Source: Promethearchaeota archaeon (GTDB lineage: Archaea > Asgardarchaeota > Lokiarchaeia > Sigyniarchaeales > SOKP01). From it: a DNA stretch of 64,000 nucleotides. The notes under the pieces are model-generated. The model did no database searches. It saw only the letters and a program-made list of their open reading frames with translations, and was not told the origin of the DNA. The stretch is from the NCBI GenBank assembly GCA_048939995.1, contig JBHLOY010000002.1, forward strand, positions 224,001-288,000, in the 5' to 3' direction. Both the position numbers and the translations under genes were made by a program. Below, piece after piece: positions 1-64,000 of this stretch; the stretch's first letter is position 1, and every line of letters begins with the position of its first letter.

Positions 1-686
1 ATATATACATCACCATCATTAGTATAAAGGGACCAATTGCAATTTTGCGTGTATTCCACATCATAACTTCTTACTTTTATATCCCCTGTGTTTTGAATAA
101 TTCCAGAAATATTTCCTTCTAGAATACAATAAAAGAAGTCATATTGAATATTACCTTTCATCAAATTGGTTATGATATTTCCAACTGAGACCCCAAGAGG
201 AATAGTTGCTTTAGAGCTTCCTCTAATATCAACCATAGTATTGATATCATAAAGTACATCAGCTTTAAGTGCTACGATTATATCAACATTTTTTATCAAA
301 GATAAAATATCACCTTGCTTTATGCCTTTTTTTAACTCCATTGTAAAATTTACAATAGTGCTTGTATTTTGCCAAAGGATATCGAAATAATCTATATGCG
401 ATTTTCCAACTAAACCTCGACCAATCATTTCAATATTTATATCAATTTTTGCACAATAACTTATTGGATCTGTTATATATTCAATTTCAACTTCTCCTAT
501 ATCGATATCAATATTCAGTTCATTCAAAAATGAAGGTGAGCTAGAATTGTAATAGAATTGAAGAGATTCATCTATTCTGCCATAAGATGAGAGACTTATT
601 GAAAAAATAACAATGGGCGTCGAAAAAATGATAATTAAACTGAATATAAGCATTATAATGATAATTCTAATATCCTTCCTTACCAT
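1..686 (-). CDS. Membrane-anchored extracellular beta-rich protein (DUF4097/adhesin-like), runs off the window edge; paralog of 10418..11467
   Basis: Not in the ORF track. Manual translation from ATG at 686 gives MVRKDIRIIIIMLIFSLIIIF...GEVEIEYITDPISYCAKIDINIEMIG...IPLGVSVGNIITNLMKGNIQYDF, open to position 1 and collinear with GNVEIRYIDPPVDYYVLIDVNIALIG...IPYGVSFRDLLTNVSNGNILYNF of 10418..11467. Confidence 0.8.
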   Translation of the reverse strand, partial: MVRKDIRIIIIMLIFSLIIIFSTPIVIFSISLSSYGRIDESLQFYYNSSSPSFLNELNIDIDIGEVEIEYITDPISYCAKIDINIEMIGRGLVGKSHIDYFDILWQNTSTIVNFTMELKKGIKQGDILSLIKNVDIIVALKADVLYDINTMVDIRGSSKATIPLGVSVGNIITNLMKGNIQYDFFYCILEGNISGIIQNTGDIKVRSYDVEYTQNCNWSLYTNDGDVY

Positions 687-802
687 TGTTAAATCTTTCC
701 AAGAGTAGATAACAAAATTACAAATAATGATATAGGTGAGAATACTATTTAAACCAATCCGTAAAATGCCTTGCTAAAGCGGGTTTTAGTATACTTATAA
801 TA

Positions 803-843
803 TTCGAACTTTGAGCGAAGTTTAGAAGCTATTTCTAAAAATA
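803..843 (+). promoter_or_regulatory. 41-bp conserved motif, copy 1 (dyad TTCGAA-N13-TTAGAA + TCTAAAAATA)
   Basis: TTCGAACTTTGAGCGAAGTTTAGAAGCTATTTCTAAAAATA aligns without gaps to copies at 5875-5915(-), 7482-7522 and 11588-11628. Confidence 0.75.
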
Positions 844-1047
844 GATACCATGTTTAGTTAAACCATTGTCTAAAGTTTTTGTGTGTTACAATGTGTTTCT
901 TTGTTTTGCTAAAATATTGTAAAAGACCCTACCAATTAATCATTCTTTTTTTTTAGTATTTTTTCTTGAGCATAATTTTTTTATATACATAACCCTTATA
1001 AGCTAATTATTAGAATACTATTATTGTGGTGATTCCACCCAATTCTC

Positions 1048-2049
1048 TTGATTAATTTTGATCTTATTGAACGTTTTTTTTCGTCTATTGCAATAGTAGT
1101 AATAATTTTTTGTTTTATATTTTATTTTTCTCAAGGGCGTAAGAAAGAGGTTCTACATGAAAAAATTTTGATGTATAGTTTTGCAAGTTTTTGGCTCAGT
1201 ATTTCTTTAGCAAGAATATTTTATTATTTTTCTGACATTTTTTTAGAGGGAACTTACTCAGGTGATTTAAGCACACTTATTGAATCATATGATCTCTTAA
1301 ATTATATTATTCTTTACTTTTATCTATATTCTCATATATATATTTTAATAAGTATTATAGCATTAAGTGTTATGTTTATATGGTTTTCAATAAAGTCAAA
1401 AAAAGAATTTCAGCTAGTTTCCTCAGTAGTAGCCATTGGATTTACAATATTTTTAATAGGATGGGTTTTTGAAACGACGGCATTAAAGCAATTAAACCTT
1501 ATACCTCCAGCATTACCATCTATTTTTATAATAGTAGGAACCATAATTGCAACGATACCTCTAATTGTGGATATTGAGTTTTTTTCAAGCAAATTAATTA
1601 ATTGGTTAGTTTTAATTTCAATTGTTTTGATTTTACTTTTTTTTAGTTTAACCATTTTTACGAATCTCCCATTAGTACTTTTAAGTCAGATTATAATCTT
1701 AATTTCAACCTCTGTTTTAATTATGGTGATCATTTTTGTGGCATTTTACATAATCAAGAGAATTAAAGTATCAGAAGTTCAGGAAATAGTTCCAAAGGAG
1801 GAACTTAAAGATTTTATAAAGACTTTTATGAAGCCTGCTACCATTACAATCGAGGAAATTCAATTATATAAAGAGAAAGGATTATGTTTGGTGTGTAAGA
1901 GTAAAGTCACACGATTAAATTATGTCTGTCCCAAATGCTATGCATTATATTGTTTAAAATGCTCAAGAGCATTAACTAATTTAGAAAATAGTTGTTGGGT
2001 CTGTGAAACCCCCTTTGATGAATCTAAACCTATGAAAAAGTCTAAATAG
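1048..2049 (+). CDS. Multi-pass (~7 TM) membrane protein with C-terminal C4C4 RING-like zinc finger; candidate E3 ligase
   Basis: About seven hydrophobic segments, then CLVC-x10-CPKC-x4-CLKC-x10-CWVC; lies upstream of the JAMM/E1/E2 genes; TTG start. Confidence 0.6.
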   Translation: MINFDLIERFFSSIAIVVIIFCFIFYFSQGRKKEVLHEKILMYSFASFWLSISLARIFYYFSDIFLEGTYSGDLSTLIESYDLLNYIILYFYLYSHIYILISIIALSVMFIWFSIKSKKEFQLVSSVVAIGFTIFLIGWVFETTALKQLNLIPPALPSIFIIVGTIIATIPLIVDIEFFSSKLINWLVLISIVLILLFFSLTIFTNLPLVLLSQIIILISTSVLIMVIIFVAFYIIKRIKVSEVQEIVPKEELKDFIKTFMKPATITIEEIQLYKEKGLCLVCKSKVTRLNYVCPKCYALYCLKCSRALTNLENSCWVCETPFDESKPMKKSK

Positions 2050-2074
2050 AATAATTAATAGGAAGGTAAAGCTT

Positions 2075-2284
2075 ATGATTGAATTATTAATATTGCTGCT
2101 TCTAATATTTTTAGCAATCCCTTATATTATATTGTCTTTTATAACATTCTGGGTATATAAAGATGCAAAAAAAAGAGATATGAATGTATTTGCTTGGATT
2201 TTGGTAATTTGGTTAATACCATTCTTTATTGGGTTGGTCATTTATTTAAAGATTAGAATACAATATTCTGTCACGAGATTATAA
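2075..2284 (+). CDS. Small 2-TM membrane protein (PLDc_N-like)
   Basis: Two hydrophobic helices separated by WVYKDAKKR; purine-rich GGAAGG upstream. Confidence 0.7.
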   Translation: MIELLILLLLIFLAIPYIILSFITFWVYKDAKKRDMNVFAWILVIWLIPFFIGLVIYLKIRIQYSVTRL

Positions 2285-2303
2285 TATTTTCATAATTTCT
2301 AAT

Positions 2304-2450
2304 TTACTTACATTCTTTGGAATCTTGTTCAATAAAAAATTTTAAGACTTTATCATTTGGAGGGCGATGTTCTGGAATTTTTTTTGCTTCAATTTTCAAA
2401 AATCTTAACTCTTCACTATTGTAATTATGGGTTTTGCTTTTTTTAGTCAC
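2304..2450 (-). CDS. Possible 48-aa charged small protein divergent from the GTPase gene
   Basis: Manual translation from GTG at 2450: MTKKSKTHNYNSEELRFLKIEAKKIPEHRPPNDKVLKFFIEQDSKECK*; fills the gap between genes; no family recognised. Confidence 0.35.
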   Translation of the reverse strand: MTKKSKTHNYNSEELRFLKIEAKKIPEHRPPNDKVLKFFIEQDSKECK

Positions 2451-2549
2451 CTGATTTCACTCAAAATTTCCGTTAAATTATACTTATATTAATTAATGTT
2501 AATAACTATAATAAAATTAATTACATTTATGTAAGCAATATTAATTTCG

Positions 2550-3566
2550 ATGTTAAAGCCTCCTCAAATCTTATTTACCGGAGAAAATGGTGTTGGTAAA
2601 ACAACTATCTTGAATTTATTTCCAGAAGATATTATTTTAGAATTAGACGATAACTTTAATGAAATTTTTCAAAAGCAAGTTAATATTACTGGATTCAAAG
2701 GTATAGAACATTGTATTTTAAGAGAAATTGATTTAAGAGAATTAGTAGACAATTTTTTTTCTTTTCAAAAACTACTACAGGCTCTTGATATCATTCTCAT
2801 TGTAACTGATTCAACTGAACGAAATATTAAATATACTTATAATTTATTTTCTGAATTGAAATATAAATTACCTAAAATTGATTTTTATATAATTGCTAAT
2901 TTTCAAGACAGAAAGTCAATTTCAATGCCCATAGAAAAAATTGAATCTATATTAAAAGAGAAGGTTTTTGGATATTCGGCCATCCAAGAGGATTCAAAAG
3001 ATTCTATGACTGAAATTATTAAAGAGATTTTAGAAATTTCAATTATTAAAAAACAAGGAAAAAAGCTTTCATTTGATAAAATTGATTACAATACAATTTG
3101 GTCAGACATCGAAGAAGCAAGATTGTTGGAAAAGAAAGGAGACCATTATGCGGCATCAAAAAAATTCTCAATTGCTGGATCTAAATTTAAAATACTAAAT
3201 TCAAATGAGGAAAAAGAAGAATTTAAAGCGTTATACAATTTATGTAAGGCTTGGGAGTGTATAGAATTAGCTGAAGAATATGAGGATGTTTCGAAGTTTG
3301 CTGAAGCTGTGAAATTTTTTGATCAAGCAATTGAATCTCTATATGATGAGAAATTAAAATTTTTAGTATCCGCTAATTTAGCACATTGTGAAGCTTTAAA
3401 ATTAGGAATGGAGTCAGATACATCAGATCAACTACATATTAAAGAAAAATTATATTTAGAAATAATCGATTTAATTAACAAAGCAGTTAATTTATATAAA
3501 AGAGGAGGTTTTGAAAAAGAAGCGGAATTTGCTTTAACTACCTTGAATAAATTAAAGAGCCTTTAA
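2550..3566 (+). CDS. Divergent Ras/Arf-superfamily small GTPase domain fused to a TPR-like helical domain
   Basis: G1 GENGVGKT, hydrophobic strand IILIVTD, G4-like ANFQD, G5-like YSA; no DxxG; C-terminal alanine-rich helical repeats. Confidence 0.75.
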   Translation: MLKPPQILFTGENGVGKTTILNLFPEDIILELDDNFNEIFQKQVNITGFKGIEHCILREIDLRELVDNFFSFQKLLQALDIILIVTDSTERNIKYTYNLFSELKYKLPKIDFYIIANFQDRKSISMPIEKIESILKEKVFGYSAIQEDSKDSMTEIIKEILEISIIKKQGKKLSFDKIDYNTIWSDIEEARLLEKKGDHYAASKKFSIAGSKFKILNSNEEKEEFKALYNLCKAWECIELAEEYEDVSKFAEAVKFFDQAIESLYDEKLKFLVSANLAHCEALKLGMESDTSDQLHIKEKLYLEIIDLINKAVNLYKRGGFEKEAEFALTTLNKLKSL

Positions 3567-3619
3567 TTGAGTAAATTTAAAATTTTAGTAAAATATCTTA
3601 AAACATTACAGGAATCAAA

Positions 3620-4114
3620 TTGACGTTATTCGAAAAAGATTTTCTATTTCCAGTATACATCGATAAAAATACTTTAAATCATATTGATGAATTATGCAAA
3701 AATTCTGATAGAGAACTTTTTGGCTATTTAATTGGTTTAATTTTAAAATGGAAAAAGAATAAATATATTATTATAAAAGAACAGATTTATATTAAAAATA
3801 CAGTTAGAAGTAATAAATTTAACACATCCCAAATTGAAGGAACTGCTGGAAAATACGAACAGGAATTTCAAAAGTTGAAACATAGTATGAGGAACGAGAA
3901 TTTACGAGTTGTAGGATGGTGGCATTCCCATATCAATTTAGGGTGCTTCTTATCCTTAACTGATATTCATACACAAGAATATTTTTTTCCTGAACCTTAC
4001 CAAGTTGCATTAGTAGTTGATCCTATTCGAGAGGAATACAAATTTTTTACATTAGATGCAGGCTCAAAAAAGAAATACAAAACGCTAAGTTATGCTATTA
4101 TATCTTCAACTTAA
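3620..4114 (+). CDS. JAB1/MPN+ (JAMM) metalloisopeptidase, Rpn11-like
   Basis: RELFGYLIG (catalytic Glu) and VVGWWHSHINLGCFLSLTD = HxH-x7-S-x2-D JAMM motif; ALVVDP. Confidence 0.92.
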   Translation: MTLFEKDFLFPVYIDKNTLNHIDELCKNSDRELFGYLIGLILKWKKNKYIIIKEQIYIKNTVRSNKFNTSQIEGTAGKYEQEFQKLKHSMRNENLRVVGWWHSHINLGCFLSLTDIHTQEYFFPEPYQVALVVDPIREEYKFFTLDAGSKKKYKTLSYAIISST

Positions 4115-4131
4115 CAATTTAGTTTATATCT

Positions 4132-5013
4132 ATGCGTAAGAAAGAAAATCAAGGAATTAAAGTGATTGGAACGGATTCCATAGATTCAGATAGATTCGAT
4201 CGCCAAAAGAGAATTATTGGTTGGGATCAAACTATTATTTCTAATGCGACAATTATGGTAATTGGTGCTGGAGCTACTGGAAATGAAGTTATAAAAAATT
4301 TAGCTTTAGTCGGAGTTGGAAAGATATTTTTAATTGATTATGATTTCATTGAAACTTCAAATTTAAGTCGTTGTGTGTTGTTTAACCCTAAAGTAGCAAA
4401 GGATAAAGAATACAAAGCAGATGTTATTAAAGATGTGTGTAGAGACTTAAATCCTGATGTCGAAGTTGTTTCAATTAAAAAAGACTTAAATTCAATAGAT
4501 AAAACTCTTTATAGCAAGTGTGATGTAATATGTTCTTGCTTAGATAATCTTGAAGCACGGATAGAAGCTAACAATTATGCATATTATAATCGAATTGCTT
4601 TTGTTGATTCTGGGATCGACGAATTTTTTGGTTCAGTTCAAGCAGTATATTCAGAAGTTGAAAATTCAGCTTGTTTGCAATGCGGTATATCAGAAAAGGA
4701 TTTGGATTTAATGTGGAAAAAATTTTCTTGCACTGGAGAGGAATTAAGGTCTGAAGAAGGTGAAACCACAAATAAAATAGCAACAATCATTACGACTACT
4801 TCAATAATAAGCGGTATTCAATCTCAGCAGGTTTTAAAATTTTTACTTGGAATTAAATATTATAAGGAAGATAAAAAATGGAATCCTTATATTGGAGCAC
4901 CATTGGTTGGTAAGCAATTAATTTATAATGGCCTAACAAACAGTTTCAACATTATTGATAAAATAAAAGATCCAAATTGTTGGACTTGCTCATACAAAAA
5001 ATCTAAGATTTAA
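4132..5013 (+). CDS. Ubiquitin-activating E1-like enzyme (ThiF/UBA family)
   Basis: DRFDRQ, GAGATG, D-x-D-x3-TSNLSR, LDNLEAR, Zn pairs CLQC and CWTC, candidate catalytic Cys in FSCTGE. Confidence 0.92.
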   Translation: MRKKENQGIKVIGTDSIDSDRFDRQKRIIGWDQTIISNATIMVIGAGATGNEVIKNLALVGVGKIFLIDYDFIETSNLSRCVLFNPKVAKDKEYKADVIKDVCRDLNPDVEVVSIKKDLNSIDKTLYSKCDVICSCLDNLEARIEANNYAYYNRIAFVDSGIDEFFGSVQAVYSEVENSACLQCGISEKDLDLMWKKFSCTGEELRSEEGETTNKIATIITTTSIISGIQSQQVLKFLLGIKYYKEDKKWNPYIGAPLVGKQLIYNGLTNSFNIIDKIKDPNCWTCSYKKSKI

Positions 5014-5030
5014 ATTAGGAGGAAATATGG

Positions 5031-5558
5031 ATGCCAGAATTACCCTTTGAGATATGGAAAGAAAGAGTAAATAATGAGATAAAGATCCTAAGAAATATTA
5101 GCCTCATTGAAAATAAATCTATAGCATGGCATGATAATAGTGTAGAATTATGGATTAATTTAAGTGCCTTTGGATTCGTTAAAAGAGAAATTGAAGGAGT
5201 TATCAATGTAAAACCTCAGATGAATCACCGAATTCTCATTAAAATAAATAGATCCTTTCCATATCCAGGAGGGATTGATTTTGCTTGGTATTCAGAAATA
5301 TTTCACCCAAATATCCATCCCATTGAATTAAAAGGATTGAAAACTATAGGCACAGGTTATATTTGTTTAAATATTTTAAGACAATGGACAAAATTATCAG
5401 ATTTGGAAACTACAGTTAAATCCCTTGAAAAATTAGTAGAGAATCCCAATCCAGAGGATCCTCTTCAATATGATATTTGTATTGAAGCTGCTGAATTCTT
5501 TAAAAGAAATTCAATTCAAGAACTTAAAAAGATTTATAAAAAAGAAAATTATATTTAA
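5031..5558 (+). CDS. Ubiquitin-conjugating E2-like enzyme (UBC fold)
   Basis: FPYP...IFHPNI...GYICLNILRQW (HPN motif, catalytic Cys, Trp), NPNPEDPL; AGGAGG RBS. Confidence 0.93.
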   Translation: MPELPFEIWKERVNNEIKILRNISLIENKSIAWHDNSVELWINLSAFGFVKREIEGVINVKPQMNHRILIKINRSFPYPGGIDFAWYSEIFHPNIHPIELKGLKTIGTGYICLNILRQWTKLSDLETTVKSLEKLVENPNPEDPLQYDICIEAAEFFKRNSIQELKKIYKKENYI

Positions 5559-5824
5559 GAATTAAAAAACAAACCTCCAATAACTTTTGTCCATAACATC
5601 AAAATATCATATTCTTTTAACCCAAATTTATGAATTGCCTCCCTAATTGATATTGCATTCGGTAATTCCTTTTCCTTATACACTAAAGCATAAGAACGTT
5701 GTTCTGAACTTATAAAACCCATATGTTTAACAACAATTTCTATAATACGCTCTATTATATGATGTTCCTTTACATCTAACTTTATTCTTTTGCCTGTTCT
5801 GGTATCTTCTATTGATAATTTCAT
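5555..5824 (-). CDS. Ubiquitin-like modifier precursor (GG at residues 83-84 followed by LFFNS)
   Basis: Aligns by eye with ubiquitin: TGKRIKLDV/TGKTITLEV, EQR/QQR, YKEKEL/FAGKQL, LMLWTKVIGG/LHLVLRLRGG; stop overlaps the E2 stop (convergent). Confidence 0.88.
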   Translation of the reverse strand: MKLSIEDTRTGKRIKLDVKEHHIIERIIEIVVKHMGFISSEQRSYALVYKEKELPNAISIREAIHKFGLKEYDILMLWTKVIGGLFFNS

Positions 5825-5874
5825 TTTTTTTTTTTAATTTTTCTTTTAAAGACAAATAAATTTATTCAACTAAT

Positions 5875-5915
5875 CATTTTTAGATTTGAGTTCGAAACTT
5901 TTCACAAAGTTCGAA
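5875..5915 (-). promoter_or_regulatory. 41-bp conserved motif, copy 2, ~50 bp upstream of the ubiquitin start
   Basis: Minus strand reads TTCGAACTTTGTGAAAAGTTTCGAACTCAAATCTAAAAATG (both TTCGAA half-sites perfect). Confidence 0.78.
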
Positions 5916-5922
5916 TTAGAGA

Positions 5923-7218
5923 TTATTCTTGTTCTTTCAACTTTTTATTAATTTCATCCAATATTTTATATTTTGGAAAATCTTTTAAAATTGAGGTTAA
6001 AATGGTTTTTTCTCTTTTTATTCTGTTATAATCCTCTAATTTTAGGTTAATTATATTTTGGAAAGCTAAACCCTTAAACTTGTCTACTAAATCATCTGAA
6101 ATTGTCTCTTTTTGATATTTCCCGAATAAGAAATTGATGTAATCTGGTACAAATTTCTTTAGAGGTGATTTTATATTTCTATCAAAGAGTTTATCAGAAA
6201 TATCATTTAAAATATTGTCTAATAAATCTACGGTTTGTGAATTTCTTTCTTCTTTAGAAATATCAGGTTGTAATCTTTTGAGATAACTAAACTTTAGAAT
6301 GTTCTCATCTATAATTAAATGCAACATTTTATCAATTTTGTCATCCTCTCGAAAATAATATACCACTTCATCATTAAGTCTTAAATTGAAAAATTTTGTA
6401 TCATATAAATCCTCTTCAGTAATCTTTTGCGTACAAAAAGTAAGTGTAGCTAGTTTAATATTATATTTAAGAGAAAAATTTTCTTGTGAAATATATTCTG
6501 GATATCGACTTGGATGATTTATAGAAAGAAATAATAATATTTTATAAAAATCTTCTTTTGATGGGAGTATATTCTCAATGAAGCTATAATTCAAATGATT
6601 GATTAAATCTAGAAATAAAATTTCAATTTGGCTATCTTCAACATTCTGCTCTTTAAGAAACCTTCTGACGTTTTCTTTGATACTTTCTATTTTATCTATT
6701 TCTTCTTCTAAAACTGATTGATAATCTAATTGGTATCTTTTCAGCATTTTATTATATCGTTCCTCACCTATTCTAGTGATTCTGTATTCCATGTTTTCAC
6801 TATCAACAAAACCTTTTTTCATTAAAAGATTTAAATATTTTGATAGAGAATTATGATTGAGAGAAAGAGGTTTTTCAATAAAATCTGACCACTTTAAATA
6901 GTCGTTATTAAATAACATCCACAAGATGATATGAGCATAATTTCTCTTGTTTAAAATGATCTCTGGAGGATATCTTAATTTTCTCTCAAATGAATCTTTA
7001 AATTTTAAATCTATATATCTTTTTTTACCTTCAGCAGTAGCTAGATAAACTCCTTTACTCTTTTTCTCAACATATCCGTTTGAAATTAATAATTTCATGT
7101 ATTTAGACAATGTAGCTAAGCTGATTTCTAACGGCTCATCTAAAAAGACAGACCAATTACATTCCTCATTATTATTAAGCATCCAGAGGATTATATATTC
7201 AAAATCTTTCTTCTCCAT
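5923..7218 (-). CDS. Tandem winged-helix (ArsR/MarR-like) DNA-binding protein with long helical C-terminus; probable regulator
   Basis: Two internal repeats IILWML-x-NN...W...PL...LSKY...L...G[YF]V...Y...T..G..RY. Confidence 0.8.
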   Translation of the reverse strand: MEKKDFEYIILWMLNNNEECNWSVFLDEPLEISLATLSKYMKLLISNGYVEKKSKGVYLATAEGKKRYIDLKFKDSFERKLRYPPEIILNKRNYAHIILWMLFNNDYLKWSDFIEKPLSLNHNSLSKYLNLLMKKGFVDSENMEYRITRIGEERYNKMLKRYQLDYQSVLEEEIDKIESIKENVRRFLKEQNVEDSQIEILFLDLINHLNYSFIENILPSKEDFYKILLFLSINHPSRYPEYISQENFSLKYNIKLATLTFCTQKITEEDLYDTKFFNLRLNDEVVYYFREDDKIDKMLHLIIDENILKFSYLKRLQPDISKEERNSQTVDLLDNILNDISDKLFDRNIKSPLKKFVPDYINFLFGKYQKETISDDLVDKFKGLAFQNIINLKLEDYNRIKREKTILTSILKDFPKYKILDEINKKLKEQE

Positions 7219-7427
7219 GCCTGATGGGTTAATTAAATCTTCTGGAGGATAATTGATTTTTTTAGCACAGATTTTATTTATACACCTATTATTATTTCTT
7301 TATTTTAATTTTCAATTAAATTTTGAGTAATCTCGCTTATATATAAGATATAACAAATATGTTTAAAAAATTTCATTTAAAAATAAAAATCCTCATATTC
7401 AATATTTTTTATTTAAATAACTCAAAC

Positions 7428-7452
7428 TTCGGATTATATGCAAAATTCCGAA
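7428..7452. promoter_or_regulatory. Dyad TTCGGA-N13-TCCGAA, variant of the motif, between the wHTH gene and 7596
   Basis: Perfect 6-bp inverted repeat with the same 13-bp spacer as the four 41-bp copies. Confidence 0.55.
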
Positions 7453-7481
7453 CTGTTTCTTGGAATAATAAGTGGAAGATA

Positions 7482-7522
7482 TTCTAAGTTCGCTAAAGGT
7501 TTCGAACTTAAATCTAAAAATA
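7482..7522 (+). promoter_or_regulatory. 41-bp conserved motif, copy 3
   Basis: TTCTAAGTTCGCTAAAGGTTTCGAACTTAAATCTAAAAATA. Confidence 0.7.
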
Positions 7523-7595
7523 AAGATTAAGCATAATAACCAATTGACACAAATTTGCCAAAAAAGAAAAAGAAAAAAAAAAAAGATGAAAAAAA

Positions 7596-8366
7596 ATGAA
7601 TAGAAATAACCTATCTAAATTGATTCTCTTAACCTTTCTGATGTTCGCTATTTTCAGTTTTATACCAGTAGTTGCAGCAAGCTCAGGTAATGCAACCAAA
7701 AGACCATTAGATGATTGGTTAGATCCGAATTACGCTGCTTTCCCGTGGGGCGAAGAAAATTGGGCTTTTTATGACTTTTGGAGCCCTTATTCTGGTTTAG
7801 TGACGAAGATGGGGTTACCTTGGCCTTTGGCTGGCTTCGGCCCATTTGTTAACGACATGATATACGAAAATAGTTTAGTAATAGGAGATACTATAATTGA
7901 TGGTAATATTAAAGAACGAGCATTAAACGATGGAACTGCTTTAATAACCCTGCAATTAAATGTGAAAAACGCTCCATGTTCAGTTTATGATTACTTCGAT
8001 TTTATTCTTTACTGTCTTGGGGCTGCTCCTTACCCTCAAGCCGTATTGGGAGATGGAATTGATGGGTATATCGATTATACCGTGTTAGTTAAATTTTATA
8101 TCCCTGAACCTGGAGCAGAGCTACCAAATGTATTTGATATGTGGTATTATTATGTCTCGATTAATATTCACGGTATTGGTTATGGAACATTAACAGAACG
8201 TGCAGTTGAGCTCGGTTTTGCCGAAACTGCTGGTGCACCAGGAATGGTAGAACTTCATCACATAGCCCTTTTTAAGCCTGATTTCAAAGAAACTCATCCT
8301 AAATATGATCCATTTTATGGTGATTTATGGCCAGTTGACTCCGTTGAAGTTTATGAATTGAGTTAG
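7596..8366 (+). CDS. Secreted hypothetical protein; paralog of 11681..12478
   Basis: Signal-peptide-like N-terminus; shared blocks RPLDDW, NVKNAP, HG-x-G-x-GT, K-x-DFK-x2-HP-x-Y, LW-x-VD. Confidence 0.85.
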   Translation: MNRNNLSKLILLTFLMFAIFSFIPVVAASSGNATKRPLDDWLDPNYAAFPWGEENWAFYDFWSPYSGLVTKMGLPWPLAGFGPFVNDMIYENSLVIGDTIIDGNIKERALNDGTALITLQLNVKNAPCSVYDYFDFILYCLGAAPYPQAVLGDGIDGYIDYTVLVKFYIPEPGAELPNVFDMWYYYVSINIHGIGYGTLTERAVELGFAETAGAPGMVELHHIALFKPDFKETHPKYDPFYGDLWPVDSVEVYELS

Positions 8367-8420
8367 AAGCAGATTAATGGAGAGAAATACCAAGTGAGGG
8401 TTGAAATTTTTAAATAATAA

Positions 8421-8508
8421 TATAGAACAAGGAGGAAAAAGATTAGAATAATGGCTTCTCGAATGACCACATCCAAACCACTATTCCTCCATTCTTTTTT
8501 TTTTTTTT
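8421..8508 (+). terminator. Stem (GGAGGAA/TTCCTCC) with long loop followed by T14; terminator or structured 3' UTR
   Basis: 8431-8437 complements 8484-8490; T-run 8495-8508; same layout at 12509-12594. Confidence 0.6.
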
Positions 8509-8643
8509 AAAATATTCTTTTTAATTTTTGCTTCTTTTTAGATTCTGATAAAATTATATCTTAAATCTGATTATCATAGACAGAAAAGTTTAAAAATAGA
8601 ATCAACTAATCTTCAAGTTATACATAAATGTGAATTCTATTAA

Positions 8644-10356
8644 ATGATTAAAATGATAGAAAAAGCTTCTTCTAAAAAAAGATTTCCTAATATCAAAGAA
8701 TTCAAGAAAATAATCATAGTTGGAGGGTCAATAATAAGCTTAGCGATAGTTGGGATTATAAGTGGAATTATTATTATGGGAGATATCCCGCAAGGAGGTA
8801 TTCTTAAAGTAGGTATAACTAAACCTATTGGAGAAATTGACCCTCTTATGTATAGCTTTTCTTCAGAAGAAATAGTAATTAATCATGTTACCGAGACGTT
8901 ATTTGATAATATTTATATAGGTGGTAAATCTCAAACTCTTCCTCATCTAGCATTAGATGGAAATTGGAGTTCGGACTACCTAAATTTCACATGCACACTT
9001 AGAAAGAATGTCATGTTCCATGACGGAACGCCATTTAATGCTGCAGCCGTTAAATGGAACTTCGATAGAATTCCTCAAATTATCGATCCATCACTTCCAG
9101 ATTGGTATTGGTGGGCTTACCTATTTCTTTTACCAGATGGGCGCTGGATTGTAAATAAAACTCTAGTCTTAGATTCCCATATTGTAAAATTTGTTTTAAA
9201 TGATGTTTTTGTACCTTTTCGAGAATTATTAACTCATAGTACTACAAGTATTTTATCACCATCATCAACCCCTGCGGATAAACCCCTAAATATACACATT
9301 GATAATTTAGTTGGAACCGGTCCTTTTATATATGATGGTTATGAACCTAATGTCAATATGTCATTATCTCCTAATCAGAATTACTGGGGAGCAAAACCTA
9401 AAATTGATGAGGTAATTTTAAAGTTTTATTCTCCAACTAATCGTACTAATCGTATTAATATTTTATGGAATGCGCTTTTAGCAGGAGAAATTCATATAGT
9501 AGACCGAGATTTTATTAAGTTTTTAATAATGTACTATCCAGACCGATCTATCGAACTCCTTAAAGGAGTTGCAGGAATTACAGTTCAACAAAAGCCTACT
9601 ATAAGCAATTATTATGTTTTTTTTTATCCTAAACTTGTTAATAGTACAATGAGAAAGGCAATATCTTATGCAATTAACTATTCTAATATACTTGAAATAG
9701 TTCCTAACTCTATAACAGCCAGATCCCCAATTCCAGAAGGTATCTCTTACTCTAACATTACTGGTATTGACATTCCTTATTATAACATTTCAAAGGCGAG
9801 ACAGATGTTAATTGACGAAGGTTGGCCTGGAACAGCGGGTTTAACGGCAAATGACAATATTACAGCAGGAAACGAATGGGAACAATTAGTAACTAATGGA
9901 TCCCCTCTTGCAATATATAATTTATCTTATTATACAGAGAATCCATACAATGAATTACCACCAATTCCTTTTCCAGAAAATCTTAAACAAATTGGAGTCA
10001 ATGTATCATGTCGATCAATTTGGAGTGGTGCTCCGTCTCAACTTGAAACATTAATGTGGATGTATGACTATAACGATCCACACACTGGTATTATGATGGA
10101 TTATCATTCAAAATGGACTTTATGGACCGACTTTAATGTTAGTGTATTAGATGAATTGATAGAAGAAGGAATTAAGGAGATAAACCCTGTTTTAAGAGAA
10201 GCGATATACTATAATATTCAAAAACTTATAATCGAGGAAATTTGTCCTGTTATATTTACTCTCTCTCCACGAAATTTAGATATATATGCATCAAATTTAA
10301 TGGACTGGCAAATTTATCCATTCAAAATAGTATTTAAAACAGTTCACTTCGTCTAA
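8644..10356 (+). CDS. ABC transporter substrate-binding protein, family 5 (DppA/OppA-like), membrane anchored
   Basis: N-terminal TM; ETLF, LRKNVMFHDGTPFNAAAVKWNFDR, VGTGPF, RKAISYAINY. Confidence 0.92.
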   Translation: MIKMIEKASSKKRFPNIKEFKKIIIVGGSIISLAIVGIISGIIIMGDIPQGGILKVGITKPIGEIDPLMYSFSSEEIVINHVTETLFDNIYIGGKSQTLPHLALDGNWSSDYLNFTCTLRKNVMFHDGTPFNAAAVKWNFDRIPQIIDPSLPDWYWWAYLFLLPDGRWIVNKTLVLDSHIVKFVLNDVFVPFRELLTHSTTSILSPSSTPADKPLNIHIDNLVGTGPFIYDGYEPNVNMSLSPNQNYWGAKPKIDEVILKFYSPTNRTNRINILWNALLAGEIHIVDRDFIKFLIMYYPDRSIELLKGVAGITVQQKPTISNYYVFFYPKLVNSTMRKAISYAINYSNILEIVPNSITARSPIPEGISYSNITGIDIPYYNISKARQMLIDEGWPGTAGLTANDNITAGNEWEQLVTNGSPLAIYNLSYYTENPYNELPPIPFPENLKQIGVNVSCRSIWSGAPSQLETLMWMYDYNDPHTGIMMDYHSKWTLWTDFNVSVLDELIEEGIKEINPVLREAIYYNIQKLIIEEICPVIFTLSPRNLDIYASNLMDWQIYPFKIVFKTVHFV

Positions 10357-10417
10357 TATATGCCAAGCACATTGGTCTAAAAAACCATAAAAAAATTAAA
10401 AAATTTTTAACATAAAT

Positions 10418-11467
10418 TTATTCAATATAGGGTATACTTGTCAGATCCATGTCAAAATTTCCCTCTAGGATTTCAAACCTGATATTGTAATAATACTTAA
10501 CGATGTTAAGTAGTAAATCATCTGATGTAAAATAAAAAATACCCTCATATGTAGTATGTGCAATACGATTGAAATCAAAACCCTTTACAAGCGGACAGAT
10601 CAGACCAGGAACCTGCAATACACAAGTAGGAAATCCACTTTTATCCATGAATTCCCCTCCGTAGGGAATTTCAAGCATTGCACCAATATCAGCGCTACTA
10701 TCCTCATAAAGAACAAATATCTCTCCATTATTAACTTTGAATATCCCTGTTATGTTAGCACCAATATCTCTATATTGAAGAACTTCAATATCTATATTAC
10801 CCTCTCTAATGTTTATGTCCCAACTACTATTTTGAGCATATTGTACATCATTTGACTTGAAAATTAAATTTCCATCATTTATATTTCCAATTATGTTTCC
10901 TTGAATTGAACAGTGCTCAAAATTATACAAAATATTTCCATTGGAGACGTTTGTTAATAAATCTCTAAAGGAAACGCCATAAGGAATAGTTATTTCAAAG
11001 TTTCCTTTAGTTAGATTGGTAATAATATCAAATACAATATCTTTTCTAATATTTACAACGATGCTTATTTCTTTCTTTAACCAATATAGTGGATTAAACC
11101 AATCATCTGATATTATCTCCATTCTAAAATCTACTGGAAAACTTGAATTGTTCCAAGAAATGTTTAAATAATCATTGTACGATTGACCTGCTAAATTTTC
11201 CCCAATCAAGGCAATATTTACGTCTATTAACACGTAATAATCAACTGGGGGATCAATATATCTTATTTCTACATTTCCCTCATCAGCGTTAATGTACAAC
11301 TTTTCAATAGATGCTGGTGAGCTTGGTTCATAAGTAAAAGAACAAGATTCGTAAATATGGTCATACAATGAAGACCTGAATGATAATAATTGGATTGGAA
11401 TAATTATTATAAGGGAACCCCATAAAATAACCAATATAGCTACTCCAATAACAATTTTTTTCGCCAT
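10418..11467 (-). CDS. Membrane-anchored extracellular beta-rich protein (DUF4097/adhesin-like)
   Basis: N-terminal TM; repeated GN[IFL]-x-[hydrophobic] strands; paralog of 1..686. Confidence 0.75.
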   Translation of the reverse strand: MAKKIVIGVAILVILWGSLIIIIPIQLLSFRSSLYDHIYESCSFTYEPSSPASIEKLYINADEGNVEIRYIDPPVDYYVLIDVNIALIGENLAGQSYNDYLNISWNNSSFPVDFRMEIISDDWFNPLYWLKKEISIVVNIRKDIVFDIITNLTKGNFEITIPYGVSFRDLLTNVSNGNILYNFEHCSIQGNIIGNINDGNLIFKSNDVQYAQNSSWDINIREGNIDIEVLQYRDIGANITGIFKVNNGEIFVLYEDSSADIGAMLEIPYGGEFMDKSGFPTCVLQVPGLICPLVKGFDFNRIAHTTYEGIFYFTSDDLLLNIVKYYYNIRFEILEGNFDMDLTSIPYIE

Positions 11468-11587
11468 TTTTAAATCTATTAATTACAAACAATTAATTCT
11501 ACAATCAATTAGATAAGGTAATTATCTATTTAAATTAATCCCTCAACACTTTTTTTTTTTGACCCTAAAACAGTACAAATTTTAAAA

Positions 11588-11628
11588 TTCGAACTTTGCG
11601 CGAAGTTTCAAAGTCAAATCTAAAAATA
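11588..11628 (+). promoter_or_regulatory. 41-bp conserved motif, copy 4, ~50 bp upstream of 11681
   Basis: TTCGAACTTTGCGCGAAGTTTCAAAGTCAAATCTAAAAATA. Confidence 0.78.
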
Positions 11629-11680
11629 AGATTGTCGACCAAATATCAATCACAGCAATTTAAAAAAAAAGTGAAATCAA

Positions 11681-12478
11681 ATGAACAAAACATATAGAGG
11701 ACTTTTATCAATAACATGTTTAGCAATTTTTGGGATTTTAATCATGGGCGCTATACCAGCAGTACAGGGAGCCTCTTCGATTCAAAGGCCACTTGATGAT
11801 TGGTTTTATGATGTCTTTGGTTTCGATATGAATTATCATGTAGGAGGTTGGGTTGATGGATATCAGGTAAGACCTCAAGGCATAGATTATGATACGACTA
11901 CTGATGAGTGGATCTATCAACCGATTTGGGAATGTACATATGATGGCTATATCCTTGATAGAGATATGCATGATGGCCGACATATGATTACAGTTAATAT
12001 TAACGTCAAAAATGCTCCAGTTATCGTTGCTCCACCTTTTGGGAGTGGAGGATACTATTGGGTCTTCCAAGGTACTATGAATTATAATTATGAATATAAA
12101 TTCATAGTAGATCTAGCAGAATGGGCTTGGTGGTTGATTTTTTTGGAATTTGATGATGATGGCTTTGATGAAAATGGAAATATCCTGTTACCTAGATGGG
12201 ATATACCTATGGTTTATGGCTCAATCTTCGGATTTGAATTCATTTCAGTGCATTTTCATGGCGAAGGAGAAGGAACAATAGTCAATTACTGGGATGAATC
12301 CTGGGTGGGAAATGGAGATCGTATTTGGGAACCAGATGAATCAGCAAAATTGAGTACCAATATGCTTGGACTTGTAAAGGATGATTTTAAACTAGATCAT
12401 CCCAATTATTGGCCCTCTGAATATTCTAGTATACCTTGGAGTGTATTATGGGCAGTTGACTTTGTAAAATTACATTAA
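11681..12478 (+). CDS. Secreted acidic/aromatic-rich hypothetical protein; paralog of 7596..8366
   Basis: Signal peptide ending AVQG/A; shared motif blocks with 7596..8366. Confidence 0.85.
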   Translation: MNKTYRGLLSITCLAIFGILIMGAIPAVQGASSIQRPLDDWFYDVFGFDMNYHVGGWVDGYQVRPQGIDYDTTTDEWIYQPIWECTYDGYILDRDMHDGRHMITVNINVKNAPVIVAPPFGSGGYYWVFQGTMNYNYEYKFIVDLAEWAWWLIFLEFDDDGFDENGNILLPRWDIPMVYGSIFGFEFISVHFHGEGEGTIVNYWDESWVGNGDRIWEPDESAKLSTNMLGLVKDDFKLDHPNYWPSEYSSIPWSVLWAVDFVKLH

Positions 12479-12508
12479 ATTGCTAAAAGAAATTGCTTTC
12501 AATATTAT

Positions 12509-12594
12509 ATATAGAACTGGAGGATTATGACTAAAGAGAGGGCGTTCCAAGAGACTTTATTATAATTCCTCCTTTTCTATATTCCTTTTTTTTT
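12509..12594 (+). terminator. Stem (ATATAGAA..GGAGGA / TCCTCC..TTCTATAT) followed by T9
   Basis: 12519-12524 complements 12567-12572; outer arm also pairs; T-run 12586-12594. Confidence 0.6.
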
Positions 12595-12630
12595 CTATGT
12601 AAGATAAATTTAATATGTTAAGTTAAATAA

Positions 12631-13182
12631 TTGAAATTGATGATACATATTACTTATTTCGTTCATGGTACTTCTATTCATAACAAGAAAGGAATAGTTG
12701 CTGGATGGAAGGGTAGTAAACTTTCTAATAAAGGTAAAAAACAAGCAAAAAAATTAGGATTTTTAGTATCTGATAAAAAATTTGATGTAATTTTTAGCTC
12801 AGATTTAACAAGAGCTATTGAAACCGCTAAATTAGTCTTCTCGAATAAATACAGTATAATTGAAGACAAAAGGTTACGAGAAATTAATTTTGGAGATTAT
12901 ACCAATTTAAGAGTTGCACTATTAAAACCTAAACAAATTAATTATATAGATAATCCGTTTCCTTCTGGTGAAAGCTATAAGGATGTAGAAACCAGGATGG
13001 CAGATTTTCTTAATTTTTTAAAAAATGATTATCAAAATAAACATGTAGTTATTGTGGCACACCAAGCACCCCAGTTAGCTTTAGAAGTGTTATTAAATAA
13101 TAAAACTTGGATTCAAGCCTTCAATGAAGATTGGAGAGTTAAAGGGGAATGGCAACCAGGGTGGGAATATATAATTAATTAA
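12631..13182 (+). CDS. Histidine phosphatase (phosphoglycerate mutase) superfamily protein; likely start ATG 12640
   Basis: VHG (for RHG), SSDLTRAIETA, RLREINFG, GES, IVAH. Confidence 0.85.
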   Translation: MKLMIHITYFVHGTSIHNKKGIVAGWKGSKLSNKGKKQAKKLGFLVSDKKFDVIFSSDLTRAIETAKLVFSNKYSIIEDKRLREINFGDYTNLRVALLKPKQINYIDNPFPSGESYKDVETRMADFLNFLKNDYQNKHVVIVAHQAPQLALEVLLNNKTWIQAFNEDWRVKGEWQPGWEYIIN

Positions 13183-13205
13183 TGATCTTTCTTTTTGATG
13201 ATTTT

Positions 13206-14156
13206 TTAGATATTGAATCCATCGTCAAAATCATCAAACTCATCCTCATCGATTTCAACATCAAATCTCTCTACTTCCTTTTCTTTAAGCTTTTTCTTAA
13301 GTTCTCTTCGTTCTTTGTGGGTTTGATCATAACGTTTAATGTAGACTTTTTCATATTTTTCCCGTAGTTTCTCTACACTCTCAACTTGTCCAATTTTATC
13401 TTGTAATCCATCTTCAAAAAACCAATTCCTTTTAAATTCTTTAGCTGGAATCCCAACATAAATATAATTGTCTTTTAGTATTTGCCCTACTGTTGTAACT
13501 GAATTAGCTGCTAGTACACTTCGTTTTCCAATATGAGTTCCTGGCATTACTATTGCATGTGAACCGATTCTGACATCATCTTCGATTACAGTCTTGCGAA
13601 TAATTAGTAAATTGCCTATAATAACGCTAGATTGGATTATAGCCCCTTGACCAACAACGCAATTCTTTCCGAACTCTATAAATTCTGTATCCACCCAACC
13701 TTCAAAGAGCGAATTTGAAAACTTGGTTTTAACAGAGAAGACTTTAAAACAAACATTATCTAAAAAGGGGAACGGAAATTTATGTGCCAACCAAAAAGGA
13801 AATCTCTTAATTGTGCTTCTCAGGCTCCAATAACGATAGTCTTTATCAGATCGATGCCTAAGGAAAGTCCCTTGACGTGGTTTATGAATTGCATTTACTA
13901 TTACAAGAATAATTTTTGCAAAAAAGATAGCAGAAAATACCGCAGTAACATACATAACAAAACATAAGAGTGGTAAAAAAGTATAGAAATGAATTGGTCT
14001 TACATAATCCCATAACCATTGCCAATATGCCCAAAATTCAAGCAAAATTGGCAAAATTGAAGCCCAAATTATAATAATATAAAATGTTAAATATCGTTTC
14101 TTCACTAAAACCGTCGGTAAGAACGGCCCTACCCTCATCGTATTCGGAACTGACAT
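13206..14156 (-). CDS. 2TM + hexapeptide (left-handed beta-helix) acyltransferase-like protein, class C
   Basis: Two TM helices, KPRQGTFLR..DYRYW, FGKNCVVGQGAII, IEDDVRIGSHAIVMPGTHIG, YVGIPA. Confidence 0.8.
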   Translation of the reverse strand: MSVPNTMRVGPFLPTVLVKKRYLTFYIIIIWASILPILLEFWAYWQWLWDYVRPIHFYTFLPLLCFVMYVTAVFSAIFFAKIILVIVNAIHKPRQGTFLRHRSDKDYRYWSLRSTIKRFPFWLAHKFPFPFLDNVCFKVFSVKTKFSNSLFEGWVDTEFIEFGKNCVVGQGAIIQSSVIIGNLLIIRKTVIEDDVRIGSHAIVMPGTHIGKRSVLAANSVTTVGQILKDNYIYVGIPAKEFKRNWFFEDGLQDKIGQVESVEKLREKYEKVYIKRYDQTHKERRELKKKLKEKEVERFDVEIDEDEFDDFDDGFNI

Positions 14157-14162
14157 ACTTTT

Positions 14163-16055
14163 TCAATCCTCCTTTGTTTTTACTAACTTAAGTTTATCCT
14201 CATCAATATTTACATCATGCTCTACTTCAAACTTCTCAGAATCGTCAACTTCTCTCTTTATTATGATATCCCGTCGTTCTTCAGCATATTTGTTCTCTTT
14301 CAACTTAATTGCTGGAATTCCAAAATATACCCATGCAGGTTCTAGAATTTGATTGACTGTGGTACTTGAAATTGCACCGATGACAGAATCATTCCCCATA
14401 ATTGTTCCTGGGGCTATAGTTGTATGGCCACCCACTAAGACGTAATCTCCAAATATTACCGGCTTTACAATTAAATATTTGCCAACAATCATCGAGGACA
14501 TGATTGTAGCACCTTGACCTATCAAATTCTTTCTTCCAAATGTGATAAATTCACCATCACACCACGCATCATTAAGATGACTCGAGAAATCCATTTTAGT
14601 ACCAAACCATCTAAATGCTAGTACATCTAACCAAGGAAGTGGAGAATTTCTTAAAAGCCACAAAGCAATTTTCTTTAATTCTGTACGAAGAAGCCAAAAT
14701 TCATAGTCCATATCTCTGAGTTGAGCCAGAAAGATTCCCTCCTTAGGATGGTGGATTAGATTTACAAGAATTAATAATAATTTGCTAAAAAGTAAAACTC
14801 CAAGAATAAATATGTATGACATAAAAAGAATTGCTATTGGAAGATATAAAAGTGAGTTTATATGAAAATCATATAGATATAAATGCCATCCTTTTGTTAA
14901 TTCATACCAAAACAAGCAAATAAACAGGCCTGTCAACCATAAGATTGGCAAGTATACTGCTAAGAATTTAATATTGACTCTACTTATTGCACTTGTTGTA
15001 GTAAAATCCAAAGCAAGATCTTCACTTTTTAGATTATCAATATCAATATGTTCAAGATCATCAACATCATGCAATTCTTCTTCTAAGTCTTCCTCTTCTT
15101 CAAATTCCTCTACTTTGATAAGAGATTCTTTTTCATTTTCTTTCATTTTTTCTTTTTTCTTTTTCTTGATATAATTTTCTGGATTTTCGTTTTTTATTAA
15201 ATCTTCTTCAGTTAACCCTAACCAATTCATAATCTTTTTCTTAAAAATCTTTCTCAGAGGAAGACCAAAATAATAATTGTTTTCTCCCTTGAGAACGCTA
15301 TGTGCATTAGTAGATGACAATGGAAGTAAATAAGCATCGCTTTTAATCTCAGAACCTGGTCCAATCTGATTCATAGCAGCAAGAGTAACATTGTCTCGCA
15401 AATAAATTCGAAAATAATTAATATTACCAAATATTCCAGTAAGAATGTGACTAGCTAATGTCGAATTAACTCCTATATAGCAGTTTTTGCCCACGTCTAT
15501 AAACTTATCGGACCCTACCGACTCTTCTATTGTTGTACCCTTCCCTACCTTAGAATCAATCTGCCTAAGATACCACTTTGATATCCAAGGAAATGCTCCT
15601 TTATTAAAAACATTTTTCCCGTATTTATAAATAAAACTCCTTAAATGGTAATAGTTTGCAGTTTTACTCTTAATATTTCTGGGGATAATCCCATCTTTTG
15701 AAGGAGAAATCTTTTCTGTAATTGCCCAAAAAATTCGTGTGATGATTCCTATCAAAAGTAACCTAACCAAATAGCAGGCTATTATGACTAAGGGCATACA
15801 TAATAGAGAAAGTAAAGGTCCTAACTCCGTAAATATGGAAATGAAATTAGCCGTTTCCAAAAAATTAGGGAGAAAAATGAAGAGAACATAAGCAAAGAAT
15901 ATGAAGCCGGGTACTAGCCAAGAACCATAATAAATAATTAAAAAAATCGTAATATAGAGATGAAATTGAAGGCTAACTTCTTCCTTAACCACTTCTTCTT
16001 CATTATTATTATCTGAATCTTCATTCTTTCCTGAATCTTCAGACATTGTTTTCAT
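14163..16055 (-). CDS. Fused double [2TM + LbH] protein, classes A+B
   Basis: Two modules (VGKGTTIE..VGKNCYIG..YFGLP; FGRKNLIGQGA..GGHTTIAPGTIMG..YFGIP) joined by a K/E-rich linker. Confidence 0.8.
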   Translation of the reverse strand: MKTMSEDSGKNEDSDNNNEEEVVKEEVSLQFHLYITIFLIIYYGSWLVPGFIFFAYVLFIFLPNFLETANFISIFTELGPLLSLLCMPLVIIACYLVRLLLIGIITRIFWAITEKISPSKDGIIPRNIKSKTANYYHLRSFIYKYGKNVFNKGAFPWISKWYLRQIDSKVGKGTTIEESVGSDKFIDVGKNCYIGVNSTLASHILTGIFGNINYFRIYLRDNVTLAAMNQIGPGSEIKSDAYLLPLSSTNAHSVLKGENNYYFGLPLRKIFKKKIMNWLGLTEEDLIKNENPENYIKKKKKEKMKENEKESLIKVEEFEEEEDLEEELHDVDDLEHIDIDNLKSEDLALDFTTTSAISRVNIKFLAVYLPILWLTGLFICLFWYELTKGWHLYLYDFHINSLLYLPIAILFMSYIFILGVLLFSKLLLILVNLIHHPKEGIFLAQLRDMDYEFWLLRTELKKIALWLLRNSPLPWLDVLAFRWFGTKMDFSSHLNDAWCDGEFITFGRKNLIGQGATIMSSMIVGKYLIVKPVIFGDYVLVGGHTTIAPGTIMGNDSVIGAISSTTVNQILEPAWVYFGIPAIKLKENKYAEERRDIIIKREVDDSEKFEVEHDVNIDEDKLKLVKTKED

Positions 16056-16209
16056 CTGATTTAAGTTTGAAATGTATAAATAAATTGGTAATTAATTTTT
16101 ACTTAAAATTACTACACTATATTTATAATAGTTATTTTTTTTATCTTTTAAAGTTATATGTGTTAACATTTTCATGATTTTTTTGGATTTATAATAAGTT
16201 TCATCTGGA

Positions 16210-16614
16210 ATGAACATGAAAAGCATGAAAGAAATATGTAAAAATTGTGGAATCTGTTGTCAGAACACAGAAATGTTGTTATCAGAACAAGACATTCGGT
16301 TAATTGAAGAGAAATTGTTGAATATAACTAGAAATGATTTTACAGAATTAAATGAAAGAGGAATGCATCAATTAAAAAATAAAAATAGTCATTGTGTCTT
16401 TTTGGATAATAGCTCAAAAATGTGTACTATATACAAAATCAGACCCCAAGGTTGCAGATTTTATCCCATAGTATATGACTATAATAAAAAAGTGTGCCTT
16501 TATGATAGAGACTGCCCAAGGGTTAAAAAATTTTACTTAGATGACTATAAATTCAAAAAAGTATGCGAAAAAATTAAAAATTTTATTAAATCGGGATTAA
16601 AAGTTAAATTATAA
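16210..16614 (+). CDS. YkgJ family cysteine-cluster (Fe-S/Zn) protein
   Basis: CKNCGICC...CVFL...CTIYKIRPQGCRFYP. Confidence 0.88.
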   Translation: MNMKSMKEICKNCGICCQNTEMLLSEQDIRLIEEKLLNITRNDFTELNERGMHQLKNKNSHCVFLDNSSKMCTIYKIRPQGCRFYPIVYDYNKKVCLYDRDCPRVKKFYLDDYKFKKVCEKIKNFIKSGLKVKL

Positions 16615-17608
16615 AAATGCTTTTAATGTGATCTCTATTTCTATAAGAATTAAATGCCTCTGAGAATTTTACTAAAGGAAATTCTTTCGAAATTAGATTT
16701 TTAACTTTAATCTTGCCCAACTTTATAGCTTCTATTGCTTTTTCGAAAGGACCACATCTGCTTGTATACAATATAATCTCTCTTACAACCAAATCTGTTA
16801 AATTTATCATTGAATCTAACCCATGTGTGCTCTTTATATGAATTTTACCTCGCGTTCTAGTAGAGGCAATGATGTCAGAAATTGCATTTGGATTTCCAGT
16901 AGCATCCAAAGTTATGTCCGCTCCTAAATTATTTGTAACTTCTTTAATGTAATTGGGTATGTTTTTTACTTGTAAACGGTTTATAAGAGTTTTAGCCCCT
17001 AAGTTTTTTGCTAATTTGAGTTTTGTTTCAGACCCATCAATTATAATTACTTCAAGGCCTTTAAGAATAGCGATTTGAGTAATTAATAAACCCAATTTCC
17101 CCGCACCAAAAATCGCTATAGTTCGATCCTGATTCCCTATAGGCATCATTTCAAACGTCTGATAAGCCGCGGCTAAGGGTTCGATAAAGGAAGCTTCCTT
17201 AAATGAAATATTTTCAGGAACTTCATGTAATAAATAGGAATCGACTGCAATATAATTAGCGAAAGCCCCATCAATGTCGATTCCTATAGCTTTTCGCGAT
17301 ACACATTGGGAGAAAATCTTCTGTTGACAAAAATTACAATCAAAATCAATGTTAGCATTTATTTCAGAGGTAACTTTTTTCCCCAGCCACTTAGTACTAA
17401 CTTTCCTTCCTAGCTCTACAATTTCGCCTGAAAATTCATGCCCCAAAACAATTGGTACAGGTGTACTTAACTCTCCTTTTGAGATTGCTAAATCAGTTCC
17501 ACATATTCCCGCAACTTTAACTTCAATTAAAACTTGATTAGCATTGATCTTAGGCTTTTGAAATTCTTTTAATGCTAATTCTTTTCCATCGAATACTATG
17601 GCTTTCAT
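16604..17608 (-). CDS. Zn-dependent medium-chain alcohol dehydrogenase (threonine/sorbitol DH-like)
   Basis: GICGTD, LGHEFSG, EPLAAA, GAGKLG. Confidence 0.9.
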   Translation of the reverse strand: MKAIVFDGKELALKEFQKPKINANQVLIEVKVAGICGTDLAISKGELSTPVPIVLGHEFSGEIVELGRKVSTKWLGKKVTSEINANIDFDCNFCQQKIFSQCVSRKAIGIDIDGAFANYIAVDSYLLHEVPENISFKEASFIEPLAAAYQTFEMMPIGNQDRTIAIFGAGKLGLLITQIAILKGLEVIIIDGSETKLKLAKNLGAKTLINRLQVKNIPNYIKEVTNNLGADITLDATGNPNAISDIIASTRTRGKIHIKSTHGLDSMINLTDLVVREIILYTSRCGPFEKAIEAIKLGKIKVKNLISKEFPLVKFSEAFNSYRNRDHIKSIFII

Positions 17609-17770
17609 AATTTATAGAGTAATTTTAATATTATAAATAAAAAAATTTAATTTCTCAAATTAATATTAAGATTCAGATAAAGCATTTTTATGTAAAATAA
17701 GCCTTACTTACTTTAATTATCTTTATTTTATATCTATTAGAATTCTATTAAATATTATAAAAGTGATTTC

Positions 17771-18307
17771 ATGCAAAAAACTATATTAACATGGGAAATT
17801 ATTGGTATGGTCTTTATTACTTTTTTAGGATCTTTTCTCCATTTCCTCTTTGAATTATCAGGATATTTTCCACCGATTGGAGCGATAGCCGCAGTAAACG
17901 AAAGTGTATGGGAACATTTAAAACTTGGATATTGGCCATTAGTACTTTATTCTTTAATTGAGTATCGATTTATTAGAGATAAGTCAAATAATTTTGTAAT
18001 CGCAAAGGCAGTTGCTGCTTTTGTAATACCTGTCGTAATTATTGTGTTCTTTTACTCGTATACCGCAATTCTAGGGACTGATTTACTATTCTTGGATATT
18101 TTTAGCTTTGTTTTAGCAATTATAATTGCTCAATTAGTCAGTTATAAAATTTTAACTTTACCTAAAATCTCAAATGCGTACACCATTATTTCTTGGATAT
18201 CAATTATCACACTTGGAATCTTATTTGTAGTATTTACTTATTTTCCGCCTTACTTTCCTCTTTTTGAAGATCCAATAACAAATTCCTATGGAATTGTAAT
18301 TCACTAA
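17771..18307 (+). CDS. Membrane protein (DUF6512-like)
   Basis: GSFLHFLFE, VNESVWEHLKL, FTYFPP..PLFEDP. Confidence 0.7.
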   Translation: MQKTILTWEIIGMVFITFLGSFLHFLFELSGYFPPIGAIAAVNESVWEHLKLGYWPLVLYSLIEYRFIRDKSNNFVIAKAVAAFVIPVVIIVFFYSYTAILGTDLLFLDIFSFVLAIIIAQLVSYKILTLPKISNAYTIISWISIITLGILFVVFTYFPPYFPLFEDPITNSYGIVIH

Positions 18308-18396
18308 TAGCCATTAGTTCTATATTCAAATCAATTTACTTTTTTAATTCTTTTACATATATAATTATCTGAAATAAAATTTATTTGATTTAACTC

Positions 18397-20037
18397 ATGA
18401 ATTCATTTGATTTTGATAAAGAGGTCCAAAAGTATTTTAATCGCTCATATTCTGATATAAAATGCGTAGATTGGGAAAAATGGTTAGATGTATCAAGCAG
18501 AGAAGAATATGAGGATTTATCGTTAAAATTATCTGGTTTATCCTCAGTTGATGGGCTTTTTGAGAAAATGCGTACCGAATTAACCGACTCAAAGCAAATA
18601 TCCTTGAATTTAGCAACATTTCTAAACAATTTTGATGATTCAAATATTCCAATATTATGTCATACTTCTGGGACGACTAATAGTGAGATTTCAGCTTTAA
18701 AATGGTTTAACATGTCTAGAGATATAGTTAAAAGAACTTGGGCCCCTGGTATGCAAGCTATTTTTGAATCGAGTGGTTTAAATAGAAGATTATCTGCAGT
18801 AATATTTGTTCCATCACGAATTAAAATAGATGGACTTCAATCATACGAGGGGCAAAAATATCTGTCTTTATATTCGTCAGAATTTTCACAGAGAGTTATG
18901 CTTTCACTAATAAAACCACAAAACTATAGCTTTTATGAGTATAAGAATTCAAAGAATTTGGAGGTTATTTCTAAAATTTTAAGTTTGGAAAAAATAGCTG
19001 TTATCTCTGCTCCCGCAATAACAATCTTAGGATGGGCAGATTTAGAAAAATTCCAAATTGGTTTAAGGAAATCTCTAGAAGATTTACCAGAAGAAAAAGT
19101 TCCAATTCTAGATGAATTATTAACAATTATTGAAAAAAAAGGTATAGAACAGGCATCTGAAATTATTCAAAAGAGACTCTCTGAAAAATTATCTAACGCG
19201 ACCCTAATATTTAGTATAAGTTCTCTTTCTGAACATAATTGGTCTATGATACGTAAATTTATGAGATGGGAAGAAGGTGGAGAACGATTTACTAATCTTT
19301 ATGTAGCCTCTGAGATTGGCCCATTTGCAGCTAGTATTTCAAAAGGAGATTTTAGGCTTTCACGTATGAATAGAATGTATGTTTTTCCCCTTACTTTGCC
19401 TGTCCTCGAATACGGAAACAAAAAAATGCGTATTTCCGAAATTTCAGATCAAACTGGTAAGCTCTTCATTTCAAGAATGGGTGATTCAAAGGCTTTAATA
19501 AATATAGATATTGGAGATATAATTACTGTCAGGAATTCAAATGGTCTACCCCAGATCGATGGAAACATCATTAGATCAAGCTTTCAGTTAAAATATGAAG
19601 TAAAATTATCAAACAAGGTTGAAATTCCAAATAAATTTAGGATTTTAGCTGGAGATTTTTTTTCCTTAAAAAATTTAATAATCAAACAACCGAGAAATTT
19701 GTTAAATTGTCTAAAAGCTAATTGTGAACTAGAAACTGATGCATTATTACTTCTACCAAAGGATGATCAGAGTTGGGATTTAGTTCTACCAGGAGATTTG
19801 AAATCAAACTGTATTAATGAAAAAAAAATATTTGAAATTATCTCAAAATGTCCAACTCAAGCAGATATTTATCAAGCACTCATAAACAATTCAATTAATC
19901 TAAAATTTATAGAAGATCAACCTGTTGATTTTTTGGCTACACGAGAAGAAATATTAAAGAAAGTAAGAGAAGGTCAAATGCCCAAGGGTATTTTAAAGAA
20001 GTGGCCCTTATATGTGATTTCCACTAGAAATCAATAA
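18397..20037 (+). CDS. Adenylate-forming (ANL superfamily) ligase, GH3/PaaK/LuxE-like
   Basis: HTSGTT P-loop, YVASEIG, DIGDII in the expected order. Confidence 0.65.
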   Translation: MNSFDFDKEVQKYFNRSYSDIKCVDWEKWLDVSSREEYEDLSLKLSGLSSVDGLFEKMRTELTDSKQISLNLATFLNNFDDSNIPILCHTSGTTNSEISALKWFNMSRDIVKRTWAPGMQAIFESSGLNRRLSAVIFVPSRIKIDGLQSYEGQKYLSLYSSEFSQRVMLSLIKPQNYSFYEYKNSKNLEVISKILSLEKIAVISAPAITILGWADLEKFQIGLRKSLEDLPEEKVPILDELLTIIEKKGIEQASEIIQKRLSEKLSNATLIFSISSLSEHNWSMIRKFMRWEEGGERFTNLYVASEIGPFAASISKGDFRLSRMNRMYVFPLTLPVLEYGNKKMRISEISDQTGKLFISRMGDSKALINIDIGDIITVRNSNGLPQIDGNIIRSSFQLKYEVKLSNKVEIPNKFRILAGDFFSLKNLIIKQPRNLLNCLKANCELETDALLLLPKDDQSWDLVLPGDLKSNCINEKKIFEIISKCPTQADIYQALINNSINLKFIEDQPVDFLATREEILKKVREGQMPKGILKKWPLYVISTRNQ

Positions 20038-20110
20038 TCAATTGTCTGATTAATAAGTTATAAAAAAACAATATAAATTCCTTTTTGCCTTAAATTATAA
20101 GTAAAATAGA

Positions 20111-20596
20111 ATGGTTTTCAGAATGAAAGATAAATTCAATCTCGTTGGTACAAAGATTACTGAATTTGAATTACCAAATTCTCGAGGAGAAACAAAAAAT
20201 ATTCGAGGTTTACAAGGACAAAATGTGGTCCTTGTACTATTTAGGAGTAAAAACTGACCTTATGCAAAAGCTCATGCTCAGAAACTTAGTAAAGAATATG
20301 ATAAGTTTAAAGATTATAACGCAACACTTTTTACCATTTTACCTGATGATTTTGAGAGTGCTCAAATATTTGAAAAAAATTTTGCAAAGAATGTATACCC
20401 CATATTCTATGATGATACAAAAAAAGTTAATAAAATGTTAAAACAGGAAGTTAAACCTTTAAAACTAGGAAGAATGCCAGCCCTTCTTATTATAGATAAA
20501 GAAGGAATTATCAGATATGCATACTACAGCGATTCGATGTCAGATATCCCCGAGAATGAAGTTGTATTTGAAGTACTCAAAAATCTTAATAAATAA
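20111..20596 (+). CDS. Peroxiredoxin-like (AhpC/TSA, redoxin) protein with in-frame TGA at 20255-20257; probable selenoprotein (alternative start 20123)
   Basis: Manual translation: VGTKITEFELPNSRGETKNIRGLQGQNVVLVLFRSKN*PYAKAHAQKLSKEYDKFKDYNATLFTILPD...YPIFYDDTKKV...GRMPALLIIDKEGIIRYAYY...; the same frame continues to TAA 20594-20596; TGA is at the first Cys position of the redoxin CPYC motif. Confidence 0.8.
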
Positions 20597-20598
20597 TA

Positions 20599-20671
20599 TG
20601 ATTTGGTATGAATAAAATATAAAAAATTGTTGAATTTTATTCTAATAAGTTAGCCATACTTTACCAAATCA
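20599..20671 (+). ncRNA. 3' UTR stem-loop immediately after the TGA-containing gene; candidate SECIS-like element
   Basis: TGATTTGGTA (20599-20608) / TACCAAATCA (20662-20671) perfect 10 bp; inner GAATAAAAT (20610-20618) / ATTTTATTC (20634-20642); ATGA at the base of the inner stem and an A-rich apex; canonical 3' GA not evident. Confidence 0.4.
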
Positions 20672-20757
20672 ACCAATATTTTTACTTTAGAAATAGGAAC
20701 ACTTCTTAAATCTGGATTTGGGAGAAAAAGTATACTGCTGTTAAGCTAGTCAAATTT

Positions 20758-20791
20758 ATTATAGTTATAACTATAATTTTAACTATAATTT
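20758..20791. repeat. 20-bp perfect palindrome overlapping a 12-bp tandem repeat, between convergent genes
   Basis: ATTATAGTTATAACTATAAT at 20758-20777; TAACTATAATTT twice at 20768-20791. Confidence 0.6.
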
Positions 20792-20806
20792 ATTCTTATA
20801 TATGAC

Positions 20807-21700
20807 TTATTTCAAAAAACGTGGATCACTTTCGAGAAATTTAATAGCCTTTAAGACACTTTTTTCCTTATCTTTTATCTCTAACATAATATCAAAATCA
20901 AATTTTTTAGTCTTTTTAATAAATTCTTTAAAGTGGTTAAGATTGACATTATCAGCATGCGTAGGTTTTCCTTTTTTGGGGTGTTGAGAGCTATAATGTA
21001 CAATTGGTTTTCCATCAATAGCCTTCCAAGTTTGAAGGGAAAGTTTAAAGGCACCTTGAAGAGAAAGGCCTGAATTAAAGCATTCATGATGATACACATC
21101 TAATATGAGAGGAATACCTTCAGTCTCACTAATCTTAACACATTCGCTTAAATTATAATTTTTGTCATCATTTTCAATCACATATCTCTTTTTAATCGAA
21201 GATTCCAATGTTTTATAAACTTTTTTAAATCTATTAATACTTGCACTTTTATCGCCATATACACCACCTATGTGGGTCATTATTTTAGCTGTCGAATCTA
21301 ATCTAAGTAAATCTAACACATTAGTATGATATTGTAATTCTTTAATACTATTTGCGACCACATTTGCATTTTTTGAATTTAAAACCGTATACTGTCCAGG
21401 ATGCATAGTTATTCTCATTTTATTCTGTTTAATATATTTCCCAATTTCTCTAAACTTAAGCTTGAAATAATCTTGCCAATCAAATTTCATAATTGGGTGC
21501 GAAGCAAATGGAATCAAATCAGATGTTATTCTAAAGAAAAATATTTTATTCTCACAATTATATTTAAGAATTTGGAGTAAGCAGTCCAAATTCCCTCCAA
21601 TAGTATTAATAAGTCGTTCTTCGGAATAATTCTTTAAGCGAAAGGTTCTACTACTCCTACATTTTAAACTTAAATTAATGCAGGGATATCCAATTTTCAT
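20807..21700 (-). CDS. uvsE: UV DNA damage endonuclease
   Basis: MKIGYPCIN, FFRITSDLIPFASHP, MHPGQYTVLNS, HIGGVYGDK, IENDD, LDVYHH, VHYS, MLEIKDKE. Confidence 0.93.
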   Translation of the reverse strand: MKIGYPCINLSLKCRSSRTFRLKNYSEERLINTIGGNLDCLLQILKYNCENKIFFFRITSDLIPFASHPIMKFDWQDYFKLKFREIGKYIKQNKMRITMHPGQYTVLNSKNANVVANSIKELQYHTNVLDLLRLDSTAKIMTHIGGVYGDKSASINRFKKVYKTLESSIKKRYVIENDDKNYNLSECVKISETEGIPLILDVYHHECFNSGLSLQGAFKLSLQTWKAIDGKPIVHYSSQHPKKGKPTHADNVNLNHFKEFIKKTKKFDFDIMLEIKDKEKSVLKAIKFLESDPRFLK

Positions 21701-21715
21701 TCTAATCGATTTTTT

Positions 21716-22567
21716 CTAGCCTTTTGAAATTATTTTATCTTTTCTCCTAGTATAAAGCTCTTCATATTTCTTTCCTAACTGCTCCATATCATGTTTTTGT
21801 TCAGCAATCACTTCTTCCAATCCTTCCTCAAAAAATACGTCTTTTTTATACTTTCTCGCAGGAGCGCCAAGATAAACCCATCCTTCTTCTAATTCCTGCC
21901 CAACAGTTGTAAGTGAGCTAGCAGCTAATACACAATTCTTATGAATGTGAGTTCCTGGCATAACAACAGAATGGACGCCGATCCTTACATTATCCTCGAT
22001 GATTGTTTTTCTAATAATCAGTAAGTTCCCAATGATTGTAGCAGATTGGATAATACTTGCTTGGCCACAAACTACGTTTTTTCCAAATTCTATAAACTCT
22101 GTATCACACCATGACTCAAAAAGTGAATTTGAAAGAGTTGTCTTAACTCCAAAGAATTTAAAGCAGAGATTATCTAAGAAAGGAAGCGGAAACTTATGAG
22201 CAACCCATATTGGCCACTTTTTAATAGTATTTCGAATACTCCAATAACGATAGTCACGATCCATTGGATCTCTAAGAAATGTGCCTTCACGAGGCTTATG
22301 CAGAAGATTAGCGCAAATTAATAAAAACTTAGCAATTAATAACGATGAAAAAACCAGTGAAACATACATAGTGAATATTAAAAGTGGTAGAAAAATAAGA
22401 AAATGCACAAACCTAGTCGTGTATAATGAACTCCAATACCACCAAAATTCGAACTGGATCACAAAAAGACTAAACCAAATTTCAAAGATGTATAGGATTA
22501 AATATTTTTTCTTTACTAATACTAGACTTGTATGAGGTCCTACCCGAAAATTTCCTGGTACAGACAT
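21716..22567 (-). CDS. 2TM + LbH protein, class C; paralog of 13206..14156
   Basis: MSVP..RVGP..LVKK.YL, KPREGTFLR..DYRYWSIR, hexapeptide repeats. Confidence 0.8.
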   Translation of the reverse strand: MSVPGNFRVGPHTSLVLVKKKYLILYIFEIWFSLFVIQFEFWWYWSSLYTTRFVHFLIFLPLLIFTMYVSLVFSSLLIAKFLLICANLLHKPREGTFLRDPMDRDYRYWSIRNTIKKWPIWVAHKFPLPFLDNLCFKFFGVKTTLSNSLFESWCDTEFIEFGKNVVCGQASIIQSATIIGNLLIIRKTIIEDNVRIGVHSVVMPGTHIHKNCVLAASSLTTVGQELEEGWVYLGAPARKYKKDVFFEEGLEEVIAEQKHDMEQLGKKYEELYTRRKDKIISKG

Positions 22568-23460
22568 TAATCCTCTTCTTCGTGATTATAATTATTATTT
22601 AATAAATTTTTTTTTTCATCATCGATATTAACTTCATGTTCAACTTCAACACTTGTTTCTTCTTCAACATCCCTCTTAAAAATTCTATCTCGTCTTTGTT
22701 GTGCATACTTGTTTGGTTTATACTTCATTGCCGGAAGTCCAAGATAGATCCAGCCAGGTTCTAAAAATTGGTTATAATTTGTATTTGTAAATGCGCCACT
22801 TACGGATTCTTCTCCAAAAATAGTGCCAGGAGAAACATTAGAAACTCCTCCTACTACCGTATAATCTTCAAAAATTACCTTCTTTATAATCAAATATTTT
22901 CCAACAACCATAGAGCTCATAACTATACTTCCTTGGCCTATAGTTATTTTCCTGCCGAACTTAATAAAATCTGTATCTACCCATGCATCTTGAAGATGAC
23001 TAGAGAAATCCATATGGACACCAAACCATCTAAAACCCCACATTACAATCCAGGGCAATGGACTATTTGTCATCAGCCATAATGCTAACTTCTTTAACTC
23101 GATTCGCAATCGCCAAAACTCAAAATCAGTATTCCCGGGCTCTGCTCTAAATACTCCCTCTTTTGGCTTATGTATCATATTTACGATTAATAAACATGCC
23201 TTTGAAAAAATTGCTATACCAAAAATAAAAATAAAGTATAATATAAAAAGCCAAAATGGAATCAGCAGCATACTAGCAATCCAATTATTTAGATATCGAG
23301 AAACATCAAAAAACACAGTAATTGCCATATATCCACTAATCCACAAAATTGGAATGTATAGAACAAGAAATTTCCAACTTATTCTACTTATTGCACTACT
23401 GGTGATAAAATCAATTGTATAGTCTATTTTATCATTTGTTTCGTCTTTAGCTTCACTCAT
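22567..23460 (-). CDS. 2TM + LbH protein, class B; corresponds to the C-half of 14163 and 25468
   Basis: DFITSSAISR, HKPKEGVF..DFEFWRLRIELKK, MDFSSHLQDAW, VEHEVNIDDEK. Confidence 0.8.
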   Translation of the reverse strand: MSEAKDETNDKIDYTIDFITSSAISRISWKFLVLYIPILWISGYMAITVFFDVSRYLNNWIASMLLIPFWLFILYFIFIFGIAIFSKACLLIVNMIHKPKEGVFRAEPGNTDFEFWRLRIELKKLALWLMTNSPLPWIVMWGFRWFGVHMDFSSHLQDAWVDTDFIKFGRKITIGQGSIVMSSMVVGKYLIIKKVIFEDYTVVGGVSNVSPGTIFGEESVSGAFTNTNYNQFLEPGWIYLGLPAMKYKPNKYAQQRRDRIFKRDVEEETSVEVEHEVNIDDEKKNLLNNNYNHEEED

Positions 23461-23470
23461 CTTGCAAACT

Positions 23471-24352
23471 TCACCTTACTTTTTCCTCATTTTTCTTATC
23501 TCTGAGCTTTTCTGCCTTTTCAAAATCTGCTTCAGTTATATCTAAATAGTCTATTACTTTTTTTTTAAAGATACGACGCAATGGAGCACCAAAATAGTAA
23601 TTATCACCTTTTAGGATGTTAAATTTAGTCGCGCCACTCATCGGTAATAACCATGAGTTATCGTTTACTTCTGAACCAGGGCCAACACAATTAAATGCAC
23701 CAGCAGTAACATTATCACCAATTTTAACTCTAAAATAAGAAATATTACCAAATATCCCTTCTACAGCATGAGAACTGATCGCTCCTCCTATCCCAAAATA
23801 ACAATTCTTCCCAATAGTGACGAATCTATCAGCGCCTACATTCTCTTCGAGAGTAGTTCCTTTTCCGATTATATTGGTTCCAATAAAATTGTAAAGCCAC
23901 GTGATTAGCCAAGGAAAAGGACCTCTTATTATAGAATTTTTTGGATATTTTATAACAAAACTTCGAATATGATAATAATTTGCCGTTTTACTAGGAATGT
24001 TTCTAGGGATAATTCCATCCTTAGAAGGTGAAATTTTTTCAGTTGTCCTCCAAATACCTCGTGTGATAAGGGCCATGAAAAACACATGAACTAAATAACA
24101 TAATATGATTATCAATGGCATAAAAATTGAAGCTAAAAGCGGTTCCAGTCGCGTAAACAGCAAAATGAATTTATTTTCTTGCAAAAAATATGGTGAATAG
24201 AATAACATGACATACAGCATGAAAATAATTGCTGGAATAATGAACGACCCAAAATAAATTATGAAAAATAAAATCATATACCAATGAAACTGGAGATTTA
24301 TTTCTTCCTTAGCGATTCCTTTATCAGTTTCATTTATTTGAGTGGTTTTCAT
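23471..24352 (-). CDS. 2TM + LbH protein, class A; corresponds to the N-half of 14163 and 25468
   Basis: EKISPSKDGIIPRNIPSKTANYYHIRSF, IGKGTTLEE, HAVEGIFGNI, YYFGAPLRRIF. Confidence 0.8.
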   Translation of the reverse strand: MKTTQINETDKGIAKEEINLQFHWYMILFFIIYFGSFIIPAIIFMLYVMLFYSPYFLQENKFILLFTRLEPLLASIFMPLIIILCYLVHVFFMALITRGIWRTTEKISPSKDGIIPRNIPSKTANYYHIRSFVIKYPKNSIIRGPFPWLITWLYNFIGTNIIGKGTTLEENVGADRFVTIGKNCYFGIGGAISSHAVEGIFGNISYFRVKIGDNVTAGAFNCVGPGSEVNDNSWLLPMSGATKFNILKGDNYYFGAPLRRIFKKKVIDYLDITEADFEKAEKLRDKKNEEKVR

Positions 24353-24530
24353 CTCTTAACTTATGCACATTTTTTTAAAGTTATCATAGAAATAATTATA
24401 TGAATATTATTATGAGTTCTTTGACTATTTATTATGATATAATTTAAAAATTTCCACACTATTGATTTTAGGAATAATATATTAAGAAAAAATAAAAGGT
24501 TAAATATTATATTTTATTAAAAATTTTGAA

Positions 24531-25367
24531 TCAATCTTTAGGTTTTTCTTTTTTAGGAAACCATGGTATAAATGAGCTAGTTCTCTTCTTGTATGCGGCA
24601 TATTCTTCATTCCCTTCGAATCTCTTATCTAATAATCGTACTCCTGATACTTTTATTATTTGAAACGTAATATATGCAGGGCCAATAAATGTTATAAATC
24701 CGAATGGGACAGCTAATGCTATTACAAAGAGACCCCACCATTGAGTTACTTCTCCAAAATAATTAGGATGTTGCGAATATTTCCATACACTTTTAGTCAT
24801 AATTCTGTTCTTGTTAGCTGGATTTTGCAAAAATTTATAAAGGGAATAATCTGCGATAGTTTCAAAGAGAAATCCTATTAACCAGATTATTGATCCTAAC
24901 CATAAAGTTACTCCTCCAAAATCTAATAAATTGGTTACAGGAGGATTGGCACTTATATTTACAAACCATACAGGGATACAAACGAGAAAAACTATAATTC
25001 CTTGGAATAAATAGACTTTAAAGAGACTTTTTAGAGCAACATTTTTTTTCCAACGTTCACGCATTGCTTTATATCGATAATCTTCAGGTTTTCCTCTATT
25101 TCTTATAAAAACATAGGTTGCTAGCCTAATCGCCCAGATTAATACTAATATCGTTACTATAATTTGACGAATGCAATAACTTGACGTGAATACCAGATTA
25201 AGTATAAGGCTTGTTAATGCAACAACAAAATAAGCAGGGCCATAAAATATGTCCATGATTGCATTATTTCTTTTTATTGTTCCGACTATAAAAGCAATGA
25301 ATATGTATATAAATAGTGCTAATGCTGAGTATCCAATTGTTGTTAACATAATTTCAATAGTTGTCAT
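24531..25367 (-). CDS. DUF1295 / steroid 5-alpha reductase-like membrane protein
   Basis: WAIRLA, EDYRY, ETIADY, WKYSQHPNYFGE, YKKRTSSFIPW. Confidence 0.88.
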   Translation of the reverse strand: MTTIEIMLTTIGYSALALFIYIFIAFIVGTIKRNNAIMDIFYGPAYFVVALTSLILNLVFTSSYCIRQIIVTILVLIWAIRLATYVFIRNRGKPEDYRYKAMRERWKKNVALKSLFKVYLFQGIIVFLVCIPVWFVNISANPPVTNLLDFGGVTLWLGSIIWLIGFLFETIADYSLYKFLQNPANKNRIMTKSVWKYSQHPNYFGEVTQWWGLFVIALAVPFGFITFIGPAYITFQIIKVSGVRLLDKRFEGNEEYAAYKKRTSSFIPWFPKKEKPKD

Positions 25368-25467
25368 AAAAAATACGATTAAATATTAAAATCTTAAAAG
25401 ATGATTATTTGGAAAATATTTATAGTTTATATCTATTAAATAAAGATTTTAAGATTTTTTTTAGGAG

Positions 25468-27288
25468 CTACAGCTTTTTTTTTTTATCCTCTTCGATGTT
25501 TACTTCATGTTCAACATGAAACTTAACTTCTTCATCTACATCTTTTTTAACAATGATGTCCCTTCTCGTTTCGGCATATTTGTTCGGTTTTAGCTTTATT
25601 ACTGGTATTCCTATATAAATGTAGCCTGGCTCTAAAACTTGGTTTAGTGTGGTAATAGAGATAGCAGCAACAACCGTATCCTTTCCAACGATTGTTCCAG
25701 GGGCAATAGTTGTGTGACCTCCTACTAAAGCATAGTCATCTAGAATTATCCTAGAAATTATTAGATATTTCCCGATTACCATTGAGCTCATCAGATTTGC
25801 GCCTTGCCCAATCATTACTTTTCTCCCAAAATAGATAAACTCGCCATCGCACCATGCATCATATAGATAACTTGAATAATCCATTTTGATTCCAAACCAC
25901 TTAAAAGCAAGAGCATCAGCCCAAGGGATAGGGCAATTTCGCATTAGCCATAAAACAACTTTTTTTAACTCAGTACGCAAAAGCCAAAATTCGTAGTCCA
26001 TATCTCTGAGTTGAGCCAAAAAAATTCCTTCCCTAGGGCGATGAAATAAATTGACGAGGATGAGAAACAACTTACTATATAAAAAACAACCTAAAATGAA
26101 AGCAAAATATAGGAAGAATAACAGTGCGGGTAAGAAAAATACGAAGAGGATAGGGTTGGTTACGAACACTGTGTAGGTATAAAATAGGATCCCAACTTGT
26201 AATCCGCTAATCCAGAAGATAGGGAGATAAACTGCCAGAAATTTAATATTAATTCTACTAATTGCTGAGCTAGTAGTAAAATCAACAGTTAAATCTAATT
26301 CTTCATTTTTGATATCATCCTTCTGTTCTTCTTTTAATAATGGATTAGATTCACCTTGAAATTCGTTTAAGATTTTTTTCTTTTTATGCTTCTTGGATTT
26401 TTTATCAGGCACTAAAGTTTTTAAAGAAATCTTATTTTTATCCAATTCTTCTTGCGTTAAATTAAGATATCTCATGACTTTTTTATCAAATATACGTCTT
26501 AAGGGAATTCCGAAATAATAATTATGTTCTCCCTTTAGAACGCTATGCTTAGTGGCAGATGCCAAAGGTAATAGATAAGAATTATCTTTAATCTCTGTTC
26601 CAGGACCAATCTGATTGATCCCTGCTGTGGTAACATTATCTCCAACGTTGATTTGAAAGTATGCGATATTGCCAAAAATTCCTTCTACTAAGTGAGTAGC
26701 TAACGTCGAGCCTACAGCAAAATAACAATTTTTTCCTACAATTCCGAATTTATCATTTCCAACAGATTCCTCAAGTGTACTTCCCTTTCCAATAACCATT
26801 GAACCCACAAAATTAAATAGCCAATTAGAGAGCCATGGAAATAGTCCCTTAACGAACAAGTTCTTAGGATACTTAATGAGAAACGATCTAAGATGATAAT
26901 ATTTCTCAGTTTTACTTCTAATGTTACGTGGAATAATGCCACTTTTACTGGGGGACTTCTTTTCAGTATATCTCCATATTAAACGAGTGATTATTGCGAC
27001 AAATAATAATCTAATAAGGTAACATATAATCAAGACAATTGGCATCGTCAGAAATGCAATTAGCGGCTCAAGTTCGGTAAAAAGACTAACAATATCGGGT
27101 ATAGCTAAAAATTTTGGCAAAAAGAAAGCAAAAACATAGAACATAAATAGAGCGATGGGAACGAGAAAGGATGCTAAATAGATTGTTAATAAAATGACTA
27201 TAGCTGAAAAATATTGAACGCTTAGTTCTTCCCTCTGTACGGGAGGTTTTAACAGTTTAGATGCTTTTACTTGGGGTCTTGATTCCAT
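25468..27288 (-). CDS. Fused double [2TM + LbH] protein, classes A+B; paralog of 14163..16055
   Basis: Same two modules; identical EGIFLAQLRDMDYEFWLLRTELKK segment. Confidence 0.8.
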   Translation of the reverse strand: MESRPQVKASKLLKPPVQREELSVQYFSAIVILLTIYLASFLVPIALFMFYVFAFFLPKFLAIPDIVSLFTELEPLIAFLTMPIVLIICYLIRLLFVAIITRLIWRYTEKKSPSKSGIIPRNIRSKTEKYYHLRSFLIKYPKNLFVKGLFPWLSNWLFNFVGSMVIGKGSTLEESVGNDKFGIVGKNCYFAVGSTLATHLVEGIFGNIAYFQINVGDNVTTAGINQIGPGTEIKDNSYLLPLASATKHSVLKGEHNYYFGIPLRRIFDKKVMRYLNLTQEELDKNKISLKTLVPDKKSKKHKKKKILNEFQGESNPLLKEEQKDDIKNEELDLTVDFTTSSAISRINIKFLAVYLPIFWISGLQVGILFYTYTVFVTNPILFVFFLPALLFFLYFAFILGCFLYSKLFLILVNLFHRPREGIFLAQLRDMDYEFWLLRTELKKVVLWLMRNCPIPWADALAFKWFGIKMDYSSYLYDAWCDGEFIYFGRKVMIGQGANLMSSMVIGKYLIISRIILDDYALVGGHTTIAPGTIVGKDTVVAAISITTLNQVLEPGYIYIGIPVIKLKPNKYAETRRDIIVKKDVDEEVKFHVEHEVNIEEDKKKKL

Positions 27289-27694
27289 ATAAAATATAGT
27301 CCTTTATCAATTATACTTTTTAATTAAGAAAAGATGTAATTTGTACTTTTACTAAATAAAATTATTATTTCAATAAAAACCTCTTTTACATTTCTTCTTT
27401 ATTTATAAAATTTAAAATAAAACGCTAAGCATCGACAAAAAAATAAGTAACCCTTAATTTCCATAATAGTGAAAAATATAAGAGTAAAATATTACCTATA
27501 TCATGAATTATTTTAAGATAATATTGTCAAAAACAGATAACCCTAATCAATCTCTTAATAAACATTATACCATAATTTTATATTATCATAAATCATTAAG
27601 TTCTAGTTAGGTTAAGGCAAATAAAATTATTAAATTATAATAAAAGCCGATAAAATTCAAATATTGATTGTAATCAAGCTTATGGAGGAATTAA

Positions 27695-29935
27695 ATGTCA
27701 GATAATTCTTTTTCATTGATGGATCTGCTTCCCAAATATGTTATTAATTCTAAAGGGGAAAAGAAAAAATTTGAGGAAGAGAATATTGCTAAAATCTTAA
27801 ACAAAGAAACTGGCTTGGATATACATATCGCCGAGAATGTTGCTGAAGATGTGATAAGGAAAATCATTGGTCTTGGGATTGAAGAGATTCGAACTAATTA
27901 TATCCGGGAATTAGTTTGCGTAGAATTAACTCGACGTGGATTAAACAAGCACAGAAATCTATTTGCACGTGCAATTAATTTAGAAAATATCTCATTTAAA
28001 TTAGATGAGAAATTCTTAAAAAAGTACAAAAATAAGCAACCTAATTGGGGCCCACTTGGATATATAACCTATAAAAGAACTTACGCACGAATTATTGAGG
28101 AAGAGAATCGAAAAGAAGAATTTTGGGAAACTATCCGTCGTGTCATTGAAGGATGCTATTCAATACAAAAGGAACATTGTATGAAATTGAGTTTACCTTG
28201 GAGTGATGAGAAAGCGCAGAGATCAGCCCAGAAAATGTTCGAAAAGGTTTGGAATTTCAAGTTCTTACCCCCTGGAAGAGGACTCTGGATGTCAGGAACT
28301 GAATTCGTCCAAAAAAATGGATCTATGTCTTTAAATAATTGTGGATTTGCTTCTACCGAAGACATTAATCGAAAATATTCGAAGGCTTTCGAATTTGTAA
28401 TGGATGCCTTGATGTTAGGTGTAGGCGTTGGATTTGACACTAAAGGAGCAGGTAAAATATTAATAAAAAAACCAAAAGAGGATAATTTTGATTTTCAAAT
28501 ACCAGATAGTAGAGAAGGATGGGTTGAGAGTCTAAGATTAGCTTTAGAAGCATATTTCTTAGGAAAGCAAATCCCAAATTATGATTTTTCACTCATTCGT
28601 CCTGCTGGAGAGCCAATCCGAGGATTTGGGGGTATTGCATCAGGACCAGGGCCGCTAAAAGAAATGTTAGAAGATATCAGAAACGTTTTAGAGAAAAGAA
28701 TCGGAAAACCTATTACTTCGGTTGATATCGTTGATATTATGAATTACATAGGTAAATGTGTCGTTGCTGGGAATGTGCGACGTAGCGCAGAAATTGCATT
28801 AGGTGATCCTACAGATTTAGAATTTGTTACTTGTAAACAAGATGAAAAAGCATTATATTCTCATAGGTGGGCCAGTAATAATAGTGTATTTGCTGTAAAA
28901 GGAATGGATTATTCATTTGTTGCCAATCAGATTGCCGTAAATGGTGAACCGGGTATTTTTTGGCTTGAGAACGCGAGGGACTATTCAAGGATGGGAGATT
29001 CTCCTGATTTCAAAGATAAGCAAGCCGCAGGAGTTAATCCATGCGGAGAACAAACTCTTGAATCATTTGAACTTTGTTGTTTGGTAGAAACTTTTCCTTC
29101 TAATCACGAAACTTATGAGGAATTCCAAGAAACATTGAAGTATGCCTATCTTTATGGAAAATCTGTTACATTGGTGAATACGCATTGGCCTGAAACGAAT
29201 GCAGTAATGCTTAAGAATAGACGAATGGGAATCTCCCAAACGGGTATAGCTGAAGCTTTTGTAAAACATGGGAGGCGGAAAGTGATTGAATGGTCTGATC
29301 GAGCTTATAAATATCTACGAGAATTAGATGAAGAATATTCGAATTGGCTTTGCATTCCCAAAAGCCTTAAGATTACTACTATTAAGCCCAGTGGCACCGT
29401 TAGCCTATTACCAGGTGTTACCCCAGGTATTCATTATCCTCATTCAGAATATTATATTCGGAGAATCAGATTATCAAAAAATTCTGATTTAATAGAACAA
29501 ATTCGCAATGCTGGATATCATATTGAAGAAGATCTATATTCTCCCAATACCGTAGTTGCAGAATTCCCTATCAAAGAGAAATATTATGACAGATCAAAAA
29601 AAGAAGTTTCAATCTGGGAACAAGTAGCTAATGCAATCGATTATCAATCAAAGTGGTCGGATAATCAAGTATCTATTACAGTTACATTTAATCCTGAAGA
29701 AAAAGAAGAAATAAAACGGGTTTTAGAGTTTTGTGAAGATAAGTTGAAAAGTGTAAGTTTTTTACCATTAGAAGAGCATGGTTATAAACAAGCTCCTTAT
29801 GAGGAAATCACTAAAGAACAATATAAAGAAAGAACTTCCAAAATAACTCCTTTGAACCTTAATGATACAAGAGACAGAGCCATTGGTGAGAAATTTTGTG
29901 ATTCTGAGACATGTGAAGTAAGGTTTGATTTATAA
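27695..29935 (+). CDS. nrdJ: Adenosylcobalamin-dependent (class II) ribonucleoside-triphosphate reductase with N-terminal ATP cone
   Basis: YKRTYAR, PPGRGLW, SLNNC, GNVRRSAEI, NPCGEQ, TIKPSGTVSLL, C-terminal CDSETC; N-terminus VINSKGEKKKF..IRELVCVEL; GGAGG RBS. Confidence 0.93.
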   Translation: MSDNSFSLMDLLPKYVINSKGEKKKFEEENIAKILNKETGLDIHIAENVAEDVIRKIIGLGIEEIRTNYIRELVCVELTRRGLNKHRNLFARAINLENISFKLDEKFLKKYKNKQPNWGPLGYITYKRTYARIIEEENRKEEFWETIRRVIEGCYSIQKEHCMKLSLPWSDEKAQRSAQKMFEKVWNFKFLPPGRGLWMSGTEFVQKNGSMSLNNCGFASTEDINRKYSKAFEFVMDALMLGVGVGFDTKGAGKILIKKPKEDNFDFQIPDSREGWVESLRLALEAYFLGKQIPNYDFSLIRPAGEPIRGFGGIASGPGPLKEMLEDIRNVLEKRIGKPITSVDIVDIMNYIGKCVVAGNVRRSAEIALGDPTDLEFVTCKQDEKALYSHRWASNNSVFAVKGMDYSFVANQIAVNGEPGIFWLENARDYSRMGDSPDFKDKQAAGVNPCGEQTLESFELCCLVETFPSNHETYEEFQETLKYAYLYGKSVTLVNTHWPETNAVMLKNRRMGISQTGIAEAFVKHGRRKVIEWSDRAYKYLRELDEEYSNWLCIPKSLKITTIKPSGTVSLLPGVTPGIHYPHSEYYIRRIRLSKNSDLIEQIRNAGYHIEEDLYSPNTVVAEFPIKEKYYDRSKKEVSIWEQVANAIDYQSKWSDNQVSITVTFNPEEKEEIKRVLEFCEDKLKSVSFLPLEEHGYKQAPYEEITKEQYKERTSKITPLNLNDTRDRAIGEKFCDSETCEVRFDL

Positions 29936-30031
29936 TCTAGATTTTAATAAAAAAAAAGTTATTAATAAGGAAAAAAAGATTAAAATTCTTCCTTCTCAAA
30001 GCGTATCATGCCCAAAAAAATATAAACTGAA

Positions 30032-30478
30032 TTAAATATATCTCGGTTTGTCTTTAGTTTCATTATAATAAGATTCAACTCCTATCTCTTTCATTCTATT
30101 ATTCATTTTTAGCCATCTTCGTTTAAGGTGTGGATCAAAATTAGTCTTGTCGCATGGAAATTCATCGCATTGAAAACAAAAATCAACCCTTTTCTCCTTA
30201 GAACAATCTTTAACTTGACAATCGGGGTAAATACAAGTTCCTTTTCTACAGCCATTGCAATTTTCTTTCGTGAAATAGGAAAGCAATTCTTTAAAAGAAG
30301 GATAATGTTTAAAGATGGGAAGAAAAGAAGAAAATCTTTCAGCATATACATCAAAAGAACCTAGTAAATTCAGAAGGGATGTGCTATTTTTCCGTATTTC
30401 TCCATTAGAATGAGCATAACATTTGTAGCAATTAAGCCCGCAAGGAGCAAGTCTTTCTAAAATTTCCTCATATTTCAT
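30032..30478 (-). CDS. Cys-rich DUF3795-like protein
   Basis: APCGLNCYKC, CNGCR, C..KDC, FCFQCDEFPC. Confidence 0.78.
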   Translation of the reverse strand: MKYEEILERLAPCGLNCYKCYAHSNGEIRKNSTSLLNLLGSFDVYAERFSSFLPIFKHYPSFKELLSYFTKENCNGCRKGTCIYPDCQVKDCSKEKRVDFCFQCDEFPCDKTNFDPHLKRRWLKMNNRMKEIGVESYYNETKDKPRYI

Positions 30479-30660
30479 AGTTTATTCCTCATTTCTATTT
30501 TTTAATTATCAATATATAATTAATGATTAATTAAAATTATAAATTGGAAAAAACTTCTTCTGATTAATAAGAATTTAAAGTAAAAATTAAAAACTATCCA
30601 AGAAATGTAATTTTTATTAATTAAGAATTTTATAAATTATGTTAAAATGAGTGATTTTTA

Positions 30661-31596
30661 ATGTCTGAAGAAGATCCAGTTGAAGAATTAGAACAATTGG
30701 CAGAAGAAAAAGAAGTAAGAGCTAAGCCAAGGACTACTCCAACAAAGAAAAAGGCAAAGAAGAAAACAACCACTCCTACAACAGCTGAAGGAGAAGTGAA
30801 AGCTACTAAACAAATTGTATTTAAGAAGATGCTTGTTAATTTTTGGCGTACTCGCCTTCATGATGAAGAACTAGGAGTCCATCAACAGTTGAAGTATCAA
30901 GCAAAAACTAGATGGTATTCCAAGAATTTTGATATGGAAGGTGATATTGAAGAGGATAATGAAAAGAAATATATAATAGCTTTTAGTAAAGAGCAATGGG
31001 AAGAATCTCCTTTAGAAGAGAAACGATTAGTTTGCCGCTTCTTTACAACTATGGAAGAATCATTGGAAAGTCGACCTAAAGGGGGAACTTTCAGGGGAGG
31101 CATTGAATTAAGTATTGCACATTCATTAATACAAAGCTATGAGATAAAACATGCTGCTCCTGTTTTTATAATGCAAATCCCTGGAACGATTAATTTAGTG
31201 AGATTAGTAAGAGGTTGGAGATTAATTGGAACCCGTTGGTCATTTCCTCTTTTACCCGAAGAAAAAGGCGATGAACTTCAAATAGTACGTGCAAGAGGTG
31301 TTGTCGGACCAGGCAGAAACTACAAAATCTACATAGGGAAAAAATTGATTGCTAGAATTGATGGTCATCCAATACAAAAAGAATTTGAAATCGAAATCTA
31401 TGATGAAGATTATGCAAAAGATAAAACCTTTCGTACTTATATGATTTTATTCGGGTGTGCTTGTAATTTTATGGACGGTGCTGATAAAATCATTAAAAGA
31501 CTTTATAAAAAGATGAAAAACACAGGAAGTAGCACCTATAAGCCTCCTAAGAACGAATTAGATCTTTTTAGGAATCCAAGAATGATGCGCAGATAA
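30661..31596 (+). CDS. Hypothetical protein, possibly Tubby-C/LURP-one/scramblase-like fold
   Basis: Low-complexity N-terminus; beta-rich core ending NYKIYIG..IARID...FEIEI and a hydrophobic terminal helix. Confidence 0.55.
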   Translation: MSEEDPVEELEQLAEEKEVRAKPRTTPTKKKAKKKTTTPTTAEGEVKATKQIVFKKMLVNFWRTRLHDEELGVHQQLKYQAKTRWYSKNFDMEGDIEEDNEKKYIIAFSKEQWEESPLEEKRLVCRFFTTMEESLESRPKGGTFRGGIELSIAHSLIQSYEIKHAAPVFIMQIPGTINLVRLVRGWRLIGTRWSFPLLPEEKGDELQIVRARGVVGPGRNYKIYIGKKLIARIDGHPIQKEFEIEIYDEDYAKDKTFRTYMILFGCACNFMDGADKIIKRLYKKMKNTGSSTYKPPKNELDLFRNPRMMRR

Positions 31597-31644
31597 AATA
31601 TATTGACAAATTATAAAAAAATTTTTATTTTTTATATTTAAAAT

Positions 31645-32415
31645 TTAAGGTACATACTTTTTCTTCCATGCCTTATACCCTTTTGTTTCTTTTCCTCGAT
31701 AAATAGCAATTTTTCCGGTTTCTTTTTCATATGTTTTCTGTAAGGTCTCCTCGTCAGCATCTCTTAATTCTTCACGTTTAATTTCTTCTTCAATTTCATA
31801 TTCTTCCTCTATTCTTTTGACCCTCTTCAATACGGCATAAACGGCATGATTCCAAAGAGCGAAACCTATATATACTAAACCTACAATTATCAGAAGTATT
31901 ATACCAATAAGCAAAACCCATTCTCCCCAATTAAAATTAATAATAACAAATACCCATAATTCTCCAATCCAATTCCACAGGAATGAAGGTATAATGACAA
32001 CAATTAGGGTTATGATAAAAATATAGACACTTACTAAAGTGACTGCTAAAAGTAACCGTAAAGTTGTATAATCTTCGTATTTCTTAGCCAATACTCGGTC
32101 TTTAAATAATCTCTGACATAGTTTTAATATTCCTCCTCGAAACAGGATATAAAATAATACTAAAAGAAATAAATGACCTACTACAATACCTATAATGATG
32201 AGTGCGATTGCACCTGGACCCCAACTTACTATAATATCCCATCTTCCCGTTTCAATTAACCAACCAATAATCGTTAGCCAAATTCCAAGTATCGAAACCG
32301 CAGCTCCTATTATAAGAGCATAGTAGATTGTCTTAGCTATGCGTAAGTCCCAAGTACTATATTCGTCTAAGGGATCTGGTTCTCTAGTTGGTGCTTTTCT
32401 TGGTTTTCTTGGCAT
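31645..32415 (-). CDS. Hypothetical multi-pass membrane protein
   Basis: About four TM segments and a charged C-terminal tail. Confidence 0.75.
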   Translation of the reverse strand: MPRKPRKAPTREPDPLDEYSTWDLRIAKTIYYALIIGAAVSILGIWLTIIGWLIETGRWDIIVSWGPGAIALIIIGIVVGHLFLLVLFYILFRGGILKLCQRLFKDRVLAKKYEDYTTLRLLLAVTLVSVYIFIITLIVVIIPSFLWNWIGELWVFVIINFNWGEWVLLIGIILLIIVGLVYIGFALWNHAVYAVLKRVKRIEEEYEIEEEIKREELRDADEETLQKTYEKETGKIAIYRGKETKGYKAWKKKYVP

Positions 32416-32528
32416 ATTTATCTCAACTCAAATTAATTTAAAATAATTAGATTAGAATCAAATTATATAATTTTATATTTTAGGTTATTTGAATATTTTT
32501 CCTATTTATATATTATAGGTTTGATAAC

Positions 32529-33008
32529 TTATTCTTTTTCATACGGTGCTTTTAATGTACTGTGGCAATAAGGACATTTGATATCATCAGGAGAAATATC
32601 TTCACCACAATACGGACAAAAGGTTTTATCGAGAGGAACCTCTTCTTTACCCTCTTCTTGAATTTGAACTTTTCCCTCTTTTTTTCGTGGTTTTATTTCT
32701 TTTCCCGCCTTCTTAAGGATTTTTTCTTTTGGTGTTGAAGGTATTGCTTCTTCCTCCTCTCCTACTTTCTCAACTGGTTCTTTTGAAAATTTTAATCGAG
32801 ATAAACATATCGGGCAATAATTTTTAGGTCTATTTAGATAATAAATCGCAAAAATAAGTGCGGCTATTCCTAAGGTACCCACAATTAAAATGATCCAAAT
32901 TATTTTTTGAAAGGTTTCTAGTGGTTTTCTTGTAGGATTAGTTACTTCCTTTTTACAAACAGAGCAGTATGCATATTGTGTCATAATAGATCCACAAATT
33001 AGTTTCAA
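32529..33008 (-). CDS. LITAF-like zinc ribbon (CxxC-hydrophobic-CxxC) plus C-terminal zinc ribbon; likely start 32984
   Basis: YCSVC...IIWIILIVGTLGIAALIFAIYYL...YCPIC; FCPYCG...CPYC. Confidence 0.65.
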   Translation of the reverse strand: MKLICGSIMTQYAYCSVCKKEVTNPTRKPLETFQKIIWIILIVGTLGIAALIFAIYYLNRPKNYCPICLSRLKFSKEPVEKVGEEEEAIPSTPKEKILKKAGKEIKPRKKEGKVQIQEEGKEEVPLDKTFCPYCGEDISPDDIKCPYCHSTLKAPYEKE

Positions 33009-33106
33009 TTTAACTTAAATAATAGAATATTTTAATTAAAAAAGCCTTTTAAACCTATAATATGGTTTTTAAATTAAATAATTTACACTTTTGAATTGGA
33101 AGCAAT

Positions 33107-34420
33107 TTGGAAAATAATACATTTTATATTGAAACTTATGGTTGTACTTCAAATAAAGCCGACTCATATATAATTTCAAATGTGTTAAAAGAATCAAATT
33201 TCAAACAAGCATCTTTAGATGAAGCTAGGTTCATTATTGTTAATACTTGTGGTGTAAAACAACAGACAGAAAATAAGATAAAGAATCGCTTAAAATTTTT
33301 ATATAATAACTTTAAACTAGGTAGTGATAAATATTTAATAATTACTGGATGCCTTCCTTTTATAGCCGAGTCCTATCTAAAAGTAATCGGAAATATTGTG
33401 CCAAATTTCTCTGCTATCCTTGATTTAGATAGTATTCATGAAATTCCCAAAATTTTAAATCAAATTAATAAGGGCGGTAAAAATTTAATTATTAAATCAC
33501 AACAATCGATTGAAAAAGTGAAATACTTTTTCAATTATCCCGTTGGTAAAATAACTGGTATCGTTCCTATTTCTGAAGGTTGCTTAGGCGCTTGTACTTA
33601 TTGTTGCGTTAAAAATGCTAGAGGAAAGCTTAATTGTTATAACCCTAAAACGATTATTGATAATCTCGAGCATCAATTAAAGCAGGGAATAAAACAGATC
33701 TATTTAACATCGCAGGATTGCAGTACCTATCAATACAATAGTACTCAATTAGTTGATTTAGTTAAAAATATTATAGAATTGGACTTTAAATTTTTTTTAA
33801 GAATTGGTATGCTGAATCCACAATTTCTTAATGAAAATGTGAACCAACTATTTTCAATCTATGCTTTTGACAAAGTCTATCACTTTTTACACATCCCTAT
33901 TCAATCTGGGAGTGATAGTGTACTTAAAGGAATGAAAAGGCCCTATAAAATCGCAGGAATAACTGAAAAAATAAATTTATTACGAAATCATTTCCCATCA
34001 CTTACAATCTCTACAGATATCATCTGTGGTTTTCCGGGGGAGACAGAAGACGATTTTAAAAAAGCAATTGATTTAATAAAATGGTTAAAGCCGGAAATAT
34101 TAAATATTTCTAAATTTACTCCCCGTCCAGGGACTAAAGCAAAAACTATGAAGCAAGTCAATAGTAGGGTAATTAAGGAGCGCTCCATGAAATTGTCTAA
34201 AATATTTCGAGAAAGTTTGATTGATATCAATAAAGAGTGGATAGATTGGGAGGGTGAAGTGTTAATCCTTCATAAAGGTGATACAAAAAATCAGGCATTT
34301 GGTCGGAATTTTGCGTATAAAAATGTTTTTGTTAATGATTTTAAAGGTAATTTTGGGAATTTCTATGACGTTAGAGTTTATAAAGTTAAGGGATTTAACT
34401 TATACGCTAATTTAGTATAA
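33107..34420 (+). CDS. tRNA methylthiotransferase, archaeal MiaB-like (e-MtaB/CDKAL1-type)
   Basis: ETYGC, NTCGVK, GCLP, SEGCLGACTYC, HIPIQSGS, TDIICGFPGET, RPGT, TRAM-like C-terminus. Confidence 0.9.
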   Translation: MENNTFYIETYGCTSNKADSYIISNVLKESNFKQASLDEARFIIVNTCGVKQQTENKIKNRLKFLYNNFKLGSDKYLIITGCLPFIAESYLKVIGNIVPNFSAILDLDSIHEIPKILNQINKGGKNLIIKSQQSIEKVKYFFNYPVGKITGIVPISEGCLGACTYCCVKNARGKLNCYNPKTIIDNLEHQLKQGIKQIYLTSQDCSTYQYNSTQLVDLVKNIIELDFKFFLRIGMLNPQFLNENVNQLFSIYAFDKVYHFLHIPIQSGSDSVLKGMKRPYKIAGITEKINLLRNHFPSLTISTDIICGFPGETEDDFKKAIDLIKWLKPEILNISKFTPRPGTKAKTMKQVNSRVIKERSMKLSKIFRESLIDINKEWIDWEGEVLILHKGDTKNQAFGRNFAYKNVFVNDFKGNFGNFYDVRVYKVKGFNLYANLV

Positions 34421-34936
34421 TTTGAGACCCTAACGGAAATTATCTCGATTTTTATAGTTTTAATGTAAACTTTAGTAGCTTTAAAATATTAGTTTTAAAC
34501 AATTTCTTATTTGAATAAATGATTTTTAAAAAAAATAAATATGTATAAAAATTAACTACCCAAAAAAGAAAAAAATAAATATGATATATGGAAATTGATC
34601 CTTAAATATTAAAGGTTTCAAATCTGATGTGCATGAGTAATGAGTATCCCTATATTTAAAGCAAGAATTTTTAGAATTAAAGTAAAAGCATCAAAAAAGA
34701 GGATATTATTCCCTATAGCAATTATGCTAATTTTTGCGTTAGTCATTATTAGAATTCTATTAATTATCATAATCAATGTTTGTTATAAAGTTCAAAAATC
34801 TTTATCAAAATTATTTTATGAATAAGATCCCACTATTCGAATTCGATTCGAAAAATATCCTTAAATAATGATTTAAGTGAAATTAGATTTCATAAAAAAG
34901 CATTTACCCTTAGGATAAATTTAAAAAATAGATTAC

Positions 34937-35827
34937 TTATTTTAAACCATATTTTTCAAGGAAGCTGGTTAATCTACTTCTATGAAACTTTAATCCCAGC
35001 TCATCGGCAGGAAATCCAAATGCTAATGCCATTAATTCTGTGAGGTATAAAATCGGTATATCGAAACTTTTATTCGCTTGTGTTCCAGCTTTTTTCTGAT
35101 TTGTATCCATCTGTTGAAAACAAGCAGGGCACACAACAACAAAAGCCTCAGCACCAGCATTAATCGCACTAGAAAATTTATTTGCTAATATTGTCATTGA
35201 AGGTTCTTCTTCTGTATTCCCAACTCCTGATCCACAGCAGAGCATTTCTTCTTGATAATCGACTGGTATTGCTCCTGTCGCTGCTACAAGTTCTCTTAAT
35301 TTTACCGGTTCCATTGGGTCGTCTGTTTGCATAATCTCAGAAGGACGATTATAGTGACATCCAGTATGGCATGCAACTTTTAAAGCTGAAAAGTCAACTT
35401 TTATATTTTCTTTTATTTTTTCTGCCCCAAGCTCATGTAACACTTCTACGAAATGTTTAATCTTAATAGAACCAACGAATTCACGATTGATTGACTTCAA
35501 AATTTCATTTATTTTACTCTTTTCATGAGAATCATGTTTTAATTCATGATTTACCGCTTTTAGAGTCTGAAAACATCCATTGCATAAAGAGACGATGTCC
35601 TTATTTTCTTCTTCCGCAATTGTAAGGTTTCTTGCTCCCATTGCCAACCAACTTGTATGATCTACTGCGTGAAACCCAACTGGATCAGGACAACAGGCAA
35701 ATGGAGCATCAGATGCCTTAATTCCAAGAGTATCAAAAACTTTTCGGGCAGAAGCTTCTATAAAGGGGATACGATTACCTATAGTACAGCCTTGGAAAAT
35801 TTTATATTCTCCTTCTGCTTTAGCCAT
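34937..35827 (-). CDS. hdrB: Heterodisulfide reductase subunit B
   Basis: FQGC, CCPDP, ARNL, CNGC, HTGCH, CCGSG, CPACFQQMD (two CCG domains). Confidence 0.9.
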   Translation of the reverse strand: MAKAEGEYKIFQGCTIGNRIPFIEASARKVFDTLGIKASDAPFACCPDPVGFHAVDHTSWLAMGARNLTIAEEENKDIVSLCNGCFQTLKAVNHELKHDSHEKSKINEILKSINREFVGSIKIKHFVEVLHELGAEKIKENIKVDFSALKVACHTGCHYNRPSEIMQTDDPMEPVKLRELVAATGAIPVDYQEEMLCCGSGVGNTEEEPSMTILANKFSSAINAGAEAFVVVCPACFQQMDTNQKKAGTQANKSFDIPILYLTELMALAFGFPADELGLKFHRSRLTSFLEKYGLK

Positions 35828-35970
35828 AATAATATTCTCTTTTATTCTTTATTATAATATATATGGTTTAATAATAAATCAATTAAAAGATTTGCTAAAT
35901 TGAGTAATAAGGTATTTCTGTCATTTTAATAAAGTAAAAAGTAAATAAAAAATATTAAAAATAATAAGAA

Positions 35971-36597
35971 TTAATCAAAGATTTTTCCACAATTGCTACA
36001 AAAATTCGCAAATACGGGTAATTCTGTTCCACATTCAGGGCAATGCTTTTTTTCTAACGGTTGTGATTCTTCAAATACAACTTCTTGTTCAGGTTCTATT
36101 GCTCCTACTTCTTCTTCTTTTTTCTCTCTTATATCCTTTTTAGTTCTCACTTTTCTGACAGATAAACGTCCTATAATTGCAATTACTACTCCTACAAAAG
36201 ATAAACCAGTCCCGTAGTTAAATTGACTATATAGAGTATTTAAGTAACCTAAGATTGTTGGATCGGTTATTATTCCGGTAGCATTTACTATATGTGTAAT
36301 AATCCAGACTATTAAAGCTAGGGTTCCAAAAGCCAATCCGATCCATATTATAAATTTGCCAAATCTTACCGCGCCTAAAATAACGAATATTGCACCCACA
36401 ATGACTGCAAATCCTCCTAAATCTGCAATCCATCTAAAAATGTTAAAAATATAGCTGAATAATACTTGATAATCTGGCCATTGGTCTTTAGCTAACTCAT
36501 AGAGAAATTCAAAGACTCCTATGCTACCAACTGTTGAACTATAAATCATTATAGCCCCACCGATTACTAATAAAATAAATCCTACTTTATGTTTCAT
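35971..36597 (-). CDS. Membrane protein with C-terminal zinc ribbon
   Basis: Four TM segments; CPECG...FCSNCG. Confidence 0.8.
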   Translation of the reverse strand: MKHKVGFILLVIGGAIMIYSSTVGSIGVFEFLYELAKDQWPDYQVLFSYIFNIFRWIADLGGFAVIVGAIFVILGAVRFGKFIIWIGLAFGTLALIVWIITHIVNATGIITDPTILGYLNTLYSQFNYGTGLSFVGVVIAIIGRLSVRKVRTKKDIREKKEEEVGAIEPEQEVVFEESQPLEKKHCPECGTELPVFANFCSNCGKIFD

Positions 36598-36735
36598 TTG
36601 ATTTATTCCTCACAAAAGATTATATTATTAAAGTGATCTAAAAAAATTATTACCTTTATTTGTTTATAATTTTTTTTGAAAGTTTCATATAACCTTGATT
36701 CATTAAAAATAATAAAAATTATTAATAGGATTAAA

Positions 36736-37548
36736 CTAAATGATTTCAACTCTTTCTGGATGAGAATAAATATTCATTCTCCCTCCTCTTACAAATCCAA
36801 TCAATGTAATTCCGTAAGCGAATGCTAATCTAATTCCTGATTCTATTGCTGCTGATAGAGAAGCCACTATAGGAATCCTCGCCCTTATAGCCTTTAGTAC
36901 AGAATCGCCTGTCAATCTTCCCGTAGTTGTAAGGAATATGTTCTCAAATCCATGGTTTTTTATAACCATCTCTCCTATAACCTTATCAATTGCATTATGG
37001 CGCCCTATATCCTCTTTCACACTAAGAATATTTCCTTGGTAATCAAACAGAGCGGCTCCGTGGCAGCCTCCAGTCTCTCTAAATAACTCAGTTTTAGTTT
37101 GCATCTTAATTATGGAATTAAAAATTACTTCAGAAGAAAGCTTCTTAGTTTTACTTGAAGTAATTGCTTCTTTTGACTTTTCAAGAGTTTCTTTTATATA
37201 TTTTCTCCATGGAGATGGAATCCCACATGTTGTATCAATAACCCTGCTTACAGGGTCCATCTCAAATTTGTCTAAATCAAAATTTATTGAATCAATTAGA
37301 TCAATATTAATATTCCCTTCTAATTCATTTACTTCTAAGGTTTTTACATCATTATAATTGTTAATTATCCCTATTGAGAAAGCAAAACCAATAGCTAATT
37401 CCTCTAAACTTTCAGGTAAACAGACAACATTAACTAATGGATTTGAATTTATATAGATATCAATTGGTGTCTCAATTAAAACAGTGTCGTTCTCATCAAT
37501 TTTCTCTTTTTTATTGATTCTTGTGATATTTACTTTCCTTTTATACAA
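36736..37548 (-). CDS. fdhD: Formate dehydrogenase accessory sulfurtransferase
   Basis: TTCG, TGGCHGAAL, EDIGRHNAIDKVIG, TGR, TLIGFVRG. Confidence 0.93.
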   Translation of the reverse strand: MYKRKVNITRINKKEKIDENDTVLIETPIDIYINSNPLVNVVCLPESLEELAIGFAFSIGIINNYNDVKTLEVNELEGNINIDLIDSINFDLDKFEMDPVSRVIDTTCGIPSPWRKYIKETLEKSKEAITSSKTKKLSSEVIFNSIIKMQTKTELFRETGGCHGAALFDYQGNILSVKEDIGRHNAIDKVIGEMVIKNHGFENIFLTTTGRLTGDSVLKAIRARIPIVASLSAAIESGIRLAFAYGITLIGFVRGGRMNIYSHPERVEII

Positions 37549-37663
37549 TGTAATTACCTAAAGGGATATTCCAGAAATGAAAATTTTATTTATTAAATAA
37601 TGAAGTTGTCTTAAAATTAATAATCTTTATAAAAAAAGAATAGACTCAAAATAATAATAAATA

Positions 37664-38515
37664 TTAGGCTGCTACATAGAGTCTCCCATTTGTGCCTAAT
37701 TTTACCTTTCCGGTATTTTTATCTTTTACCGAATGATTTTTCTTGACTGAATGGTCTCCACTATATTCAATGAATTTACCTTTGAGTTTTTCGCCATTTG
37801 GTAACTCAATTTCGTTAATTTCACCTAATTTCTTGAATGAAGGCAAAATCTTTGAGATTTTACCCTTGACAACGATACTTCCTTGAATTTGATCCGCTCC
37901 AGCACAGCGATCCACATTCCCGTTAACAATAATAGTGGCACCATGATTATGAATACCTAAAAAAGAACCTGCTGCACCACATATAAGTGTTGGAAATCTT
38001 TTAGCAGCGATTGATGATCTTGCCCATGATAAAGCTTCATTTCCAATTTTTCCTTTTACTTTAATCGTACCATTTTTCATTCCCTGCCAAAAACCTCGGT
38101 ATGCAGCTCCAACATAATGGCCAGCATTACCATTTATTTCTAATTCTCCTCCTCGAAGCATAGCACCCGCCCAATCATCTGTATCACCATTAACAATTAT
38201 TTTCCCTCCTTCCATTTGGTTACCAACATGCATTCCAACATTTCCATTAATTATAATTTCTCCATCAGTCATTTTCTCTCCAATACGTTTGACATTGGAT
38301 AAATCACCTTCGATAATGATTTTTGTATCTTTAATGTCAGATGATTTTCCAGTGACATCGAAAAAATCTCCTAATTTAACAATCTCCTTTCCAAGGAATA
38401 ATTCTAATTTTTTTATTTCTGCAACTGTCTTTCCTACAAAGTTGTCTGGTGTTATTGCATCTGCTTCTAATGGAATTGTTGGTTGCTTTTTTAACTTGAG
38501 TTTGATTTCTGCCAT
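37664..38515 (-). CDS. fwdC: Formylmethanofuran dehydrogenase subunit C
   Basis: PLEADAITPD, GXGXG-type repeats (IGEKMTDGEIIINGNVGMHVG), GAAYRG. Confidence 0.92.
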   Translation of the reverse strand: MAEIKLKLKKQPTIPLEADAITPDNFVGKTVAEIKKLELFLGKEIVKLGDFFDVTGKSSDIKDTKIIIEGDLSNVKRIGEKMTDGEIIINGNVGMHVGNQMEGGKIIVNGDTDDWAGAMLRGGELEINGNAGHYVGAAYRGFWQGMKNGTIKVKGKIGNEALSWARSSIAAKRFPTLICGAAGSFLGIHNHGATIIVNGNVDRCAGADQIQGSIVVKGKISKILPSFKKLGEINEIELPNGEKLKGKFIEYSGDHSVKKNHSVKDKNTGKVKLGTNGRLYVAA

Positions 38516-38518
38516 GAT

Positions 38519-39847
38519 TCACTCACCAATCTTTGTTTTTACCTTCTCGATTAACTGTTCTAATATTTGTTTATCCGAATGGGTTTCACCTGGAGCATCT
38601 TTTACTTTCCTTAATCTCAATGGAACTTTATCCATCCTATATGCTGTACCTTCACATTCTATTCCAGCAATTGCTGCTGGTAATATTACATCTGCAAATG
38701 CTGAAGTAGGGGTCTCATGGGGTTCAATAGCAATTAAAGGATGCTTAAACATGTTCTTTACTGCGGTAGCTGGAAAATTACTTGCCGGATCTGATGCGAC
38801 TATTAAACAAGCATCGACTTCATCTCTTATAAGTAAATCAACTGAAGAAAATTCTCCTGGATTATAGCGAGGATATCCCCTTGAAAAATCAATTGAATAT
38901 GCATAACCGGTATTCCATGTAAATACTTGATTAGCTCCAGTAACATTATAGTGTCCTCGCATAGGTTCTAGTAAAAATTTAGTATGATCATTTAATTCTC
39001 TTGTTAAGCAAATTGCAGCATCAATATTTCGATGATGCCCTAATGTTTGAGTTAAACCCATCCCGAAAAATATTACTCCAAACTTGCATGATTTTACTAT
39101 TTCAACCAACTCTTTTATTTTATCTATAGGAACACCGGATACTTCCTCTGCATCTAATTCAACACCCCTAAGTATAGCTCTTATGGCATTAACTAATTCA
39201 TAATCTTCGTTAGGATTAACTTGAATGTACAAATCTGCGATTTGAGCCGTATGAGTATTCCTCGGATCAACAACAACAATAAATCTGTCATTTCTTCCAT
39301 CTTTCCTGAAATATCCTCTTACAAACTCACTATATCTCCCTAAATGTCGTGGATGAGCGTGAACAGGGTTACAACCCCAAAAGATAACTAAATCAGCTCT
39401 ATTTTTATATTCTCCTAACGTTGATAAAGGTGCTCCGACATCTTGAATTGCTAGTAATGAAGGACCGTGACAAACTGAAGCGGTATTATCTAGTATCGCA
39501 CCCAAAATTTCAGCTAATTCTACTCCTTTACTTTGCGCTTCACACTCAGTAGATGAAAATCCATAAAGTAATGGTCTTTTTGCTTTAATTAATATATCTG
39601 CTGCTTTATCCAAAGCTTCATCCCAAGAAACTTCCTTATACTCTCCATTAGATTTAATTTTAGGTTTTAAAAACCTATGCCCACCTGGATTTGAAGCGAA
39701 ATATTTCTTTGTTCCGATTTGACATCCATTTCTTACTTCAATAACAGAATCCGTCTTAATATCAATATCTACTTCAAGGTCATCACAAAGAGTTCCACAG
39801 AAAGGACACACCACATCATAAACAGTTTTAATTTTCTTTTCTACCAT
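38519..39847 (-). CDS. fwdB: Formylmethanofuran dehydrogenase subunit B (Cys form)
   Basis: CPFCGTLCDD, DNTASVCHGPS, WGCNPVHAHPRH, MRGHYNV, GTAYRMD. Confidence 0.95.
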   Translation of the reverse strand: MVEKKIKTVYDVVCPFCGTLCDDLEVDIDIKTDSVIEVRNGCQIGTKKYFASNPGGHRFLKPKIKSNGEYKEVSWDEALDKAADILIKAKRPLLYGFSSTECEAQSKGVELAEILGAILDNTASVCHGPSLLAIQDVGAPLSTLGEYKNRADLVIFWGCNPVHAHPRHLGRYSEFVRGYFRKDGRNDRFIVVVDPRNTHTAQIADLYIQVNPNEDYELVNAIRAILRGVELDAEEVSGVPIDKIKELVEIVKSCKFGVIFFGMGLTQTLGHHRNIDAAICLTRELNDHTKFLLEPMRGHYNVTGANQVFTWNTGYAYSIDFSRGYPRYNPGEFSSVDLLIRDEVDACLIVASDPASNFPATAVKNMFKHPLIAIEPHETPTSAFADVILPAAIAGIECEGTAYRMDKVPLRLRKVKDAPGETHSDKQILEQLIEKVKTKIGE

Positions 39848-39850
39848 TGT

Positions 39851-40246
39851 TTATCCCTCCCTTAATTTCCTTATAAGCTCTAATGCATCTAGTACTCTAC
39901 CGTTTTTCATAACTTCCACTTTAGCTTTCATTCCCTTAAATGTAGGAGTTCCACATGCTTGAGAATTCGGATTTACTACCTGATTCGACCAAGGACCCAT
40001 TGGGATGAAAATAACTCCCGGGTGTGGACCTTCTTCTGTAATAGTCGAATAAACAACCACTTCGCCGTAATCTGTGATGACTTTGACGGGAGTACCTACT
40101 AAACAATCTAGTTTCTTAAAATCTTCTCTATCAAAGGTGCAAATCGCAGCAGCGCGAACATTTTCCATAGTAGTTTTACCTCCTTCAAGAGCAACTCCTT
40201 GGTTAATAGTACGACCCGTGAGTAAGATTAAATTATTTAAGCTCAT
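39851..40246 (-). CDS. fwdD: Formylmethanofuran dehydrogenase subunit D
   Basis: TGRTINQG, FIPMGPWSN, GTPTFKG. Confidence 0.92.
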   Translation of the reverse strand: MSLNNLILLTGRTINQGVALEGGKTTMENVRAAAICTFDREDFKKLDCLVGTPVKVITDYGEVVVYSTITEEGPHPGVIFIPMGPWSNQVVNPNSQACGTPTFKGMKAKVEVMKNGRVLDALELIRKLREG

Positions 40247-40252
40247 CTTCTC

Positions 40253-40969
40253 TTATTCCTCCTCTTGTGGCCATCGTAACTTCTTTAATCGCTCTACTAA
40301 CGGAGGCCAGAATAATTCGCTAAATTCTCCTGAACTTTTTACTTCAGAAATTTCTAACTTTATAGCGCCTGTCGGACACGCATTATCACAAGCTCCGCAA
40401 AATACGCATTTTTCTTCATCTACGACTACATTTGGAGCAGTTTCCCATCCTTTTTCTGGCTTGGGAGGAATAGTTATAGCGCCTGAAGGACATACATCAG
40501 CACATGTTTGACATCCACCTGCACATTCTTCATCTACCACACTTATTTTTCCAGTATTATATTGCTTTACTATTCGCTCCTTTCCTTCGTTATTCTTTAT
40601 CTTTTTGGTTTCAAATTCAAGTTTGGGTACCACTTTTTCTTTAACAATAGTTATATCTTCTAAATTTATAATTTCTCCATCTTTTTTAAGAGTAAGTGAA
40701 CTAAAGGGACATATATAGACACATGTTCCACAAAAAACACAAAGTTTAGGATCATAAAGCTCTGGAATAATATCCTCTTGCTTTGGGAATCTACGTGAAG
40801 TTCCCACCGGTCCCCTTGAAATAGCGTCCTTTGGGCAAACACGAGCGCATGTTCCACACCCAACACATTTTTCTCTGTTAAGTATTAATTCTAAACTCTC
40901 TAAAAGGAATTTGACTTCAACTTTTTCTTCTTCCTTATTAATGGTTCTTGAAATTTTTGGGAATGACAT
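40253..40969 (-). CDS. fwdF: Polyferredoxin, short FwdF-like (four [4Fe-4S] motifs)
   Basis: CVGCGTC..VCP, CVFCGTC..ICP, CAGGCQTC..VCP, CVFCGAC..ACP; operon context. Confidence 0.7.
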   Translation of the reverse strand: MSFPKISRTINKEEEKVEVKFLLESLELILNREKCVGCGTCARVCPKDAISRGPVGTSRRFPKQEDIIPELYDPKLCVFCGTCVYICPFSSLTLKKDGEIINLEDITIVKEKVVPKLEFETKKIKNNEGKERIVKQYNTGKISVVDEECAGGCQTCADVCPSGAITIPPKPEKGWETAPNVVVDEEKCVFCGACDNACPTGAIKLEISEVKSSGEFSELFWPPLVERLKKLRWPQEEE

Positions 40970-40972
40970 TTA

Positions 40973-41230
40973 TCAAACCTCCTCCATACACTCAATTCTA
41001 ATTGCCACCTGTGGACACATTTTAACACAAACACCGCATCCATCGCAATTTATTTTACGTTCTTCTTTATAAATAGGAAAAGCAATTCCATTTTTTACTA
41101 AAATTACCGCATTATCTTCATTTAAATAACTATGAAGTCTTAATTGATTAAAATTTATTGGACAACTTACAACACATGCATTACAGCCAGTACATGTGTT
41201 TTTATTAATTTTTAATTGATAGACTTGCAT
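40973..41230 (-). CDS. fwdG: 2[4Fe-4S] ferredoxin, FwdG-like
   Basis: CTGCNACVVSCPIN, CDGCGVCVKMCP; first gene of the fwd operon. Confidence 0.75.
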   Translation of the reverse strand: MQVYQLKINKNTCTGCNACVVSCPINFNQLRLHSYLNEDNAVILVKNGIAFPIYKEERKINCDGCGVCVKMCPQVAIRIECMEEV

Positions 41231-41590
41231 GATTTAAGAAGTAAATTATAATATCCTATGAAAAATATCTATTCAACTTAATTTTTAGAAAGTAGTGTAT
41301 TTTAAAAAATTTAGTATATCAATTATTAAGTGCATAGGTTTTAAAAGGACATTTGAAAGAATTTATGATTTATGAATTTAAAGATAGAAAATAAATTGTA
41401 TTAACTTAAAAGTGGCTATATTTTTTGAAAAAACAAGTTATGATTAAAATTTAGATATGTGAAATTATGCAAAATTTTCAAAAACATTCTTAATAATTTA
41501 AAGAGAATTCTGAATCGTTCAATAAGTGGACCTTAAACTTTATTAAGACAACTTTGATTAATTATTATTGAAAAAAGAATCCTATAAGTT

Positions 41591-42715
41591 ATGTCAAATC
41601 TAAAATATCAATTATCCAATTTCTTTAAGCATAAATGCGCTGTATGGGAAATCACGTTAAAATGTAATAGTAGATGTATTCATTGTGGTTCATCAGCTGG
41701 TAAATCTCGTTTAGATGAACTCGATACAAAAGAGGCATTAAATTTAGTTAAAGAATTAAAATCATGTGGATATGATGGGATTGCCTTAATGGGTGGCGAA
41801 CCTTTTCTAAGAGAAGATTGGTATGATGTTGCCCATGAAATCAAGAGAAACAAAATAAAACTAACAATTGTCTCCAATGGCTTAGAAATCAAAAGTCAGA
41901 TTCCTGAGTTAAAAGTATTAAAAACAGATTGTGTTTCCTTAAGTCTAGATGGCGCAACTGCTAAAACCCACGATCATATAAGGGGAATTAAGGGTTCCTA
42001 TGATAGGGTTTTAAGTTCTATAAATTTACTTCAAAAGGCTCATATTCCAGTTAGCGTTATAACCACAATTAGTAAAATTAACTTTAAAGAGTTAAAAATG
42101 ATTCGAGATTTACTGCTTAATAAAGGAATTGCTTGGCAAATTCAAATAGCATTACCAATTGGCAGATTTCCAAGAGAATTAGTTATTTCTCGAGAAGAAT
42201 TTTATGGTATTGCTATGTTTATAGCATTGAATTGCAAAAGATATTCAATAAGAGAATTACCATTAATAGGAGCTCACTGTTTTGGATATTTTTCAAACAT
42301 GTTGCCTGAAGTAGGATTGGAACCTTGGATTGGGTGTCAAGCAGGCAAATCTGTTTTAGGAATTCAGAGCAATGGAAACATTAAAGGTTGTTTGACTTTA
42401 CCAAATAAATTTATTGAGGGCAACATTAGAACTTCAAATCTCTCTGATATTGTCAATTGTAGAATCGATTCTGATTATTATAATTACATCCAAAAAACAG
42501 ACTCAAAAGATTATTGTTTTACATGTAAAATGTTCAAAAAGTGTAATGGAGGATGTTTAGGAACAAAAATCGCATTAAATTCTCTATATGCCCCTTATTG
42601 TTTAAGAGCTATTGAGGATGATTTATTTAGTGATCAATCCATACCGCTTAAGTGGAAGATCAATTCAAAACTTTCAAGATATAAATATCTATATCAAAAA
42701 ATTTTGCTAAAATGA
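41591..42715 (+). CDS. Radical SAM protein with SPASM domain
   Basis: WEITLKCNSRCIHC, GGEP, SLDG; CQAG...GC...CFTC...CNGGC...C. Confidence 0.92.
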   Translation: MSNLKYQLSNFFKHKCAVWEITLKCNSRCIHCGSSAGKSRLDELDTKEALNLVKELKSCGYDGIALMGGEPFLREDWYDVAHEIKRNKIKLTIVSNGLEIKSQIPELKVLKTDCVSLSLDGATAKTHDHIRGIKGSYDRVLSSINLLQKAHIPVSVITTISKINFKELKMIRDLLLNKGIAWQIQIALPIGRFPRELVISREEFYGIAMFIALNCKRYSIRELPLIGAHCFGYFSNMLPEVGLEPWIGCQAGKSVLGIQSNGNIKGCLTLPNKFIEGNIRTSNLSDIVNCRIDSDYYNYIQKTDSKDYCFTCKMFKKCNGGCLGTKIALNSLYAPYCLRAIEDDLFSDQSIPLKWKINSKLSRYKYLYQKILLK

Positions 42716-42744
42716 ACATAAAATAAAAAATTGAGAGGAAAATT

Positions 42745-43005
42745 ATGGTTATTAAAGAGCTTTTTCAATTCTATAAGATAGGACAGGAATTAGGATTATC
42801 TCGAAAAGAAATTAACAGCATATTGTTGTTTAAAAATCGGTATCCATTAATGTTAGCGATAATATTGATCGTAATTATTTCAGTTTTTGCCATTTTTTTT
42901 TGGAACGTTGCTTTAATTCTATACGCTAAATCGACTGAACCGGTTTATCCTCGTGGAGCAATGTATTCTAGTATTAGTATCAAAGATTTCAGAGATAAAA
43001 GATGA
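42745..43005 (+). CDS. Small single-TM protein
   Basis: GAGGA RBS; ATGA overlap with the next gene; one hydrophobic helix. Confidence 0.7.
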   Translation: MVIKELFQFYKIGQELGLSRKEINSILLFKNRYPLMLAIILIVIISVFAIFFWNVALILYAKSTEPVYPRGAMYSSISIKDFRDKR

Positions 43006-44345
43006 AGTTGAATATTGGTTGCGGTAAGAAATATGAGCCAGATTATTATAATATAGACTTATTTGATGACTTAATTGCTGATAAAAAGATGTCTGCTCTA
43101 GATCTTGAATTTGATGACAATTCTTGCCAAGAGATTAAGGCAATTCATCTAATCGAGCACTTAGGATTTTATCAATCTATTTATGCCCTGGGTGAGTTTT
43201 TCAGAGTTTTAGAACCAAAAGGCAAATTAATTATAGAAACTCCTGATTTAGAAAAAGCTTTTCGTACCTATTTAAACTCAAATTATGGACAAAAAAATGA
43301 TGTACTAAGTTGGATATATGGACTCCCTCATGAAGGGCTTGAACACAAATTTTGTTTTCCCCCTCAGTTATTATATGAGATATTAGAAAAGATTGGGTTT
43401 GAGAATGTAAATTATATGAGTTTTTATAATAGTGAATCAATTCCTACTGTAAAATTTGAAGTTAATAAACCAGAAGTCAATGAGTTTGTTGAAATCTTTC
43501 AAATTTTTTCTCACATTCGTAAAGAAATGTTAAAAAATAAGGTTGTCAACTTTAAGGATTTATTCACAACGAAAGAAAAAGAAGACCTTTTGAATTTATT
43601 ATTGATAGAATCGCTTGATTTTATTAAAAATAAACGAGTAAAAAATCAAATAAATTGTATAAAAAAATCATTAATAATTTCACCCCAGATTGTAAAAATC
43701 TTTATAGAACAAATAAAAAATGTTCAAATATTTTCCGATTTAGAGAGAACTCAAATCTTAGAAATAATAGAATCTCTTATTAAATTCAAATTTCATAAAA
43801 TTTTATTAACTACTCTTATGAAAGCCCCTTTAATACCAGGTGGTCAAAAAGTTCTTTTGTCTTCGATTGAATCATTCGGTTTGGCAATAATTGATAAATT
43901 GGGCTCTCCAGAAAAAGATAAGATGACAGAAAAGTTAAAGGAATTAGCCCTCAATTTAGAGAATCATGATCTTTCACTATTTTCCGCTAATATAATAAAA
44001 AGAACGTCTTTAGATTTCTTTTATCTGGGTATAAAAAGTTTCTATAATCAAGATTATAAGACTGCCTTAAATAAGATATTAATAGCTATAAAGATATATA
44101 GAGACAATTTTTTGTACTATTGGAACTTAGCCAAAATATTAGTCAACTTGAACTTAAAACAAAAAGCGATAAAATATTATAAAAGAACATTGAAATTGTT
44201 GTATCTAAGTAAACTTGCGAATAAATCCCAAATTAAGGATGATATAAAAAAAGAATTAAATTCAATAAGAAAATTAAAAGCAAAAACATTGTTATTAGAA
44301 CCGATATTAACTCTTGATAAATATGAATCTAATAAATTAATCTAA
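43002..44345 (+). CDS. Class I SAM methyltransferase domain fused to helical/TPR region
   Basis: KLNIGCG, HLIEHL, RVLEPKG..IIETPD; TPR-like GIKSFYNQDYKTAL...YWNLAKIL...AIKYY. Confidence 0.8.
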   Translation: MKLNIGCGKKYEPDYYNIDLFDDLIADKKMSALDLEFDDNSCQEIKAIHLIEHLGFYQSIYALGEFFRVLEPKGKLIIETPDLEKAFRTYLNSNYGQKNDVLSWIYGLPHEGLEHKFCFPPQLLYEILEKIGFENVNYMSFYNSESIPTVKFEVNKPEVNEFVEIFQIFSHIRKEMLKNKVVNFKDLFTTKEKEDLLNLLLIESLDFIKNKRVKNQINCIKKSLIISPQIVKIFIEQIKNVQIFSDLERTQILEIIESLIKFKFHKILLTTLMKAPLIPGGQKVLLSSIESFGLAIIDKLGSPEKDKMTEKLKELALNLENHDLSLFSANIIKRTSLDFFYLGIKSFYNQDYKTALNKILIAIKIYRDNFLYYWNLAKILVNLNLKQKAIKYYKRTLKLLYLSKLANKSQIKDDIKKELNSIRKLKAKTLLLEPILTLDKYESNKLI

Positions 44346-44346
44346 A

Positions 44347-45375
44347 GTGATTGAAATGAAAGAAGAATCAATTAAAATATCGAGAACCAAGATAATCTTC
44401 CTTGGTTTGGTAATAGTATCTGCATTTCTATTAGTTATCAATTTAATTCCAAATTTTGTGGTAAACGAGGGAATAACCACTCACTTCTCAGATACTTTAT
44501 CGACTAACAGACAGACATTTGTAAATAAAAGTAATCCTGACTTTAACTATAATATTTACGAGTATTACACAATTATTAGCAACTCTTGCGAAACTTATAT
44601 CCACTATAATCTGGAATTATTGCCAGAGGAAACTGAGGAATTACATTTTTTTATGCATTCATCTCCTGTAAATATTGAAATAAATTTAATTTTAGTTGGA
44701 TCTAATTGGAATTCTTCTGAAATAACTTGGAATACTAAACCTGAACATGAACAAATTATCGATACAGTAAATATTTCTAGTATCACTCAGAGCCCTTTTC
44801 AAGAATATTACAATTTTGAAGAAACTATTAATTTAACACGATTGATTGAAAATAATCATCTTACTGAAATCAGTTTTTGCATAAATATCACGGAGAATAA
44901 TGTAGAACTAAATGAAAGTGTTGGATTATGGGGAATGCTACTTATGTGGAGGTATGAGAAACTTCTCTTATCCTATACCACTATTGTTACCTCAATCATC
45001 ATTTCCTTCATATTGATAGGAACGATAATATATAATCATATAGGGGTATATTCTTGTCCAAGCTGTAAAACTAAAAGTAAAGTAATTGATAAATTTTGTT
45101 TATCCTGTAGAAATGATTTTAAAGAGGATTTTTTAAGCAAAAATGCTGATTATCAATTAGCATTGATTGTCTTATGGATCTTTGCACTTTTTGAGGGCAG
45201 CTTCCTAATTTGGGGAGTGCAAATGGTTTATAAGACATATCGTATAATGTATATTCCATTTTTTATATTCTTAATAATTAATTGGATTGTCTTTTGCTCA
45301 ATCCAACTAAACTTTAAAATTAACAAATATAAACGGATAAGAGATGTCTTAAAATTTTTTACAATAACAAATTAA
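44347..45375 (+). CDS. Membrane protein with extracellular DNRLRE/CBM96-like domain and cytoplasmic zinc ribbon
   Basis: TFVNKSNPDFNY, WNSSEITWNTKP; CPSC..CLSC; four TM segments. Confidence 0.7.
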   Translation: MIEMKEESIKISRTKIIFLGLVIVSAFLLVINLIPNFVVNEGITTHFSDTLSTNRQTFVNKSNPDFNYNIYEYYTIISNSCETYIHYNLELLPEETEELHFFMHSSPVNIEINLILVGSNWNSSEITWNTKPEHEQIIDTVNISSITQSPFQEYYNFEETINLTRLIENNHLTEISFCINITENNVELNESVGLWGMLLMWRYEKLLLSYTTIVTSIIISFILIGTIIYNHIGVYSCPSCKTKSKVIDKFCLSCRNDFKEDFLSKNADYQLALIVLWIFALFEGSFLIWGVQMVYKTYRIMYIPFFIFLIINWIVFCSIQLNFKINKYKRIRDVLKFFTITN

Positions 45376-45376
45376 G

Positions 45377-46402
45377 ATGATAAGCCAATCAATTAAGAAA
45401 TCGAGAAGTCATATAATTTTTCTTAGTTTGCTAATAGCATCTATCTCTCTATTTATTATTAATTTCATTCCAATCTTTATATCAAATGAGGGAATAACTA
45501 CTCAATTTTCAGATAATTTATGGCCTAACAGAGAAATGTTTGTAAATAAAAGTAATCCCAACTTTAATTATAACATTTATGAGTATGCAGGAATTATTAG
45601 TAATTCATGTGAAGCATATATTCACTTTAATCTTGAATTGTTACCAAGAGAAACTGAACAATTATATTTTTTTATGTATCATTATCATTTTATAGAAAGT
45701 TATCCCCCACCTGTAGAAGATATTGAAATAAATTTAATTTTAGTAGGATCTAATTGGAGTTCTTCTGAAATAACTTGGAATAATAAACCTAAACATGAGC
45801 AAATCATCAATACTGTGAATGCTTCTAATATAGTCCAAAGTCCTCTTCTACAGTATTACAATTTTGAAAAAACTATTGATTTAACAGAATTGATTGAAAA
45901 TAATCATCTCAGTGAAATTAGCTTCTGTATAAATATCACAAAGAATAATGTAGTGTTAAACGATAGCATCGAATTATGGGGAATCCAACTAATTTGGAGG
46001 TATACAAAGCTTCTTATCTCTAATACTACAATTATTACATCTATTATTATTTTCTCGATTCTAATTGGAACGATTTTGCATATCAGAAAAGATATAAGTT
46101 CTTGTTCAATTTGCAAAACAAAAAGAAAGCTTACTGATAAGGTTTGCTTATCATGTAAAAACAATTTTAGAGAGGAAACTTTTATTAAAAGTGCAGATTA
46201 TCAATTAATTTTGGCAATATTCTGGATATTTGCACTTTTTGAGATTAACTCTTTAATCTGGATTTGGAACAGATATGTGTGGCCATTATTTGTTTTGACT
46301 CTATTGTCTGGTATCATTTTAATTAATTGGACTATGATAGCTATAGCTCAAATCGTGCTAAAATTAAAGAAATATGGGAGAATAAGAGCACTTTTAAGAT
46401 AA
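45377..46402 (+). CDS. Tandem paralog of 44347..45375
   Basis: FVNKSNPNFNY, WSSSEITWNNKP, CSIC..CLSC; DNA-level similarity visible. Confidence 0.75.
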   Translation: MISQSIKKSRSHIIFLSLLIASISLFIINFIPIFISNEGITTQFSDNLWPNREMFVNKSNPNFNYNIYEYAGIISNSCEAYIHFNLELLPRETEQLYFFMYHYHFIESYPPPVEDIEINLILVGSNWSSSEITWNNKPKHEQIINTVNASNIVQSPLLQYYNFEKTIDLTELIENNHLSEISFCINITKNNVVLNDSIELWGIQLIWRYTKLLISNTTIITSIIIFSILIGTILHIRKDISSCSICKTKRKLTDKVCLSCKNNFREETFIKSADYQLILAIFWIFALFEINSLIWIWNRYVWPLFVLTLLSGIILINWTMIAIAQIVLKLKKYGRIRALLR

Positions 46403-46503
46403 AAGATACTTCATAGGTTTTTTTTTCTCATAGATAATATTCTTCCCTTGAATTTATATTCAAATACTAATTTAATATTATTTATAGAAAAAAGTGATAA
46501 AGA

Positions 46504-47232
46504 ATGGAATTAGAAGAAAAAATTGACCAATATTTGAAACTTAAAAGAGCGTTTAAATCCCAGATTATTCCTCATGAAACGGCTCTTATTATTATTGATA
46601 TGCAAAACTATCAAGTGAAGCAAACATCTGCTATCGTTGAATCTTTTGAAAAATCAGTCCCAGGGTTAATTCAATATTTTGTAAAACAGGTCGAAGAAGT
46701 AGTAACTCCAAATATAATACGATTATTAGAATTTTTTAGAGAACATAAACTTCAAGTAATTTACACTAAATTTGCCAGTCGTAGAAAAGATCGTAAGGAT
46801 TATTCAAATAACATTCGGGAAATAAATGAAAGGTTTGAGAATATGTTTGGAAAATACATTTTCCCGTCTATTCAAGAAGTAGATGCAGATATTATCCCTG
46901 AATTAAAGCCAGAAGAAAATGACACCATTATCTTAAAAACAACTAATGGAACATTTAGCTCGACTGATCTTGAGCATCAATTAAAAAATCTAGGAGTGAA
47001 TACTGTTATAGTCGTCGGAGTTGTTACTCATATATGCGTTGAGAATACCGCAAGAATAGCATTTGATTTAGGGTTCAATGTTTTTGTGGTTAATGATGCA
47101 AGTGCAGGATGGACTCCAACTTTACATAATGCTGCATTGAGAAGTATGGAGTTATTCTTTATAGATGTAGTATCTACTAATGAAGTTCTAAAATCCATGA
47201 AAAAACAATTGAAAAAAAAAAATAAAGATTAA
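46504..47232 (+). CDS. Isochorismatase-family cysteine hydrolase
   Basis: ALIIIDMQN, K-x4-F, GVVTHICVENTAR. Confidence 0.9.
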   Translation: MELEEKIDQYLKLKRAFKSQIIPHETALIIIDMQNYQVKQTSAIVESFEKSVPGLIQYFVKQVEEVVTPNIIRLLEFFREHKLQVIYTKFASRRKDRKDYSNNIREINERFENMFGKYIFPSIQEVDADIIPELKPEENDTIILKTTNGTFSSTDLEHQLKNLGVNTVIVVGVVTHICVENTARIAFDLGFNVFVVNDASAGWTPTLHNAALRSMELFFIDVVSTNEVLKSMKKQLKKKNKD

Positions 47233-47347
47233 ACATTCTATATCGAATAAATAAAAAATTCAACATTGAATGACAAAAATTTAGATTTCTTAGTTAAAAT
47301 TTATTTTAACTTTTCTAAAATGAAAAATAATCTCAAGGTAAGGTAAA

Positions 47348-48481
47348 ATGAATGAAAATTTTAAAGTAGATGTATATCGAGAATTGCAGCAACATTTAGA
47401 TACATTTCCAGTGGGTTTTCCTGCAACAAGATCAGGAGTAGAAATACGTTTATTAAAACAACTTTTTAGTCCTGAAGAAGCAAAAATTGCCTCCAAATTG
47501 AAATTTTCATATGATAATTTTGAAACTTTAGAGACAATTCATAAACGCCTAAGCTTATTAGGGTTTAGATTTACAATAGACGAATTAGAAAATCATTTAG
47601 ATAACATGGCTAAAAAAGGCGCGATTAAATACTTAAAAAAGGGGAATCAGAAGACTTATAGTGCTGCAATATTTATACTTGGCATGTTTGAGTATCAAGT
47701 GAATAAATTAACTAAAAAGTTCGCTGAAGATACAAAGAGATACTTGCGAGAAGCTCTTATAACAGATATGGGAAAAAATCTTCCACTTCAGCTACGTACA
47801 ATTCCAGTGGGGGTTGGAATTGAACATAACATTAATATAGCGAATTTTGAAGACATTCAAAAGATTATAGAAAATGCTGATGGCCCATTTGCAGTACAAA
47901 ATTGTATATGTCGCCAATCAAGTCAATTACTAGGAAAATCTTGTAGGGTTACCTCTAGATTGGAGACATGTATAGGAGTTGGTATCGTAGCTGAAATGTA
48001 CATAGATATGGGATGGGCTCGTGAAATTAATAAAGAAGAAGCAATCGAAATATTTAAGATGAATGAAGAAGAGGGATTAGTGCTCCAACCTGGAAACGCA
48101 CAGGAGCCTCACTTTATTTGTAGTTGTTGCGGTTGCTGTTGTGAGGAATTAGTAAGCGTAAAAACATTCTCTAGTCCCGCAAATATTGTTTCTACAAATT
48201 ATTATGCTGAAATTGATCCTGATATGTGTTCAGGATGTGGAACTTGTAGTGAGCGTTGTCAATTAGACGCAATAACTCTTGAAAGTAATATATCTTCAAT
48301 TAATCTTCAAAGATGTATAGGCTGTGGAAACTGTACCTTAGTTTGTCCCTCAGAAGCTATAAACTTGGTAGAGAAAAAAGCAGCGTTTATACCGGCGAAA
48401 ACAATGTCAGAGTATTATGAACAAAATTTGAAAACTAGAACAAAACGTAAGGAAAGAAAGTTAAGGAAAGTATTGAATTAG
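47348..48481 (+). CDS. 4Fe-4S dicluster domain protein with N-terminal HTH-like region
   Basis: CICR, ICSCCGCCC, CSGCGTC..RC, CIGCGNC..VCP. Confidence 0.85.
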   Translation: MNENFKVDVYRELQQHLDTFPVGFPATRSGVEIRLLKQLFSPEEAKIASKLKFSYDNFETLETIHKRLSLLGFRFTIDELENHLDNMAKKGAIKYLKKGNQKTYSAAIFILGMFEYQVNKLTKKFAEDTKRYLREALITDMGKNLPLQLRTIPVGVGIEHNINIANFEDIQKIIENADGPFAVQNCICRQSSQLLGKSCRVTSRLETCIGVGIVAEMYIDMGWAREINKEEAIEIFKMNEEEGLVLQPGNAQEPHFICSCCGCCCEELVSVKTFSSPANIVSTNYYAEIDPDMCSGCGTCSERCQLDAITLESNISSINLQRCIGCGNCTLVCPSEAINLVEKKAAFIPAKTMSEYYEQNLKTRTKRKERKLRKVLN

Positions 48482-48651
48482 GAAATATAAGAAAAATGCC
48501 TTTCTCTAAAGCACTTTAACTTATAAATCATAGTTAGACTTCCTAAATTTACAACTAAAATTTATAAACCATATATTTAAATAATTTTGGTCAAATCCAA
48601 ATATATTCTCATAGAGAATTTATATAAATTATATATAAGGAGACAATTTAA

Positions 48652-50310
48652 ATGGAATCCGAATTATTTACATTTCTGGTTGGTGGGAAAGCAGGGGAAG
48701 GTATAAAAAAAGCTGGCTCAGTAGCAGCACAAATTTTTTCAAAGATGGGACGGCATGTATTTCAAATGGATGATTATATGTCTTTAATACGTGGTGGTCA
48801 TAATTTCTCAGTAGTAAGTACAGATATTATACCACTAACTAGCCAATACCTAAAAGCTCAAGTATCAGTTAATTTTGATATAAGAAGTTATGAAAAACAT
48901 AGGAATGATTTAATGGAAGATGGCATAATGATATATAATTCTGACGAGATTAAGAATGGGAAGGGTATTGGAATTCCTTTTAGTTCAGAAGCAAAAAAGT
49001 ATCCATTAAAGACTCTGATGTTTGGAGTAGGAGCAGTTGCAACATTATCCGCAATAATAGGGGTTGATAAAAAAAGGATGAACGTAATCATAAGAGAGGA
49101 ATATCCAAGAGGCATTGAAGATAATATTGCTTATGCAGAAAAAATCTATGATTTAATCTATCCAGACTGCTATAATAAATTTCAATTACTTAAGGGAGAT
49201 AATAAAAGACCTATAATATCTGGAAATGAAGCAATTAGTTTAGGCGCAGTGGCAGGAGGTTTAGATGCATATTATGCATATCCCATGACTCCCGCTTCCT
49301 CGATTCTTCACTTTCTAGCTAGTCATGCTGAAGATTTTGGTGTAGTAGTAGTTCATCCAGAAAGTGAAATCGCAGTTGTTAATATGGCAATAGGTTCTGC
49401 ATTTACTGGTGCAAAATCAATGGTTGGAACAAGTGGTGGAGGTTTTGCTCTTATGGCAGAAGGAATCTCATTAGCGGGAATTACTGAAACTCCTCTCTTA
49501 ATAGTATTATCAATGAGACCTGGCCCAGCAACTGGAGTTGCAACCTATACAGAACAAGGAGATTTAGGATTTGCGCTAAATGTTGGCCATGGAGAATTTC
49601 TACGAATTATTGCTTCTCCTGGATCGGTTAAAGAGGCATTTTATTTAACTTCTGAAATGTTAGATTTAGTGTGGAAATTCCAAACACCAGGGATCTTATT
49701 AACAGAAAAGCATTTATCTGAAAGTAGTATGACTGTTAATCTTAATGTTCAAAAGGCAAAATGGGTAGAACCTAAAATTCATGAAGGCAAGAATTATTTG
49801 AGATATTTAGATACTGAAGATGGAATCTCCCCGCTATTATTTCCGCCAAATAAGGAGATAATTAAATACAATTCTAATGAACATGATGAGGAGGGAATAT
49901 CAACAGAAGAGCCAGAGATTATTGAAAAAATGCATAATAAAAGAAAAAGGAAGATCAAAGCACTTGAAAATTATTTGAAAAATGTAAATACAGTAAATGT
50001 TTACGGCTCAGAAGAACCGTTTATATTTACTTATGGCTCAACAACAATGAGTGTACTTGAAGCATTGAAGTATGTTAAAGTGAAAGCTACAGTCGTCCAA
50101 CCAATATACTTGAATCCATTACCGGTGTGGATTCTTGATAAATATAAAGAAAAGAAAGCAATTGTTATTGAAATGAGTTCTATAGGTCAATTCTCACAAT
50201 TACTCCAAGAAAAAGTTGGTATTAAATTCCATTCAGAAATTAGAAAATATGATGGACGCCCATTCGATCCAATAGAATTATCAAATAAACTTATGGAGGT
50301 TTTGAAGTAA
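48652..50310 (+). CDS. korA: 2-oxoacid:ferredoxin oxidoreductase alpha subunit (gamma-alpha fusion)
   Basis: GGKAGEGI, IRGGHN, GNEA, YPMTPAS, ESEIA, TSGGGFALM, RPGPATG. Confidence 0.9.
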   Translation: MESELFTFLVGGKAGEGIKKAGSVAAQIFSKMGRHVFQMDDYMSLIRGGHNFSVVSTDIIPLTSQYLKAQVSVNFDIRSYEKHRNDLMEDGIMIYNSDEIKNGKGIGIPFSSEAKKYPLKTLMFGVGAVATLSAIIGVDKKRMNVIIREEYPRGIEDNIAYAEKIYDLIYPDCYNKFQLLKGDNKRPIISGNEAISLGAVAGGLDAYYAYPMTPASSILHFLASHAEDFGVVVVHPESEIAVVNMAIGSAFTGAKSMVGTSGGGFALMAEGISLAGITETPLLIVLSMRPGPATGVATYTEQGDLGFALNVGHGEFLRIIASPGSVKEAFYLTSEMLDLVWKFQTPGILLTEKHLSESSMTVNLNVQKAKWVEPKIHEGKNYLRYLDTEDGISPLLFPPNKEIIKYNSNEHDEEGISTEEPEIIEKMHNKRKRKIKALENYLKNVNTVNVYGSEEPFIFTYGSTTMSVLEALKYVKVKATVVQPIYLNPLPVWILDKYKEKKAIVIEMSSIGQFSQLLQEKVGIKFHSEIRKYDGRPFDPIELSNKLMEVLK

Positions 50311-51149
50311 TGGAAAATCTAAAAACTAATGCTGAGATCACATGGTGCCCAGGTTGCGGAAACTTTGCCATTCTAACTGCAGTTAGAAAAGCTATTTTAC
50401 AAATAGAAGAGAAGGGTTTAAAAAGAGAGAATATTTGTATCTCTTCAGGAATAGGATGTCACGCAAAGATATTCGATTATTTAAATCTAAGTGGAATATA
50501 TTCATTACATGGTAGAGATATTGCTACGGTACAAGGAATGAAGCTGGCAAATCCTGATTTGAAGGTTATAACATTTTCAGGAGATGGGAATGCTTTAGGA
50601 GAAGGACTAGCTCACACTCTGTTCGCAGCAAAAAGAAATCAAGATATGACATTAATTCTCCATAATAATAGTGTATACGCTCTTACTACTGGACAATTCA
50701 CTCCCTTAACCGAACAAGGATGGAAAGGACCCTCTACTCCAAAGGGAAGTATAGAAAAACCATTTAATGCGCTTTCTTTAATAATACAAGCGGGTGGTAC
50801 CTTTGTAGCACGAACTTTCGCTGGAGAAATTAATCATTTAACCGAAATAATGATCCAAGCAATCGAACATAAGGGATTTTCATTCGTTGAAGTTTTGCAA
50901 CCTGCTGTTCCATATCATTCTTGGAATGAATATCGTGATAAAATAGAGTTTCTCGATAAAGAGCCAGAATCTTTTGAAGAAGCGTTATCTATGGTTAATA
51001 AAAAACATGTATATACTCTTGGAATATTTTATAAAACTCAAAAACCAGTATTTCATGAAGAATTGTATGGAGATTATAATCCAGTTGTAAATAAAATAAA
51101 TCAAAAAGAAAGACATAATAAAATTATGGATTTATTAAAATCCATGTAA
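50310..51149 (+). CDS. korB: 2-oxoacid:ferredoxin oxidoreductase beta subunit
   Basis: WCPGCGNF, SGIGC, HGR, GDG...NN TPP motif, TGQFTP. Confidence 0.9.
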   Translation: MENLKTNAEITWCPGCGNFAILTAVRKAILQIEEKGLKRENICISSGIGCHAKIFDYLNLSGIYSLHGRDIATVQGMKLANPDLKVITFSGDGNALGEGLAHTLFAAKRNQDMTLILHNNSVYALTTGQFTPLTEQGWKGPSTPKGSIEKPFNALSLIIQAGGTFVARTFAGEINHLTEIMIQAIEHKGFSFVEVLQPAVPYHSWNEYRDKIEFLDKEPESFEEALSMVNKKHVYTLGIFYKTQKPVFHEELYGDYNPVVNKINQKERHNKIMDLLKSM

Positions 51150-51172
51150 AACTCTTTTTAGATCTTAAAGTA

Positions 51173-52870
51173 TCATATATATACGGAATAAGCAGCAAGT
51201 TTATTTAAAGCATTATAATATACACCTTGTAGATCAGCTGAATGAACATAAATAATTTTTGAATGACAAACGAAACAATGAGGATAGAACCGATTAGCTA
51301 GGTACCACTGAATATTCTTGTAAATGATGTTTCTTGCTACATTATCTGTAGTTCTTATTGCAAGCTCCATCATGATATTTAATTTAGTGTCGTTAACTTG
51401 AGCAAAGTTAGCATAAGATGTGGGATTAAATAGTGGATCGAAAACAATAAAGGGGTCCTTATAATCTGGAAACCAACCCATCCAAAAAAGCCCTAATTCA
51501 TCTTGATCATAAAATAATTTTCTAAGATATGCACTCAATGGAACCCCATCATCTATTACTTGAACTCCTATAACAGAAAGAGAAGATTCCAGAAAATATA
51601 ATAGACCAAAGTTAACAGAACTACTTATATAATAAGTATAGTTAACTGTAAATAAAGTCGCATTTGACCACGTGATATCTAAAGGATCGTTGTTTAAGGG
51701 AAATCCCGAAGCAGCAGGGACATTATCAATTATAGTCTGCCGAGCTATCATTAAATCATAATCTGCAGCACTATTAGAGGCGTTATAGGATGCCCCATAG
51801 CCAGGGGAGATAGGACTATTAGCTCTTATGACTGTTCCTTGCATTAGTTCATTAATAATGTAGCTATAATTGATGGCATAAGATATAGCTTTTCTCCAAT
51901 AACTAGGGATGAGTATATTATTCATTCCAAGATATTGATATAATAATCCAGGAAGACCTATATCATCAGTAAAATGTTTAACAGTAATAGTAGGATCAGC
52001 TTCAAAAAATGGAAGATAAGAACTTGTAAACCCTCGTAACCAATGAATTTCATGATTTAGCATTGCATTATTTCGGATTGTAGGATCAGAAATAGATACC
52101 ATAAATAGTTCATAAAAATAAGCGGATCCTTGCCAATAATTATCAAAACGATCAAACCGCACTTCGAGATTTGGAATAAAATGTCCAAATGAAAAAGGCC
52201 CAGTTCCCACTACTACTCCAGATGGCATAGGGATATAATCATATGAAGGAGTAGAGTTAGGAGATACCATAGCACTAGAAATATGACATAATAAGTCTAA
52301 CAACGGAGCAAAAGGACTATTAAGATAAATAGTAACGTTATAAACTGTTTCAGCATCAATATGGTTTATGATGGGAGTGACTTCATCGGAGAAGTAATAT
52401 AAAGAGGCGGGTTCAGCCACAGTCATGCTACTGGGGAGAGTACCTGTGGCATTTGTTAAATATAATAACCTATCGAGATTCCATTTAGTAGCATTAGCAT
52501 TAAAAGTTGTAGAATCATGGAAAAAAATTCCTTCTCGAAGTTTAATATGAAGTATTGTTGCATTTTGCCACCACCAAGTTTCAGCAAGAAGAGGCATACG
52601 TGGCAAATTAAGATTAGATAGATTATAAGTAAATAAAGTTTCAACTACTTGCTCCAATACATTGCTAGACGATTGATCCCAACAATTAACTGGATCAAGT
52701 GTATAAGGACCAGATGACGTACCAACTACTAAAGAAGTAGGAAGTATGTTAATATATGGTCTAGGTAAATTTATTATATATATCACTAAGTTTCCAATTC
52801 CAGTTATAGCTAAGACTATAATAAGAATGCCTACTGCTATGTGTTTTTTGCCATTTTTTTTATTTCTCAT
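51173..52870 (-). CDS. ABC family-5 substrate-binding protein (array copy 5)
   Basis: TLDP, ETLFTY, VGTGPF, RKAISYAINY. Confidence 0.9.
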   Translation of the reverse strand: MRNKKNGKKHIAVGILIIVLAITGIGNLVIYIINLPRPYINILPTSLVVGTSSGPYTLDPVNCWDQSSSNVLEQVVETLFTYNLSNLNLPRMPLLAETWWWQNATILHIKLREGIFFHDSTTFNANATKWNLDRLLYLTNATGTLPSSMTVAEPASLYYFSDEVTPIINHIDAETVYNVTIYLNSPFAPLLDLLCHISSAMVSPNSTPSYDYIPMPSGVVVGTGPFSFGHFIPNLEVRFDRFDNYWQGSAYFYELFMVSISDPTIRNNAMLNHEIHWLRGFTSSYLPFFEADPTITVKHFTDDIGLPGLLYQYLGMNNILIPSYWRKAISYAINYSYIINELMQGTVIRANSPISPGYGASYNASNSAADYDLMIARQTIIDNVPAASGFPLNNDPLDITWSNATLFTVNYTYYISSSVNFGLLYFLESSLSVIGVQVIDDGVPLSAYLRKLFYDQDELGLFWMGWFPDYKDPFIVFDPLFNPTSYANFAQVNDTKLNIMMELAIRTTDNVARNIIYKNIQWYLANRFYPHCFVCHSKIIYVHSADLQGVYYNALNKLAAYSVYI

Positions 52871-53063
52871 TTCTTAGGAAAAAATATCTTGCAGATTTCA
52901 CAGTATTTTATCCTACTGATACATTTAAACTTTTCATTTAAAATAATAATCTTTCAATAAAATGATTTGAATTTATATTCTGTACGTCTGTTACAGTTTA
53001 TTGATCTATCAACACAATGTTTAAATATATTAATAATCGAATAAGAAGTTAAAAATTTGAGAC

Positions 53064-54749
53064 TTATACCCGATATATCGGATAGGCATAGAACTTACCA
53101 AAAGCATTATAAGGCACACCTCGTAGATCTGCTGAATGAACGTAATATATATTTGAATGGTAGAGAAAGATGTGAGGATATAGTCTATTGGATAAATACC
53201 ATTGAATATTTTTATAGATAATATTTCGAGCTGTATCATCTGTCGTTTCTAGAGCAAGTGTCATCATAACATTTAATTTTGTGTCATTCACTTGAGCAGC
53301 ATTAACTCTTGATATTGGGTTAAACAATGAATCAAGCTCATAAAATGGATCTTTATAATTGCGTATGCTTGGGTATATCAAAAAAAATAGACCTAATTCA
53401 TCGTGATCACTTGATAACTTTCTTAAAAATTCACTCCATGATACTTCATTAGTAATTACTTGTATTCCTATTGCAGGAAGCCAATTATTCAAAACTATTC
53501 CAATTTCCTCATATATTGCAGAACCAACATGGGTATAATTAAATGAAATAAGAGGGTTTGTTAACCAATAAATGTCATTAATATCTGAATTTATTGGGTA
53601 TCCTATAGCGATACCTGCATCAACCAAGGTTTGTCGAGCAGTTATTAAATCAAAATCTGCAGCTGAATTGGATTGATTAAAAGCAGCCCCATAACCTGGA
53701 GAGATTGGACTATTAGCTCTAATATAGGAGTTATTCTGCAGTATTTCTATTATATATGTGTAGTTAATCGCATAAGAAATTGCTTTTCTCCATGTTACAT
53801 TAATTAATTCATTATTCATACCTAGGGAAGCAAAACTAAGATCTGAAATACCATAGGTTTCAGTAAATTTTTCATAATGAATTGTAGGATTTCCTTCAAA
53901 AGTAGGGAACATACCAGTTAGAGCTCCACTTAACCAATCAATTGAATTATTTAACATTGCGTTATTTCGGTTCATATCATCAGAAATGATAGTCATAAAT
54001 AGATTTTCAAAAAAGGCTGGTTCTTTCCAATATGATTCAAAACGTCCCAATCTAATTTCGACATCTGGAACATAAAATTCATAAACAAAAGGACCAGTCC
54101 CCACAATTCTTCCAGATGTAAGATCAATATAATCATCAACTGGAGTAGCATTGGTAGATAACATAGCACCTGCAGTATAACACAATAAATCTAAGAAGGG
54201 GGCAAATGCATTATTAAGATAGATTGTTACATTATATGCATAGTCAGAGACAACGCTGTTTATGATAGGGGTCACTCCATCAGAGAAATAATACAAAGAA
54301 GCGGGTGCTCCTACCTCTATACTACTTGGTAAAGTCCCTGTGCAATTGAATAAATATAACATTCTATCTAAGTTCCATTTAGTAGCATTCGCGTCAAACG
54401 GTGTGAGATCCTGAAACGTAATATCTTCTCTTAGTTTAATGTGAAGTGTTGTTGTATTTTCCCACCAATAACTTTCAGCTAGGTGAGGGACTCGTGGTAA
54501 ACTGTGATCCAAAAGATTGTATGTAAAAAGCGTTTCCACAACTTGTTCAATGACTAAATTAGATGATGAATCAAATGAGTTCACAGGATCAAGCACTTGT
54601 GGTGGTGATGAAAGCCCAACTATAAGGGTTCTAGATACAGGTACTCTAAGCCTTGCGTTTGGTAATCCAATTATAATATTAATAACTCCAAAACTAACCA
54701 TTACAACTGCCAATACAAGAATGGCAATATTTTTCTTTTTATAACCCAT
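53064..54749 (-). CDS. ABC family-5 substrate-binding protein (array copy 4)
   Basis: Same motif set. Confidence 0.9.
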   Translation of the reverse strand: MGYKKKNIAILVLAVVMVSFGVINIIIGLPNARLRVPVSRTLIVGLSSPPQVLDPVNSFDSSSNLVIEQVVETLFTYNLLDHSLPRVPHLAESYWWENTTTLHIKLREDITFQDLTPFDANATKWNLDRMLYLFNCTGTLPSSIEVGAPASLYYFSDGVTPIINSVVSDYAYNVTIYLNNAFAPFLDLLCYTAGAMLSTNATPVDDYIDLTSGRIVGTGPFVYEFYVPDVEIRLGRFESYWKEPAFFENLFMTIISDDMNRNNAMLNNSIDWLSGALTGMFPTFEGNPTIHYEKFTETYGISDLSFASLGMNNELINVTWRKAISYAINYTYIIEILQNNSYIRANSPISPGYGAAFNQSNSAADFDLITARQTLVDAGIAIGYPINSDINDIYWLTNPLISFNYTHVGSAIYEEIGIVLNNWLPAIGIQVITNEVSWSEFLRKLSSDHDELGLFFLIYPSIRNYKDPFYELDSLFNPISRVNAAQVNDTKLNVMMTLALETTDDTARNIIYKNIQWYLSNRLYPHIFLYHSNIYYVHSADLRGVPYNAFGKFYAYPIYRV

Positions 54750-54819
54750 TTAATAATATTTTCTCCTAAGTTAATGTTTTTTAGATTAATTATAGTTAAA
54801 AAAGTATGTTCTATGAAGA

Positions 54820-54834
54820 CATATAAAGTTTTTG
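54820..54834 (-). promoter_or_regulatory. BRE/TATA-like promoter CAAAAACTTTATATG
   Basis: Identical 15-mer at 57213-57227; near matches at 61022-61035 and 52922-52935; all upstream of minus-strand starts. Confidence 0.6.
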
Positions 54835-54894
54835 TCAATTTATCTAACCCAAAAAAATTTAATTATTTCATAAACTGTTCAAGATTTCTAAAGG

Positions 54895-56601
54895 TCAATC
54901 CCTATATGTTGGATATACATATAACTTTCCCATAAAATTGTAAGGAACGTTCCTTATATTAGCTGAATGAACAAATACTATCTTTGGGTGAAATCCAAAG
55001 CAATGTGGGTATAATCTATTAGCCAGATACCATTGAATATTTTTATAGAGGGTATTTCTTGCAGTATTATCTGTTGTTTGGAAAGCAAGATTCATCATAG
55101 TATTTAGTTTTGAGTCATTTACTTGAACAGAATTTAGGTAGGAGATAGGATTAAAGAGTGAATTGAGCATATTAAAGGGTTCAAGAATTTGATTTGATTT
55201 CCAATCAAGCCAAAAAAGCCCTAATTTATTATGATCACCTATGATTCTCCTATTAAATTCACTCTTTGGTAGTTCATCATCTATTAATTGTATCCCTATT
55301 GCTGGAAGCGTAGAATTTAATTGATTACAAATATCATCTCTAAAGGAATTTCCACTATCATAAGTATAGTTAACTATAAATAAAGTGCTTCCTAACCAGG
55401 TGGCATCAATTGGATCAGCATTCACTGGGAACCCGGAAGCTGCAGGGACATTATCGACAATTATTTGGCGAGCAACTTGCAAATCATAATCTGGTGCTGA
55501 GTTGGATGCATTCCATGCTGACCCATATCCAAGAGATATCGGACTATTAGCTCTAACCGCTAAATCCAACATTAAATCTTCAATAATATATGTGTAATTA
55601 ATAGTGTAAGAGATTGCTTTTCTCCAATAAATAGGAATTTCAATTGTATTCATACCGAGGTAATAGTAATCCAAACCAGGAATACCATAGCTATCAGTAA
55701 ATTTCATAGCTGTAATCGTAGGGTCTGCTTCAAATGTGGGAATTAATTCAGGGATAAATCCATCGAGCCAATCAATTTCATGTCCTAACATTGCATTGTT
55801 CCTAGTCGTAGGGTTATTAATGAAAGCTATAATCACATCTGAGAACCAAGGGGCTCCTCCCCAATTATAATCAAAACGAGCTAGACGAACTTCAACATTA
55901 GGAACATAATGCTCAAAAATAAACGGTCCTGTTCCCACAATTGTTCCATATATAAGAGATATATAATTATCTTCTGGAGTTGAGCTTGGAGAAAGTATGG
56001 AACTTGATGGATGACATAATATGTCCAAAAAAGGGGCATAATACCCATTAAGATAAATAGTTACATTATAGGCACCATCAGAATCTACATGATTTATGAT
56101 AGGAGTTTCCCCATCTGGAAAGAAGTATAATGATGCTGACTTTGCTGTATATTTTGTGCCGGGTAGAGTCTCTGTACAATTAGTCAAGTATAACAATCTA
56201 TCAATGTTCCATTTAGTAGCATTTGCATTAAAATCAGTAAAATCATGGAATATAATATTTTCCCGAAGTTTTATATGAAGTGTTGTTGTGTTTTCCCACC
56301 AATAGCTCTCCACTAATTTTGGGATACGTGGTAAAGATTGATTGGAAAAATCGTAAGTAAAGAGTGTTTCAGCTAATTGTTCGATCACAAAATTAGAATT
56401 TCTGTCTGTTGAATTTAATGGATCAAGAGTAGAAGGAGGATTCGGATACCCTATGACGAGAGTCCCTGATGGCTGAGGAAGTGGAAAAGGATAAGTCCTA
56501 GGTTGATTAATTATGATTAAATAACCAAAGAAGGCTATATTTAGAATTATTCCTATGATTATGATACTATTAAGTAATTTATCCTTTTCTTTTCCTCTCA
56601 A
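54895..56601 (-). CDS. ABC family-5 substrate-binding protein (array copy 3)
   Basis: Same motif set; TTG start. Confidence 0.9.
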   Translation of the reverse strand: MRGKEKDKLLNSIIIIGIILNIAFFGYLIIINQPRTYPFPLPQPSGTLVIGYPNPPSTLDPLNSTDRNSNFVIEQLAETLFTYDFSNQSLPRIPKLVESYWWENTTTLHIKLRENIIFHDFTDFNANATKWNIDRLLYLTNCTETLPGTKYTAKSASLYFFPDGETPIINHVDSDGAYNVTIYLNGYYAPFLDILCHPSSSILSPSSTPEDNYISLIYGTIVGTGPFIFEHYVPNVEVRLARFDYNWGGAPWFSDVIIAFINNPTTRNNAMLGHEIDWLDGFIPELIPTFEADPTITAMKFTDSYGIPGLDYYYLGMNTIEIPIYWRKAISYTINYTYIIEDLMLDLAVRANSPISLGYGSAWNASNSAPDYDLQVARQIIVDNVPAASGFPVNADPIDATWLGSTLFIVNYTYDSGNSFRDDICNQLNSTLPAIGIQLIDDELPKSEFNRRIIGDHNKLGLFWLDWKSNQILEPFNMLNSLFNPISYLNSVQVNDSKLNTMMNLAFQTTDNTARNTLYKNIQWYLANRLYPHCFGFHPKIVFVHSANIRNVPYNFMGKLYVYPTYRD

Positions 56602-56634
56602 TATCTATTTTCCTCTAATATAAGAAATTATTTT

Positions 56635-57192
56635 TTAAATAAAATATAATGCTTGAAAAGGAAATATCCACAAGCTGATGCCTATACCTAATATGAAAGT
56701 AGCAAAATTCGCCTCTAATATGCTTAAACCAGTTACTTTTGCAGGGATTGGAGATCGAAAATAACCTCTACTTAAAAATTGTTTAAATATCTTCAATAAT
56801 AATAAGAATTCTAAGATAACTGGAATTAATTCAATTATGAAATAAAAAATAAACGATGTCTGTATAAATGTGATGGCAACCATTTGCGTTAGTGGATAAG
56901 TAAGTAAATTAACGGACACAACTGCCTTACGCAGCTTTGATTTCAATAAATTCTCTGATACAATTGTCTTACGCAATTTTGATCTCTTTGTATTATCATT
57001 TTTTAGAAAATGATAAATAATATTAAACTCTATTACGTAGGTTAAATAAAAGAGTATAGTATAAAGGTGAAATACAGCTCCCGGATGAATTGAATAAACA
57101 GGAATTGGATTTCCCCAAGCGAGAGGAATATTTATTAAGAAGACCCCTAAACAAAGCAAAAAGAGTTGTATAATCCGTTTAATCTTCATCAT
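56635..57192 (-). CDS. Multi-pass membrane protein of unknown function (start revised from 57231 to ATG 57192)
   Basis: Signal-like N-terminus ending AWG/NPIP; IE..., NLLTYP, ANFATF motifs; TATA-like box ~21-28 nt upstream of 57192. Confidence 0.7.
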   Translation of the reverse strand: MMKIKRIIQLFLLCLGVFLINIPLAWGNPIPVYSIHPGAVFHLYTILFYLTYVIEFNIIYHFLKNDNTKRSKLRKTIVSENLLKSKLRKAVVSVNLLTYPLTQMVAITFIQTSFIFYFIIELIPVILEFLLLLKIFKQFLSRGYFRSPIPAKVTGLSILEANFATFILGIGISLWIFPFQALYFI

Positions 57193-57470
57193 AGATCTGT
57201 TTTTTGTGTAACCATATAAAGTTTTTGACATTTAATTCTAAAAATCAAATATGTACCCATATAGAGTGGGGGGTTTATTGAGTCTTTAATTTTGCTACCT
57301 TCTAAGAATATATAGATGATTTTAAACTCTATTAAATAAGTGATATAAAAGAATATTGTATAAAATGTAACCCCTAGAAATCCTAGATAAATTGGATAAA
57401 CTATAGATGATGCAGTTAATGCAATAATTATTCCTACAATAAAAATACATTTCTTATCTTCTTTTAGCAT
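57189..57470 (-). CDS. Short chimeric-looking membrane ORF or pseudogene fragment
   Basis: N-terminus resembles the SBP anchors; middle TIFFYITYLIEFKIIYIFL matches TILFYLTYVIEFNIIYHFL of 56635. Confidence 0.45.
   Translation of the reverse strand: MLKEDKKCIFIVGIIIALTASSIVYPIYLGFLGVTFYTIFFYITYLIEFKIIYIFLEGSKIKDSINPPLYMGTYLIFRIKCQKLYMVTQKTDL
57213..57227 (-). promoter_or_regulatory. BRE/TATA-like promoter, consistent with a leaderless transcript starting near 57192
   Basis: CAAAAACTTTATATG, identical to 54820-54834. Confidence 0.55.
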
Positions 57471-57507
57471 TTGACTATAACATCTTATAATCTAATTGAA
57501 AATTCAC

Positions 57508-59214
57508 TTATACCCTATATACTGGATAGACGTAAACCTTGTTCAAAGCATTATACTGAACCCCATGTAAATCTGCTTTATGAACATAAATCATTTTTGA
57601 ATGATATCCGAAACATTGCGGGAATAGCCGATTAGACAGGTACCATTGGATATTTTTATAAATAGTATTTCTTGCAGTATCATCTGTCGTTTGCAAAGCC
57701 AGATTCAACAAATTATTCAATTTTGTGTCATTCACTTGAACAGAGTTAGCGTATGATGTAGGATTAAATATTAGATCAAGCATATTAAATGGATCCTTAT
57801 AATCTGGAGCCCAACCCACCCAAAAAAGATGAAATTCATCCTGGTCTTCAAATAACTTTCTTAAGAATGCAGCCCAAATGACTCCGTCGTCAATTACTTG
57901 TATACCTATTGCTGGAAGCCAAACTTCCAATGCATCATATATATCTTCTCTGATTGAATTGCCTATATTATAAGTATAATTCAATGAAATAAGAGGGTTA
58001 GTTAACCAATAAGGATCACTAAGATTTGCGTTTATTGGGTATCCTACAGCAATACCCGCATCCACCAAAATCTGTCTAGCGATGATTAAATCATAATCTG
58101 CTGCACCAATAGAAGCGTTATAAGCATCCCCAAAACCGGGTGAGATTGGTGAATTTGCTCTAACTACAAAGTCATTAAGTAATTCTTCTATAATATAAGT
58201 GTAATTAATCGCATAGGATATTGCTTTTCTCCAAGGGAGACTGATGTGTTTATTATTCATACCAAGATATTGATAATCTAATCTCGGGAGACCATAAATA
58301 TCAGTGAATTTCATTACAGTTGCATAATCATATGTTTCAATTGTAGAAATGTCATATGTTAGGAAATTTGTGGGCCAGTCAACATCATAATCTATTATAT
58401 ATGGACATCTCCATGTTGGGTCATAAAAAACGACAATTATTTCTTTGAAAAAAGGTTCTTCTTGCCAATATAGACGAAAAGAATCCAGTCTTAATTCAGC
58501 TACATAACTTTTATAACGAGGTAAGAAATATTTATATATAAAAGGACCAGTTCCCACAATTCTTTCATATTTCGGTTCAATATAAGAATTATCTCGAGTA
58601 GAATAGGGAGATACCATAGCAGAAGATATATGGCATAATAAGTCTAAAAAAGGAGCATAAGAACCATTGAGAAAGATAGTTACGTTGTACTCTCTATTAG
58701 AATCGACATGATTTATGATTGGAGTTACCCCATCAGGCATAAAATATAACGAAGCATATTCACCGAGACTTATGGTGCTTGGAAGTAAGCTCGTACAATT
58801 AGAAAGATATAGTATTCTGTCGAAATTCCATTTCGTTGTATTTGCATTAAAAGCGGTTAGATCATGGAATAAAATGCCTTCTCTAAGTTTTATATGAAGC
58901 GTGGTTGCATTTTCCCACCAATAACTCTCTGCTAAATGTGGAATTCGTGGTAAACTAAGGCTGGAAAGATTATATGTAAAAAGGGTTTCAACTACTTGTT
59001 CTAGAAAAAGTTTCGATGCAAAATCCACAGCATTTAAGGGATCAAGAATGAGGGTAGCTGGGTTAGCACTGAGAACCAATGGTTTGTTAGGAGTAATTTC
59101 TGGTTGAAGTTGCCGAGTAGCAAGTAGTACATTACCTACTCCCGATGCTGCTAATGCAATAGCAAGCCCAACAATAATAATATTTTTTTTTTCAAATATT
59201 CCTACTTTCCGCAA
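57508..59214 (-). CDS. ABC family-5 substrate-binding protein (array copy 2)
   Basis: Same motif set; TTG start. Confidence 0.9.
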   Translation of the reverse strand: MRKVGIFEKKNIIIVGLAIALAASGVGNVLLATRQLQPEITPNKPLVLSANPATLILDPLNAVDFASKLFLEQVVETLFTYNLSSLSLPRIPHLAESYWWENATTLHIKLREGILFHDLTAFNANTTKWNFDRILYLSNCTSLLPSTISLGEYASLYFMPDGVTPIINHVDSNREYNVTIFLNGSYAPFLDLLCHISSAMVSPYSTRDNSYIEPKYERIVGTGPFIYKYFLPRYKSYVAELRLDSFRLYWQEEPFFKEIIVVFYDPTWRCPYIIDYDVDWPTNFLTYDISTIETYDYATVMKFTDIYGLPRLDYQYLGMNNKHISLPWRKAISYAINYTYIIEELLNDFVVRANSPISPGFGDAYNASIGAADYDLIIARQILVDAGIAVGYPINANLSDPYWLTNPLISLNYTYNIGNSIREDIYDALEVWLPAIGIQVIDDGVIWAAFLRKLFEDQDEFHLFWVGWAPDYKDPFNMLDLIFNPTSYANSVQVNDTKLNNLLNLALQTTDDTARNTIYKNIQWYLSNRLFPQCFGYHSKMIYVHKADLHGVQYNALNKVYVYPVYRV

Positions 59215-59251
59215 TTAACTAAGCCTTCTTTTAATCTAATTAAAATTTTTC

Positions 59252-60946
59252 TTATACCCTGTATACAGGATAAGCGTAAAACCTAGTTAGAGCATTATAC
59301 GGTATCCCATGTAAATCTACTTTATGGATATAAAAGATTTTTGGATGATATCCGAAGCATTGCGGGAATAGTCGATTGGATAAATACCATTGTATATTTT
59401 TATAAATAATGTTCCTCGCAGTATCATCTGTCGTCTGTAAGGCAAGTACCAGCATAGCATTTAATTTAGTATCATTCACTTGAGCAGAGTTAGCATATGA
59501 TGTTGGATTAAATAATTGATCAAGCATAGTAAAGGGATCCTTATAGTCCGGACCCCACCCTACCCAAAAGAGATGCAGTTCGTCCTGGGTTTCAAATAGC
59601 TTTTTAAGATAAGCACTCCAAGTTACTCCATCATCTATTACTTGTATTCCTATTGCCGGAAGCCAAGTTAACAACGCGTCATATATATCTTCTCTGAAAG
59701 AGTTTCCAATATTGTAGGTATAATTCAATGAAATAAGAGGGTTAGATAACCAATAGATATCATTAGGATCAGAGTTTATTGGATATCCTGCAGCAATACC
59801 TGCGCCAACTAAAGTTTGTCTTGCCATGTTTAAATCAAAATTCGCGGCATTAACAGATGCATTGTGAGAATCCCCAAAACTAGGTGATATAGGGGAATTC
59901 GCTCGCACCCCCAAGTTGTTCATTAATTCTTCAATAATGAAAGAGTAATTAATCGCATAGGATATTGCTTTTCTCCATGTGACATTGATTTTTTTATTAT
60001 TCATACCAAGGTAGTAATATATTAATCCAGGAAGATTATAATTGTCAGTAAAATGTTCTACGTGAATTGCGGGATCTTCATCAAAAGTTGAAATTAATGA
60101 AGGTATAAGACTAGTTAGCCAGTCGATTTCATATTTTGGTGGAGTACCACCACAATTACGAGTTGTATAACATCTAATCCAATAAGGATAAGCATATAGA
60201 ATTATTTCTTCGAGGAATGGCGCCCCTTGCCAATAGGATTCAAAACCCCTAAGTTTCACTTCAATATTAGGAACGTAGTATTCATATATAAATGGACCAG
60301 TTCCAATAAGTCTTCCATAAGTACGAGAAATGAAATCATCATCTGGAGTGGATGTGGGAGATAACATTGCGCTAGCTATGTAGCATAAAAGATCTAAGAA
60401 AGGAGCAAAAGGGGCATTTAGAGTGATCGTTACATTATAAGTACCATCAGAAACGACATTATTTATGATAGGAGTCACTCCGTCGGAGAAAAAATATAGT
60501 AAAGAAGGGTCTCCAGGAACCATTGTGTCTGGGAGGATTCCAGTACAATTAGTTAGATATAATAATCTATCTAAGTTCCATTTTGTAGCATTTGCATTAA
60601 AAGGAGTTAAATCATGGAAAAAAATTCCTTCTCTAACCTTTATGTGAAGAATAGTATCAGATTCCCACCAATAACTTTCAGCAAGGAGAGGAACACGTGG
60701 TAAAGCATGATCCGAAAGATCATAAGTAAAAAGTGTTTCAACAACTTGGTCAAATACTCTTAGAGATGCATATTCCAAACAATTTACTGGATCAAGAACA
60801 TAAAGACTTGGATCTGGACCTATCACGAGCCTTTTATTAAGAGGGAGTTCTCCTTGATATGGGGTAGATACAAGTATCACATTTCCTACTCCAGATGCAG
60901 CTAACGCGATAACCAATCCGATAATGATGATATTTTTCTTTTCCAT
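59252..60946 (-). CDS. ABC family-5 substrate-binding protein (array copy 1)
   Basis: Same motif set. Confidence 0.9.
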   Translation of the reverse strand: MEKKNIIIIGLVIALAASGVGNVILVSTPYQGELPLNKRLVIGPDPSLYVLDPVNCLEYASLRVFDQVVETLFTYDLSDHALPRVPLLAESYWWESDTILHIKVREGIFFHDLTPFNANATKWNLDRLLYLTNCTGILPDTMVPGDPSLLYFFSDGVTPIINNVVSDGTYNVTITLNAPFAPFLDLLCYIASAMLSPTSTPDDDFISRTYGRLIGTGPFIYEYYVPNIEVKLRGFESYWQGAPFLEEIILYAYPYWIRCYTTRNCGGTPPKYEIDWLTSLIPSLISTFDEDPAIHVEHFTDNYNLPGLIYYYLGMNNKKINVTWRKAISYAINYSFIIEELMNNLGVRANSPISPSFGDSHNASVNAANFDLNMARQTLVGAGIAAGYPINSDPNDIYWLSNPLISLNYTYNIGNSFREDIYDALLTWLPAIGIQVIDDGVTWSAYLKKLFETQDELHLFWVGWGPDYKDPFTMLDQLFNPTSYANSAQVNDTKLNAMLVLALQTTDDTARNIIYKNIQWYLSNRLFPQCFGYHPKIFYIHKVDLHGIPYNALTRFYAYPVYRV

Positions 60947-61052
60947 TAAAACTCGACAAATAATTTAAGAGCTGGATTTTTAATTTTCCGATTTCAACAT
61001 GGTATTCTATCCTCTGGAAAAATATAAACTTTTTGACAATTTTTTCAAACTG

Positions 61053-62285
61053 TTAACTTTCCAATATTGGTTTTAAAATATGGAAAAATTTTTCAGGAAT
61101 TACCCTATTGAGATAGATTTCAGCACAATTATTAAATTTAGCAAATAGGGAGATTCCCTCGCTTAATCTAGAGATTAAATTGTCGTTTAAATCCGTATAA
61201 ATATAGATTGTAATAAGTTCCAGCTTTTTTTCTTTTCTATGAACTTTAGCATCAATATTGCCTATTAGTTCACAGTTATCTAAGATTGGTAAGAGAAAAA
61301 AACCCAATTCTCGTTTATTCTTCGGAACATAAGCTTCAAATTTATAATCAAAGTTCCAAATTTTTTTTGGATAATATCGATCTCTTATTAGGTTATCAAA
61401 AGGGCTTAATAGCTTTACAGGAGAATTCTCTGCTACTTTAGCTGGAGTTTTGGATAACTTATTATAATCTGTTTCAGTAAGGTAAAATTTATCCTTAATA
61501 GTTTCAATATTTATAGGAATTAAAGCTCCTTCGCTAATAGATTCTTCTAAAAATTTAGTTAGCTTTTGTTTATCATTATTCCATATAACTTTTGGGAAGA
61601 TAGTACCTAAATAATTCCAAATGTCATCAACGCTGGCAAGACCTAAAGCACGCAACACGATTTCAAGCATATGATGAGGTAATTCATCCCTTTCCGTAGG
61701 TTCTGAACTGATATTAGGAGGTAAGACTCTTTCTGGTATATCATAATAGCGTTGAAACCCTTTTCTATGAGACACAAGTAATTTTCCTGTATGAAATAAA
61801 TATTTTAGAGCGATATTCTCTGCTTTTAATTCCCACCAACCTTCTCTCTTTACTTTAGTTGCATTTTTGAAATCAGCGCTACAAGTTGGACCAGATTTCT
61901 TAACATGATTAAAAACGCGATCAATGATCGACTTATTTTCTGGTAACCAATTTTTTGTCCAATTTCCTGGATTTTTGCTCATATAATTTATTATCCAAGT
62001 ATAAAAAGGATATTCTTCAATGGGTAAAAAGCATAAGACGTGAGAAAAATATTCAAAAATTTTCTTTTGTTTTTCATATTTCCACACATCTTTTTCTTTG
62101 TAGTTCAGTACACGATTGAATAAGGTAAGATCATGAGCTCGTGTTACAACTGAAATTGTATCAATTTGCACATTATGGATTTTTTTTATAACCTTAAGTA
62201 TGTTATCTGTTGGATGATCGGTTCTGAGGTATTGGTTATCTAAAATAAATCTTCTTACTTGATTAATACTAACTTTTTCAGTCAT
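61053..62285 (-). CDS. ycaQ: YcaQ/AlkZ-family (HTH_42) interstrand-crosslink DNA glycosylase
   Basis: VQIDTISVV (QxD motif), RYYDIPERVLP, LLSPFDNLI.DR, YKFEAYVPK.KR..G. Confidence 0.82.
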   Translation of the reverse strand: MTEKVSINQVRRFILDNQYLRTDHPTDNILKVIKKIHNVQIDTISVVTRAHDLTLFNRVLNYKEKDVWKYEKQKKIFEYFSHVLCFLPIEEYPFYTWIINYMSKNPGNWTKNWLPENKSIIDRVFNHVKKSGPTCSADFKNATKVKREGWWELKAENIALKYLFHTGKLLVSHRKGFQRYYDIPERVLPPNISSEPTERDELPHHMLEIVLRALGLASVDDIWNYLGTIFPKVIWNNDKQKLTKFLEESISEGALIPINIETIKDKFYLTETDYNKLSKTPAKVAENSPVKLLSPFDNLIRDRYYPKKIWNFDYKFEAYVPKNKRELGFFLLPILDNCELIGNIDAKVHRKEKKLELITIYIYTDLNDNLISRLSEGISLFAKFNNCAEIYLNRVIPEKFFHILKPILES

Positions 62286-62310
62286 ATCTCTTCAAATGTT
62301 AAAAGGAAGT

Positions 62311-63663
62311 TTATTTTCGACCAATTGCTCTGAATGGTAAAGCTTTATTAAATGTTTCAAAATCATAAAGTCTTCTGCCATCAATTAAATTCGGAATCTT
62401 CATATAGTTTTTAAAATCATCGGGAGTCAGTTTTTCAAACTCTTTCCATTCAGTTATTAATAAAGCACAATCAGAATCTTTCAGTGCTTCCTCAATTGAA
62501 GGAGCATAATATGTAATCTTTTCACCCATTTCAATTTTAGCAGTTTCATTAGCTTTTGGATCATATCCCACGATCTCTTTAACATTTCTCTTATGTAATT
62601 CATTTATAACTCTTATACTAGCCGCTTCCCTCATATCATCCGTCCCAGGTTTAAAAGCAAGACCCAATAGTGTTAATCTTTTCCCTTCCAAGTTTCCTAA
62701 TAATTCTTGAGCTAAATCTACTATATGGATTGCTTGATCGTCATTTATATCCAAAACAGCTCCTAAAAGTCTCGAACTATATCCCTTTGATTTTGACCAT
62801 GCTTTGATGGCATTAACATCCTTATGAAAACATGATCCTCCAAATCCGGCTCCCGCTCGTAAATATCTTGAGTTTATGCGATAATCAAGTCCAACTCCCT
62901 TCATTACTAGATTTACATCCACGTTAGGGACTAATTCCGCAAAGTTGGCAAACTCATTAGCATAACTGATTTTAGTTGCTAACAGACAGTTATTACCGTA
63001 TTTAACTAACTCAGCACTTTCAATATTCATTCTTAATATAGGGCAGTTTTGTAGATGTTCACCATAGAAGTATTGATAGAATTCTTGAAGCATATTACCA
63101 CTTCTTTCATCATACTCACCTATTACAATTCTATCGGGATGTAAAGTATCTTCAATTGAACGACCTTCAGCTAGAAACTCAGGTTGCATAATTAAACCTA
63201 CATCTTTGCCGATTTCTTTACCGGAAACTTGAGTAATTATTTTTCCAACTAGATTACGAGTAGTTCCGGGCACAACTGTTGACCTAACGACCACTAAGTG
63301 ATATTTATCTTTTTGTTTTAAAGCTTGACCTATTTCTTTAGCTGTGCTTTCTATAAAGCTTAAATCAATACTCTTATCTTCTCTCATTGGGGTTCCTTGG
63401 GTTATCATTGAAATATCTGATTCGATAATTGCTTTAATTGGATCAGTTAAGCATTTGAGCATTTCAGGCTTCTTTTTCTTGATATTGTCCATCATCTCTT
63501 GTAATCTGGCTTCATAGAAGGGCGCTTTTCCTTCATTTATTATAGCAGACTTTCTTTCATTATGAGTTGAAGCTAATACCTTTATATCTTTATCCGCAAA
63601 ACATACAGCAGAACACAAACCAATAAAACCAGTTCCTAAAATTGATACTTTGTATTTAAACAT
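62311..63663 (-). CDS. UDP-glucose/GDP-mannose dehydrogenase family protein
   Basis: GTGFIGL, STVVPGTT, PEFLAEG, GFGGSCFHKD, GLAFKPGTDDMRE, DGRR. Confidence 0.93.
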   Translation of the reverse strand: MFKYKVSILGTGFIGLCSAVCFADKDIKVLASTHNERKSAIINEGKAPFYEARLQEMMDNIKKKKPEMLKCLTDPIKAIIESDISMITQGTPMREDKSIDLSFIESTAKEIGQALKQKDKYHLVVVRSTVVPGTTRNLVGKIITQVSGKEIGKDVGLIMQPEFLAEGRSIEDTLHPDRIVIGEYDERSGNMLQEFYQYFYGEHLQNCPILRMNIESAELVKYGNNCLLATKISYANEFANFAELVPNVDVNLVMKGVGLDYRINSRYLRAGAGFGGSCFHKDVNAIKAWSKSKGYSSRLLGAVLDINDDQAIHIVDLAQELLGNLEGKRLTLLGLAFKPGTDDMREAASIRVINELHKRNVKEIVGYDPKANETAKIEMGEKITYYAPSIEEALKDSDCALLITEWKEFEKLTPDDFKNYMKIPNLIDGRRLYDFETFNKALPFRAIGRK

Positions 63664-63845
63664 TTTATGGACGCCAATTATTATTCATTCTTGTTTCTAA
63701 GTATAGTTTATGATATCTGAAATTCTAATTAAAGATTTTGATGTTAATCAAATAAATTTAAAATAAGATGAATCTAGTATTACATTTATGGTTTCTTTTC
63801 GAAATATTTCAAAATGTACTAAAATGATGAAGGTAAATAAGAACT

Positions 63846-64000
63846 ATGAAAGAATTAAGAAAAAAACTAAGAATTCCAGATAAGGCTTTAAAAACGGTTA
63901 ATGAATTCATTTTAGATGAAAATAATCCATTAATTAACGATCTTTTCGAGTTATTGGATAAATATGGTGGGATAGAGGAGATTAATAGAAAAGCGAAAGA
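63846..64000 (+). CDS. 5' part of a hypothetical protein truncated by the window end
   Basis: MKELRKKLRIPDKALKTVNEFILDENNPLINDLFELLDKYGGIEEINRKAK..., open to the end. Confidence 0.65.
   Translation, partial: MKELRKKLRIPDKALKTVNEFILDENNPLINDLFELLDKYGGIEEINRKAK

Follow-up and report, generated by a model that had tools for sequence, protein, structure and literature searches.

Split three-class membrane beta-helix modules in Loki-type Asgard archaea are distant relatives of the polymer-making end of bacterial poly-lysine synthetases

A 64,000-nucleotide window of contig JBHLOY010000002.1, from a Loki-type Asgard archaeon, contains six minus-strand genes that together encode eight homologous modules, each built of two transmembrane (TM) helices, linker helices and a left-handed beta-helix (LbH). 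All eight module sequences show a hydrophobic helix pair followed by a hexapeptide-repeat region. Alignment of the eight, in which 14 columns are invariant, sorts them into three classes laid out as AB+C, A+B+C and AB (Table 1). Members of class A are 52-53% identical to one another and 16-23% identical to B and C in this alignment, and A, B and C form separate, well-supported clades in a tree. A previous sequence-only reading of this DNA had described the same eight modules, classes and gene layout at these positions, and the open reading frames, the alignment and the tree bear it out. Within the first AB protein, the A module is joined to the B module by a charged, poorly conserved linker of about 40 aa. 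Profile searches recover the repeat region unevenly: against PF00132 (cut-off 27 bits) four proteins score at or above the cut-off (45, 33, 29.8 and 27.1), one falls below it (25.3) and one has no match. The stand-alone class B protein had no match in a Pfam search, and its NCBIfam matches were limited to TIGR02353 (E 5.5e-6, residues 61-268) and a non-significant LpxA (E 0.13).

Table 1. Module genes and neighboring genes in the window, in coordinate order.
Feature	Coordinates	Strand	Product length	Remarks
Class C gene	13206-14156	minus	316 aa	Start 6 nt past the AB stop codon
AB fusion	14163-16055	minus	630 aa	Class A module ~8-304, class B module ~342-625
CxxCxxCC (PF03692) protein	16210-16614	plus		Divergent from AB gene; context
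Zn-dependent dehydrogenase (threonine/inosose-dehydrogenase-like)	16604-17608	minus		Context
ANL-fold (PaaK/GH3-like) adenylating enzyme (predicted fold)	18397-20037	plus		Context; not shown to be part of the system
Class C stand-alone gene	21716-22567	minus	283 aa	
Class B stand-alone gene	22567-23460	minus	297 aa	
Class A stand-alone gene	23471-24352	minus	293 aa	His at the LacA His115 column
DUF1295 membrane protein (E 2e-62)	24531-25367	minus		Between the orphan AB gene and A+B+C; context
Second AB fusion	25468-27288	minus	606 aa	Without its own class C gene

The module genes within a set are closely packed. In the A+B+C set, the ATG of the class C gene overlaps the TAA stop codon of the class B gene (TAATG), with a GAGGA motif immediately upstream, and in the AB+C set a AAGGAGGA motif lies within the 3' end of the AB gene, ahead of the class C gene. 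Junctions this close, some of them overlapping and accompanied by ribosome-binding-type motifs, suggest at the level of sequence that the genes are co-translated. On the same strand, the second AB gene precedes the DUF1295 gene, which is followed by the A+B+C set. Such an orphan AB gene recurs within the genus in two further genomes (L012 and L065), and a fourth AB run (L076) terminates near a contig end.

Module genes were present in all 41 related genomes searched, at 2 to 15 modules per genome, and at up to 17 in a wider family sample. Across 26 loci of the same genus the order A-B-C is kept in 41 of 41 gene runs, in agreement with the order described in the sequence-only reading, and the trio is conserved together; the genomes of the genus are close kin, so these runs do not represent 41 independent events. 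The ways in which the modules are fused also vary among relatives. The A-B fusion occurs in 410 database proteins at 60-86% identity, and eight related genomes carry a C-A fusion, forming CA+B sets in 12 of 12 loci. Related genomes also encode a C-A-B triple fusion of 797 aa; neither this protein nor the C-A fusions have a linker between modules. The cyclic order shared by these forms extends over only two or three independent arrangements and is suggestive rather than statistical. Other layouts depart further, with A+A+A+B+C gene runs in sister genomes and, in a sister family, a system of only two genes, one A-like and one BC-like. No description of this family of Asgard modules was found in the literature searched, and it is among the more strongly conserved and expanded uncharacterized membrane enzyme families of Loki-type Asgard archaea.

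The likeness of these modules to the terminal domain of Pls/PosA, proposed in the sequence-only reading, was examined with profiles. TIGR02353 matches the six proteins at 17-48 bits, covering one or two modules per chain, against a family cut-off of 423; it is the best NCBIfam match for four of the six and the second for the other two. Stand-alone bacterial relatives comprise triples of about 680 aa in Planctomycetales and Omnitrophota, an SDR-triple fusion, and single modules of about 225 aa in Proteobacteria and Desulfobacterales. By hhalign, the Asgard modules match the bacterial triples at 98.3% (E 2e-14), in an alignment that spans TM2, a P-x-x-E-G-x-F motif, the linker helices and the LbH. 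The same triples score 168-184 bits on TIGR02353 and, being similar to both, bridge the gap between the modules and Pls. A direct hhalign comparison of the modules with a Pls-like A-T-LbH protein gave 92.4%. The similarity to the Pls/PosA domain is thus not confined to a generic beta-helix but takes in TM2, the motif after it and the linker helices, and these profile comparisons indicate a homology that is distant but real. In a tree, the Asgard classes form a clade of their own, separate from the bacterial triples, and are not orthologous to the individual modules of those triples; the three-way split in the archaea is therefore independent of the bacterial triplication. The one Pls-like sequence tried in this tree, from a eukaryotic transcriptome (P0277), gave long branches and weak alignments. 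A search for longer proteins returned only one distant eukaryotic Pls-like protein, and a search of the six module proteins for an AMP-binding domain gave no match.

A single histidine distinguishes class A from the other classes. His203 of the 630-aa AB protein, which lies in the class A module, aligns with LacA His115, a correspondence of profile alignment (92-94%) and not of structure, and is invariant in 118 AB orthologues. A histidine occupies the same column in class A (12 of 12), A-like modules (3 of 3), the Asgard singleton F (5 of 5) and bacterial single modules (4 of 4). Bacterial triples carry it in module 2 only, and the profile alignment shows none in B, C, BC-like, D or E modules. 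The class A residue is a candidate catalytic general base of the LacA His115 type and, since only class A keeps it, an A/B/C complex would probably have one active site. Class C has an invariant R-x-G-x-H preceding an M-P-G-T turn; its histidine was considered as a catalytic residue and rejected, as its counterpart in the LacA alignment is His143 rather than the catalytic His115.

Structural comparisons point to acyltransferases. The cytoplasmic domain of class B, compared as the B half of the 630-aa AB protein, matches the fold of maltose O-acetyltransferase (Z 14.2 over 150 residues) and those of the sugar N-acyltransferases AntD, QdtC and Pcryo_0619 (Z 12-14). LacA/Maa-type and sugar N-acyltransferases are trimers that use CoA thioesters. 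An AlphaFold2 model of the AB fusion, built from 118 sequences, reached a pLDDT of 62.6 and a pTM of 0.58; the class A beta-helix fell below 50, and the model gave no confident A-B arrangement. PDB sequence searches with the AB protein, a module profile and a bacterial triple returned only soluble LbH enzymes and gamma-carbonic anhydrases, and no Pls or PosA C-terminal structure was among the matches.

These findings bear on whether the proteins are enzymes at all. Membrane-bound beta-helices that play a structural part, or one in regulation, have a precedent in the gamma-carbonic-anhydrase-like heterotrimer on plant complex I, a membrane-attached LbH assembly whose subunits are among the sequence and fold matches of the modules. 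The divergence of the class A beta-helix, which was modeled with low confidence, and the lack of substrate-pointing genes among the neighbors found would be in keeping with such a role. We nevertheless regard a non-catalytic function as very doubtful: class A has an invariant histidine in the catalytic column, as well as many polar positions that do not vary, and the closest fold matches are active acyltransferases. The gamma-carbonic anhydrase reading itself was set aside, as the three zinc-binding histidines are not apparent, by eye, in the class consensus sequences.

The heteromeric A/B/C assembly suggested in the sequence-only reading is favored by the A-B and C-A fusions, which join the classes at two junctions, by the linker-less C-A-B triple, and by the restriction of the catalytic-type histidine to one class, all of them features of sequence. 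The competing arrangement is one of A3, B3 and C3 homotrimers, acting serially or independently in one pathway, in which the AB fusions would be A3 and B3 held side by side. LbH enzymes such as LacA, Maa, LpxA and PglD are normally homotrimers, and the bacterial single modules and Asgard singleton F have no paralogous module gene adjacent to them. The poorly conserved AB linker could permit two separate trimers, the AB model left the placement of A relative to B without confidence, and both the two-gene systems of the sister family and the five-gene runs are unlike 1:1:1 sets. Yet a chain in which modules follow one another without a linker, as in the C-A-B and C-A fusions, is difficult to reconcile with separate homotrimers, as is the loss from B and C of a histidine that all presumed homomeric members retain. 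In addition, bacterial triples and Pls are single-chain pseudo-trimers, and the gene junctions appear from their sequence to be translationally coupled. On balance, we judge serial or independent homotrimers unlikely, while granting them appreciable weight.

The genes surrounding the modules offer little guide to function. The CxxCxxCC gene is the most conserved neighbor in the genus (adjacent in 22 of 26 loci), followed by the Zn-dependent dehydrogenase gene (18 of 26); the DUF1295 gene occurs in 4 of 25 other loci of the genus. The latter two had been correctly named in the sequence-only reading. In the sister family the conserved neighbors are an Elf1-like zinc-ribbon protein and an unknown protein. 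A nitrilase-superfamily amidase gene directly follows class C in other genomes. Over the genus and the sister family, neighbor analysis yielded no common theme and no conserved neighbor hinting at a substrate.

The adenylating enzyme among the module genes had been given a central part, as the source of activated units for a split Pls-like machine. Its protein has no Pfam, NCBIfam (even at E = 5; PF00501, PF03321) or PDB sequence match. Its AlphaFold2 model (pLDDT 89.6, pTM 0.88) has the two-domain ANL fold, with BT_0428 acyl-CoA ligase, PaaK1 and GH3 enzymes as top Foldseek matches (E 1e-11 to 1e-9; probability 1.00), so that the predicted fold agrees with the identification made from sequence. 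Nine residues are invariant in 15 homologues (S91, G92, T93, Y302, S305, E306, G373, D374 and K530), which in our own reading would correspond to a TSGTT P-loop, a Y-x-x-S-E motif resembling YGxTE, a G-D pair and the C-terminal catalytic lysine, K530. The association of this enzyme with the modules is loose. All 41 related genomes have the modules, but its gene is present in only 18 of the 41; it adjoins module genes in 5 of the 26 genus loci, and in roughly half of its loci its partner is a DUF6512 gene instead. No copy was recovered from three genomes rated 100% complete, nor from the 11 genomes searched in the sister family, which keeps the module pair. The proposal of a system centered on this enzyme, or supplied by it, is thus not supported.

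The absence of a carrier domain or PPTase, first remarked for the window, extends to the whole genome (98% complete), in which PF00550 (PP-binding) and the ACPS-family PPTase profile PF01648 have no match, both being detected in control genomes; the same genome has 17 AMP-binding genes. It follows that a Pls-type thiotemplate mechanism is unlikely and that a CoA thioester is the most probable donor, a carrier-bound aminoacyl thioester being unlikely on this genomic evidence. Of the proposed Pls/PosA-like machine, then, the distant homology of the repeat unit stands and a thiotemplate chemistry is unlikely. A split polymerase in which the neighboring ANL enzyme supplies an activated amino or acyl acid for A/B/C to polymerize or transfer would draw on the intact ANL fold and motifs, the five loci in which the genes adjoin, the homology of the modules to the Pls polymerizing domain and the amidase gene that follows class C elsewhere. 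Set against these are the patchy occurrence of the ANL gene, its alternative DUF6512 partner, the missing carrier and PPTase, and the fact that the Asgard classes are not orthologous to the three modules of the bacterial triples, and we hold this scheme to be improbable.

With moderate confidence, we propose that A, B and C make up a heterotrimeric, ring-shaped membrane acyltransferase of pseudo-threefold symmetry that faces the cytoplasm and uses a CoA thioester at one active site. The three classes would serve as subunits, or fused subunits, of a single ring, held in the membrane by six TM helices, one hairpin per module. Their three LbH domains would come together at the cytoplasmic face, the arrangement of trimeric LbH acyltransferases and of the modeled C1-C2-C3 of Pls/PosA. 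The single active site may be located at the interface of class A with a neighboring subunit, B and C acting as partner or scaffold subunits, and the donor would be a CoA thioester. The membrane-proximal motifs are the best-conserved segments of the modules, so the acceptor is probably a membrane-associated molecule, or else the product is passed to the TM bundle. The extra A genes of A+A+A+B+C sets, and the extra AB fusion, could supply alternative catalytic isoforms. Two observations count against the simplest form of this proposal: the A-like and BC-like pair of the sister family would need a 1:2 rather than a 1:1:1 stoichiometry, and the A+A+A+B+C runs are not a simple 1:1:1 operon.

A more specific version, to which we assign a low probability, is a carrier-independent membrane polymerase or lipid acyltransferase. 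Here a CoA-activated amino, hydroxy or fatty acyl unit would be used at the single class A site, either to build a polyamide or polyester that is exported through the six-helix bundle or to acylate membrane lipids. If true, the A/B/C ring would be an independently evolved, carrier-independent counterpart of the Pls polymerizing domain with interchangeable catalytic subunits.

To our knowledge, the sole studied relative of the module is the polymerizing end of poly-lysine and poly-ornithine synthetases, the mechanism and structure of which are unsolved. The Asgard proteins present the same architecture in separable pieces, with one His-bearing subunit and two His-less partners, and therefore offer a possible tractable model; they could show how rings of membrane beta-helices function. 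Whatever the system makes, be it a polymer, a lipid or a modification of surface glycans, probably matters to the cell envelope in the archaea most closely related to eukaryotes. Should the heterotrimer and its single site be as we propose, the passage from a homotrimer to a pseudo-trimer with a single active site would have evolved twice independently.

Four known systems can be set beside the Asgard modules. The gamma-carbonic-anhydrase-like heterotrimer of plant and protist complex I is comparable in architecture only, as a membrane-attached assembly of diverged LbH subunits, of which some have no catalytic activity; it belongs to another LbH subfamily with zinc chemistry and is attached through a larger complex, without TM hairpins of its own. 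Enzymes of the LacA/Maa type, and those resembling AntD, QdtC and PglD, share an LbH fold with an N-terminal helical part. The LacA/Maa-type enzymes are soluble homotrimers with three identical active sites, whereas the Asgard modules have a TM hairpin in each subunit, three diverged classes, and the histidine in one class only. The uncharacterized bacterial stand-alone [2TM+LbH] proteins have the same module, likewise without A or T domains, but form a separate clade and are single-chain or single-gene. Several of them lie in dTDP-sugar or polysaccharide loci, with RmlA/B/C/D-type, GT1, GMC oxidoreductase, SDR or PEP-CTERM genes as neighbors, unlike the Asgard genes. The Pls/PosA terminal domain, finally, differs in that the Asgard module proteins have no adenylation domain, that neither these proteins nor the genome has a thiolation domain, and that the modules are spread over two or three genes. 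What the two have in common is a repeat unit of TM hairpin, two linker helices and LbH. Three such repeats make up a functional unit, and their beta-helices face the cytoplasm (for the Asgard proteins a proposed assembly and topology); in PosA the three units, C1-C3, are modeled as one pseudo-threefold domain (PMC10522769).

Six minus-strand open reading frames are present in the window where a sequence-only reading had placed them, and the coordinates and class alignment agree with the layout it proposed: AB+C, A+B+C and AB, where adjoining letters denote a fusion and plus signs separate genes. Each module consists of two strongly hydrophobic transmembrane (TM) helices followed by a hexapeptide-repeat region. 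After the two long proteins were halved, an alignment of all eight modules resolved three classes (Table), with 52-53% identity within class A, 16-23% identity between class A and classes B and C, and 14 invariant columns common to all eight modules. The gene junctions of the module sets are tight. At one B/C junction, GAGGA closely precedes a TAATG in which the B stop overlaps the C start; the second C gene (13206-14156) starts 6 nt past the AB stop, with AAGGAGGA upstream.

Table. Positions of module genes and neighboring genes in the window and in fetched loci (L numbers); G000 is the window's genome
Feature	Position	Strand	Remarks
Class A	23471-24352 and N-halves of 14163-16055 and 25468-27288	minus	eight-module alignment
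Class B	22567-23460 and C-halves of 14163-16055 and 25468-27288	minus	eight-module alignment
Class C	21716-22567 and 13206-14156	minus	eight-module alignment
CxxCxxCC and Zn-dehydrogenase genes	window 16210-17608		most conserved neighbors within the genus
UvdE UV-endonuclease gene	window 20807-21700	minus	starts 15 nt past class C gene, same strand
Nitrilase-superfamily gene	L013:13010-13798; also L014, L015		
D+E pair	G000 contig 10, L001:7309-8904	minus	two more distant modules; overlapping operon, then metallophosphoesterase gene
Singleton F	G000 contig 13, L002:7421-8227	minus	more distant module

The window belongs to a 3.75 Mb, 98%-complete Asgard genome, and the closest database proteins are labeled Promethearchaeota or Lokiarchaeota. 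A module profile search detected modules in 41 of 41 related genomes, with 2-15 per genome. In a sample of 121 genomes from the phylum, strong matches were confined to the window's own order and weaker ones to a few other families. Gene order was surveyed across 25 genomes of the genus (26 loci), each module being classed by class-specific HMMs. The 41 runs comprised AB+C (16), A+B+C (13), A+A+A+B+C (4), A+A+B+C (3), AB (4) and a single B+C that ends at a contig end. The order A, B, C was kept in all 41, which in genomes that are close kin represents conservation rather than 41 independent events; the trio noted in the window is thus conserved together across the genus. A sister family possesses only a pair, an A-like gene followed by a gene (BC-like) that a 67-module tree places as sister to both B and C, indicating that the split between B and C was a later duplication.

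The distribution of a catalytic-type histidine separates class A from classes B and C. LacA, taken from the E. coli K-12 record, was aligned against each class profile; structural work on this galactoside acetyltransferase has established His115 as its general base. In class A, the histidine of the motif L-A-S-H aligns with LacA His115 (94% probability) and, as in LacA, is followed by a loop. This residue corresponds to His203 in the 630-aa protein; it does not vary among 118 AB orthologues and is conserved to at least 95% in 51 class A modules. At the His115 column, histidine is found in 12/12 class A, 3/3 A-like, 5/5 singleton F and 4/4 bacterial single-module sequences, and in bacterial triples in module 2 only. 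No histidine occupies this column in B, C, BC-like, D or E modules; its place is taken by Lys, Asn or Arg in class B and by a gap in class C. An invariant class C histidine (R-x-G-x-H, ahead of M-P-G-T) was considered as the equivalent and rejected, as it aligns with LacA His143. The histidine is retained by forms that have no adjoining paralogous module gene, which are presumably homomeric; in each multi-class system, a single class carries it. The presence of a single histidine-bearing class fits a heterotrimer with one active site, supplied by class A. Alternative catalytic subunits would then come from the additional A genes and the orphan AB fusion. More speculatively, F, D and E may constitute a second, dispersed trio parallel to A/B/C, because an F-D fusion is known elsewhere (database protein P0151) and because F has the catalytic-type histidine and D and E do not.

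Gene fusions also bear on the arrangement of the three classes. Conservation of the AB fusion is very high: there are 410 database proteins, with 59-86% full-length identity among the matches listed. When 1.8 billion representative proteins were searched with a profile, single, double and triple module forms were found, and no Pls-length protein was among the best 150 matches. One Promethearchaeota protein of 797 aa (P0122) carries three modules without linkers, in the order C-like, A-like, B-like as judged by HMM score and tree. In 8 other genomes of the window's family, though not in the window's own, 12 of 12 loci (L077-L089, e.g. L077:2388-4869) carry a further set, in which a B-type gene comes after a C-A fusion of 506-555 aa. 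A-B-C and C-A-B represent one cyclic order, with fusions at the A-to-B and C-to-A junctions. This matches the prediction for a ring of three different modules, an agreement that is suggestive rather than statistical, with two or three independent arrangements behind it. Together with the histidine pattern, the shared order and the two fused junctions argue for the heteromeric A/B/C assembly that the sequence-only reading had proposed.

The predicted structure of the AB fusion is poor (pLDDT 62.6, pTM 0.58), and its only part of usable confidence, the B half, matches maltose O-acetyltransferase (Z 14.2, 150 residues, 22% identity) as well as dTDP-sugar N-acyltransferases such as AntD and QdtC. 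Among AB orthologues the most conserved elements are the motifs that follow TM2 (S-P-S-K-x-G-x-I-P-R-N in class A, H-x-P-x-E-G-x-F in class B), a D-F-x-T-T-S-A-I-S-R motif immediately ahead of the class B TM1, the linker helices and the beta-helix. Conservation is moderate in the TM helices and poor in the inter-module linker. At their cytoplasmic ends, the hairpins are flanked by basic residues. From these flanks and the conserved membrane-proximal motifs, we infer a cytoplasmic orientation of the beta-helices and a functional center near the membrane.

Within the genus, the gene for a CxxCxxCC protein (PF03692) adjoins the modules in 22 of 26 loci and that for a Zn-dehydrogenase in 18 of 26; in the window the former is divergent from an AB gene and convergent with the latter. 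A nitrilase-superfamily gene, UvdE or DUF1295 lies nearby in some genomes. The nitrilase-superfamily (CN-hydrolase) gene directly follows class C in the A+A+(A)+B+C sets of three genus genomes, and UvdE stands beside class C in at least five genomes other than the window's (L016, L065, L072, L031, L038). None of these five is kept as a neighbor in the sister family. Singleton F adjoins an SDR gene in three genomes and a glycerophosphodiester phosphodiesterase gene in three. The bacterial relatives are located in dTDP-sugar or polysaccharide loci. In an uncultured Planctomycetales bacterium (L040:7971-16407), a triple of TM-pair and left-handed beta-helix (LbH) modules is first in a co-directional row, followed by GT1 glycosyltransferase, GMC oxidoreductase, SDR, and RmlA-, RmlD- and RmlB-like genes, and in an alphaproteobacterial MAG (L045) a single module lies between RmlC and RmlB. 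These locations fit sugar or glycolipid acylation in those bacteria, a role that is not transferable to the Asgard genes.

The sequence-only reading had centered the system on an adenylating enzyme encoded at 18397-20037. The 546-aa product has no Pfam, NCBIfam or PDB sequence match, and its structure, confidently predicted from a 15-homologue alignment (pLDDT 89.6, pTM 0.88), resembles those of PaaK-type acyl-CoA ligases and GH3 amido synthetases (Foldseek E 1e-11 to 1e-9). Its invariant elements are a TSGTT P-loop, a Y-x-x-S-E motif, G-D and a C-terminal lysine, and its assignment as an ANL enzyme holds. Dependence of the modules on this enzyme is not supported by its distribution: the ANL gene occurs in 18 of 41 relatives, whereas modules occur in all 41, and in 5 of 26 loci it lies next to module genes. 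Three genomes listed as 100% complete yielded no copy, nor did any of 11 sister-family genomes searched. The link between the ANL gene and the modules is therefore weak. A DUF6512 gene (17771-18307, plus strand) lies directly upstream of the ANL-fold gene, as it does in about half of the other ANL-bearing loci, and looks like its steadier, real partner. A 98-aa open reading frame at 20145-20441 has no Pfam match.

Searches that detected control genomes revealed neither a PP-binding domain nor an ACPS-type PPTase in the window's genome, which contains 17 AMP-binding genes. A Pls-type carrier-bound donor is thus unavailable, and a thiotemplate-like mechanism is not supported. The phosphopantetheine arm that LbH enzymes bind belongs to CoA or to a carrier protein; since the genome offers no carrier, a CoA thioester would be the most parsimonious donor. 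The Asgard system probably acts as an acyltransferase that depends on CoA and has one catalytic subunit.

The likeness to the homopoly(amino acid) synthetases Pls and PosA was borne out at the level of homology. Their terminal-domain family, TIGR02353, ranked first among NCBIfam matches to four of the six proteins and second to the remaining two; the scores, at 17-48 bits, fall far short of the cut-off of 423. The Asgard profile also retrieves bacterial stand-alone triples of ~680 aa (Planctomycetales, Omnitrophota) and an SDR-triple fusion (E 1e-23 to 1e-33), which themselves score 168-184 bits on TIGR02353. By hhalign, Asgard modules match the bacterial triples with 98.3% probability (E 2e-14) over 177 columns spanning TM2, the adjoining P-x-x-E-G-x-F motif, the linker helices and the beta-helix. 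Through these bacterial intermediates, sequence comparison makes the link to Pls/PosA solid. The hhalign probability was 92% for P0277, a Pls-like A-T-LbH protein of 1753 aa from a eukaryotic transcriptome (EukProt) with AMP-binding, PP-binding and hexapeptide domains, the sole protein above 1100 aa that matches the AB fusion. PDB searches found no structure of the Pls C-terminus, and the literature searched contained no description of the Asgard module family. In an AlphaFold model of the PosA C-terminus, six bent TM helices lie beneath three beta-helices in one pseudo-threefold domain, the beta-helices being packed like a trimeric sugar-nucleotide acyltransferase (PMC10522769). A tree that includes bacterial members groups all Asgard classes in one clade (SH-aLRT 95) and bacterial singles and triples in another (98), with modules 1, 2 and 3 of the triples orthologous among themselves. 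The separate clades indicate that A/B/C differentiation was independent of the bacterial triplication. We classify the system as a counterpart of the Pls/PosA membrane beta-helix domain that is split and stand-alone and that evolved independently.
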